This document shows, piece by piece, positions 1 to 64,000 of a stretch of DNA of 64,000 bases. The position numbers and the translations under genes are program-made. Every line of letters starts with the position of its first letter. Position 1 is the stretch's first letter. The stretch is from positions 46,004,001 to 46,068,000 of the forward strand of contig OX597818.1 in NCBI GenBank assembly GCA_951406725.2, given 5' to 3'. This DNA is from Octopus vulgaris (taxonomy: Eukaryota). Below the pieces are notes generated by a model. The model ran no database searches. It worked only from the letters and a program-made list of their open reading frames with translations, and was not told the origin of the DNA.

Positions 1-1937
1 GTCACTAAAATAAAGAAGAAAAAAAATGTGTAGTAAACTAAAGAAAAAAAAATTCGAAGCTTATTTCTAAATGAACTTGAAAGCTGCCATTAATAATCAT
101 AATGGGAGGGAAAAAAATCGGTTTTCAGGAATAAAAATTAAAATAAGGAGGTTTAAGGATCGAATGGGCTCTATAGGGTATCGAGAAGCAACAGGGCAGT
201 GAAAGGAGATGAATAAAAAGGGAAAGAAAAATTAACGCCACTGAGTCACTTAGAATCTATTTCCTTACGAGGTAATTGATTATAGAAATATATTGGTTAG
301 CCATTTTGTAATACGTGCCCTGCCTTTCCCTTTTTATTTAAGACGAAGAAGTATATTTCTCTCACGCAATACAAATCTAACAAAAGGAAAATAATCTAAA
401 GACTAAAACGGAGTAAACTTGGGAAAATTAAAAAAAAAAGGTTGATTATTAAAAAATAAGAGAAAAATGGAAAAATATCCTTGACCGGCAACCTAGAAAA
501 AAAAAAAAAGTTACGTAACGGAATAAAAATTTTTTTTTTTTTTTTAAAACAAAATATAGGCAAAGTTATATTATTTAAAAGATATATATGTTTGGATAAT
601 TTTAGTAGTGGATATGTGTAAATGGCGATGAGGAAAATGAAGATATTTGTCTTCCACGTGTTTTTGGCTTGAAAAATGTTGGCCATCGAAATCAGACGCT
701 GGCAGCCATTATTATCTAAGTCTATCCTAAAAGTGCAAATGTGAAGTAGACGACATACTTTTGAACAGACGAATATATAAAAAAAAAAAAATAATAAATA
801 TAATATAATATATATATATATAAAAAAAAGCCGGAAGAATTTTGAAAGTCAGAAAATACGTTGAGGTTCTTTTTTTTGTTTTTGGTTTTCTTTAAAAAAA
901 AAATAATAACTAGAGCTTGGTAGAATTAAAAAAAAATCTTCCAAGCTAAAAATTAATTCTCTATTGCGTGCACCTTGACTACACTAAGTGACGGCAGAGA
1001 ACTACTTTCCAGCGAAGCCACCATTTTGAGACGATTTTTAATTCGTGTGTGTGTGCATATATATACGTGTCCATATATTTACACATACATATAACCACAC
1101 ATGTGTATATAAATATTTCATATAAATATATATACACACATAAACACGTGTGTATAAATATATACATCTATATCTTTATACACACAAATATTTTAAATAC
1201 ATATATATAGATACACATACATATAGCCAAACGTATATATATATGTGTATATATATTTCATATAAATATATATAGACACACATAAGCACGTGTGTATATA
1301 TATATATATCTATATATCTGTATACACATAAATATTTTAAATACATAAAAACAATTTGGTTAATACAAGAGATTGTTAGACACACATAACCAGTTCCATT
1401 GAAGCAAACGAATATTTTTTTTTTCATTTCTTTACGAACCTTGAAAACATTGGTAATAATTGTAATACAGAATTTCTTGAAATAAAAGACGAATATATAT
1501 ATTTTTTTAACAACGGCCTAAACCCAAATATCTATCTGACAGCGTTTCTTGAATATAAAGAGTTAAACTGCCAGCAAGTGTAATAAAGAGGTCCGTTAGA
1601 GTAACACGACTGTCGGCAATGAACTCAACAAGACCATCTCGTCGTCAGCTTCTCAACCTACGTAACTAGATTTTAGCATAAGTAGCTGTCACGTGATCGC
1701 AATCGCCATATCACAATCCCACAAAAAAAAAACCCCACACGCAAAATCTCGAGTTATCTGCTCTTGGCAGCATTATTACTCACAAGCGTATTACAAACCA
1801 TTTATATTTACATTACATATGCATAACAATAAAAATACGAAGCAACTAGAAAAAAGATCTGATTTTATATTGATGTATCGAATAAATATTTTGGCAATCT
1901 AAATGGGTTGGAAAAGAAGATTCAAGAAATACTTTAC

Positions 1938-1987
1938 CCTTTTCGGTCGGCGCGACCAGAATCGTACGATCTCTCTCTTCTAGACAT
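1938..1987 (-). CDS. Putative first coding exon of an unidentified minus-strand gene (MSRRERSYDSGRADRK-G...), continuing leftwards
   Basis: ACAATG start at 1987, 16 codons plus 2 nt, then donor GG|GTAAAG at 1937; lies in a CpG-containing, repeat-free island. Arg/Ser/Asp-rich N-terminus typical of RNA-processing proteins (loose resemblance to the RBM10 N-terminal GRGDRTG, not enough to name it). Confidence 0.5.
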
Positions 1988-2149
1988 TGTTATGTATGAA
2001 AATTGAGAATAATTTTTGATAAAGAATTTAAACAAAAGTTTTCAGAAGAAGAAGAAGAAAGGATTTTAGTTTTTAAGTTTGATTTTTAGAAATAAATGTA
2101 AAATATGTCAGTTTAAGAAGGATTCTTAAATATCCTACTGGAATTAATC

Positions 2150-2680
2150 TAGTGTTCACCAAACGGTAGTACCGCACCTTAACACCAGGCGCGGATACTG
2201 TGAAGTGGAAAAAAATGGAAATTCCTACGCGATGGCTACGTCATCGTCAAGAAATCGTTATTCCTATTCGAAAGAAAACAAACAGCTAAATATTTAGAGT
2301 TACTTCTATCCCAATCAAAATATCAACCAAATTAAAAGTATATGGTATAAATAACATATTTTTCTTTATTATTTCCGTAAAGTTTTGCAAAATATATGAA
2401 CTATACTTTTAGGCGGAAGATTAATTTTAAATTTTTGAGTTTCCTAAATACAGAGTTAAAATTTTAATGATGGAATTAATGTAATATACTTTTTTATAGT
2501 TGAGCATTTTTCAATAATGTTAATAAAATCTTGATGTAATTATAGCTTCCTCGTCAATAAACTCGCACATTTGAACAATACGAAAATGTGAAGCGATGAG
2601 GATGCGCTAGTCATCTTGTGGATGTTCGAGCTTGGATGTTTGTTATATTGAAAACTGTTGTAGAAACACCATTGTAAGTA
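2150..2680. promoter_or_regulatory. Candidate bidirectional promoter with a plus-strand non-coding first exon ending at 2673
   Basis: CpG-bearing unique sequence between the minus-strand ATG (1987) and a perfect GTAAGT donor at 2674; GGCGGAAG (ETS-like, about 2412) and ACGTCA (CRE half-site, about 2238). Confidence 0.45.
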
Positions 2681-2804
2681 CATTTCTTAGGAATCTAAAC
2701 TGAACCACAAAGTATTTATAGTTATTATTGACGTTACATTCATCATCTGCCAAACAAACCGCTTTAAGTAAACCTCTACATTTTTTTGACTTGATGCTTT
2801 TATC

Positions 2805-3195
2805 ATTTACTTCCTACTTGTTTCATTGGACTGTGGCCATGCTGGGGCATCGACCTTAAAGGGTTTCAGTCAAACGAATCGGACAAAGTATTTATTTTTT
2901 TTCTTAAAGCCTGATACTTATTTCTCTCGGTTATATTTGCCGAATCGCTAAGTTACGGGGACGTAAACAAACTAACACCGGTTGTCAAGCAGTGGTGGGG
3001 GGTACAAAGACGCATAGACATACATATACATGACAGACTTCCGTACAGTTTCCCTTTACTAAATCCTCTTATGAAGGTATTGGTCGGCCCAGGGAGGGCT
3101 ATAGTGGAAAACACCTGCCCAAGGTGTCACGCAGTGGATCCGAATCCGGAACTTTGCCGTTGGAAAGCAAACTCTTTTACCACTCAGCCACCACA
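2805..3195 (-). mobile_element. tRNA-derived SINE, family A (OR-like; recurs more than 10 times in the window)
   Basis: Shares the blocks gactg-ggccatgctgg / ctaagttacggggacgtaaac / gctatagt-gaagacacttgcccaagg with copies at 23210, 35708, 53120 and 54822. Confidence 0.8.
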
Positions 3196-3980
3196 AATCT
3201 GATAACTTCTTATACATTTACGTTTTTTTTTTTCCGTCTCAAAATCGCTAAAGTGGAAGTAAACTAAGAATTTCATCCATTAATTGATTGGTTGTATACT
3301 ACAACGAAGACTATGAAGGAAAAAAACAAACCAATGAAACTATAAGAAATTAAAACTTTTATTCTCGAAATTAAAATTTAGTCGCGAAAGCACGTGGGGG
3401 TATCCGCTTTTACGGTCCTTAATTCAAATTGGCCTTTTAATATGGTCCCTTATAGGTACCAGTACCGTCCCTATATATGTCTATTTCGTTGATATTTTCC
3501 AATTTTTTAAAAGAAAAAATTTGGTTGGTTATTTTATTATTTATTTCAAGAATTTTAGCTTCGCTAATTGATTTTCAGGGCTAACACAGCCGGCATTTTG
3601 TAGCGGCAGTTTATCAAAAGGTAGCAAAGTCAGTCGACCCCCAACGAAATTCGAGCATAGAAACAGCGAAGCAGTAAAGGTATCAAACTAATTGGCATTA
3701 CGATAAGGTAATCAATCGCCTTAAAAATCAATTCGCCAAGTTATAATTCTAGCAAGCTTTGGTTCATATATTTGCGGATATATATATATATAGGAAATTC
3801 TGTTTAGGGGGAACGTTGAATGTTGATGCAGGTAAACGATAACGTGTAAATATTAGGTTAAAATCCCTTAGGATTGATTGAAAGAGTCGAAGATTGCTCC
3901 CAAATTCAAAACGAAAGGAGCGGAAACCTTCGTTAGGGAACTTACCAACAACAAAGCACCCATACACACACACATATATA

Positions 3981-4112
3981 CAGGGTGTCCCCCCAAAATG
4001 TATACACATAGTGGTTCGGCAAAAGGGAACGATAGAATAAGTACTAGGCTTACAAAGAATAACAAATTTACAATTATTAAAGATGTATATACATTTTTGG
4101 GGGGACACCCTG
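3981..4112. mobile_element. Tiny Tc1/mariner-type MITE containing a SINE fragment
   Basis: TIRs CAGGGTGTCCCCCCAAAATGTAT / ATACATTTTTGGGGGGACACCCTG flanked by TA; the interior matches part of SINE family A. Confidence 0.75.
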
Positions 4113-4430
4113 TATATATATATATACATACACATGTATATATATATACATACGCATATATATATACACACACACACATATATATATACATACACATATA
4201 TATACACACACACATATATATATATATATACACACACATATTTATATATATACACACATATATTTATATATATACACACATATTTATATATATATACACA
4301 CATATTTATATATATATACACACACATATATTTATATATATACGCACACATATATTTATATATATACACACATATATTTATATATATACATACACATATA
4401 TATTTATATATACACACGCACATATAAATG
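4113..4430. repeat. Compound (TA)n/(CA)n microsatellite
   Basis: Direct reading; explains the I/Y/H/T-rich spurious ORFs. Confidence 0.95.
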
Positions 4431-7400
4431 TACACGACCATATAAGCGACTAATTTGAATATTGGGGCGTAAAAGTGTAGATGCTATTAAATTGTTAAGA
4501 TACCTGGCTATTTTTCTAAACATCTAAAGCTGAAAGGAAATAGGTAAATTTTTTACCAGCAAATAAACGGAACACATTGTTATTTATGTATTTTTTTAAT
4601 TCCCCATTCATATTACATTTAACTCAGATTATATATATATATATATATATATTACTCATAATCATCTAAAAAGCAAAGCCGGTTAAAAATACCATAATGT
4701 AAGCATATCTGAAGCGGTTCAGTTTCTAGTGGATATTTTTATTAATAATTTTGATTCATAATTTTTTTTTTGTGTGTCTGTGTTAAAAATTTATAGGTTA
4801 AATGAAATCTACATGTATTAAGATATTTTAGTTGCAATTCAAATTTTTCCAGGATGAAAACGTGATGCTGTCTTCAACGCAACTGCAGTTTATTTATTTT
4901 CAGTTAATACTATATATTTTATAATATCTTTTTTTTCTTTTCTGTATATATTCTTCGCATTATTTTTTTATGAAGATAGTTACATTCGTCCATGGCGCTA
5001 CGGGTTGCCGTAGCATCGGGTCCAGGAAGCTGATGAATAAATATAATTTCATCATATTTCGATGAGGGTGGAGGCCTATTTTTTTTTAATACAGCATTGA
5101 GGGCCATAAATACATTTAAAATGTTTCTGGTTACGTGCTTAAAACATTGGAAGGGGCCGACCAAATTAAATACCTCTTTTGAAATAATACGTTAATTTCT
5201 TTGTTGAGGTATGAAAGGCTGTTACACATTTCATTTGAGCTGGTACTTAACGGTATATTAAGTCGCAGATTTATTATATAGGAAGGGTTAGGTCCATATT
5301 TGTTTTTTTTTCTTCTATTATATAATTTTATTCATATCTTGAAAGTTTTTTTTCTCAGAATATAAATCAATCCTTATAATTGGTTGGATTTAAAATACGA
5401 GAAAAGTAATGTAAATGAATTGATAAGCGCAATTAATTTTGTAGACCGGCGCTAATTGAAAAAGACGGCGTATTTTTATTTATATAAGATCGTTATCATT
5501 ACTTGTGTATCTGGAAAATAAGCGATATCGTATTTGTAGACTATATTCCGAATTTTATTTTTTTAATACCAAATATACATACTGCCCTACATTACGTAAA
5601 TACTGACAAAAAATGCAATACCAACTCACTGTATATTTAGAGCTATATAATACCATAAAATGTACTGCTTACTACTATGATACACTTCAAATGACTAGAA
5701 GATCCATAAACTGAATGGAAAATATGTGAACCATAACGATATCAGAAGAAAAAATATATAAATACGATGAATTTCCTTAAAAGATGTAGTGACGCATAGC
5801 AGTGAAATGAAATTTTAAAAAAAATATAATTTCTAGCCCTCCCTTCTTCATTTCATCTCACAAAATATTTTGATGATTTCTTTTGTTCTAACAATCATTT
5901 AAAAGCTGTTTCGTTACTTGAATATTTTGCTGGGCAGAAAGTTAATCATGAAAGTTAATTGATGAATTAATTAAAGTTTTGTAGAAAGTTAATTTTGCCG
6001 GTTTTCTATCGTTTTTATCCCTCACTGGTAGGTATTTCATTTTATTGGCCCCCGGAACGACGAAAGTAGAATTGACCTTGATGGGATTTGAACTCGGGAC
6101 AAAAGCTGTAACTGAAAATAGCGCTTGGCATTTTGTCTGATGCTCTAAATATTCTGCCAAACCAGCAGAATAATTAGAGCGTCATACTCTTTTTTTACAG
6201 GTCACTTAGTACTACATTGCCCATTGTCTTTTATTACAAAGTCAATAAGATATGTGAGGGAAATTTATCTGCTGTTTTTAGCTGGTTGAGCAACTATATA
6301 TAGAGGCTTCCTTCTACTTATTTTGTACATGTTGATGAGAATTAACCTCTATGCATTATTTGGTTATTCAATGTTGCTCTCAATTCAATACTATGAAGTG
6401 TTGCATAGACACGTCCTGAGTTCAAATTCCGGCCGGGAGTGGCGTATTTGGGTCGTCGCTTTAATGCATCGCCCGGTTTGACGCCTCCACCTGGTACTTG
6501 GTTGCTTTTATATAACGGAATATTTCCTGTTGCAGGTTTTCGGGCTCGTCTCCGGTTTAAGAATACATTCCTCTCTTCCTTACACTAGTTTCGGTGGGGG
6601 TCTATAAAAAGTCATAGTGTCCCTCTTACTGAGCATCAAAAAAAAAATTCAACAACAAAAAAAAAAAATCATTATTAAGACAACCCTTCAAAGAAAGTCA
6701 AAATGGAAAATAAAACGTCCTATTCATTTGCGGATGCTTTTTTTTTTATTTGGTTAGTGATGTGGGGTGATGTTTCGAAATGCTTGTCTTGGTTTTAAAG
6801 CGTTCCAACGTTGCCCTCCCACCCCACGTTTCAATGTCGGCGTTTGGGTATTATTATACCGAATCACTTGTCACTATTTTGTTTTTTTGTTACTCTTTAC
6901 ACATAGAACTAAATATAGAATCCTTTCATTTCGTTTCATTGGTCCCATTTTTTTTTTTTGACCTAACTGTTAGAAAATGAATGAAAGAAAATGTAACGCT
7001 GCCTTTACATCGAGAATCTCTGACGTAAACAAAAAAAAGGGGGGAGTATGGGATAGTCTTTTCTCAAAATATTAGAGGACGGCAGTGTTGAACATGCATC
7101 CTACCCTTTAGTTTTCCTTTAGGGAAAAAAGACAAAAGGCAGAGGGGGGCGTATTCGAAACCTCAGCTAATATATATTTATATATATATTATATGTAGAA
7201 AAATACAAACTGGGACAAGAACGTAAAACATTTAGAAGACGATACAAAAAACACGGACGGGACATTCGAAGCCTTCAATCTTCAGTCAAGAACCGGATCA
7301 TCCTAGCAATTTCGGCTGATTAATCTTGAGATCGCTCCGATCCGGCCAGCCCCAAGGAAAAACTAAGATACGAGCATTAGATTTCTTGGAAAAAAGGATC

Positions 7401-8744
7401 GAATGTATACGAAACAGGGACAGAAAAACGGACGATGCCACACGAATATAAATTACAAAAAACAATAATGGTAAAAACGGGACAAAAACAGCGGGTGTGT
7501 TACGACTAATAGACAGTACAACTTAGTTTAGCTGGCGTATTTGGAAATATATATATTTATATATGATGAGTGTGTTTTTCAGGTACCCCTATACACCATT
7601 AGAATGAAACGTAGAAACACTCAAAAATCTCCTTCGTGTTATCTTCTGCTGTCCTTTTTTCTTTTTTTGTTTAGAATATTGAATAATGTAGTCTGAAGTA
7701 TACACTACGCCTGAAAAATAGAACATGGGATAATTATGGGTAGAATTCCTTTGACTGCAAGCCTGTTGGATATGAACTGACCTGGAACTAAACAGACAGC
7801 TAGTAACAGGCTTATGTGTATCTTTATATATAAATGGTAATTTCTGTCTGTCTGTTACCATGTTGTTGCTCAAACCAGCGAACCAATCTTCAACAAATTT
7901 TGTATTCATGTTGAACTAGCAACCAGTTCAATTATAGGCTAACTGGATCTCACTAAAAAATTTATAATGGACCGACTACGGGATGCGAAAGTGTTAGGTT
8001 CAGTGAAGTGTGTGTGTGTGTGTCAAACTGCTAAGTTACTAGGGGACATAAACCAACACACACATATACATACATATGACGAGCTTCCATACAGTTTCTG
8101 TCCACCTAATCACTCACAAGGCATCAGTTGTCTCGGGGCTATAGTAGAGAACACTTGCCATCAATATACATATACAAGTTCAGTAAAATTTAGATTCAGA
8201 TGAATATGGTACTTAAGTTAAAGGCACCAGAATTTAGTATGGTATTATCCATATAATTCTAAATGGGGTGATTATAATCAAAATAAGGATATCCTTGTTG
8301 CTTATTTTGATTATATATATATACACCCTATATACCCACCCATGCCAGCATAGAAGGCAGACGTTAAGCGATGATGATATATATATATATATCTGTGTGC
8401 GTTTATGTCATTGAGTGCGTTAGAACTATCAACTACATTTCTAGTCAATATATAGATTTTATTATTAAAATCCATAGAAATATTGGTGGGTGAGGGAACA
8501 ACAAATAAAACGAACATATTTCAGTGTAATATGATTGCCTAGAAAGTAGATGTGATGGGCATGAGTGCAATGTCTTTGATCATTAGTTTGCTGGATCAGA
8601 TTGACGTATTCATCTCAACCAAAGGGAAATCTCCCTCTATTTAGTCATTTCTTCTGATCCAATTACAAATAAATCTTTCCTCGAAGAGAACTGTTATCAC
8701 ATCTGTTGTTGCTTTGTTTAACTCTTAACCCTTTAGCATTCAGA

Positions 8745-9024
8745 AGCACCATCCGTTCGTGGCCGTTGCCAGCGCCGCCCTGACTGACCTCGTGCCAGTG
8801 GCATGTAAAAAGCACCATCTGATCGTGGCCGTTTGCCAGACTCGTCTGGCACGTAAAAAGCACCCACTACACTCATGGAGTGGTTGGTGTTAGGAAGGGC
8901 ATCCAGCCGTAGAAACATTGCCAGATCAAACTGGGCCTGGTGCAGCCTTCTGGCTTCCCAGACCCCAGTTGAACCGTCCAACCCATTGCTAGCATGGAAA
9001 GCGGACGCTAAACGATGATGATGA
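8745..9024 (+). mobile_element. SINE family C (V-domain-like core, (TGA)n tail)
   Basis: Core gagtggttgg-gttaggaagggcatccagc and tail gctagcatggaaagcggacg..aaacgatgatgatg; copies at 10140-10397, 18254-18870 (-), 19057-19281 and 22500-22788. Confidence 0.8.
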
Positions 9025-9329
9025 TTACTCTGTCAAATGTAATGTTTATATATTCACATTGTTTTGAATTATTCATGCAATATCTCATACCTTTGACACT
9101 TCAATGACGTGATTTATCTTTTGTTTCAGTCATTAGACTGCGGTCAAGCTGGATCACCACCTTGAAGAATTTTTAGGGAAATGAATTGACCCCAGTATAT
9201 TTTGTTAAAGCCTGGTATTCTGTTGGTCTCTTTGCCAAACCACTAAGTTACAGTGATGTAAACACACCAACGCTGGTTGTCATGTGGTAGGTGGGTGGGG
9301 GGAACATATATTTATATATATATATATAT

Positions 9330-9635
9330 ATCACGTGACCGACCAGGCTATCAGATGTTGCTACACATCGCTGGTCACAATGCGCTTCCCATTGTTTTAC
9401 CCTTCAAATGATGCCATTCCTCTGGCTAAGTGAGCAGGCCAACAGAAGAAAGATTGAGAGAAAGTTGTAACGAAAGAAGAGTACAGCAAGGATCGCCACC
9501 ATCTCCTACCAGAGCCTTGTGGAGCTATAGGTGTTTTCGCTCAATAAACACTCACAACGCCCTGTCTGGGAATTAAAACCGCGATCCTACGACCGCGAGT
9601 CCGCTGCCCTAACCACTGGGCGATTGCATCTCCAC
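9330..9635 (-). mobile_element. SINE family D (tRNA-like head)
   Basis: Closely similar copies at 47701-47973 and 46085-46325; tRNA-like head gcccagtggttagggcagcggactcgcggtcgtaggatcgcggtt on the minus strand. Confidence 0.8.
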
Positions 9636-11456
9636 ATATAATATATATATATATATATATCTATATATATATAACCCGTGCTAGCACGGAAAACGGACGT
9701 TAAATGATGATGATGATGATGCTATATATATATATATATATAAAGAAATTTAGTAGGGTATCAGAATACCATTTGCTATAAATAGAGCTATTGTTCCAAA
9801 ATCACAAATTTCTCACTATTAAAATACACAGGGCAAATGCAACAAATATAACAGAAATAGGCTTACCTTGTATGAACTACAGAAGCAAGGAATACAGATA
9901 TTCCAGGATCAATTGTTTTTGCTTTTTGTATGAATATACTTAAAGCTCATCAGCCAGGCTTACTGCAAATAATCCATTTTTGAAATATTCATCACATTAC
10001 ACCATGTGTTTTCTTTCATTTGAATGCCCCCGTGACATTAAAAAATGAACATAATGTGAGCCAGTATAAAATTTTATATAATAATAATAATAAAGTGGCT
10101 AGCAAGTAAAAACTTAAATAGTACCTTATTAATTTCATTTCTGGCTTCCGTGCCGGTGGCACGTAAAAAGCACCAACTGATCGTGGTCATTGCCAGCCTC
10201 GCCCGGCATCTGTGCCGGTGGCACATAAAAAGCACCCACTACACTCACGGAGTGGTTGGCGTTAGGAAGGGCATCCAGCTGTAAAAACACTGCCAGATCA
10301 GATTGGAGCCTGGTGCAGCCTCCTGGTTTCCCAGACCCTGGTTGAACCATCCAACCCATGCTAGCATGGAAAACAGACGTTAAACGATGATGATGATATA
10401 TAAATATACATATATATATATATATATATCCAGCAGGCTTCTTTCAGTTCCTGCTCCCAAATCTACTTGCATGCAGGACTTTGGTTGGCCCAAGGCTATA
10501 GTAGAAAACACATGCCAAAGGTGCCGTACACAGTGAGACTGAATCTGGAACTGTGTGATTGGGAATCAAGCTTCTTACCTCAAAACCACACCTGTGCCTT
10601 TAGAATGATATTGTAGGGTAGGTGCGAGAGACCAGTTTAAACATACTGATGGTAAAATATTTGGGGCCAGATATCACTGGTTTAAATACTAAAGGATTAA
10701 GTCAGCCTTGGTTTTGCAAGAACTCCATGATCAAAAGTGTCTCTGCTATGATTTGCTGCTTAAGGATTCTTGGACACAAACTATTAAACAATAAATAATG
10801 AGATTCAGTTCTGAACAAATTTTAGTACCATACCACAGTATATTGAAGCTTCACTTTCTTAATTGTATACAGGGTGCCATTATGTCCACCAACTTTGTTT
10901 AAATTAAATACCAATCCTCTTCTCCAATAAGTTGTGTGCCAGTGTGTGAATGGTAAGAATTTAGCTTCCCAACCATATGGTTCCATGTTCAATCCTACTG
11001 TGTAGCAATTTAGGCAAATATTTTCTACTCTAGTCCCAGGTCAACCAATACCTTTTGAGTGGATTTAGTAGATGGAAACTGTAAGAAACCCATTGTATAT
11101 AAGTATGTTACTGTCTCCTTGCCTTGACATTGCATGATGGTTGTAAACAACTGTCACCATCATGCAAGTGTTTTCCAATATTCTGTGAAAAGCGTCTGGT
11201 CATGGGAAAATATTAACTTACTTGGAAACAAGTGAGGGTTGGCGACAGGAAAGGCATCCAGCTGTAGAAAATGCACCTCAAGAAATTCCATCTGAGCCAT
11301 GCAAGAATGAGGAAGTGGATGTTAAAAGGAAAAAATGAGGGTGATGAATCTGAAACACATTGCATTGATCAAAGCTGACTTAGTCAATTTGCTCCTATTT
11401 AAATTAACCAACTATGAAGAATTTTATGTCAGGAAATCAGCAAATATTATTTTTAA

Positions 11457-12789
11457 CTAGTGTACCTGTGCTGTCAGAAATGTCAAACTGAGTTTTGTTA
11501 TGTGCCAGAGAGGAGATTGCTTAATTGAGGACTCAATTATTGCTGCATTGGATCCTCTTGGGATGTCAGGTGCAGTTTGTCTGAAGTCTCTGCCAAGTAG
11601 CAACACTTTTCTACCGAATGGTGTGAGCGAATTCATTGTTTGCCTCAGCAGCTGATCAATGACTCTCAGAGCATTGCATGATAACGATGCTTCATCAATA
11701 ATTAAAAGGTGAGCCTGCTTGAATTTCTCAGATGACTCTGAAAGGATTCTCATGTGAGAGGTGGAACTGTCATGCAATGGGATGGGTAGCTTGAGTCCAC
11801 TGTGAACTCCTTTCACCAATGAGCGAATCAGCAGCTATGCCTGTAGTAGCATAGGAAAGGACACACTTGTTTTACCTTCTTAGAGAAGCTATCAATGTAT
11901 TGTACAGGTAGGTCTTTCCCGTACCTCCAGGGTCATCAAGGAAAAAGAATCTACTCTGTCTTTCATTGTCATCGATAGCTGCAATAATGTGTTCATAGAC
12001 CTGGTGCTGAGCCTCAGTGAAGGATGCAATGTGCCACTCAATATCAGCTCCTTCAGCATTGTTATTTTCAACAGTTCATGAAAGGTTGCTGCAGCTGGGA
12101 CTGGAAGATGCAAATCTCTGTAGCATAGCCCATGTATTCGCATTCCGTAAATGATCAGCAAAATTATGGTATTGTTCTATTTTTAACCTGTGTTGATGGT
12201 TCTTCACAAAATTTATATTGTTACCTTTGACTTGCAGGTAAGAGTCTACTGCCCATTGCTAAAAGAGCTTACCTCCATGGATAACTGGGTTGAATTCACC
12301 ATCTCTAACTGCTGTAAGAGATACTTTATGTTGGAGCATTGTAACATTTTGCCTTGAGTTTGTTCTATTTTTATTACCAATCATATGTGGTTGCCAGCCT
12401 GGCTCTCCATATGGAAAGAACAACAATACATATGTCATTGGGTCATGGTTGGGGCTAAGAATGTTCAGACTGATCACAGGAATGTCATTGTTTCTTGGGT
12501 AAACCTTGAAATCTCTGTTGAATGGTGACTCACCATCAGTATTGTTGAAGATCATAGCTATTTCCTTAACTGTTGGTAAATTGTATTTCTGCCTATCAGC
12601 AGTACGATCCCTGTTGAAGACTAAATTTACAACAGATATAGGCCCCTGTTCTTGTTGGGCATACTGCACCTCATGCAGTTCTACTTCTTGTAATGTCCTG
12701 TAAGATGCAGCATAGACATTGTTCTCTCTGATAATCTCATCCAATCTGTGCATCACCTCAGGTATACTTTTGCTGCATTCTAAGCCCAC
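11457..12789 (-). mobile_element. Degenerate Helitron Rep-helicase remnant
   Basis: PIF1-type helicase motifs LLIIDEAS...IDQLLR...PFGRKVLLLGRDFRQTAP (11457-11819) and Helitron N-terminal motifs YNLPTVKEIAMIF, HDPMTYVLLFFPYGEPGW, HGGKLF (12259-12789); fragmented by frameshifts and deletions. Confidence 0.85.
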
Positions 12790-14946
12790 ACTGTGGTGGC
12801 TTATTATAAGTATGATTATTTACTAAATTTACATGATTTCCAATTGATGGTTGAAAAAAGCTCATTGACTATCTATTACAGATGTTTTTAATGGTATTTC
12901 CAGCTTGAGATTATTTTATGATTTCACATTTTTGTATTAAAGTTATGGATCTTCTCTGTTTTTGGCATGTTGAGAAAGGGGGCATATCAAAACTTTTGGT
13001 GCCTTGTTAACATTTGCTTGCTAGTAACAGAATAACACTTTGAATTGAATCAAAAACACTGGTGCCTAGCAAGGGAAACTAAGGCTACTGACTCTTAGCA
13101 AATATTTTGACCTTTGGCTTGGCTGTCAAGCACATTCATTTGCTTGGACATTGTTTTGGCGGGGCAATACACATTGAGTTAATAATAATTTTTTTTAGTT
13201 ATGAAAATAATTAAAAAAAATTTTTGCCACATCTTGTGAAGATGTAAACTCATAATCAGAAGCTCAGAAAGCAAGAACTAGTTGTATATAAATTGTGAAT
13301 AAGTTCACATACCTTGGTAACTGGTTCAAAGCTAAATTGAAATTGTGGTGAGCGAGTCAGTTGAGTTAAAATTTTCCAGCACCCAAAAAGTACAAACACA
13401 CACATTTTGTAAACTAACATATACAAGGAAAGCACTATAAATACAGAAATATAATTCTATAAACCTATACACATGCACACGCACAACACACACACAGACA
13501 CATACAAGCATACACTCAAACATTGCTACACAATACCTTTAGTTGCTAGTTTTTTCTGAATTGTCTCCCTTGAAATAATGGTTACCTCACGGAGGTCACC
13601 TTGTACCTCCCATCACATCCCAGCTTAGCTGAAACACAGCATAAAGTTTTCTTGCGTGTCATTACTCAACTATGTACATCTTGGCCAGAAACCCTTGAAG
13701 CCCAGTTTCCTTTTTGTCTTTAAGGGAATGGATTGCTTTTTTTTCCTTTTCTTTTGGTTTCTAAAATATTGAGTTTTGCAACTTAAGTCGTTTATCTTTA
13801 GCTTTTGTGTGATGTTCAAGTGTCTTTTGTCGGCTATGCAGGTGCAATCAAATAAATTTTTGAAATATTCTTTCCATCGGCTATGCAGTCACAATCAAAT
13901 AAGTCTTTGAAATGTTTCTTTCTTTATAGGTTTTGTACAATCTTAACTGTTTGTATACAGTACAAAATATTCTATCTTACATTGTATATGAACTATTTTA
14001 TAAAAGTGTATATATATATCACTGCTGAAAATCACCTAAGTATACTCATATTCATTTAAAATTACTGCTGAATGCACTTTTTATTCCACATTTGAATGAT
14101 GCTTCTACTGAGCCTTTTATACAGTCACAATGAGTATTTACATACCCTATATCATAGTTAACGACTGCAAGATATAACATTTTAATTTGGTCATTGGTAC
14201 AGGTTCTCTGAGAAATTGTAATGTCCTTGTGCTTCTGAAACAGCAGGTCCACTTAAAACAGGAGAAAATAACAGTTGATATCTTGATATTGTTTTACATA
14301 TAAAAGTTTGCACTAAATTAGCCAATTGAATCAGAGTTATGTTCCATTTGCATTTTGTTGGTTTTGTTTCTATGGGAACAGGAAGGACGAGATGTGATGT
14401 TCATGTAGTGTAGATGAAAAATATATGAAAGATAAATTTGTGTGGAAACATAAATTTACTAGTCTGCATTTTTATATTAATTTTACTCAAAATTTTGCTT
14501 ATTTCAGCATTAGACTGTGTCCATACTGGGGCACTACCTTGAAGAGTTTTAGTTGAACAGATTGACCCAAGTATTTATTTTTATGCCTTATGAGTGAATT
14601 CAGCAGACAGAAACTGTGTGGAACCCTGTTTTATATCTATATATGTATGTTTGTGTTTGTCCATCCACTTGGTTGCTTTATGTCCCTGTAACTCAATGGT
14701 TTTAGCAAAAGAGACTAATAGAATTATCTGGGACATCAAGCAACCAAAATCAGCTGTCAAGCTGTTGGGCAGACACACACATACATATATAGATGTAAAT
14801 TTGCAAAATTCCACAGTTTCCATCTGCCAACATCACTCACAAGACATTGGCTGGCCCAAGGTTATACTAGAAGGCACCTGCCCAGTGTCTTTTACTATAA
14901 CCCTGGCTGTGCTGTGTAACTGAACCCCAAACTATGTGGTTGCAAA

Positions 14947-15177
14947 GGCGGCGAGCTGGCAGAAACGTTAGCACGCTGAACGAAATGCTTTGCAGTGTTT
15001 CGTCTGCCGCTGTGTTCTGAGTTCAAATTCCGCCGAGGTCGACTTTGCCTTTCATCCTTTCGGGGTCGATAAATTAAGTACCAGTTATGCACTGGGGTCG
15101 AATGTAATCGACTTAATCCCTTTGTCTGTCTTGTTTGTCCCCTCTGTGTTTAGCCCCTTGTGGGTAGTAAAGAAATA
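14947..15177 (+). mobile_element. SINE family B (Nin-domain-like core) inserted into a family A SINE
   Basis: ggcggcgagctggcagaaacgttagc head and gcctttcatcctttcggggtcgataaa core; 14-bp TSD TATGTGGTTGCAAA (14933-14946 / 15178-15191). Confidence 0.9.
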
Positions 15178-15341
15178 TATGTGGTTGCAAAGTGAGCTTC
15201 TTAACCACATAACCACTTGTGCAGTTCCCTACATTTATTGAGTTTGCTGTTTAAAAATTTAACTACTTCAGTTATTTTGTCCCTAAAATATCTTTATATA
15301 GTTTAATATCAATTCACTTTTTATTTTTCTAGGATTTCATA

Positions 15342-15995
15342 ATGAATGGAGAAATAAAAAAACAGCAGTTACGGAAAATGTCTTGTGAACTGAGCCTTTT
15401 GTCACGACCGGACGGTTCAGCCAGTCTTAGTTGTGGTGATACCTCAATGATGGCCTCAGTATATGGCCCAGCGGAAGTGAAAATTGCTAAAGAACAAATC
15501 AACCAAGCTACAGTCGAAATTGTATATAAACCTAAATCAGGTATGGCTAATTGTGCAGAAAAATTAAAGGAGAATTTAATATGCAGCACCTGTGAGACAG
15601 CAATCTTGGCCTGTTTACATCCACGTTCTTCTATTAGTATAACTATTCAAGAACTTCAGAATTCAGGGTCCCTATTAGCTTGTGCAATAAATGTTGTTTG
15701 TCTCTCATTATTAGATGCAAGTGTTAATATGAACTTCATGATGGCAGCTGTATCTTGTGTCTTCACAGAGAATGACCAACTTATTTTGGACCCAACATTA
15801 AAAGAAGAAAGCTCTGCACCAATATCAATGATGTTTGTATTTGACAGTGTCTCTAAAAGCATTCTTGCTATACATACGTCTGGATTATTTGATAAAACAA
15901 AATTCAACTCAGCTTTGGTGGCCTGCAGAGCAGCTTCAGATGAGATCTTCACTTTTTACAGGGAAATTATGCAAAAAAATTTTTCTAAATCATAG
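15342..15995 (+). CDS. EXOSC5: Exosome complex component Rrp46 (RNase PH family), single coding exon, 217 aa
   Basis: LR.MSCELSLLSRPDGSA...GDTS..ASVYGPAEVK...HPRSSISITIQEL...GSLLACAIN..CL.LLDA...LILDPT..EE motifs; acceptor TTTTTCTAG|G at 15332; AATAAA at 16033. Confidence 0.93.
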   Translation: MNGEIKKQQLRKMSCELSLLSRPDGSASLSCGDTSMMASVYGPAEVKIAKEQINQATVEIVYKPKSGMANCAEKLKENLICSTCETAILACLHPRSSISITIQELQNSGSLLACAINVVCLSLLDASVNMNFMMAAVSCVFTENDQLILDPTLKEESSAPISMMFVFDSVSKSILAIHTSGLFDKTKFNSALVACRAASDEIFTFYREIMQKNFSKS

Positions 15996-16032
15996 CAATT
16001 ATTTTCTGTTTTAGCTTCAATTCATTTGTAAA

Positions 16033-16038
16033 AATAAA
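16033..16038 (+). terminator. Polyadenylation signal of EXOSC5
   Basis: AATAAA about 40 nt after the stop codon, followed by a T-rich tract. Confidence 0.55.
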
Positions 16039-16218
16039 TTTTTTTATTTTATTACATTTATATTTTTGGCTTATTGTTAATTCTCAGATAATAGTTTTTG
16101 TATATTTATTCTTCAAATTATTTCAAAACACTGGATTCTTAAGCTTGTGATTGAGTATTATCCAATATTTGCTAGCTAGTATTATTTGTTTCTTAAAAAT
16201 TTAAGTTTTGTTATACAT

Positions 16219-17484
16219 ATCAGGTCATCCCATAAGTTATGTCCGAATTTTGAATAAAGAAAACAAGTGATCAAATGTTATATTTAATTGAAATTTAATC
16301 ATCAATGTACTTTTCCTGATTATCTATGACTTCCTTCGATCTATTTACAAGCTTTTTAATCCCATCAATGTAAAACTCTTTTGGTTTCAAAGCGAAGAAC
16401 TCTGAAATGTCAGTTTCGAGCTCCTCCTGGCTTGCGAAAATTATGTCCTCCAAATAATTTTGTAAACTACAAAACAAATGGTAGTCTAGAGGAGCAAGAT
16501 CGGGAGAATAAGGTAGATGAGGAATTTTTTCCCAACCAAGCTCTTCGATCTTCTGTAATGTGATCTTTGCAGTGTGGGGTCGAGCATTGTCCTGATGAAA
16601 CATTACTCCTTTTCGATTCACTAAAACGGATCTTTTTTTTTCAAAGCTTGGTTCAAAAGGCTCTGTTAGCTGACAGTAGACTTGAGCATTGATTGTTGCA
16701 TTAGGTGGTAACAATTCAAAGTGAACTACTCCTAGAGAAGAACCTTTTTTCCATAAAGTTCCATTCTCGGTTGTGGTTGAGCTTTTTCTCTTTTACCAAG
16801 CCAGTGTTTACAACGTTTAACATTTCGGTAGAAGATCCATTTTCCTTCACCAGTCACAAATCTATCCAAAAAGGGTGATATGAGTTCGCGAGAATGGAGA
16901 GAAGAGCAGATGTCAACTGAGGGTTTGCGGTTGCTTTTGGACAATTCATGAGGCACCCATTTTCCAAGTTTAGGAACCTTTCCAAGTTGTTGAAGATGAC
17001 GATGAACAGATGTAAGGTTCGAACTAAGCTTTATTGCAAATTCTTCAACTGCAGGATTTTCTTCAAGTAATGCCTCAAAGAGCTTATCATTAAACTCAAC
17101 TGGACGTCCTGTTCGATCTTCATCTTCAAGGCTGAAATCTCCACTTCTGAATTTTGCAAACCATCTTCTGCAAGTTCTTTCATTCAAGCATTCTTTCCCA
17201 TAAACTGAGTGTATGTTTCGAGTCACTTCGGCTGCAGAGTTTCCTTTTTTGTACTCATAAAGCATTATGTGCCTTAAATGCTCTTTGGATACTTCCATGT
17301 TAGAAAGGGTTTTAATCAAAGAAATTTTAATTCTATTATTCCGTAAAAAAATATTTAATTAGTTTAAATGTACACAAATACATTAATATAATTTTTAGTT
17401 CCATTAGACATTCTAAAATACTATTAAATTTCATTCAATTTTAAAAAGGGTAAAATCGGACAGAACTTATGGGATGAGCTCAAT
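16219..17484 (-). mobile_element. Near full-length mariner (DD34D-type) transposon with a frameshifted transposase
   Basis: TIRs ATCAGGTCATCCCATAAGTTATGTCCGA.. (16219) and reverse complement ATTGAGCTCATCCCATAAGTTCTGTCCGA.. (17484); ORFs 17319-16732 (HTH, WVPHEL, VTGEGKW with the first catalytic D replaced) and 16714-16295 (FHQDNARPH, YSPDLAPLDYHLF); frameshift near 16730. Confidence 0.95.
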
Positions 17485-18253
17485 CGCTATGCTGCTTTGG
17501 GAATCATTTATAGAATTGATTTGTGTGTAGATGATCAGAAAATGGCAAATGAAAAATTTGCAATGCATATATCTATGCATGTTGTTTATCAAATGTGACT
17601 CATTGAGTATCAGTAGAGTAAAATATCTTTTGGTAAGTAAATTAACATCCTGATGCTGCAGCGTATATTCTATAGTTACTACATTTCATACATTTGAAAC
17701 AGTCCAATGCATGGAAATACATAACATATGATGGATGATGTGACAGAAGTAATGTAGCCCAGAATAAACAATATAAGAAATAATACATTATACATTGGTT
17801 TAATCACTCATTGAGCAGAATAGAACAGTAGACGTGTACTAGGCCCAACCCTAAAGATCTGTTGATCAAAACTGTGCTATATAAAGAAATTGATATTTGA
17901 TATTTATACATTACAACTGGGTTGTATACAAATATACTAACCATATACATGTACATATACCTAAAGGAGTAGATTCAAATCATATCATGAAATAGAAATT
18001 TATACAGGATCAAGATCTTAGTTTTGGTACACCAAAACCCAAGTAGCATAGTGAGCAGAAACAACAGTTGGTCGCTTCACTTTGTGTATAGGATTATTAG
18101 TGCATTGGTATTGAACCATGATTAAAATAACCAATGTGCAGTTTACTGCCTTTTGCATTGTGGTGGTGCTTATTCCAGTTTCCAATGCAGTAAGCAATTG
18201 GGAGATATCTTAGTAATCTTAGTTTTTTGAAGGTTCTGTCTATGGCTGGTGTT

Positions 18254-18870
18254 CATCATCATCATTGTTTAACGTCCGCTTTCCATGCTAGCATGGGTTG
18301 GACGATTTGACTGAGGGCTGGCGAACCAGATGGCTGCACCAGGCTCCAATCTTGATCTGGCAGAGTTTCTATAGCTGGATGCCCTTCCTAACGCCAACCA
18401 CTCCGAGAGTGTAGTGGGTGCTTTTATGTGCCACCGGCATGAAGGCCAGTCAGGTGGTACTGGCAACGACCTCACTTGAATGTTTTTACATGTGCCAGTT
18501 AGGTGACACTGGTAATGATCACGCTCAAATGGTGCCACTGGCATGGAAGCCAGTTAACCGCTCTGGCAACAACCATGCTCGGATGGTGCTCTTAACACCC
18601 TACTAGCGTGGGGCACAAGTGCCAGTAAGGCGATGCTGGTAACGATCACACTCGAATGGTGCCTTTTATGTGCCACTGGCATGGAAGCCGGTTAGCCGCT
18701 CTGTCAACAATCACACTCGTATGGTGCATTTTGCACCCCACTAGCACAGATGCCAGTCATTAAATTTGATTTCGATTTCACTTGCCTCAATAGGTCTTCG
18801 CAAGTAGAGTTTAGTGTCCAAAGAAGGAAAAGTTATGCATAAGTGGGCTGGTTACACCCCTGACATAGGC
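18254..18870 (-). mobile_element. SINE family C copy with an internal tandem array of about 40-50-bp units
   Basis: (CAT)n tail at 18254, V-like core, then repeated tgccactggcatggaagcc..ggcaac-a-cac-ctcg-atggtgc units. Confidence 0.75.
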
Positions 18871-21604
18871 CATGAGGTTATGGTCTCGTTTGGCTTGCCG
18901 GGTCTTCTCAAGCACAGCATATTTCCAAAAGTCATGTCAATCATGTTTCTTTTGTTAGAGCAGTTAGAATGCCTTGTAGTATTCCTTCCGTATTTCTGTA
19001 CTTTGAGTTCTAATTCTGGTTGAGTCATTTCTGCCTGTCTTCTTTTCAGAATTGATAAAAGCACCATCCGTTCGTGGCTGTTTGCCAGCTCTGTCTGGCA
19101 CCTGTGCGGGTGGCACGTAAAAAGCACCCACTACACTCACGGAGTGGTTGGCGTTAGGAAGGGCATCCAGCCATAGAAACACTGCCAGATCTGACTGGGC
19201 CTTCCAGCTTCACAGATCCCAGTTGAGCCGTCCAACCCATGCTAGCATGGAAAGCGGACGCTAAATGATGATGATGATGATATATATATATATATATAGT
19301 ACCTGTCCAGATCAGTGAGTGATTGTGATTATTAGAGTATCTAATGAGACAGCTTGCTATATCTGTTTCATTCTTTATATTATTCCCAACCACTAGAGCA
19401 CCCTGTCCAAATCAAAGTTAGCCAAATCAAGAAGGCCTCTAAAACCAGGATAAAGTAAGACAGCAAGTTAAAATTTTGTCCAATAGTGGATTGGCAACAG
19501 CTAAGTGGATAGGATATCTCTTGTAGTTAATATCACCTGTCCATGGTACCAGTTAACAGATGTGTATGGTGAACCATTGGGGACTAAGTGACTAAAATCA
19601 GTAAAAAGGTAAAACAAATCTATTGCAAGGATTTGTTAAATCTCCTAATATAATAATGAGCATAGTGTTTTTATATATTTGTATATATAAATGTCCAGAA
19701 TCACACTGGATGTGGAGGAGGAGAGAAAATAGTAATTCAGTGAAGGACAAGTAGTGAGAGTAATAGCTCTGAGTGAGAGAAAGGAAAGGGTAATAGATGA
19801 ATAAGGAAGAAGGGTGAAAAACAAAGTCAGTGTTTCAATTCTGTGAGTGTATGTGTGATGATTATGTACCTTATTTATATATAAAATACTACAATTAGCT
19901 GTCAATATTGATGGCACATAATCAGCTAGTATAGTAATAATCTCTTGATTAAATGGCTGAATTTATGAGGTTATTTAAAAATATATAAAGAATAGAATGT
20001 ATTGTTTAGGGCAAGTTGGGCTGGGAAAGGTCATTTGGTTAAGAAGTTCACTTCAATATCACTTGGTACCAGGTTTAATTTAAACACCTGGAACTTTTAG
20101 CAAATCTCTTCTGCAATATCCTCAGATCAATCGAGACTTTATGAGTGAAATATTGTAGATCGAAACTTCAGATGGAATGTTATTTATTCTTGGGTGGTAG
20201 GCTTAATGCCACATGGAGGCACTTGGCCAAGCAGTTAAGGTGTTGCACTTATGATAGTGGTTTCAATTCCTGGACTGAGCAGTGCATTGTGTTCTTGAGC
20301 AAAACATTTCATTTCACATTGCTCCAGTCCACTCAGTTGTAAATGAGTTCCAGCAATAGCTGGAAGTTAACCTTGCAACAGACCAGCATCCCATACAGCG
20401 GGTGGATGTTGAAATATCAGTCATTTATATGCCTTGGAAATTGGGTAAAGCTCTGTCATGAGTCCTAGGGCCCATAACAGAACAAAGACTTAATCCATCA
20501 CTATTAGGCTATTGGATGACTTTAGCCCATTCTGCTAGATGCATATGGACCAGATCTCCACTCTGACGAAAGCTCCATATCTTAAAACCCTATTTCATAA
20601 TGCAGTGCCCCATCAGTTGTGTTTTCTTCTCTTTTCCCACACCAATCTTGAAGTCACTACAAAATGTCGTGCCTGCTGCCTTTGCTTCTCCAACTAAGCC
20701 CTAAAGAAATTATAAATATGTTTTACATTAATGTGACATTTAGAATTACCAACAAATTAAATGCAAACTGAAATTTTCAGCACAACCAGGAGTCATCAAC
20801 TTTTATAGAAATATTGTGCCAGTTATTCATCCAAACCTTAGAAGAATTGTGAACAAGTAAAGCACTTCCATTATTTTTTTAATTCTGTGAAGCTTACTGT
20901 CATGAGAAATATTGCTACTTAAAATATTTCTCGAAGATGTATTCCACATATCTTTTATTTGTTTCATTCATTGGACTGCAGTCTTAAAGAATTCAGTTGA
21001 CCAAATCAGCCCAGGTACTTATTTTTTAAGCCTGGTCCTTATTCTATCAGTTCTTTTGCCAAACCGCTAACTTACAAGGATGTAAATAAACCAACATTGA
21101 TTGTCAAGTGGTGGTGGGAGGATAAGCACAAACACACACACATATATATACATGATCTTTCACAGCTTCTGCCAAACAAATACACTTGCCCATGATGTCA
21201 TGCAATGAGATTGAACCCTTAACTGAGCAGCCATACCTGCACCTTATGTTAACAGTTTGAAATTTTGTTTTCTTTTTTTACTTCATTTTATATGTGAGGC
21301 AAGGACTGTATTGCATGAGATGAGCTTTCACTGTAAGTCAAATTTTGCTTCTTAGTTGAAGAATGGCCTTGAGATAGGTATGAAGGTCATGTCTTGATTT
21401 GAACTGGGCTATTGCTCTCAAATTTTGGTACAAAGTAAATGATGCCTACATATAGCAGGCATAGGAGTGACTGTGTGGTAAGTAGCTTGCTTACGAACCA
21501 CGTAGTGCATGGCACCTTGGGTAAGTGTCTTCTACTATAGTCTTGGGCCGACCAAAGCCTTGTGAATGGATTTGGTAGATGGAAACTGAAAGAAGCCCAT
21601 CGTA

Positions 21605-21643
<39 letters not shown>

Positions 21644-21730
21644 ATAATAAAATAGGGTAATAATAAATTATTATTACCAGTAACCTAGCACAAAAAACGA
21701 ATTAGTCATTAGACTATATATTATTCATAT

Positions 21731-21979
21731 AGAAATACAATAAGAGGTTTCCAGATAGGAAAGCGTTTTGCTACAAAGAGCAGTAGAAATCTCAAGACCA
21801 CAAAAAAGGATAAATTCACGAAAGGAATGAAAATTAAAAACGTTTACCATCTCAACTATTTCCCAGATGGTAAACGTTTTTAATTTTCATTCCTTTCGTG
21901 AATTTATCCTTTTTTGTGGTCTTGAGATTTCTACTGCTCTTTGTAGTGCAACGCTTTCCTATCTGGAAGCCTCTTATTG

Positions 21980-21986
<7 letters not shown>
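21731..21986. repeat. 122-bp inverted repeat with a 12-nt spacer
   Basis: Arms 21731-21852 and 21865-21986 with 4 mismatches by eye; lies in the microsatellite region of a family A SINE (head 21456-21605, tail 22132-22312). Confidence 0.95.
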
Positions 21987-22064
<78 letters not shown>

Positions 22065-23209
22065 GATGATGAGATATATATATATATATATATATGCATG
22101 TGTGTGTATATGCTTGTATGTCTGTGTTTGTCCCCCCAACATCGCTTGACAACCGATGCTGGTGTGTTTACGTCCCCGTAACTTAGCGGTTCGGCAAAAG
22201 AGACCGATAGAATAAGTACTAGGCTTACAAAGAATAAGTCCTGGGGTCGATTTGCTCGGCTAAAAGGCGGTGCTCCAGCATGGCCGCAGTCAAATGACTG
22301 AAACAAGAAAAAGAGTAATAGCACTGTTTCAAAGTAAATCACTTATCAACATCATCATCATCAATTGAAAAATGAGCTACGTTGTTTTTTTAAGATTATA
22401 AGTCCAGATCATTGATCTCATCTTTATGAAAATGTGAAAATTGGAAGGACTTTTAAATCAGAATAGAATAGCACCAGGTAATTATAATGAAAGAGGAAGC
22501 CGGTGGCACGTTAAAAGCTCCATTCGAGCGTGATCGTTACCAGCGTCGCCTTACTGGCACTTGTGCTGGTGGATCGTGAAAATAAACATTCGAGTAAGGT
22601 CGTTGCCAGTGCCACTGGACTGGCTCCTCTGCAGGTGGCACGTAAAAAGCACCATTTGAGTGTGGCCGTTGCCAGTACCGCCTGACTGGCCCTCGTGCGG
22701 TGGCACGTAAAAGCACCCACTACACTCTTGGAGTGGTTGGCGTTAGGAAGGGCATCCAGCTGCCAGATCAAGATTGGAGCCTGGTGCAAGGATTTTTTTT
22801 TTTTTTCATAAACTAGGGGATGGCTACTGATATTAAGCTTAAGGATTATATAATGTACAAGTACAAAGAAAGAATTAAAGAAAAAAGGACTCACCATATT
22901 GAATGTTATCGATAATATCGAGTGGAAATAAGGGGTACTGTGCAGTTCCGCTGTGCCTATATACGAGCCGCCACTGTTCTATTAACTTTCTTGTAAACGA
23001 AATTACAGAGTGGCTTAGTGGTTTGGATTATTTGGTTCATGATTGTAAAGTTGTGAGTTTGATTCCCGCTGGTGTGTTATGTTCTTGAGCAATACACTTT
23101 ATTTCATGTTGCTCCATTCCACTCAACTGTCAAGAATGCGTTGTACCTGTATTTCAAAGGGCCGTCCTTGTCACATTCTGTGTTACGCTGAATCTCCCTG
23201 ATAACTATA

Positions 23210-23397
23210 CTCTTTATGACTTGTTTCAGTCATTTGACTGTGGCCATGCTGGAGCACCGCCTTTAGTTGAGCAAATCGACCCCAGGACTTATTCTTTGTA
23301 AGCCTAGTACTTATTCTATCGGTCTCTTTTGCCGAACCACTAAGTTACAGGGACGTAAACACACGGTTGTCAAGCGATGTTGGGGAGACAAATACAG

Positions 23398-23436
<39 letters not shown>

Positions 23437-23605
23437 TATACAACAGGATTCTTTCAGTTTCCGTCTACCAAATCTACTCACAAGGCTTTTGTTGGCCCGA
23501 GGCTATAGAAGAAGACACCTGCCCAAGGCGCCACGCAGTAGGACTGAACCCGGAACCATGTGGTTGGTAAGCAAGCTACTTACCTCACAGCCACTCCTGC
23601 GCCTA
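23210..23605 (-). mobile_element. SINE family A, full-length copy
   Basis: Co-linear with the copies at 35708-36088 and 53120-53542. Confidence 0.9.
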
Positions 23606-24151
23606 TGTTAAGAAATATATATTAACGACAGAGCCAGTATTAATACCGAAACGCAGTTGTTCTTTTAGAACGAACTATATTGCAGTTGCATATTGGCTTT
23701 TTGGTGCAAAATGCACTCTTGTTTATATCACCAGCGGGGAGAAATGTACGCATGTCTTTGGAGTGCTTGGCTTCTTGTACATTAATTTCACGAGCAGACT
23801 GTTCCGTTGATCCGATCAACTGGCCTCCTCGTCGTCGTAATCGACGGAGTGCCAGTTTAAATAAAATTGCAAAAGAAAATAAAAAATAAGATGATGCATA
23901 TGAATACTGAAAATGACACAATATTTTTGTCTAAAATATAAAAGAAGACTATGACAGTTCTGTGGTATTTATAATCCATACATAAATATCAACCAGACTA
24001 TTACAGTTACATCATGTTGTTAGGCCATCCTATTATGAGTCCCCAGTGAAGGTTTTGGCTTCATCTTGTGTGTTATAAATGAGTCATTCTGGCAGGATCC
24101 ATATCTCTCCGATATATTAATTATGTCGGAAAATCATAGCTATAAGAATGT

Positions 24152-24930
24152 CATGAAATGTCACTAGAATGGAATATTCCAACACCACAAAATACTGAGA
24201 TAAATGTTATTGTGTTTAAGATGAAAAGGGATTATACTGTAGTCATAAAGAGTATCCTCATTCGTTTTATGTTTATTGTCCCCACTGTGGTGTTGTGTCT
24301 GTCCTTGTTTGTCCCCCTCTATATTGGGCCCCCGTGGCTAATAAAGAAACAGTGAACTATATCACTAGTATGGAACACGTAAATGCCCGGGGTCGGAGGT
24401 TTTTAGACTTTTAATCTCTTTTCAGAATACCATCTCTGTAAGTCCTTTGAATTTTTTTTAGGGATAACACAAACTTAGGCGTGGCTGTGTGTTTAGAAGT
24501 TTGCTTCCTAACCACATGGTTTCGAGTTCAGTTCCATTGTGTGGTATCTTGAGAAAGGGTCTTCTACTATAGTCCCGAGGCCAACCAAAGCCTTGTGAGT
24601 GGATTTGGCAGACGAAAATTAAAAGAAACCCGTCGTGTGTGTGTGTATACAAATGTATATGTACGCACACACATAAATACTCATACATACACGTGTGTGT
24701 GTGTGTTGTCTCTTTGCCTTGGCTTCCCGCGATAGTTGTAAACGAGTATCACTGTCTCGCAAGCTGTGTTCTTTGTTTGCAATCTCTTGTGAAAAACATA
24801 TTTTGTCATGAGGGAACATTACCTTCTTTGAAACAGGAGAGGGTTGGCGAAAGGAATGACATCCCGCCCTAGAAAGTCAGTCTCAATAAAATTCCGCTTG
24901 CCTCGTGCAAGCATGAAAAGCGAACGTTAA

Positions 24931-24963
<33 letters not shown>

Positions 24964-25245
24964 GATGATGATGATGATGAACGCAAGAAAAGACTTATTG
25001 ACACTCTTCTCAAAACTTGTGGAAACGAATTGTATTCTGATCAAGGGAGAAAATTAAATGAATGAAATAAACTGAAAACAGGACTTGCTGAAAATATTAT
25101 TGATTTAAAAAGGTAATGTAAATAATCTCAACAGTGAATAATAGTTCCAGTTACTGAATTTGGTGACTCCGTAAATTGCCCTTTTCAGCTCGTTGGGGGC
25201 CGTATTTTGTGGTGTTGGAATATTCCATTCTAGTGACATCTCATG
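24152..25245. mobile_element. Probable non-autonomous DNA transposon with 44-bp TIRs and a nested SINE
   Basis: CATGA(A/G)ATGTCACTAGAATGGAATATTCCAACACCACAAAATAC at 24152-24195 and inverted at 25202-25245 (1 mismatch); no clear TSD. Confidence 0.6.
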
Positions 25246-25508
25246 TAAATTGCTGAAATTTGAATACACTGAAATTTTATAATTGATAATGAAGCAGTTG
25301 ATGCAACAACTCTACAGGCCAACTTGAATAATTAATTGAATTAAATGTCGCTGGAAGAAAAGGGTCTGGTAAATTACTTCTTGTGCACAGACTCATTTCC
25401 ATAGCTTCAGTGCAAGTTCTGTGAACAAAAGTTCATCTCAAGCATGAGAAGATACTACCACTAATAATGGTTTCAAGTTTTGGCACAAGTCCAGCAATTT
25501 GATAGGAG

Positions 25509-26101
25509 TGTAACGAACTTCGTTTGAATATCCTCGTGCACTTTTGGGGTGCACAAAGGCAATCACTAGCCGTTGCTTTAATAATCCAGATTCTCTACCA
25601 GTCAGAAACAACAAGACGCAGACGTAAAAGATATATATACTACTTTATTCTCTAATGTGGTAACAGTAACAATAAGTGGTTATCTGATGTCCTTGGTTCT
25701 GGGCGCGCAAGGCTGAAAGTTAATCGATTGTAATATTTACAATGTTCAGCCGCTAAAAACAGAACGGGTTAAAGATGGAGACGATGTTGGTCTGCAACAA
25801 TTTGGTTAAAGGCCTTTTGGTAAGGTGCTGCTAGAATCAAGTCCAGACGGAGAGAAAATATGCGTGACCGTCGCCTTCAGTCGCTGCTGTCTCAAGTCGT
25901 TGGCTGCTGCTGCTAGCGGTCAAACGTTCTACGACCCCCTTGCCTTAGCTAACTACCACGTAGACAAAAGGGTCGTGCTTCCGGTGGTTCGCGCATGCGC
26001 GAGAGGGCCCTTCCTTTCTGTGCCTTGGTGAAGGCACCAACACTCGCACGCGCGAAATAGAAATGGACGGTGCGCGCGCGCACCGTTATAGGATCACTAC
26101 A
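25509..26101 (-). repeat. 3' LTR (593 bp)
   Basis: Direct repeat of 27649-28264; AATAAA on the minus strand near 25645; preceded by the PPT. Confidence 0.95.
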
Positions 26102-27626
26102 AGGCTCCCCTCCAGTGCGTACGCACGAAGGAAACTTATTGTAGTGACTGCAAAACTCAAGGTGGACACCAGATAACCAAACAGCACACAATATAATAAA
26201 ATGGCAAAATTTATAACATACACAAGAAATTTACTAAAGGAAAAAAGAGAAAAAATACTCAATGAGCAAAAATCAAGAGTGCATGCATGAAAGTGTATAC
26301 ATCACAAAGTATAAACCCTTCCGCTGAAAGGAGCGGAGGGAAAGCAAAACTCACAGTCAATGAACCTAGGCGAAATTAAAATCCAACTTCTCTAAAGGTG
26401 GTTGATCCTGCAAAATAGCAGTTAAATCAATTGCTGCAGGAGAGGAAATGGAATCGACAGATAGATCGCTAGTAACACAAAAGGCAAAAGTGCAAGCATG
26501 CTGGTGTGATGCGCGACACAGATAAGTTTCTCTGTTAATTACGTGACCAACAGGAGTCTAACAGGGAAAAAATTACGCCTATACATGGCGCAGCGCATGT
26601 GAACATCCGACATTCTATGAGTCGGGAAAAGAATTAAGCTAACGCAAACGTGTTGCAAAAAACAAGGCAATACACGTGCGAAGCAAAGGCGCATGAAATG
26701 CAATAGAGCTTGCCAGACCGAAAAACAGCAATGAATATGCCAGTGGTTGAGCGATTATATGCCTCGTTCGTACAGGAACAAAGGTATGGCATGCCGGCGC
26801 GTTATAATGGACAAACAACCCTCTCTATGTATACGTGACCGACCTAGGGTCTATAGAAATGAGGTGTGTCCACAAAAGGCATATTTAGCATGGAAAAAAC
26901 AAGCGAGAAAAGCATGTGTGACGTATGTATGTGAGAGATAGCATTTATGTGTGTGTACGTGTGTGCGACAGAAATACATACAAGGTGAAATGCGAGCAGA
27001 AAAATAAATACAGCGCATAGAAAAAATGTCTCTCATGGCTATCCCAGACAATGGAGTTAATTTACCAGTCTCTAATAGCCTGATGCACAATAGCAGTTCG
27101 TTCTGTAACAGAATGTTGAAATCACAAATGCAGATGCCGGTTGAACACAATGTGTAGCGGTTGTAGCTTCGATGCTGTGACAGGTTAACTGGGTACAGAA
27201 GAAATCTCGTAGATAGTGCTGGGCTGTTAATTCTTGGCGCGCTATGCACGAAACAGCGTGAAAGCCAAAGTTCCGCGAGTTGCTATGTACATCTTGGTCG
27301 ACGGTGTTGAAAGGCGACGGTGGTGGTGGAAGGCGACTGTAGTGGACTTGAGACAACATCGTTCTTAGTGATGATGGCGACGAAGATAACGACGACGTGA
27401 AGTAGAAAGACGACGATGGCGATGACGAAGGTGGAGAAAAGGCATCGTTGATATGATGGCGTTCGTCATCATGGCTGTAGAATAAGAAAGAGCTCCTTCT
27501 ACAACTGTTTGTGGTGGCCGGAAACAAATCGTCGAAAGATGATGACTGCGTAGAGTTAAATCGTGTTCCGACTTCGCAGAAAAACTGGATTTTTTTGTTG
27601 TTAAGTGATCTCTGGTTTTAGACCAG

Positions 27627-27647
27627 AATCACGTCGGGGGTCCACCA
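27627..27647 (-). other. Primer-binding site, tRNA-Trp-like
   Basis: Plus strand reads AATCACGTCGGGGGTCCACCA versus the canonical eukaryotic tRNA-Trp 3' end AATCACGTCGGGGTCACCA (two extra nt), 1 nt from the LTR. Confidence 0.8.
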
Positions 27648-27648
27648 C

Positions 27649-28264
27649 TGTAACGAACTTAGTGTGAGTGAATATATCTTCTCTTGTACTTTCGGGGTAC
27701 AAGAGGCAATCACTAGCCGTTGCTTTAATAATCCAGATTCTCTGCCAGTCAGAAACAACAAGACGCAGACGTAAAAGATATATATACTACTTTATTCTCT
27801 AATGTGGTAACAGTAACAATAAGTGGTTATCTGATGTCCTTGGTTCTGGGCACGCAAGGCTGAAAGTTAATCGATTGTAATATTTACAATGTTCAGCCGC
27901 TAAAAACAGAACGGGTTAAAGATGGCGTCGAACAATGGAGACGATGTTGGTCTGCAACAATTTGGTTAAAGGCCTTTTGGTAAGGTGCTGCTAGAATCAA
28001 GTCCAGACGGAGAGAAAATATGCGTGACCGTCGCCTTCAGTCGCTGCTGTCTCAAGTCGTTGGCTGCTGCTGCTAGCGGTCAAACGTTCTACGACCCCCT
28101 TGCCTTAGCTAACTACCACGTAGACAAAAGGGTCGTGCTTCCGGTGGTTCGCGCATGCGCGAGAGGGCCCTTCCTTTCTGTGCCTTGGTGAAGGCACCAA
28201 CACTCGCACGCGCGAAATAGAAAATGGACGGTGCGCGCGCGCGCACCGTTATAGGATCACTACA
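27649..28264 (-). repeat. 5' LTR (616 bp)
   Basis: Direct repeat of 25509-26101; followed on the minus strand by the PBS. Confidence 0.95.
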
Positions 28265-29570
28265 GGAGTAAGTCAATTACATCGACCCACAGTACTCCAC
28301 CAATATTTATTTTAATGACTGTGAATGGATGAAAGAGAAAGTCGATCTCGGAAGCATTTGAACTCGGGGCGTAAAACTGGAAGATATGTCACTAAGCAAT
28401 TTGTCCGGCATGCCAACAATTCTGTCAACTTGTCGCCTTTACAGCGGCCAAGAATAATTTAAAGGGACGAATAGAATCTCCTTGGAGTCAAAGAAGAATG
28501 AATCAATGAAGCTATATTCTAATGGAAAATCCATACTTTTCAGAGGAGGCAGCACGTGTGGCAAGGCGTAGAATTGAAACTTTACAGTTTTAGTAACTCG
28601 GATTAGACCACACTTAAATCGGGTGACGTGACCAATCAGCTTGCAGAAATACCACCCCATATTATAGAATGTTCTATCATGTTCCAGAGTTCCCGCATAA
28701 AAAGGTGTTATACAAGCAACAACGAAGGCAAGCACAGCGAGAAAGAGACACAAAGATGGCCGAGGGACACAATGCACATGGACACAAACAACAAGTTCTT
28801 AAGAAGACAAAGTTCCTTGGTTGCTGCTCAGTCGTAGGTTACAGGAATCGTCGACTACAAAGAATAGAACATTTTCCCCGTCTCTCACGTGAAGCTATTT
28901 ATTTCTGTTATTAATGCAACTACTTTCTACTTTCTACTTCTGACACGATACGTTACTGGCAATCAACTATGTAATTATACAAAATTATGATATACATCTG
29001 TAAAAATAAATGTCATTTAAACAACGTTGGAGTCGGTTTTATTATGGGACAGCACACAGCGTAACATCGTACCAATACATCATCATCCCACGTAACTTTT
29101 GTCCACACACTTAATTATTCCAAAGACAATCTCCTGCCATAGACTTACATTGTATATAGCTAATCACTTAAAACTGCTTTAAGCATGACACTGATGGTAC
29201 AGAAAACAAGACATACATGTGAGTAACGCAGAAACGTAGAAAACAATATGAAAGAAGTTCTTTTGTCATTAAACTGCAGAGGTAACCTTCCTAAAAATAA
29301 CTACAATACCAAAATCCTTTTGAATGAAGCACGCATATTTGTACGTTCAATTGTTGCCTCTTCTTGTTTTATTTTTGTGTAAGTCGAAAGAATTAGTAGT
29401 TTTGTTCAAACTCTCCAAGCTTCTGAAAGTTTGAGAGTGAGAAAATCAAATGCACGTATCCTGAAGACGGATTTTGTAGTTAATATATACCTTTATTCTG
29501 CAATAATAGCATGCAATTTGTAATAGGAACCAATGAAAATCTCTGTGGCCAGTCTACCAACCTACTAAAA

Positions 29571-29620
<50 letters not shown>

Positions 29621-29648
29621 GAATATAAAGGCTTGAATATTTTTTGAT

Positions 29649-30299
29649 CAGTGGCGGCTCGTGTATAGGCACTGCGGAATTGCAGAACCCCTATTTCCAC
29701 TCGATATTATCAATAACATTCAATATGATGAGTCCTTTTTTCTTTAATTCTTTCTTTATACTTGTGCATTATGTAATCCTTAAGCTTAATGTCAGTAGCC
29801 ATCCCCTAGTTTATGAAAATAATACAAAAATCCTTGTATAGAACTGTGTGCTGCACAGTTCCAGCGACGCCGTGTTTGGCTGTTGTGCGCATGCTCACAT
29901 GTCCGAGATAGGAAGCTTCACATTAGGTAGTATTTCTTTTTGACTCCGCGTGTGTTATGCTTAAAAACGTGTTTATATTCTTGAGTGTGATATAGTTTAA
30001 AATTTGATTATTATCCTGCTTCCAGCTTCGGTGTTGCTGCCAGGATTTGAAAAATAGGGCAGATTTCCCCTGCCCCTTATCTTGTGATTTAGGGGGATTC
30101 TTGAAAAGCAGTGGGGAATTCGCGGCGGTGTTCAGTGAACAAATTAAACACACAACCCGGCAGTGGCTAAAACGCGAACCGATCAAGTTCATGTATAAAT
30201 ATTCTTTTTATATTTGTTTCCTTTTACACAATATTAAAACAACGGCTAAAATTTTTCTGAAGCAGCACCCCAACTAATTTTATCTACGAGCCACCTCTG
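29649..30299 (+). mobile_element. hAT-like MITE (a partial inverted copy lies at about 22790-22976)
   Basis: Ends CAGTGGCGGCTCGT / ACGAGCCACCTCTG; imperfect 8-bp flanks TTTTTGAT / CTTTTAAT. Confidence 0.6.
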
Positions 30300-30405
30300 C
30301 TTTTAATCATAGGTTTGCTCAATCAGTCCTGATTTGAAACTAAGCAACAATAATTCAAAGACCAGTAAAACAAATGGTTAGCCCTAACGATATTCAAAAA
30401 GGGAA

Positions 30406-31684
30406 TATATGAGAATTCTACTGAAAGTAATACAAAAGTGGATGTAACTTTTTTAGTAACTGACATTAGTCGTTCAAATTGCATATATTGGTTGAGTAAC
30501 TCTTTCTCAAAAGAAACTTACTGCTCAACATAGTTTCCTTCGCAAACTATTCATTTGCATCATCATCATTGAACTCAGTTTTCGAATCCTCTTGGAAAAA
30601 ATTCAGGTGTGCACTGTTGTATTCACTTCTTCACAGCCATTATTACTTTGTCTTTGTTATGAAATCATTGGCCCCTAATACTGTCCTTCATTGGATCGAA
30701 CAGTAGGAAATCGGAGGGCATCAGATGCCGGCTGTACGGTAGATGGTGTATCATTGATCAATCCGATTTGCTGACTGCCTAATTTATTGCCAAAAATGTG
30801 AGTGGTCACACATTCTTGTGGTGAATGTGAATCGTTTTCAGAATCTTGTTCGGTCTCTTCCTCCTAATAACTCCTCTAAGATTTTGGTGAGTGTCTCAAT
30901 GTATCGCTCGCTGTTCGTGGTACAGCCACATTCCCGAAAACCAAGGTGTATGACACGATTGTCAGTTTCCAAACTCTCACTTTGTATGTACCAATCATTG
31001 GTTCCAGAATTTCTTAAGCCTTGGCGAAGAAGTGTGACGCCATCCTGTCGAATGATCTTACGTTTCTGAATTATAAAGATACACCAACGTTTTATCCCCG
31101 GTCATTACATCAGGAAAATACAAGTCTTCATTGGATTCAAATGCTTCCAGCAGATCGGAGCAGGCTTTCACTCTTCACTCCCTCAAATCAGGGGGTTAAC
31201 TGCTTAGGTACTCACTTTGTACACACTTGTCAATACCCTGACGTCTTCAACCATTAGTAATGCCTTTTGACCGTGGTTCGGTTGTGCAGCAAGCTCACGG
31301 GTTGTAACGCGTCTGTCTTCGTTAATCAATTCGTCCACTCGCTGGTGACACGTGTCAATGGTTGCAGATGATGGTTTCCTGCTGTGTGACTAATACAAGG
31401 CTGGTTTCCCCCCGTTTCAAGCATCTTCATCCATCAGTGCACATTGCTCTTATCAATGATGTCAGTGAATGTCGAACATCCTGCACCGTTCGTTCATACA
31501 TCCAAGGACTTCATGACGGTGCGTTGCTTCTCTATAGAACTATCATTTGCCTGCAGTGAAGGACAGGAAGGTTTAATTACAGAGGAAGAATAAATTTGCC
31601 AACATACGCAATTTGAATGACTTACGTAAGTTAATAAAAGAGTTTTGCCCACGTTTGCATTACTTTCGGTACAGCTTTTGTGTA
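30406..31684 (-). mobile_element. Old degenerate mariner copy (second family)
   Basis: Diverged TIRs of about 56 bp (..ctactgaaagtaatacaaaagtgg.. versus ..gtaccgaaagtaatgcaaacgtgg..); minus-strand relics VMTGDKTLVY, IHIHHKNV*P and HLPYSRHLMPSDFLLF of the DD34D motifs. Confidence 0.8.
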
Positions 31685-31965
31685 TGTGTGTGCATATGTA
31701 TATATATGTGTGTGTGTGTGTGCGTGCGTTTGTATGTATGTATGTATGTATGTATGTATGTATGTATGTATGTATGTATGTATGTATGTATATGTGTGCG
31801 TGCGTTTGTATGTATGTATGTATGTATGTATATATGTGTGCGTGCGTGCGTTTGTATGTATGTATGTATGTATGTATGTATGTATGTATGTATGTATGTA
31901 TGTATGTATGTATGTATGTATGTATGTATATATGTATGTATGTATGTATTTATGTATGTATGTAT
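31685..31965. repeat. (TATG)n/(TG)n microsatellite
   Basis: Direct reading. Confidence 0.95.
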
Positions 31966-32499
31966 TCCGACATCAAAATATCAAAAGAAGCTATATGTAT
32001 TTGTGTTTACGAAGCTATATGAATCAATGCTAAGAAGCTTCTCGACTTTCAGAAAAGTTGGCTGATTAAAATGTCACACAAACACTTAATCTGTTATGTG
32101 TTGCATTGTTGCATACGTCAAAGCAGTTTTTGGCATTTACAGTTAACATTAGAATTTTAAAATTTTACTTTTTGTTTATTTAAATCTGAAATATCAACTA
32201 TCAGGATATTTCCTCTCTATTCTGCATCATAGTGGGGTGTTTTTTTTTTAGCTTACCGTCTTCTCTTCACTTATGCAACAATGCTTTTTGTAATTTGCAA
32301 GAATTTACTAACAAAAGAAATCCTTCATTTTAATTTTATTTTATTTCTTTTTCCTCCACCCCCTATGTTACTGAAATGTATGTCTACAAATCACAGGATC
32401 AGTTCTGCTTTATGTACCCGTTTATTCATCAGTGTCACGCTCATATAATTTTATATAATTAGCTGTATACAATGTCAATCAAGATTGGAGAACCTGCAG

Positions 32500-33350
32500 T
32501 CTTTGAAGTCTTAAGTACAACCCTTTGAATAAGAAGATATATTTTTGTTGATTCTTCGTTTTTTGGCATTCCCTCGTGTTGTATTCTTCAGTGGGTTTAT
32601 ATTCTAAGACTGCATGCAGGAACTTCAACGCAGCTTGTTTCTCCTTAGTCTCGCTTGCATTTGGCTCCCACTGTCAGTTCCATCTAACTGTTCCAACTAC
32701 TGGAGAGTTACAGCCGGGTGGCCAACACTGGAGTTATTTCCTTTGTTTCTATGTGATTGGTACAATAACTCCAACCATTGATTAGTGTCTTCCGACACAT
32801 AATCGTTAAAACTTGAAAGGCGGGTTGACAATAACAGCTTGACCTACGAACTTTAGGACCAGCCAATGCTTCATATGTATTGGGAGAGACACTAGTATCA
32901 CACAACAGACGTCTCAGGTGATTCAGGAACTTTACTTGGTATTTCAGGTAACTCAGAAACTTAAGGTATTCTAGGAATAACAACAGGAACCCAGCTGTTG
33001 TAGCATTGGAGTGTGAAGTACCAATGCTTCAGCTGAGTGGGCTAGAAACTTCAGAAGTCTATCTATAGTTGCTTTCATACATCGAAAATATTTTCAAGAA
33101 GGTATTTATCGTTGTTGGTGATGCTTCCATTTTTCATGGCTGTGCTTTCCGATGCTTGAGATGAACTTTTTGTCCACAGAATCCGTGAAGATCAAGAAAT
33201 CATAAACATGTAATTCGCCACTGTAAGGGGACGAATTATGATTTGTTTGGCAGACATCATTACGCATCAGCAAATTATTTGCTGATTTCCATAAACAATA
33301 GCTGATGTTCTTACGCTGTTTAGGAGTATAGGCGACGCGTCAGACAATGT
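32500..33350 (-). mobile_element. Possible decayed 3' end of a Gypsy element
   Basis: Minus strand encodes PKVRRSS.Y.QP then, after a frameshift, FNDYV, resembling the RRSxRxxxPPxRFxDYV pol tail; weak. Confidence 0.35.
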
Positions 33351-33557
33351 TTTAAACAATGGAATTTGCGATTCCGCGAAAAAAATAAACAAACAAAAAG
33401 AACAATTCCCTTTCACCATTCTAGATCGTACCTTATCCCGTGTCCTTTTTAATTTTTTTTTTCAGTTGCATGTTTTAATATGTTTTAATGAGATTATGCA
33501 AAATGATTTTTTTTAAAATTTCAAATTCTTCTATTTTGCCCTCCCTATACTTTAAAT

Positions 33558-33606
<49 letters not shown>

Positions 33607-33842
33607 GCACAGCAATTTATAGGGAAGGGGATCAGTCGACATCATCAACCTCAATACTTGACTGGTTTTCTATTTTATTGACCCCAGTGTGGGGATGAAA
33701 CGCAATGTTGCCCTTGGAGAGCCAGAATGATTGACGTAAAGAAATTTTCTTGTACTTTAATGAGTCTGCCAGCTCACCACCTTTAACCTTGCTATAAAAT
33801 GAAAGTATTGTGCATTCAATAATGAAAGGCTGCGCAGTAGCA

Positions 33843-34290
33843 TTCTTATTTCTTTGTTGCCCACAAAGGGCTTAACATAGAGGGGACAAACAAGGACAGA
33901 CAAAGAGATTAAGTCGATTATATCGATCCCAGTGTGTAACTGGTACTTAATTTATCGACCCCGAAAGGATGTAAGGCAAAGTCGACCTCTGCGGAATTTG
34001 AACTCAGAACGTAGCAGCAGATGAAATACCGCTGAGCATTTTGCCCGGCTAACGATTCTTATTTCTTTATTGCCCACATGGGGCCTAAACATAGAGGGGA
34101 CAAACAAGGACACACAATGAGATTAAGTCGCTTAAATCGACACCAATGCGTAACTGGTACTTAATTTATCGACCCCGAAAGGATGAAAGGCAAAGTCGAC
34201 CTCTGCGGAATTTGAACTCAGAACGTAACGGCAGATGAAATACCGCAAAGCATTTTGCCTGGCTAACGATTCTGCCAGCTCTCCGCCTTC
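33843..34290 (-). mobile_element. Tandem pair of SINE family B
   Basis: Two consecutive reverse-complement copies of the 14947-15177 element. Confidence 0.85.
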
Positions 34291-35707
34291 CAGCGTAGTA
34301 GCATTCTTTCACTTTCTATGACAACAGTAATCCGATTATTGACAGTTTCAATATTGTATTCTTTCCCTTTTTTACTGACTGCAACCAAAGAGATACAAGA
34401 GAGAACTCTATGCACATACAGGGTTGCCAGATTGTGCTACAAGTAGCAGATTGTAGCAGGTCTCTGCCCCAAATTTAAACTAGATTCTTTTTATCACCTA
34501 GAATTAAGTAAACAACAAAGCAGGATTTTCAAACTGAGAGATGGCATCATGGAATTCTTGGAATCTGGTCAAAACAACTCATAGATGTGATGAGATCGAC
34601 AGAATCCTGTCCAACCAAAATTGTCATTGGCAACCAAGAATTGTTGATATATAGTAGACGAATCTTGAATTGGAGTCGTTCAGTAAGCAGCCAGGTGATG
34701 TCAACCTGTCCAAGAGACAGGATGCTATAGACATAGACGAATAAAAACAATGGAATCTGATAATTTGAGAGTGGGCAATGAAATATAACGACAAACGAAA
34801 TTCTTTTGTCATGTGAATACTTTCGATCGATTTTGTTTTGACAACCTGTCTGCCAGCAAAATAAGCACGCTAACATTAGCTAACCAATCCAATATATCAA
34901 CATTCATTACCACATACAAAAAAAAAAAAACATCCCTTTGTATCCGGAAAAAATACACCTACATGTTATTGTGAAATAAACATTGTTTTTCTATTCTTCT
35001 GTTTTGGCTGTACCGGACCGTTGCGTCTGGTACATCTCTCTAAAATAACAATAAATATATGAAGAACTGTTTTCGATTCATATCCATTTGGTCAACATCC
35101 TATTGTGACAGTATCATATTACCTTTCAAAACTGCACGCTACAATGTTTATAAATTTGAGCTGCTTGCTACTTTTTTGACAACTTGAAAAAATGTTTGAG
35201 GTCCTAAAACCCACTAGTTTTCTATTTTATTTATTCTTGACCAATCAATAAAATTTATAGATGAATTAAATAGAATTCTTAAATACCTTGAATCAAATCG
35301 CTGTGTTGCTGTAACAACTATAGAATTAAACGACATGATACGGTAATTTTCAAAAGCAACTGATGAAGATATTGCATAAACTGATAAATTCAAGTAGCGG
35401 AAAATTCAACGAACTTGCACTTCCCGTTAGTAGTTATTTACAGCTGATAACATCATACAATAGCTAATATAACACTTCCAATTGCACTTCATGTTCTCAA
35501 CAAATTGTTCAAGTGATCGTTCGTTAGACATGTGCATTAACTTATTTAAATATTTTCTTCATAAATTTTATGTAAAATTTCGATATGGTTTAAAATTAGT
35601 TTTAAGTTAAAATTTTTTTTTATAATTATAAATAATTGTTATGGTGGAATGACATTCACATGGTTTACAGGAACCGGATCCAGGATTGAACCACCAGCGA
35701 AAATGCA

Positions 35708-36088
35708 CTCTTTTATTCTTTTACTTGTTTCAGTCATTTGACTGCGGCCATGCTGGAGCACCGCCTTTAGTCGAGCAAATCGACCCCAGGACTTACTCTT
35801 TGTAAGCCTAGTACTTATTCTATCGGTTTGCCGAACCGCTATGTTACGGGGGCGTAAACACACCAGCATCGGTTGCCAAGCGATGTTGGGGGGACAATCA
35901 CAGACACACACACATATATATATACGACGGGGTTCTTTTCAGTTTCCGTCTACCAAATCCACTCACAAGGCTTTGGTAGGCCCGAGGCTATAGTAGAAGA
36001 CACTTGCCCAAGGTGTCACGCAGTGGGACTGAACCCGGAACCATGTGGTTGGTAAGCAAGCTACTTACCACAAGCCACTCCTGTGCCT
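35708..36088 (-). mobile_element. SINE family A, full-length copy
   Basis: Co-linear with the other copies. Confidence 0.9.
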
Positions 36089-36496
36089 GTAATTTAAGCT
36101 GATTTAAGTTTTTTCCAAAGCAGTACATATGTCTTCATACATCTCAAATGAAAATAAGATGTCTTCTCCCTCTACAAATGATGCACCAGAAACCTTATTC
36201 TCATTTGTCAATTTTTATGAGCCTGTGAATTGCTTAAAGAAAAGTGGGGATGTAATGATACGAAACTAAATGTACTTAGTTTCACATTTTTAAATACGCT
36301 GTCGTTTGAGCGAAGCTGAAAATGTATTGATCCCAAGCATTTGATTTATTGTCCATTGTATGCCATCAGACGAATGTTTTTCTCTGGTTTTAGCATGACT
36401 GCTGTTGGAGTTGGTTCGTACAACTGGCGATATGTACGCATTGGCAATGTCTTACCTGCTGCTCTTGTATCAATCTTTAATTTTATTTATTGTACC

Positions 36497-36932
36497 TGTA
36501 GGAGGTGAGGTTGGCACTGGATGGGTGCCTCACAATTCCTTACATAGTCGTGGAAAGGAAAATAGCGGGAACAGGAATCTACGAACAGATAATAATAATA
36601 ATTTATTTCGCCGAAATAAGCATTTCATCTCATGACATCGGTAGCCTGGACGTCAGTGGGGTGGAAACAGCAGAGTCGGTTTAATCACAATTGTGAATGC
36701 GTTATTCACAGATTCGCAGAAGTCGTGGATCGCCTTCACACGGAACTAGTCTGGTTGCGTCTGGCTCGGTCGGCAGCAGGGGTGAAGAGAGAGAATAGCG
36801 GTCAAGCCTAGCTGTTGCTGATGACTGCGCGTGCGCATAAGGGGCTTCTGACAGGCCTTCCGGAAGACTCTAATCCCTGCGCATGCGTGGGTGAAAATCC
36901 CAAAATGGCGTCTGGAACCAGGCGTCGCTACA
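36497..36932. mobile_element. Solo LTR (436 bp) of another family, inserted at the gag/protease junction
   Basis: TGTAG...CTACA termini and 4-bp TSD TACC (36493-36496 / 36933-36936); removing it restores the frame PLKEKVQ*IKLKIDT. Confidence 0.85.
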
Positions 36933-37867
36933 TACCTTTTCTTTCAGTGGATATATGATATCCAATGTTGCAAATGCTTCATTTCGCATGCTTGAAATTT
37001 GTATGCAGTGGTAGGGGTCACAGTTCTCTTCTTCTGAGTCAGTATGTGCCTTGTTGCTTGATTCTATATCATGGAATTTTTTACGTGCTCTTTTTCTATT
37101 GCCATTTTCCTGTCTTGTTCTATTTTGTTTGTTCCGTTGACGACAGAATTTTTTCCAGTGTTCCTTTTTGTTGCAGGAATCATTGTATGCAGGGTACTTC
37201 CTTGGTGGGTGCATTCGTCCACAATTTCAACATGAACGCCTGACAGCATATACATTGTTTGGTTCTGCACTTGCAAGTGGTTGTATCTGACTTCTTCCTG
37301 CAAGAATAGTTTCAAATTTTCTACCCTCTGTTAGAGCAGCTCTTTTTGGAAGGCTTCAATGGGAGTTGAAGTAATCAATAATTCAATGATCCATGTTCAA
37401 GCTCTCTTTCTTCCAACTCATGTGTTTTTGCTATTGTTCAGGCTCTTGTAACAAACTCATCAACTGCTTCATCATGCTGCTGTCTACATTCCATCAGTTT
37501 AAGGCAATGTACTCTGAAATTGATGTTTGTCTTGACTTGTGCTTCGAACAATTGCCACAGTTTATTTGGTTTTTTTCTTGTCAGCGTCTGATAAGCTAGA
37601 CGCAGTCAGACGTTTGAGTCCTTCATTTTCCAATGCCTCTTAATATTTTCAAGCTATTTTCCTTGGTTCTGTAATTTCCTCATCTTCACAATAGTACATG
37701 ATGTTTTGTTTGAATATTTGCAGGGCTTTGGCTGCATTGTCTGTGTGCCACTGCAGTTCGGGAATGCGAGATTTCGCCATATTATTGTTGTTTTTCTTGT
37801 GCAATACAACACCGTATGATTTGGTTATATTCTGTGACACAACACGCGCTATGTAGCCGATATGATA

Positions 37868-38084
37868 GGCGGCGAGCTGGCAGAAACGTTAGCACGCCGG
37901 GCGAAATGCGTAGCCGTATTTCGTCTGCCTTTACGTTCTGAGTTCAAATTCCGCCGAGGTCGACTTTGCCTTTCATCCTTTCGGGGTCGATTAAATAAAT
38001 ACCAGTTACGCACTGGGGTCGATATAAGCGACTTAATCCGTTTGTCCTCTCTGTGTTTAGCCCCTTGTGAGTAGTAAATAAATA
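37868..38084 (+). mobile_element. SINE family B inserted in the Gypsy leader
   Basis: Family B sequence with TSD-like GATAT(G/A)ATA flanks. Confidence 0.85.
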
Positions 38085-39428
38085 GATATAATAGCAATGG
38101 TCTTGTATATAAATTAGTAGCAATGCCTCCAGCTAAACATGTGTAGTCCGTGTGTATGTATGTTCTTGCAGCTTGTCCCTGTGTATCCGTTTTCTTCTTG
38201 TTCTTTTGTTTTGTGTCTCGTCGCGTTCGGTGACGATATTGGTACATTGGTAGCGTTGAGTAATGTCTAACGATAATAATGTGCTGGTAATCCGATTAGT
38301 TTCGATTCGATATATTTATCTTGTTTTACCGCTGTCACCATATTGTGCCAAGCAAGCACTAGAATAACGCAATGTAGAGTGGTTGGTTGTCTAATTCAAC
38401 TGCCGTCTGTGCCAACCACCTAGCTGACCACCTTTTATCCGAGACAGCGTATTTATCAATGTAAAACTACAGTTAGTTTCGTATCATTACAACAATTAGC
38501 ACTATTTGGCAACACTGTGCCTTTAGGGGCAGAAATTATCAATAGTGACGTGATAAGTATTTATTAATAAATTTATATTAGCGCAAATGCGTTATCTTAA
38601 AGATAAACGGTGATGTGATACTTATTCAAAATATCTTTATTTGATATGGTTGTGTGTGAATCGATGAGTTTTTTCTGCTATTTCCAACATTTGAAACGAC
38701 CATTTAGAGATTCAGGTTCATAAAGTGAACTAGAAGATGTTGGCAGTCACGTAGTAGAAAAATTAATAAACTAAACGGTTTGAAAATAAATTTTGATAAT
38801 TCCTAAGCGATACCCATTTATACAATGAGCAAGTGATCAAAATAAAATGTTTCAATAAAACTTGCTAATGAATCAATATTTTTCAAATTAGGGGAGAGAA
38901 ATAAAATATAGAAATAAAGCTTTATGTAAATTGAGAAAAGTTGAAATACGAGCTCGCAAAACCGATTTAACAAAAGCATGCTTCTACAGCTTAAACATAA
39001 AAAAATAGTACTGTAATAATCTCAAATTCACAGCAAGCTATCAAAGCAGTTTCTTTTTTCCTTTCCTTTCTTTTTTTTTGCTTTCTTTTTTTCATTTTTT
39101 CCTTTTCATTTGCAAAATAACGAAATTTGAACTACAGTTAAGCAGCATTTGTAGCTAGTCACATAAATACTTGTGGCGTCGATCATTTAGGTGAACTTAA
39201 TAAAAACGATTTTTTCATCATTTATTGCAGCTGATTTGAAACTGCACAGAACAAATTGCACGTCACTTATAAAAGATGTTCCTACTCCATTTTGACTACG
39301 AGAAACAAAAAACGTAAACAACAACAGTGTGGAAATACATAATACAATAAAATACGTAAACAACAAAACTATATGAAAATTTATAACAATAAAGAATCTG
39401 ATAGCAAAACTTGATCATCCACTTCACC

Positions 39429-39429
<1 letters not shown>

Positions 39430-39486
<57 letters not shown>
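39430..39486. repeat. (GA)n microsatellite
   Basis: Direct reading. Confidence 0.95.
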
Positions 39487-39489
<3 letters not shown>

Positions 39490-39689
39490 CCAAAAAGAAG
39501 CCGTTTGCTGTGCAGCATTAGAATAAATCTTTCATGTTTCTCAACAAAACTGTACCCTTTTCTATAGAGGATACGATTTAAATAAAAATGAACTTTTATA
39601 TGGATGTTGCAGTTGAAAAAATTTGAGATGAAAGAGATTGTTCTATGCAGTACTCAGGTGCATTACAACTAAAAGAAAAAGAAAAAAGC

Positions 39690-40450
39690 CATCAGGTTTA
39701 TTGTTGGCGGATTTCAGAAAGCATGGAAGTTTTGAAGGATGTAGTGTCTCGACATCTGACGACTGGTGCGGGCAGGTTTCTCCGTGCTTCAACAATTCTG
39801 AGCGTGAAAAAATGTTTCCGAAAGTCATGGGTGCGGTGTTGTTTTCTTAATTTTGAAAGCATTTCCACGAGTGTTTGTTATATGGAAGTCAAAAAGGTAG
39901 CCATGTTTGTTGTTGGAAAGATGGAGGATAGTCTTGTGGGTGTCTACCAAGTCAGTTGCCAGACGTCTGCTCTTCAATGTGCCCATGCCCAGGGAAACCA
40001 AACGTTCAGAGTATGGTAAATACCTGACGGCGAGTATTCGTTTTGTTGCACGTTTCTGAACAGTTTCCTGGAGATTAATATGCTGAGCGTGATTGGGGCT
40101 CCAGACTGGTGATGCAAATTCTAAGTGTGGACATACCATTGTCATATACAGTTTTAAATAGATAGATGAAGAATGGTTGACAAAGGTTTTACCGAGTGAT
40201 GCTAAGACACTCTCAGCCTTCTTCACAATCTTAGAGATGTGGTTTGTCCAACGCAGATCGCTGTTTACAATAATACTCAGATTACGTTCACTAGCAGACT
40301 TCCCGAGATTAGTGTTGTTGAGTGAGTATGTAAAGGCTGGGTTTTTCATCCTAAAGTGCATGGTGACGCATTTTGTCCATAGCCAGCTTTGAGTTGCCCG
40401 TCAGAAATCCATTGGCATTCATCGAAGCAGATCCACATTTTTCCTGGACC
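39690..40450 (-). mobile_element. CR1/L2-type LINE, 3' fragment of ORF2
   Basis: SERNLSIIVNSDLRW..HI, LYMTMVCPHLEFASPVWSP, VQKRATKRI, LPYSERL, RRL..DL and RKHFFTLRIV motifs. Confidence 0.88.
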
Positions 40451-40589
40451 CTACTTACTATTTGTTCTTGTTGATATTTTTTTTTCATTCTCTATTATCA
40501 ACAAGAAATTCGAAGGTATTATTTTAGAATTTACGGAGTTTACTTTTATTAGACAATACTTTCATTATCTTCGATAATGAAAGTAATAG

Positions 40590-42472
40590 ACATTCAACAT
40601 CCAAGTACCAATCTCAAAATCCTAGCTGACACCAGCAGAGCAGTTTTTTGCACTTGCTCTGACCTCATGTCAATTCCGATTTCTTTGACATATTTCTCGA
40701 ACTTGGTTGTTAGTGCTTCGAGTGCCCCTGAAACTACTGGAATGACAGACACTCTCCTCATAGTCCACATTCTTACAGTTTCGTCTTTTAGTATTCTGTA
40801 TTTTACAATCTTTTCTAGTTCTTTGTCACTTATGTGTGCATCTCCAGGTGTTGCAATATCTATGATCTTGATTTCCATTTTTCCTTTATTTTTCACAACA
40901 GTATCTGGTCTTCGAGTCTCGATTAGGAAGTCACATTGGATTGTAAAATCTCACAGTATCTTATGTTCTTTGTTCTCGATGACTCCTTCTGGTTCATGTT
41001 CATACCATTTCCGAGCTCTCTTCAGGCAGTATTTTTCACATAGCCTCCAGTGGACGAACTTAACCACGTTATCGTGCCTCCTTTTGTAGAGGCTCTTGGA
41101 CCAGCTTGCTACACTCACTCACAATATGTGAGATTGTTCGTTTCTGCTGCCACATATCCTACAAGGGGTGATTCGCTATTCTTATCTATTTGGAACTTGG
41201 TGTAATTAGTTCTCAGAGCTTGTTCCTAGGAGCTGCATATCAATGCCTCAGTGCCTCCTTTCAGATCACTTTTTCTTAGCCATCTCTATCTTGTCTTTTC
41301 TTTCGATTTCTCTGAGATATTGCCCGTGCAGTGGCTTCATTTTCCATTTGTTTACTCTTTCTTCTTCATCTTGTTCTTAAACGTTTGTGGGTACATCACA
41401 TATTGTATTGTTAGTTTTAACAGGGGCGAGCAAGGATTCATTCTGCTGTTTGATGTTCCATCCCAGATTGTTCTTCTCGTTGACAACACAGATCTTGCAT
41501 CATAGGAGACCTCATCCTCCCCTGTTTCTGGGCACATACAGTCTGTCAGTATCGCTTTTGGGGTGTAGTTCCTTGTTAATTGTCATCACTTTTCTAGTTT
41601 TCCTGTCCATTTCCTCAAGCTTGTTCTTTGTCCACCTAACAACACCTGCGCCGTATCGCATTAAGGAAACAGCCCATGTGTTCATTACTCTGATATGGTT
41701 CCTTCCATTGAGTCTACTTCTCATAATTAACTTGGTTCTGCTGAGATATTCTCGCCTAAAGCTTTCCTTCATCTCACTTTCCTTGATTTTGTCGTATTCT
41801 AAACCCCCCGCCCCAATATTTATATCCATTAGTGTCAATATCCTTTATTTTCTCGCCGTTAGGTAGCTCTACACCATTACACGACACTACTTTGCCTCTT
41901 TGTATTATAAGCATATTACACTTTTTAGTCCCAAATTCCATTCCGATATCCTTACTGAATATCGGCACTGTTAAAATTAGGCCGTTTATTTCATGTTCGG
42001 TCTTTCCAAAGATCTTCAAGTCATCTATATATAACAGATGATTAAATTTTCCTCCACTTTTCAAGGTGTACCTCGATGTCACTTTCCGTAGTATCTGTGG
42101 GAGGGGTATCATACAAATCACAAACATCAATGGTGATAGGCTATCTCCTTGAAATATACCTCTCTTGATGTTAACCATCGCCAAAAATTTTCCACATGAA
42201 GTTAACTCTGTATTCCAGTTTTTCATTGATCTCTTAATAAAATTTGATATGTTATCAGACGCCTGTACCAGCTCAAGACATCCAGGCATGGGGAACCATG
42301 TCATATGCTTTCTTATAATCGATCCACGTCATGCCCAAATTAGTAAGTCTTTTCTTGCAGCCGTTCAGTACCATGCTGTCTATCAGAAGTTGTCTTTTGT
42401 CCAAGTAATACACACAATTAGATATTATTCCTGTCATCAGCTCATCAGCTTCCATATCAGGGGCAGACAGGT
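40590..42472 (-). mobile_element. 5'-truncated R4/Dong-clade non-LTR retrotransposon (RT plus restriction-like endonuclease)
   Basis: ITCLPLIWKL, WIDYKKAYDMVPH, RGIFQGDSLSPL, HLLYIDDLK, DIGMEFG..KC, LHPKSDTDRLYVPR..GG, and endonuclease IIDIATPGD..KELEKIVKY..VIPVV; multiple frameshifts. Confidence 0.9.
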
Positions 42473-42487
42473 GATTATTATTATTAC

Positions 42488-42547
<60 letters not shown>

Positions 42548-42561
42548 CATTATTATTATTA
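42473..42561. repeat. (TTA)n/(TAA)n microsatellite
   Basis: Direct reading; abuts the R4/Dong fragment. Confidence 0.95.
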
Positions 42562-43390
42562 AGGCGGAGGGCTTGCAGAATCGTTAGTGCGCCGAGCAAA
42601 ATGCTTAGCGGTATTTCGTCTACCGCGAGCTGGTAGAAACGTTAGCGCGCCAGAAACGTCTGCCGCTTTGTTCTGGGTTCAAATTCTGCCGAGGTCGACT
42701 TTGCCTTTCATCCTTTCGGGGTCGATTAAATTTACGCATTGGGGTCGATATAATCGACTTAATCCGTTTGTCTGTCCTTGTTTGTCCCCTCTGTGTGTAG
42801 CTCCTTGTGGGCAGTAAAGAAATTGGTATTTCGTCTACCGCTACGTTCTGAGTTCAAATTCCGCCGAGGTCGACTTTGCCTTTCATCCTTTCGGGGTCGA
42901 TTAAATAAGTACCAGTTACGCACTGGTGTCGATATAATCGACTTAATCCGTTTGTCTGTCTTTGTTTGTCTTCTCTGTGTTTAGCCCCTTGTGGGTAGTA
43001 AAGAAATAGGTATTTCGTCCGTCTTTCCGTTCTGGGCTCAAATACCACCGAAGCCGACTTTGCCTTTCATCCTTCCGGAGTCTTGGGGTCGATGTAATCG
43101 ATTAGCCCCACCCCACCCCCACCAAATTTCAGGCCTTATGCCTTTAGTAGAAAGGATTATTGTTATTATTAAGGCAGCGTCAAGGCAGTGAGCTGGCAGA
43201 ATCGTTAGCACCACGGCGCATTTGACCGTCTTTACGTTCAGAGTTCAAATCCCGCCGAGGTCGATTTTGTCTTTCATCCTTTCGGGGTCGATAAAATAAG
43301 TACTAGTTGAGTACTAGGGTTGATGCAATCGACTATCCCCTTCATCTAATATTTGAGACCTTGTGCCTCTAGTAGAAAGGATTATCGTTA
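42562..43390 (+). mobile_element. Cluster of about 4 tandem SINE family B copies
   Basis: Repeated gaggtcgactttgcctttcatcctttcggggtcga cores. Confidence 0.85.
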
Positions 43391-44034
43391 TTACAAACTA
43401 CCTAGTCTTTCTTTTTGCACTTTATCCGTTCTTTCACCGAGGTGTACTAATCTGTCTTAACATATAAGTAAAAAAAAAACTAAAAAAAAAAAAATGCGAT
43501 TATTTAGAACTGTGTTCAATTAATGTATTAGTTAATCCCAAGATCCACTTAATTCTCAAATTGATTCATTACCAGACCAAATGTTATAGAAACCTTTTAA
43601 TGCTTTGAGTAACGGCAGTATTGATCCAGTAAAATCCAATAATGGTTTTCATATGAAGATTTTTCATTTTTTTCCCTTTTTTTTTTTTTTCCTTAAGTGT
43701 TAATCTATTTATTTGGATATTTCCTGTCCGGTACCAATCGTTAAATCATTCTGAACAGATTGCTGACTTACTAACCTTTCTCAGATCACCTTATCTATTG
43801 ATCTATATGACGACAGCAGTAGTGAACTTTCCATAACTTAAAAGCAAAAATAATTCCTTGTTCTTTCTCACCGCCATCATCAAAACCACAACCCAAAAAC
43901 CGCCCACCACTACCACCCACTACAAAAGCCACCTGCCACCATCACCACCACTTACACCACCATCACCACCATCTTTAATCTTCATTCGTTGTTCAAAATA
44001 AAGAAATCGTCATCATCATCTTTGTTGCAAAAAA

Positions 44035-44061
44035 GTAGTAGTAGTGGTGGTGGTGACGGTG

Positions 44062-44140
<79 letters not shown>

Positions 44141-44143
44141 CGC

Positions 44144-44194
<51 letters not shown>

Positions 44195-44202
44195 CGCTGG
44201 TG

Positions 44203-44243
<41 letters not shown>
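44035..44243. repeat. Compound (AGT)n/(GGT)n trinucleotide repeat
   Basis: Direct reading; source of the poly-S/V/L/Y ORFs. Confidence 0.95.
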
Positions 44244-44244
<1 letters not shown>

Positions 44245-46342
44245 ACCCTTTCTTAATGTGGGTTGCACAAATCATTGGGTTGGGTGTTGGGGGAGAGAGG
44301 TTGGGGAGTGGTTCGGTTGCGCTGCAGGTCAACAGACATCAGATCACTAATATATGGTTATTGCTGTCAATAGGAAGCAGGAAACACAACTGAATCAACA
44401 CAGAGCAGGGACAAAATTGTTCAGAATCAACTTAGATACAAGTTCACCTGCAAGCCTGCAAACACTATCTTAAAGCAAGCAATCGAGATCAATGACTAAT
44501 CTTTATGCTTGTTGGCCGTTGGCTTCGCTCTTGTGACTCAAGATGTCGTCTGAACTAACATTGCTGTGTAGCATTCTCGCCGTTTGTTTGTGACTGCGGC
44601 GACATTTGACAGATCGCTTGTCAGGTTAAATCTGAATGAATATAATAAAGATAATTATTTTATTTTTATTTTTAAGGGCTGTAAAGAGAGAGAAAAAAAA
44701 AACGCGATGTTTATTCTGGTGGTATTTAATATAAATAGCTTTCCTTCGATGTGTTTTGTTGCATTGATCAAGCGAGAAAGAAAGTTGTGCCTTCCTGCAG
44801 TTTCAATGGGTATGTAAGAACTTTCTTAAACAATTTTTCGTTTTTAGTTAGTTAAAATGTGAGATATTATGTCGAAACTATTTCGTTTTTGGATTTGGTT
44901 TGCATGATTCTTTATATGAGTTCGTGTGTTGAAGCATATTCTATTGTGTCTGAGGAGAGTCATTTTCTTTTTGTGCCTTATTATGTAACACACTCACCGG
45001 TAAAATTTCCACGTTTTTCTTATTTTCCTAAAATTTTCGTTGCGTCTTGCAACCTTTTCAATAGACTTTTGCAAAAAGAATAGTTGATAGGAAGTTTTGT
45101 TGAATCGTGTAGTAGATGCATTTTCTTGTTTACCAGGCTTGTATTTTCAGAGACACACACACATACACAAGGCGTATATTTTAGGTGTACTTGGTGAGCA
45201 CCGCAGACCCTCACCCCCGGAGATTGTCAATATTACTTTTGTATTTTCGTTTTTGATCTATCTTTATATGACGGTGCTTCGGAATACCTCACGGGGAAGG
45301 AAAAGTACAAGGAATTGGGGTTCAAAATAGAAAAGAAAAAAGAAAAAAAAACTGAAATTCAAGGAAAAAATATTCTTTCAAAATCTTAATTTCTATTGTA
45401 CGAATGACGGGAATGCTAAGAAGAAAAAAGAAGAGAAAAAAACTTCTCAATTCTTTCTATGTCTTTTCCCTTCCACAACGAATTAGCGATAGCTTCTCCG
45501 AAACTCCGTTCATTACATAACCTAGTAGTCAGTTGTTTTCAATTCTAATCATACGCAGACGAATTTTTTTACTTATAGTGTGGTTGAAGTATAGAAACAG
45601 TCCAAAGGCACAGGTAACCGTTTTTTTTTTCCCCAGAAGCGAGTCGCAATGAGATATAACTCATTGTCAAGCGGACCGCACTACTAAAAAATTCAAGGTA
45701 ATTTTTCTCCAGGTATAACATTCAGAAAGTCTCGCGGGCTGCAGTTTACCCATGACAGGTTTATACTTATGTTAGAATAGTAGACGGAGTATGATAGTGC
45801 ATTCCATGGCAATAATCACCATACACGACTGAACATGCATATACTCATACATGCAAATACTTCTATTATAGGTATTCCTTCTAATTTTGGCACGACAACA
45901 GCATTGAGTGGGTTGGGGGATTGGTACATTATTTTATAAGCGCCGGAAAGGATGGAATGTAAAACTGACATCGACGAAATTTGAGCACAGAACTTAAAGA
46001 ACCGGAAGAGATACCGCTAAGCATTTTGTCCAACGCGCAAACAATTCGGTCAGTTCGCCGCCATATAGCCATTATATATGCTAGTATAGGTTCCCCACCT
46101 GGACGTACGCCGGTCTGTTGCAGGTGAGCTGCTAAATGCAGGAGGATAGAGTGAGACAAAGTTGTGGCGAAAGAGTCAGCAGAAGTTCGCCATTACCTTC
46201 TGCCGGAGCCGCGTGGAGCTTAGGTGTTTCGCTCATAAACACATACATCGTCCGGTCTGAGATGCGAACCCGCGATCCCTCGACCGCGAGTCCGCTGCTC
46301 TAGCCAGTAGGCCATATGCCTCCACACACATACGCACACGCG

Positions 46343-46400
<58 letters not shown>

Positions 46401-47414
46401 AATGTAGTTGTGTAAAACCGGAACAATGCGAGAAGAAACCAGAGTAAACTACAAAATGAAAAGAAAACACAAAGTTGCAGTTTTGGAAAAAGTTTGTTGC
46501 CCAGGTGAGCAGGAAACTTTTTCCAACCACCGCTTTTCCGAATGTCCGGAAGAAGAGGTCTTCACCCCGAAATATAGAAATACAAGGTAAAAATTGCAAC
46601 TTTGTTCTGTTTTCTTTACATTTTGTTGTTAACTTTGTAACTTCTGGCATTGTTCCCGCTTTACACAATTACATTCATTAAAGAAGTTATACCTTACAAT
46701 GCTTCACAAAAAATACCTCATTATACACACACACACACACACACACATACACATATACATATATATACTATCCAAAATGTGCAGTATCATTGACAGATGT
46801 ACGAGTGCATCTTTTCCCTGACTTATGGACTCTAAGACGTCTCATATATATATATATATATATATGTAAACAGTAAAAAATAAATACAGACATGGACAAG
46901 AACATGAAACACCAAAGAGACGACACGAGAACCACATGCATATATATATGGGCGGGGGGGGGGGTACATGACATATACGTGTATAAAACATTTTTTCGGT
47001 TTCCGATCTCAGACTGAAAGTGGAAAATTATCGTATGCAGTTGGTTTTGATAGATTACAAAAAGGACTTTTTCCCGTATCTTTAAATGTAGAATCCCCTC
47101 CACATACACACACGCAATCGAAAAAGTTTAAAAAACAAACAAACAAAAAGATAGGTAGGTAATGTTAATTAAAAACTTGAAAAGTTGATTTATTTTTATT
47201 ATTTTTTTTCCCTGCCAAGTTGTAGTCTACGTCGATGAAAACATAGGGATCCGAAGAAATATTTGCTAATTCGAAAAAAAACAAACAAAAAAAACAAACG
47301 GAACAAAGAAAAATTGGGGTACCCATTGGACATGTCCACCTGGGCATTGCCAAATAGTGTCACTCTATTAACTTTCAGTATGTGATCACTAACCAAAAGA
47401 ATGCCCGTATAATA

Positions 47415-47466
<52 letters not shown>

Positions 47467-47977
47467 CATACACACATACACTTATAATATCTTTTTTTTA
47501 CAACTAATGTACAACGTAATTGTATGAATATTTACGGTCATGTAAGCTGCGAACATTTTTATTGTATAACAATTACAACCTATTACAAACACTTTTTTTT
47601 ACAATTCTGCGACAAGTAATCAATTCCTGTTTCACGCGCGAGCGCATGTGTGTGCGTGTATAACAAGTAAAAGATAAAAGGTATATATATATATATATAT
47701 ATCACCGTGATCACCGTGACCGACCAGGCTATCAGATGTTGCTACACATCACTGGTCACAATGCACTTCGCATTGTTTTAGCCTTCAAACTACGCCATCC
47801 CGCTGGCTAAGCGAGCAGGCCAACAGAAGAAAGAGTGAGAGGAAGTTGTGGCAGGGATCGCCACCATCTCCTGCCGCAGCCTCGTTGAGCTTTAGGTGTT
47901 TTCGTCTGGGAATCGAAACCGCGATCCTACAACCGTGAGTCCGCTGCCCTAACCACTGGGCCATTGCGCCTCCGATC

Positions 47978-48060
<83 letters not shown>

Positions 48061-48312
48061 CGGGCTTCATTCAGTTTCTATCTAGCAAAATACTCTCAAG
48101 GCATTGGTCGGCGTGAGGCTATAGTAGAAGACAGTTACCCTAGGTGCCATGCAGTGAGAATGAACCCGGAACCGTGTGATTGGAAGCAAGCTTCTTACCA
48201 CATCCACGCCTGTACCTGAAACATGTGTAGAGCTATGTAAAGCTATACATATAAAAGAATTAAAGGCAATTCTATGCTACTTCATAATAATCCTTATTAT
48301 TATTATTATTAT

Positions 48313-48389
<77 letters not shown>

Positions 48390-48653
48390 AATAATGAGGG
48401 AGATAAATTAATATTAATTTTAATATCAATTTAAAACCAGTAGTCTAGCATACAAAAAATCTGAGAAATCAGAGAAAATTCTAATATATGTGTATATTGG
48501 CAGGGCAAGACTGCTAGGTAGTCGGCCGTATGCTAGAAATAAATCATCAACGATCAAACTACAAAGAAAGTTCTCTAGAGGAAAAATTCAGCGAACACCA
48601 GAACCAAATTTGGCGGGCAGGACAGATGAACATTTATATAAAAAACAGAATTA

Positions 48654-48730
48654 ATTGCATACCTCGGTTTCGGCCTTTAACAAAAGAATTACTTACATAA
48701 TTCAAATGTCCGTGGCCTCATCAGTACAAT
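48654..48730 (-). ncRNA. Minimal type I hammerhead ribozyme motif (Penelope-associated type)
   Basis: Minus strand: ATTGTA-CTGATGA-GGCC...GGCC-GAAA-CCGAG-GTA-TGCAAT; complete core, 6-bp stem I (one G-U), stem II GGCC/GGCC, very short stem III. Confidence 0.75.
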
Positions 48731-48780
48731 CGTTCAGTGTAAATGCAATCTGAAAACTAACCCCAGCTTATATATATATA

Positions 48781-49041
48781 TACCTCAACATCAACCCAAA
48801 TTCGTCGTCGTCAGTTTCAGATTTGTCAGCGTCAGTCTCGATTACGCCGTGTTCTCTTTCGATTTTGCCATCAGTAATGATGGAGCGATGATATATATAT
48901 ATATATGTATATAATCGATCCATTCGATGGCAAAATCGAGACAATGCGTGATCGAGACTGACGCTGACGAATCTGAGGGTCACTTGACGAATTTGGGTTG
49001 ACTTTGAGGAAATTGAGGTTGATAATGATGAATTTGAGGTA
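48781..49041. repeat. Diverged inverted repeat around a (TA)n centre
   Basis: tcaacccaaattcgtc..tcagat-tgtcagcgtcagtctcgat..tcgattttgccatc is mirrored at about 48913-49001. Confidence 0.75.
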
Positions 49042-49060
49042 GAAATCATTACACACACAC

Positions 49061-49252
49061 ACAGTAATTCCTCGACTATCGCAGATTTTACGTTCCACCT
49101 CCGCGAAGTAGAAACAGTACTGTATGTTTATTATTATTATTTTTATAATTTGCATATATTTACTTTATTATAAATGCAAAGCAACACCATGGAGGAATCG
49201 ACGTAAACTTAAATAATAAACCACGATAGGTGAACCGTGATATGGCGAGGGA

Positions 49253-49257
<5 letters not shown>
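49061..49257 (-). mobile_element. Tigger/pogo-like MITE (inverted copy of 50536-50760)
   Basis: Reverse-complement match to 50536-50760. Confidence 0.7.
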
Positions 49258-49295
<38 letters not shown>

Positions 49296-49574
49296 CATTC
49301 ATATATATACGCATACACACACGTACTTGCGCACACTCACAGATATACATGTATATACATGCACACAGACATATACATGCATGCGTGCATACATACATAC
49401 ATACATACATACATACATACATACATACATACATACATGCATGCGTACATACATACATACATACATACATACATACATACATACATACATACATACATAC
49501 GTACGTACGTACTTCACCCAATCTTCATCGACAAAAGTGAAAATGGGCCGCTAAACTCGAAGATTGCTCTATAG

Positions 49575-50165
49575 GTAATTTTTGTAGCTATTTGTTAGGT
49601 GGAGCTGATGTCTGCAGGGGACTGAGATGCCGTTGTGGTAGGCCCCTCGACCCCGCAGGTCTTCGCGGTCTGTCTTACCACCTAAAGGCTGGTCGCTTCG
49701 CTCGTCACACCGAGCTAAACCTAATCATTAAGTGGGCCTTGGCTTGGATTAATAGCCCCTCAGTTCTGGAGCCGTCGGGGTTATCCAGAAGTGAAAGAAA
49801 GAGACCAGATGGTTTTACCCTCAGTCCCTGGGTTAGAAGTAGGTGCCTTATTTGGGACACCACAGTCTGCAACTCCTTTGCTCCCTCCTACATCCTAGAT
49901 GCTGCAGTTAATGCGAGGGTCACTGCTTCCATAGCCGAACAGAAGAAAACCCTGAAGTATCGCGACCTGACAGTGAACTTTCTCTTCCAACCTGTGGCGT
50001 TTGAGACGTGCAGAGGGATTGGGCTTAATCACGAAGTTATTGTCAACGTTGGCGGCTCGCCTCACTGAGGTGTCAGGTGATACCGGTGAAGGCGCTTGGC
50101 TTTCCCAAAGCTTTAGCCTCGTCATCGTCCGTGATAATGTTGTGAGCGTGCTGGCTTGCTTCAGT
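49575..50165 (+). mobile_element. 3' fragment of a CRE-like non-LTR retrotransposon with a restriction-like endonuclease
   Basis: CRCG..LD..G.RGLS, GRFARH..LN.II, LEP.GLSRS..KRPDG.TL.PW, LIWDTTV, AEQKK..KY and FQPVAFET motifs. Confidence 0.85.
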
Positions 50166-50376
50166 TGGTTCCGTTAAACCTTGTGGTGTGCAACCAGTTG
50201 CTGTCCTCACAAATGGTTTCAATACAATTTTAACAGAAAGATTTGGAAGAATTTGATGAAAGTTATCCGGTAATTTTCTCTCATGTAAGTAAATGTTTAT
50301 GTTAATTTTAAAATTTGCAAGCAAAATCTTATAAACTGACAATGTTCTAACTAAAAGATATACATGTTTATATGTA

Positions 50377-50521
50377 CTAGCATAGCTAGAGTGTGTAGCA
50401 CCCGGGGCGGCCCTTTCGTTTGCTGCTCCCAGACCCCACAAAAAGCACAACAATAGCCTACAACATAATGAAAAGTGCCGCCCGGGGTGGACCGCTCCTA
50501 CTCGCCTCTAGCTACGCTAGT
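50377..50521. mobile_element. Small MITE
   Basis: Inverted ends ACTAGCATAGCTAGAG / CTCTAGCTACGCTAGT and internal inverted cccggggcggc motifs. Confidence 0.6.
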
Positions 50522-50535
50522 GTTAATATGTTATA

Positions 50536-50760
50536 CAGTAAACCCTCACCACATCGCGGTTTACCTATCGCGGTTTATTATTCAAGCTTACGTCGATTCC
50601 TCCGTGGTGTTGATTTGAATTTATAATAAAATAAAGAATACAAATTATAAAAATAATAATAAAATATACAGTACAGTACTGTTTCTACTTCGCGGATCTT
50701 CACCTATCGCGGAGGTGGGGGTGGTGGAATGCAACACCCGCGAAAGTCGATGGATTACTG
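50536..50760 (+). mobile_element. Tigger/pogo-like MITE
   Basis: TA|CAGTAAACCCTC...GGATTACTG|TA with repeated atcgcgg subterminal motifs. Confidence 0.75.
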
Positions 50761-50787
50761 TATATGGAAATAAAAAGTCTGTTTTTC

Positions 50788-50818
<31 letters not shown>

Positions 50819-52362
50819 TATAATACTTTTAATTATATTATAATCATTTTCACGTTTTCTGCTTAAAAGATCCCAAACACGATGTAGCACATGCTCGTGA
50901 GTGTGTCTCGGCCGACTGTTCAAGTAGACAATACTGCTGGTGTATATAATGATGAAGATGCTGGTGGAAACAAGCAAGTTCTAGCGATTAGTGATTTACA
51001 TTCCTTATCAAACGTGTATTAGTTGTAATATGTTTTCTGGCGACTTGCTTGGGACTTGGATAGTTGAATACGATGTTGGCGTTTATTTGTTATTTTACCC
51101 GCATAGCCTATCATTTCTCTTTCGCCCTAATGGCATGACAGAGTGTATAGGCTGTCATTTCAAGCTATGATTTACGGAGAATTTATTTGGAAATTATGAC
51201 CATACAATAAAATTTTGAAGGAAATCGAATGATTGTTTTCGAATATGTGATGTGTGTAAGGCGGCGAACTGGTAAAATTGTTGGCACGCCGGGCAAAATG
51301 CTTGGCGGTATTTTGTCCGTCTTTACGTCCGGAGTTCAAATACTGTCGAGGTAACTTTGTATTTCATCCTTTCAGGGTCGTTAAAATAATTATCAATCGA
51401 GGACTGGGATCGATGTAATTGACTTACCGCCTTCTCCGGAAATGCTGGCCTAATGCCAAAGAATTTGAAACCAATGTGATGCATGTGCAGTAGCGGAGCC
51501 GGCCGTCCGGTCGACCCTTGTAGCAGTACTCGAAGGTAGTATTTGAAACCAAGTCAATTCATTAACGAGGAAATATCACGGCATATCAGTTTCCACATTT
51601 AGTAACGACGGTCCTTTTCAAGTGATTTTGGTCCATATTTCAACCAATCGATGTTATAGCGTATTTGTGTGGTAAGAATAAAGGAAAATTTCATGCAAAT
51701 TCACGTCAAATCATGGTTATAAATTGAGATGCGAGGGGAAATACAACGCAAAGGAACATGAGAACTCATAGAGGATTACTAGGTTAGCTGGTAGCTATGC
51801 CGCTCAATCTCGTGTAAAAAAGATTCCTTCTCGCGAAGATACATTCTCACACACAAACTACTGATATTCAGCATAACAGTTTTCTGTTAGGTATTGTAAT
51901 ATCAATCTGTAAATAAACTTATTAAAATCTAAATATTGTGGTTGGTTCTATTTGGGAGCTGCAAGCCGCCAGACCAGATAATCCAGCTCCCAGTTCACCA
52001 ATACTCACTTTTATGAGGGCAGCGCTTTTGATTTTGGATCTGCTGGATAAGTCTGAAGTTTCCATAGGGGCGGAAGGCAAATTCAAGGATTGCTCTGGGC
52101 GGTACACGCTCTAGTTATGCCACTGTGCCTATGGTAATAAAATGAGTGAATCAATGCAAGGTCGAGGGGATGGTAGGCGTTGGCGATGCCATTGCAAAAA
52201 TTATTGCAAAGAAATATCCATCAGAAAGAATATTCGGCTCGGAAACAGTAAAGTGAAATTGAAAGGAATAATTCAAGTATTCATAGGAAAACGTTATTTT
52301 ATTATGCTTCATTTTAAAATGCAGAATAATAACGAAGCAGCGTTGAATATTATTTAATATTA

Positions 52363-52745
52363 TCTTTATATATAAAAGAGAGGTTGTGTGTCTGTCTCCT
52401 ACGATTTAGATTCCTAACTACTCCCACATTTTGCGGTGCAGTTTAACCAAAAGCGGGTATCTTATAGTCGTGATTCATATCGAGCCCTTCTGGGTATTAG
52501 CGCGCGTCTACGATGAGTCTACGATTTTAAAAATAATTACCATCATTTTTTTCCATTTTAATGCATTTTTTGCTATTATATAAGGGAAGTAACTCTCTAA
52601 AAATGTCAACGATTTAAAAAAAATTTACCATCATTTTTTTCCATTTTCAATGCATTTTTTTGCTATTTTTTGGCTATAACTCTCTAAAAATGCTTATATA
52701 GTTATTTCCCTTACAAACCCGAGCAACGCCGAGCGATACTGCTAG
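52363..52745 (+). mobile_element. Non-autonomous Helitron
   Basis: A|TCTTTATATATAAAA 5' end; imperfect GC-rich subterminal hairpin near 52718-52735 followed by CTAG|T; internal tandem duplication. Confidence 0.85.
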
Positions 52746-53119
52746 TATACAATAAAATGAAAGCTAAACTGGCTCTATTGAAGGCTTTAGTATTACAATT
52801 TAGTTTTAATGTATACCATTTCAAAACATTATGCAATCCTACTTCAGTCTTTTTTGAAAATATTTCACCATTATCGTTTCTGAGTTTGGCACGATTTGGA
52901 AATGAATTTTAAACAAATTATTCTTGAAATCGATACCACCTATTAGAGAATCCAAGAAATTGTGAACTGTGCCAAGAATCTATGCATTTTGTTGCCGTTT
53001 TCTCTAAGTATCCAAGAGACTTAAAGAAATTGATTTGTCGGCATAACTGAAGATGCGTTCTCCCACTCCGACTTCGTTTCCTTATAACTCTCTGAAAAAA
53101 AAAGAAAAAAAAAGAAAAT

Positions 53120-53304
53120 ACTCTTTTACTGGTTTCAGTCATTTGACTGTGGCCATGCTGGATCACCGCCTTTAGTCGAGCAAATCGACGCCAGGACTTA
53201 TTCTTTGTAAGCGTAGTACTTATTCAATCGGTCTCTTTTGCTGAACCGCTAAGTTACGGGGACGTAAACACACCAGCATCAGTTGTCAAGCGATGTTGGG
53301 GGGA

Positions 53305-53385
<81 letters not shown>

Positions 53386-53542
53386 GACGGGCTTTTTTCA
53401 GTTTCCGTCTACCAAATCCACTCACAAGACTTTGGTCGGCCCGAGGCTATAGTAGAAGACACTTGCCCAAGGTGCCACGCAGTGGGATTGAACTCGGAAC
53501 CATGTGGTTCGTGAGAAAGCTACTTACCACACAGCCACTCCT
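53120..53542 (-). mobile_element. SINE family A, full-length copy
   Basis: Co-linear with the other copies. Confidence 0.9.
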
Positions 53543-54062
53543 ACAACAATTATGTTTCAGGTGGTACGTATTAAAAATAGATCGGAATTTGATGTGCATA
53601 AACGACATCAAAGCGTATTATTCTGACATAATCGTAATCTGCACCCTCTGAAACTTACATTATACTTAAAAATTTTCATTTTCCAAAAAGTTGTGAAGAA
53701 ATCAACTGAGGTGTGCAAATTATCCGAAACTCCTCTCTTCAACCCTGAAAAAAATTTCACAACAAATTCCGATATAACCCTAATCTATACCATCAAAAAG
53801 TATCACCGTAAAACTTCATTAAAAAATATATTCCAGTTTTCAAAAGATTATGAAGAAAAAGTTGGGAACGATCGCAGGGGCACACATCTGCAGTTATACC
53901 AAATTGTCGGCGGTGTAAGAAGGAAAAGTCTGTGTATAAAAACATCCTTTTCCTCAACTTTATGACCAGTTACATAAATACAAGGGAGAGGATATCGTGA
54001 ATTTAGCACCTATCTAGATGAAAGTAAAATAGTTTTTTTTTTTTCAATTTTCTAAAAGCTTT

Positions 54063-54462
54063 GGATCTTTTCGGTTTGAACGGCAGTTTTTTTAGCGGTG
54101 TCATATGAAATTGTCACTCATAATTATGACCCTAGTATCGATCTATTGCATTTCAATCTGTTTTAGAGTTAGGGTATCTTTTTTTTTCCTTCAGAAATGT
54201 AAATAAACCCAATCTGTTTCTTAAACGAGGGACATATTCATACGGCACAGAATATTTTCATCTCAATAGACGTCATTGATTGGTTGAAATTACCAAAATT
54301 GAAGAAAATATTTTACAAATATTTTACAAACTATAGAATTTTCTCAATAAAGCCAAGAGAAAAAGATGTTTTATAAACACATTCTACCAGTATACGAAGT
54401 CTAAAAGTGTTTAGTTACGTGGAAATTATTTTTAAAAACTGCCGTTCAAACCGAAAAGATCC
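54063..54462. mobile_element. MITE with GG termini and an 8-bp TSD (Merlin-like)
   Basis: TIR GGATCTTTTCGGTTTGAACGGCAGTTTTT; TSD AAAGCTTT (54055-54062 / 54463-54470). Confidence 0.9.
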
Positions 54463-55372
54463 AAAGCTTTTACTTCTGTCAGGGTTTTCTGCTTTTCAAC
54501 AGCTTTTATTTTATTTGTTTAGAATTCCCCATCTCGGCCTACAAGAGTGTGTGTGTGCGTGTGTGTATACATGCATTTGTATGTGTATGTGCAGTCTGAT
54601 GATGACTTAGCTGGCCGAATCTACGAAGTCACTATTAATACTATTCTTGTTAAAGAATAATAAATTTGTACTCGATCAAAATTCTTCAGTTTAATTCAAG
54701 GTTGTTATAACATAAAAGTACACACACACGCACATACATACATACATGCATACATGCGTGCATGCATGCATGCATACATGCATGCATGCATGCATACATA
54801 CTTACATACATACATACATATTCTTTTGTTTCAGTCATTTGACTGCGGCCATGCTGGAATATTGCCTTGAGGGGTATTAGTCGAACAAATCGACCCCGGA
54901 CATATTTTTTAAAGCCTAGTAGTTATTATATCAGTCTTTTTTGCTGAATCGCTGTGTTACAGGGATGTAAGCACACCAACACCGGTTGTCAAGTGGTGAT
55001 TGTGGGACAAACACAGAGAAAATGTCATATAGATACATACATATATACGACGGGTTTCTTTCAGTTTCCGCCTACCAAATCCACTCACGAGGTTTTGGTC
55101 GGCCCGAGGCTATAGCAGAAGACACTTGCCCAATGTGCCACGCAGTGGGACTGAACCCGGAACCGTGTGGTTGTGAAGCAAGCTTCTATCAATACAATAA
55201 TAATGCTTAGGCGGACAAAATCGCAAGTGCATCAAAGAATTTAGCGGCCTTTCGTTTGGCTTTTTACGTTTTCTTTAATGTTTTTTTATTTGTTTTTTTT
55301 TTATTACTAGCAATATAACCCTCCCGAGATACAACAAAATTTGTTTCAATACATGATTTCACATCACGAATC

Positions 55373-55705
55373 GGGGGGCTAACGCAGAATTGCACCTCTC
55401 CTTGAAAAATGCATTTTTATTAAAAAACCTTTTTCGGATTCCTACGTTTTAGATGTCGGAGATTACGAATATGTAAAAAAGAAAAACACCTTTTCAAATT
55501 TCACTTTGCAAAAGGTGGTTAAAAAAAAGTATTTCGAAAAGAGTTCAAAATTTTTAATTGGGGGATGGAGAGGTGGGGTGAAATTTGAAAAGGGTTTTTT
55601 TTTGTGTGTATTCGGAATCTCCGACATCTAAAACGTAGGTATCCGAAAAATTTTTTTCAAAAAAATGCATTTTTCAAGGAGAGTTGCGATTCTGCATTAG
55701 CCTCC
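55373..55705. mobile_element. Fold-back MITE with GG termini
   Basis: Long TIRs (ggctaacgcagaattgca-ctctccttgaaaaatgcattttt...ttttagatgtcggagatt); both flanks contain ACGAATC. Confidence 0.85.
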
Positions 55706-56193
55706 AACGAATCTTTCAAACCAACTACGGAAACAAAACTAGTTAAATGACTTACAGATTATATTTATGTTGTACATTGTCAAAATAACTTGAAAACTTT
55801 TGCTGACATTCGAATTTTCAAAAAGAATGCGTAGGCTGTATGTTAATATAATACATGTAACCCGTAGAGTTTACAGAGATTTCGTGATCATGAGTAATAA
55901 GCGCAGGCGTGACTGTGTGGGAAGAAGTTTGCTTCCAAAGCCCATCGTTCTGAGTTCAGTCTCACTGCGTGACACCTTGGGTAAGTTTTTTTTTTTCAGC
56001 CATAACTTCGGGACGACCAAAACCTTCTTAGTGAGTTTTGTTAGACGGAAACTGAAAGAAGCACGTCGTGTACATATTTAGTGCAAGTGGTTATTTGGCA
56101 AAAAAAGAAAAAAGGTTTACCCCGAAATATAACAACACACTCACACACACAGCTATCTATCTATCGATTGATCGATCAATCGATAGATATATG

Positions 56194-56522
56194 GGTGCTA
56201 CTTTGATATGCGATCTATGTATCATGAAACTGCTTTGGTATGCAATCTACACTTTATATTATGATCTACAAAAAAAGTTATACTTACGAAGAACAGCTTT
56301 TCTAGCTGATGTTCGTTCGATTCACCGATAAAATTAGTAAACTTGTTTCAAATTTGTTTCATTCTAATTTTTTAAAATAAATGTATAAAAATACAAGAAT
56401 GTTTTATTTAAGCCATAATAAATAAATAAATAAATAAATGAAACATGTAGATCGCATACTAAACTAGAATTTGACTCTTGTAGATCACGTTGGTTACGTA
56501 GACCGCATACCAAAGTAGCACC
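56194..56522. mobile_element. MITE with GG termini inserted in a family A SINE
   Basis: TIR GGTGCTACTTTG(A/G)TATGCG(A/G)TCTA; flanks GATATATG / GATAGATG. Confidence 0.8.
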
Positions 56523-56732
56523 GATAGATGTGTGTGTGTGTCCACCACCGCTTGACAACCGTTTTTGGTGGGTTTATGTTGCCGTAGTTTAGCAGTTCAG
56601 CATAAGACACCGATAGAATAAGTACCAGGTATTTAAAAAAAATAAGTACTTGAATCAATTCGTTTGACTAAATTCTTCGAGGCAGTGCTCCAGCGTGGCC
56701 ACAGTTTAATGACTGAAACAAGTAACAAAAAA

Positions 56733-57532
56733 GGCGAAGTTTCGCATGTCGTAGCACAGATTTCCGTCGATTTCCGTAAAAAACTTTTATTTTTTTACAT
56801 AAGTAATGAGAGCGAAAGAGACTAAGAGGAAGCGATTTTATGACGAGAAGGTTTCACTTTGAAATCGGCCTGTGTGCGTTTGATGGGGTGTGGGAGACAG
56901 ACAGTATGTTGTGTAAGTGAAGTGCTTCTGTTAGTGTGTGCGAAGAGACAGAGAGAGTAATGTGTGAAAGAGAGAGATAACTGATTTTTTACTCGGTGTA
57001 TGTGTATATGTATGTCTGCATGTATGTGTGTTTGTGTATGTATCTATGTATGTGTATGTATGTGTGTATGTATGTATGTATGGTCGATTCAGTGTAATTT
57101 TTTACTCGGTGTATGTGTATATGTATGTCTGCATGTATGTGTGTGTGTGTATGTATCTATGTGTGTGTGTGTGTGTGTAAGTATGTGTGTGTATGTATGT
57201 ATGTATGTGTGTGTGTGTGTGTATGTATCTATGTATGTGTGTGTGTGTGTGTGTATATGTATGTATGGCCGATTCATCGTAATTTTTTACTCGGTGTATG
57301 TGTATATGTATGTCTGTCTCTTCGCACACACTAACAGAAGCACTTCACTTACACAACATACTGTCTGTCTCCCACACCCCATCAAACACACACAGGCCGA
57401 CTTCAAAGTGAAACCTTCTCGTCGTAAAATCGCTTCCTCTTAGTCTCTTTCGCTCTCATTACTTATGTAAAAAAATAAAAGTTTTTTACGGAAATCGACG
57501 GAAATCTGTGCTACTACAACCGAAACTATGCC
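56733..57532. mobile_element. Fold-back element with 220-bp TIRs and an 8-bp TSD
   Basis: Arms 56733-56952 and 57313-57532 are almost identical; GGC...GCC termini; TSD ACAAAAAA (56725-56732 / 57533-57540); the interior has three repeats of ttttactcggtgtatgtgtatatgtatgtctg plus TG microsatellite. Confidence 0.93.
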
Positions 57533-57681
57533 ACAAAAAACAAAACAATTCATGTTTTTTACGGTGGTTTTGATGATGGTGGTAGTGGTGGTGGTGGTGG
57601 TAAATGACTGCAAATCATTATTTTTTATTGAACAAAAATTTATATTTAAAAAAAAATGTTGCTGATTCCCCCATTTCCCGT

Positions 57682-57755
57682 GGGGAATTAGCTCAGGCGG
57701 TAGAGCGCTCGCTTTTTGTGCGAGAGGTACCGGAGATCGATACCCAAATTCTCCA
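57682..57755 (+). pseudogene. tRNA-Ala-derived gene or pseudogene with anticodon loop TTTTTGT
   Basis: GGGGAATTAGCTCAGGCGGTAGAGCGCTCGC-TTTTTGT-GCGAGAGGTA...ATTCTCCA; intact acceptor stem with G3:U70, intact D and anticodon stems, disrupted T stem. Confidence 0.75.
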
Positions 57756-58544
57756 CTCTGTTGAATCATTTTCTGATTTCTTTTATGCGAAAACTAAACC
57801 TGGGCAATCTTTCATATTTTTTTAACATTTAAAACGTAACTATTACTTTTACGTTTATTTATTGTTGGTAGTGGTGATCGTGATCGTGCCATCTAGAGTC
57901 ATGGGTATTCTGGGTAGTTACCTGAGGAACGCACAGGTCTGGGGAGCCAGTGTTGTGGATACGTTTACAATCCCATTCTCGAAAGGTGTGGGTAGGAAGT
58001 AATGCTACTTATAAGTCGGCCTTGGTTGGCGACAGTGGACGCATTCTTTTGGCTTGAGTTCCTAGTGATAACGACAGTGAATTCTTGGTGGTGACCTTTC
58101 TTTATTGTTTAGAGTGGTGGTGACGACATTTGTTAAGGCGGTGACGACTGTAGTTGTTTGTAGTATGTGTGTGTGTATGGAGAGGGTAACAGGCGATGAC
58201 ACTGATCTTTATCATGTGCTTTTCTTGCTTTTGTTAACTTTTCACTATAGAGATTTTTATGAAAACTCACCGTCTTAGTTGACGAAAGATATTGATGTCA
58301 ATGACCGGCGTACCACAGTTCGGCTTCGAAGGGTAGGGAAGGAAAGTTATGAAACAGTCGATAAGTTTACTAAATGCCTAAATGCTTTTGTATTTATTCC
58401 TGTTTATTTTTATGATATAACTTCATTTGTGAAATATTTCCAAATGTCGGAGTTGAGCAATTTAACATCAAAGACATATCAATTCATTTCGTTTTGGGAT
58501 TTGGTTTGCAAGATTCTTTATATGAGTTCGTGTGTTGACGCATA

Positions 58545-58664
58545 TTCTGTTGTGTCTGGGGAGAGTCATTTTCTTTTTGTGCCTTTTAATGTAACACACT
58601 CACCGGTGAGTGTGTTAAATTACAAAGCACAAAAAGAAAATGACTCTCCCCAGACACAACAGAA
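58545..58664. repeat. Spacer-less palindrome with 60-bp arms centred on ACCGGT
   Basis: Arms 58545-58604 and 58605-58664; the same repeat occurs without the fold-back at about 44880-45060. Confidence 0.9.
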
Positions 58665-59013
58665 CATATCCATTCACTTAGGTCATTATTAAATGTACAA
58701 ACCGTTTTCACAATATGCAAACTGGTTTTATGAAAATGTCCTTCATTTGTTCAGTGTTGCAGAATGCAGTGCTGCAGAAAAGGGAAAGTGTTTGGAAGAA
58801 TTCCATGTGGAATTTTTTTTTTAATATTTAATTTATATAATTTTTTTGTTATCTAAATAATTTCTTCAATGAGACAAATTTAGATCTATTCCCTAAAAGG
58901 GGCCTAGAGAGATTTTTAAAGAAATGTTTTATTGATTTATGAGTGAATAACTATGTCAAGATATTATTATTTAGAGCTAGTTGTGTAAATCTATTTATCT
59001 ACTTCCATACAGT

Positions 59014-60236
59014 CAGTGGTGGGCACAGCTAACCAAAAAGTTATCTTCGCTAACCGCTAAACCGCTAGCTTTTATTATATGAATTTAGTTTCGGTATGGT
59101 TTTTTGGCTCTAAAAAACCCCCGAAACAGACCTAGAGAGCTGAAATTTTCATGTTGTAGCTTAGACATAAAGCTTTTCAAAAAGGTATAGCATGCCAAGA
59201 TCAGATGGTGATCAAGGTGTACGCAAATAATTAAATGAACAAATGAAATTAAACATTAGTTTTTCAGTCAACACACTTTATTTACAGCACAGAAAGTATT
59301 AAATGAATCAAAAAGATAATGTATAAGATAGGTATCATGCCACGATCTTATGATGATCAAGGTGTACTATTCTGGTTGGACCTTCTCCATCGCATCGACG
59401 TGATGCTGGTTGCCCTTCATAAGCATCGGCCTCTCAATGTTACCATCTGACAGGGTGGCTCTCAAAATATCATTGCTTATCGAAAATAGGCGCTCGACTG
59501 CAGCATTGGATGGGATGACGGTGTTATATTTGGTGTACAGGTCGATCAAGACCTGCTCACCTAAAAAGGCGACTTCAGTCAGGACAGCCTTCGAGACGGC
59601 CTCCAGCCAGGCCTTCACCAAGTTCTATGCCTTGGATTTCAGTGGCCTATGGCTCCTGCTCTCCCGGAACCGAGTGATGTTGATGAAGAAATCATCTTCC
59701 TCGTCTTCATTGCTGGTAGTGCTGCTGCCCTCCTCATTGGTCTCCATTAGGGCTGTCTCTATGACGGTCTCCATGGCGTTCGTTACTCTGCTAACTTGGC
59801 AGTTATCAAACTACTCCAGCCAGAACAGGCGAAACTTGTGGTGGAAGGCAGCGGCCAGCTGGCACTTCAGGTCTTCTAGGAGGAGCCCAAACCTTTTCGT
59901 GATGTCTGTCAGTATCGCGTCTACCAAAGGACTGCAGTACGGGAGATGTTTGAACGTGGCCTCCTTCAACTTTATGACGGTAGCCACTACAGTTGACAGA
60001 AAGCTCTCAAGATAGGCCTGGTCCACCCGCTGGATTTTATCAATGGCTTTGTTCGTCGTGGTCTTGGTCACCTTGTCTTGCAGATGGAACTTGTATTGGG
60101 TGTCCACCATGACTCGGGTGAGAACATCAAAGGTGTGATTTCCTGCGATCCAGTGTGCCGTCATCCCTAGGTAGGATCTGTTGTGGGCCGACCAACAGTC
60201 CGCGGTGGTCGCCACCCAGGGGATATCCTTGAGCAA
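59014..60236 (-). mobile_element. hAT transposon remnant
   Basis: WVATTADCWSAHNRSYLGMTAHWI (first catalytic D region) and LYTKYNTVIPSNAAVERLFS...RATLSD (dimerisation domain); terminus CAGTGGTGGGCA at 59014. Confidence 0.88.
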
Positions 60237-60619
60237 TCGGTAATTTTAAAAACGTTAAATTGTAAAGAGACATAAGCTGTAAACTTAAAAACTTAGAATT
60301 ATATATGTGTGTGTGCGCACACACGCATACCCATAAATACATGCATATACGCATGCATGTGCGCACATATACACACATGCATGCACACGTACGCATACAT
60401 ACACGACCCCCCCTACATATATACATATACATCCGCATACGTACACATATGCATGCCCATATGTATAGTATTAAACAATTAAAATATGATTGGAGAGTTA
60501 AAAAATTAATGGAAAGCCAAATAGGGTTGTTGGGGATTACCTAGGTGGTGTTCGGGATATGTGCTGTGTGGTTATTTAGGTTCCATTTAGATTTGTGGTA
60601 AAATTTGAAGGTATGGAAA

Positions 60620-62010
60620 AAGCGGTGCTTGCATGTACCTAGGGCCTCGTTATATCTATTTAGTAGTATTGAAGAGTTGTGTTTTAATATGTGGAATGCC
60701 TCTTTTAGGCATAACTTACAGGCTTAGCGTTGACCTTGGTATTACATTTATAAATTGCAATGGGTTTGTAGAGAGCAGATGGTCCCAGGACAGCAGTTAC
60801 AGGGTAGTGCATTGTGGGGATTATTCTCAGGTATGGACGGGGTAATACTGTCAGAGGAGAGGTTGGAGATGGGAATAGATTGGTCTATGATATTAATATT
60901 ATTTTTACTACTATCATTACTATTTCTATCGTTGCTGTTATTTACCCTATCTGTAATAGTGGCGGAAGTTGTGGTAGTAGTATTCTGGTTAGTATTAGTG
61001 GGATTTGTAGGGTTTCTGTTGTGGACTAAAGTATAGGGTTCGATATTGGAGCTATGTATACGTTGGGCGTTCGTGTATTCAGAGTTGTTATAATGTAGGC
61101 TTTGATAATAGAAAATTTTCGTTTATTAGAGGCTGTTATGAGAGACTCAAAGTTGGGCGGGGAGGAGTAGGATAGCTTTAAGGTAGATCTATTAAAAATA
61201 GAGTAATATTTATGTTGACGAGGGAAGTCCAGTATATTAAAAAAGGATTTAGCTAAGTTCTTAACGTTTAGTGAGAAGGGGGTGTATACCATAGAATAGA
61301 GCGTCCCCCCCTTTTTTGTTGCTTAAGGATAGTGTTATCTATATTTTTAGAAATTAGAGGTGGCTAATATGGCCCGTTATTGTTAGCTGTTTTAGCTTTT
61401 GACCTTGTGTTATATGTGTGTGCGTGCGTGTGGGGGTCTATGTTGTCCTAATCTAGGTTCTTCCTGGGTTCTAGTATAGTGTATGTGTGGTGATTCTGGT
61501 GGTTGGCATGTCGTGATATGATTTGAGCCTAGTATTATTTGTTGGGAGAAGCCGCTGGCAGCGAGCGCTTGGTTGTAATATGGGACGTGGTTGTCGAATA
61601 TTTCCTCAGTGGATGAAAGGTCCGATTTACGAATTGAGATACCCTTAATTATATTATCAAAGGTGGATTTGTGGTGATTGGAATTAATGCTTAAGTACTT
61701 GAAGTATTGGTTAGGTTTGTTATATAGGGAGTATTGGGAGGTTTCTATATTTAAAGTTATGTCTAGAAAATTAATGGTTTGTAGGAATTTTCAAAATTAA
61801 TAGAGACATTGAAGCTAAAGAAAAAATTGTGTAGATCTTTACTAATTCGTTCTAAAGAAGGTTTATTTAAGCTGCTGGTGACTGGCAAGGTGTCATCTCT
61901 GTATAGGCCTCCCTTGATGTTTGGGAAATGTATTTGGAGCTGTTGGAGTATGCAAAGGCCGACGAAGTCGGTGACTTGGGCGGAGTCGGATGAACCCATA
62001 GTAATGTCAA
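60620..62010 (-). mobile_element. Penelope-like element remnant (RT, linker, GIY-YIG C-terminus)
   Basis: MGSSDSAQVTDFVGLCIL...GGLYRDD (PLE RT), FPRQHKYYSIFNRSTLKLSYS, and C-terminal LLNRYNEALGTCKHR. Confidence 0.85.
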
Positions 62011-62499
62011 ATAATTTGTTCTGGTTATTGTTATTGTGTTTTTTTCACTTCTTTACACTTTTTAATTTTCTCTTCTTGTTTTCATTTGCTCTTTCTTTCC
62101 TTCTTCTTTTCTCACCTTTTCCTTTGATCTTTCTCCTCATTTTAACATACACATCTCTTCTCCCCTCTCTATCCACTTAATACTACCACTGCATTCTCAA
62201 ATTTTCATTCACACCACAAGACCCCTTTGAATGAACAGCATATGGAATCTACGTCTCCACACTTTCCATTTGTGATGACGAAATATGAACTCCAATTAGA
62301 ATTTACATACCATGGACAGGAAGCATTTCTACCACTTCTACACACCACTTTCCTTGGATAATTGAACTGCAACTATAGCATTTTTATACATTTTTATTTT
62401 AATCTCTACATTCATTCTCCTATTTCCCTATATACTCCTGATTTGCTTCCTTTTCCAAAATAACTCCTCATATTGAACTCTATTTAACTATCTCACATT

Positions 62500-62547
62500 G
62501 TCTCTGATGAAGGGATATCCCTAATATCCCAGAAACAGCTGTAAGAT
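62500..62547 (+). ncRNA. Minimal type I hammerhead ribozyme motif with a palindromic stem III
   Basis: GTCT-CTGATGA-A-GGGATAT-CCCTA-ATATCCC-A-GAAA-CAGCT-GTA-AGAT; lies in probable pseudo-LTR sequence next to the Penelope RT remnant. Confidence 0.78.
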
Positions 62548-62692
62548 TAACTTTCTTTTTATAAATGTCCTGAAAATTTGACACAGCCTTGGCTTTGTTG
62601 TCTCATTTTATTTAACGCACATGCACGCACACACACACATATATATACATACATACATAATACACACACACATATATACATACATACATAAT

Positions 62693-62723
<31 letters not shown>

Positions 62724-62963
62724 CACACACACACATGCACATCTTTTATCTTTTACTTTTTTCAGTCATTAGACTGCGTCCATGCAAGGGCACTACCTTG
62801 GAGAACTTTTTAGTCAAAATGAATCGACCCCAGTACTTATTCTTTTAAGCCCAGTACTAATTCTATCAATCTCCTTTGCTGAACTGCTAAGTTATGAGGA
62901 CATAAATACACTAGCACTGGTTGTGAAGTGGTAGTAGGGGACAAACACATATACACACACACA

Positions 62964-63044
<81 letters not shown>

Positions 63045-63154
63045 GCACAGGCAAGGCTGTGTGACTGTGTGGCACCTTGGGCAAGTGTCTTGTACTATAG
63101 CCTCGAGCCAACCAAAACCTTGTGAGTGTATTTGGTAAGAAGCCTGTCATGTAT

Positions 63155-63235
<81 letters not shown>

Positions 63236-63827
63236 AGTCTTTGTGTCTGTGTTTGTCTCCCCACCACCACTTGACAACTGGTATTGGTATATTTGTGATC
63301 CTGTAACTTAGCAATTTGGCAAAGAGAGACTGATAGAATAAGTACAGGGTTTAAAATAGAAGTACTGGGGTCAATACATTCATTTGACTAAAAATTCAAG
63401 GCAGTGCCTCAGCATGGCCACAGTCTAATGATTGAAACAAGTAAAAGATAAAAGATATACATGACAAGCTTCTTTCAGTTTCCATCTACCAAGTCTCTCA
63501 CAAGACTTTGGTCACACTGGGGCTATAGTAAAAGACAGTTGCCCAAGGTGACACGCAGTGGGACTGAACCCAGAATCATGCGGTTAGGAAGCAAACTCCT
63601 TACCACACACTTCTTACATACGCCTAAATGCTTCATAAGTTGCTCAATATTTTAAACACAATTCATAGCATAGAATTTTTTCTTTGTTCCCTTTTATGTT
63701 AACCATATTGTATGGTTCCTTGTTAAGTAGAAATAACAATAAGAGTTGTTACAGTTTTTTAATTGTTGATAATGCATAGAAAATTATTCAAAGCTGCTCT
63801 TATGTTGCATACACTTTCTTTTCACAG

Positions 63828-63968
63828 GAAGAACACTTCCGGTTCCAGTGTCATGTAAAGTATGTGGAGACAAAAGCTACGGGAAACATTATGGAGTTTA
63901 TTGTTGCGATGGCTGTAGCTGCTTTTTCAAACGGAGTATTCGCCGAAAGATGGTCTATTATTGCATTG
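63828..63968 (+). CDS. NR2E5: Nuclear receptor DNA-binding-domain exon (first C4 zinc finger), HR83/NR2E5-like; the gene continues beyond the window
   Basis: TTTCTTTTCACAG|GA...G|GTAAAT, a 141-bp phase 1-1 exon encoding (G)[46 protein letters not shown]; the P-box CDGCSC is characteristic of HR83. Absent from the ORF track because it has no start codon. Confidence 0.85.
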
Positions 63969-64000
63969 GTAAATTGGGCAGAATTTTGAATAATGATTAA

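Follow-up and report, generated by a model that had tools for sequence, protein, structure and literature searches.

Differences between the paired LTRs of a non-coding retrotransposon family in Octopus vulgaris are concentrated in the 130 bp at the U5 end

The two long terminal repeats (LTRs) of a non-coding retrotransposon family in Octopus vulgaris often disagreed at their U5 end. At least two differences in the last 60 bp were found in 40 of 85 full-length copies, and the excess of differences ended near position 130, counted from the U5 terminus. Among coding relatives with similar U3 divergence, 1 of 21 copies was discordant (p = 0.0003). The R-U5 parts of the two LTRs were probably templated by two different co-packaged RNAs, with a heteroduplex present at insertion. 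One discordant copy is located in a stretch of 64,000 nucleotides (the window; assembly GCA_951406725.2, contig OX597818.1, positions 46,004,001 to 46,068,000, forward strand).

The window element (25509-28264, minus strand, 2.76 kb) is a non-autonomous LTR retrotransposon (Table 1). Its family had TG...CA LTRs, a target duplication, a primer site, a polypurine tract, and no gag or pol coding. No Pfam match was obtained in the six of six internal frames tested, and no Rfam match over window 25400-28400. The primer site pairs with the 3' end of a genomic tRNA-Trp(CCA) gene at locus L174. Near both ends and at approximately 26299-26460, the internal region was a 77-88% match to the coding relatives. 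The left and right flanks mapped side by side at eight other loci as adjoining pieces of one host repeat, and the window element is therefore one insertion. Contig loose ends ran from its left flank into sequence resembling the right flank. A tRNA-Lys(TTT) was called by ARAGORN at 57682-57756 of the window and has no relation to the element.

Table 1. Positions of the features of the element within the window.
Feature	Position	Strand	Remarks
3' LTR	25509-26101	-	593 bp; from LTR comparison
5' LTR	27649-28264	-	616 bp; from LTR comparison
Target-site duplication GGAG, left copy	25505-25508		adjoins 3' LTR
Target-site duplication GGAG, right copy	28265-28268		adjoins 5' LTR
Non-coding internal region	26102-27648	-	1547 bp
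Polypurine tract	26102-26113	-	also in coding relatives
Primer binding site, tRNA-Trp	27626-27647	-	two bases more than tRNA 3' end
Putative R-U5 of 3' LTR	25509-25631	-	block discordant across the family; putative boundary
Putative R-U5 of 5' LTR	27649-27778	-	from change point and end of the L075 fold-back
AATAAA, candidate polyadenylation signal	25644-25649	-	just upstream of the putative RNA start position; putative function
U5 hairpin, GTGCAC type	25532-25558	-	6-bp core 25536-25554, 7-nt loop; 10 bp including G-U on RNA strand
U5 hairpin, TTGTAC type	27681-27705	-	6-bp core 27684-27702; 9 bp in total

In the window copy, the divergent stretches of 36 and 43 nt (25521-25556 and 27661-27703, after a common 12-bp terminus) and both hairpin cores were located where the preliminary description had placed them. 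Its count of two substitutions (25597 and 25705) and three small indels (13, 1, and 2 bp) elsewhere in the LTRs was reproduced over approximately 545 bp. The statement that the LTRs differ solely in the hairpin was incorrect, as the stretch between terminus and hairpin differs too; the substitution at 25597 falls within the 130-bp block discordant across the family. Overall, seven substitutions separated the two LTRs, one of them past position 135. The window copy is a mosaic of two subfamilies, as had been proposed: both hairpin variants occurred as separate, common, and widespread subfamilies. The mosaic was real, but the unit exchanged was the whole block of approximately 130 bp, putatively R-U5, and not the hairpin, and about half of the copies were affected.

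Family members were sought with an exact leader-plus-primer-site pattern, which had 129 matches in the 2.8-Gb genome, 100 of them listed. The 110 loci examined comprised 30 from an earlier search and 80 of 82 further sites among the matches listed. An LTR pair was present at 94 of the 110 loci and a 4-bp duplication at 86 of these 94; the 16 unpaired and eight duplication-less loci were dropped. Removal of L169 as a duplicate of L168 left 85 copies, and rates were estimated on 79 copies, with six that had more than 15 differences past position 130 excluded. The internal region measured 1433-1596 bp in 93 of the 94 paired copies, and no long frames were found in the 94 internal regions (longest Met-started frame, 140 aa). 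Solo LTRs with 4-bp duplications were common. A further 14 primer sites, in which the spacer was AT or AA, were rejected because they belong to other LTR families.

At least two differences in the last 60 bp were present in 40 of the 86 copies with a 4-bp duplication, and none in 35. Among the 80 copies without wide U3 differences, 36 were discordant compared with 8.6 expected. The 5'/3' difference rate per bp was 0.044 at positions 1-60, 0.018 at 61-130, and 0.007 beyond. When the slippage-prone positions 10-30 were omitted, 18 of 79 copies had at least four differences in the first 130 bp (2.7 expected). Locus L133 carried 22 differences within the first 100 bp and zero past that. The ratio of within-copy to between-copy differences was 0.11-0.44 across all 13 bins to position 130, 0.047 in the next bin, and no higher than 0.04 in all but one of the 13 bins that followed; local rises past 130 lay at a few indels and at a CG-repeat hairpin close to the U3 end. 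This palindrome is located at 26066-26085 and 28228-28249 in the window, and more small 5'/3' differences were seen there family-wide.

The best change point, position 130-132, was displaced from AATAAA by 11-13 bp towards U5. At L075 (1257-1415), a U5-end fragment of approximately 130 nt, which starts at the U5 terminus and stops at position 130, was folded back via a 4-base match; it had TG...CA ends and was fused to a truncated element. By its structure, this single case looks like self-primed minus-strand strong-stop DNA that inserted. Self-primed strong-stop DNA is known in HIV-1 (excerpts of PMC6088434). Judged by the change point and the end of the L075 fragment, the RNA would start at about window 27778, and the block would then be R-U5 with a short R.

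Strong discordance was found in 23 of 79 copies, and 178 of the 217 R-U5 substitutions in them were alleles found in other copies. Six of 85 copies, the window's among them, paired an LTR of the GTGCAC type with one bearing a TTG-type arm, and did so in both directions. The distance between R-U5 partners had a median of 8.5, compared with 26 for random pairs, and pairing was therefore mostly inside subfamilies. For 20 of the 36 discordant copies, at least one of the two alleles lacked a closer relative elsewhere, so some alleles are new mutations or had very close partners. Small cases of discordance may come from slippage. Strong discordance across classes of rising U3 divergence was 4/13, 6/34, 4/18, and 9/14 (p = 0.015), and private substitutions against U3 divergence gave p = 0.025.

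Coding relatives were reached through a primer-site search, in which L189 was found to have the gypsy gene order of reverse transcriptase, RNase H, and integrase. The coding set consisted of L189 and 39 related loci; 23 of these 40 had an LTR pair, and 21 had the duplication and pol. A CHCC motif was present in 22 of 23, a GPY/F motif in 22 of 23, and a 4-bp duplication in 21 of 23, along with a tRNA-Trp primer site. All four of these features, the CHCC motif being one of Gag, are listed for the CsRn1 clade in excerpts of PMC2582038 and PMC3630058. Judged by motifs and gene order, the coding relatives are Ty3/gypsy elements sharing these CsRn1-clade features. The window element is unlike that clade in being non-coding, and its family has a long primer-site form of 18-20 nt on a similar leader, compared with approximately 12 nt in most coding relatives. 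The coding and non-coding families have U5 haplotypes, the hairpin, the polypurine tract, and the primer site in common, with approximately 80% identity in the U5 half of the LTR, and the proteins of the coding relatives presumably mobilise the non-coding element.

Difference rates in the coding relatives were flat along the LTR (0.011, 0.007, and 0.010). Their R-U5 diversity was lower, though not uniform (nearest neighbour 4.5 vs. 7.0; random pairs 19 vs. 24.5), so some mixed pairs are hidden among them. In L084, L146, and L158, the 3' block alone was closest to that of a coding element, whereas the 5' block alone was so in no copy; L084 and L146 differ in U3 as well.

On the minus (RNA) strand, both window hairpins folded better than shuffled sequences (z = -3.11 for the 10-bp and -2.81 for the 9-bp hairpin), compared with -1.26 and -1.50 on the plus strand; the G-U pairs and these z-scores point to the RNA strand. 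Across the 170 LTRs, the third stem pair counted from the loop was U-A in 76 and C-G in 60, and the sixth was U-A in 83, G-C in 53, C-G in 4, and A-U in 2. The two families together had 47 distinct 23-nt haplotypes, and covariation was tested on 41 of them after six with a shifted register had been set aside. Stem cells were paired in 83.5%, compared with 68.0 ± 1.5% in shuffles, and 0 of 500 shuffles were as high; this control ignores kinship, and the clean independent double changes number about four. Some of the double changes stem from a subfamily of approximately 25 LTRs with a mismatched or shifted stem. Structural selection on the hairpin, suggested in the preliminary description, is likely given the covarying stem, but one subfamily (approximately 25 of 170 LTRs) has a weakened stem. 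Palindrome-templated mutation could also have produced the covariation. The likeness to a retroviral U5 stem-loop lies in the covariation on the RNA strand. Variability within the family was highest in the stretch from terminus to hairpin, with 75 distinct forms among 85 5' LTRs. The hairpin is likely a conserved RNA-strand structure that travels within the exchanged block, with a putative job in priming or packaging.

The primer sites deviated from tRNA-Trp in 44 of 86 copies. Their G run was 4, 5, 6, 3, and 11 nt long in 44, 25, 11, 3, and 1 copies, respectively, most copies having been ascertained with a pattern that demands four G. The G run of the hairpin loop was 4 in 72 of 72, which rules out homopolymer error as the origin of the primer-site variants. 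Variant primer sites were found in 26 of 40 discordant and 11 of 35 concordant copies (p = 0.005; range for the association, 0.005-0.02); after stratifying on hairpin type, the odds ratio was 2.3 (p = 0.058). An 18-nt tRNA-Trp match in L189 (approximately 8990-9010) corresponded to 12 nt in the 96%-identical L191 (approximately 1040-1060). This pair, with the long form of the non-coding family, suggests that the tRNA copy is sometimes captured and inherited. Elsewhere in the genome, the tRNA-Trp 3' half had a cluster of 16 matches (G000:C6:58378997-58461520), likely a tRNA-Trp gene array.

In the proposed mechanism, tRNA-Trp would prime on RNA 1, and the resulting minus-strand strong-stop DNA would become the R-U5 of the 3' LTR. 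The minus strand would land on RNA 2, either by the first jump or by a subsequent template switch, and would be extended on it past the primer site to the RNA 5' end. As RNase H would destroy the R-U5 of the primed RNA, the second R-U5 would come from the other RNA. Plus-strand strong-stop DNA would then anneal via R-U5, as in yeast Ty1/Ty3, and the 5' LTR would be inserted as a heteroduplex that spans the primer site as well as R-U5. One strand or the other would then be fixed by repair or replication, leaving LTRs that match or that differ in R-U5 alone. Non-coding RNAs could be trans-packed from many loci, giving frequent mixed pairs, and coding elements would for the most part be packaged with their own kind. 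The scheme predicts that the boundary falls at R-U5, that alleles are shared, that copies divide into concordant and discordant ones, that primer-site variants last, and that the outcome depends on mixed pairs. All five were observed, the primer-site link weakly. Linkage of the 5' R-U5 to U3 and the internal region was also predicted; it was not found, and the raw test leaned in the opposite direction (23-26 vs. 9). Comparing the linkage of 5' and 3' R-U5 gave rank correlations that showed no difference and split case-by-case results. The 5' LTR termini were considered as marks of defective free riders (off-pattern 12 vs. 2), an idea weakened by TGTAAG being the commonest terminus of the coding relatives.

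Lauermann and Boeke, in papers of 1994 and 1997, reportedly described plus-strand transfer through R-U5 in yeast Ty1/Ty3, to go by the titles. A 1998 vector study is likewise said, from its title, to concern an extended minus strand that templates R-U5-mediated transfer, with altered primer sites; this was reportedly a forced laboratory rescue in vectors, whereas here it would be the routine route in a natural invertebrate family. In the standard scheme, as set out in excerpts of PMC6894440 and PMC5668417, a single strong-stop DNA gives rise to both LTRs, which are identical even if the first jump is intermolecular. Intermolecular transfer between co-packaged RNAs, put forward in the preliminary description, remains the best explanation, but the first transfer alone yields identical LTRs (PMC6894440, in part), and a second transfer through R-U5 is therefore required. 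Excerpts of PMC5371799 describe the Ty3 plus strand annealing to R and U5 at the minus-strand 3' end, and these with excerpts of PMC7472051 state that in Ty1/Ty3 the tRNA does not reset the primer site and its copy is not inherited. The octopus family would resemble yeast Ty3/Ty1 in having R-U5 at the minus-strand 3' end, plus-strand annealing there, and lasting variant primer sites, to the extent that those excerpts cover them. It is unlike them in that the experimental accounts excerpted from PMC5371799 make no mention of LTRs differing at insertion, and in that the L189-L191 pair suggests occasional inheritance of the tRNA copy. In this Ty1/Ty3 form the use of two templates would be limited to R-U5, in agreement with the boundary observed near 130 bp, which would correspond to the RNA start. 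Co-packaged members of ONSEN and of Ty1 recombine in pairs, and the junction falls between U3 and R-U5 (excerpts of PMC5668417 and PMC6894440); their mosaics are alike in these respects but end in two identical mosaic LTRs, whereas the LTRs of the octopus copies differ. Family-wide, R-U5-limited LTR discordance was not found in the literature searched, which took in only a minority of subscription articles and none of the primary reports on Ty1 and murine leukemia virus, nor in excerpts of PMC5874298, PMC9744471, and PMC7251063. The mechanism is known, and its family-wide genomic record is apparently new, although a precedent may exist.

Two copied RNAs are not the only possible source of the pattern. 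The LTRs could have been born identical and one of them later converted by the abundant minus-strand strong-stop cDNA, equal to R-U5, of other copies. This would yield the same 130-bp boundary and the shared alleles, would leave the foreign block without a clear side, as observed, and would suit the higher frequency of strong discordance in older copies (9 of 14 vs. 14 of 65). The rise with U3 divergence counts against discordance at birth alone, which predicts no such rise, and it favours either such later conversion or a formerly more diverse RNA pool. Conversion is nevertheless unlikely as the main source: 4 of the 13 youngest copies were strongly discordant already, the foreign blocks reached to within 6 bp of the LTR end in 10 of 23 strongly discordant copies, where homology would stop, almost no discordance occurred in coding relatives of similar age, and conversion does not predict the primer-site link, should that link be real. 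The low count among coding relatives counts for the two-RNA reading.

Differences could instead have been made de novo, R-U5 being copied twice from like RNAs by a reverse transcriptase that errs or slips near the primer. The 30 bp by the terminus, almost unique to each copy (75/85), the variable G run of the primer site beside the constant one of the loop, and the many discordant copies that differ at positions 6-25 only would agree with this, and it may explain small cases. As a general account it is very improbable, since entire hairpin types were swapped in both directions, most differences were shared alleles, and the effect was absent in the coding relatives, the presumed source of the enzyme. 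An assembly chimera or ectopic recombination of two copies has the slightest chance of all: no read or contig of the public runs, all of which are contigs, spanned the window copy or its left junction, but its target duplication is intact, both flanks are from one host repeat, a crossover between loci would not leave U3 untouched in dozens of copies, homologous coding elements of the same assembly are concordant, and the rare 5' terminus variant of L102 and L151 was also present in contigs of one public run.

If two RNAs were copied, LTR-pair dating is affected. Such dating presumes that the LTRs are identical at insertion, and discordant copies would look older than their real age. In the 79 copies, substitution divergence was 0.96% for the whole LTR and 0.66% for U3 alone (1.46-fold). 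The positions of LTR-pair differences would be a cheap genomic test of the mode of second strand transfer and would reveal the RNA start and which RNAs shared a particle; the test could be applied to any genome with full-length elements. A broader reading, held tentatively and at somewhat less than even confidence, is that 5' LTRs in this animal gypsy family routinely enter the genome as R-U5/primer-site heteroduplexes of two parent RNAs and that each discordant copy is a fossil record of both genomes of a particle. Trans-packed non-coding RNAs would pair across loci and sometimes borrow helper strong-stop DNA, coding RNAs would pack like with like, RNAs with damaged primer sites would ride on the priming of their partner, and LTR-pair ages would be inflated by about half.

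Several loci had other irregular structures. Six copies (L063, L084, L110, L130, L140, and L146) had an intact target duplication and large blocks of U3 differences (16-68 events); such wide differences need another event besides R-U5 exchange, either intermolecular plus-strand transfer or conversion. Tandem elements with a common middle LTR and a duplicated primer site with the first U5 bases were seen among L081/L082, L089, L091, and L188, and would fit transfers that went wrong at the primer site. The internal region of L175 was 81% like that of the window element over 1.4 kb and was flanked by an unrelated 418-bp LTR with the same primer tRNA, an apparent LTR swap between families.
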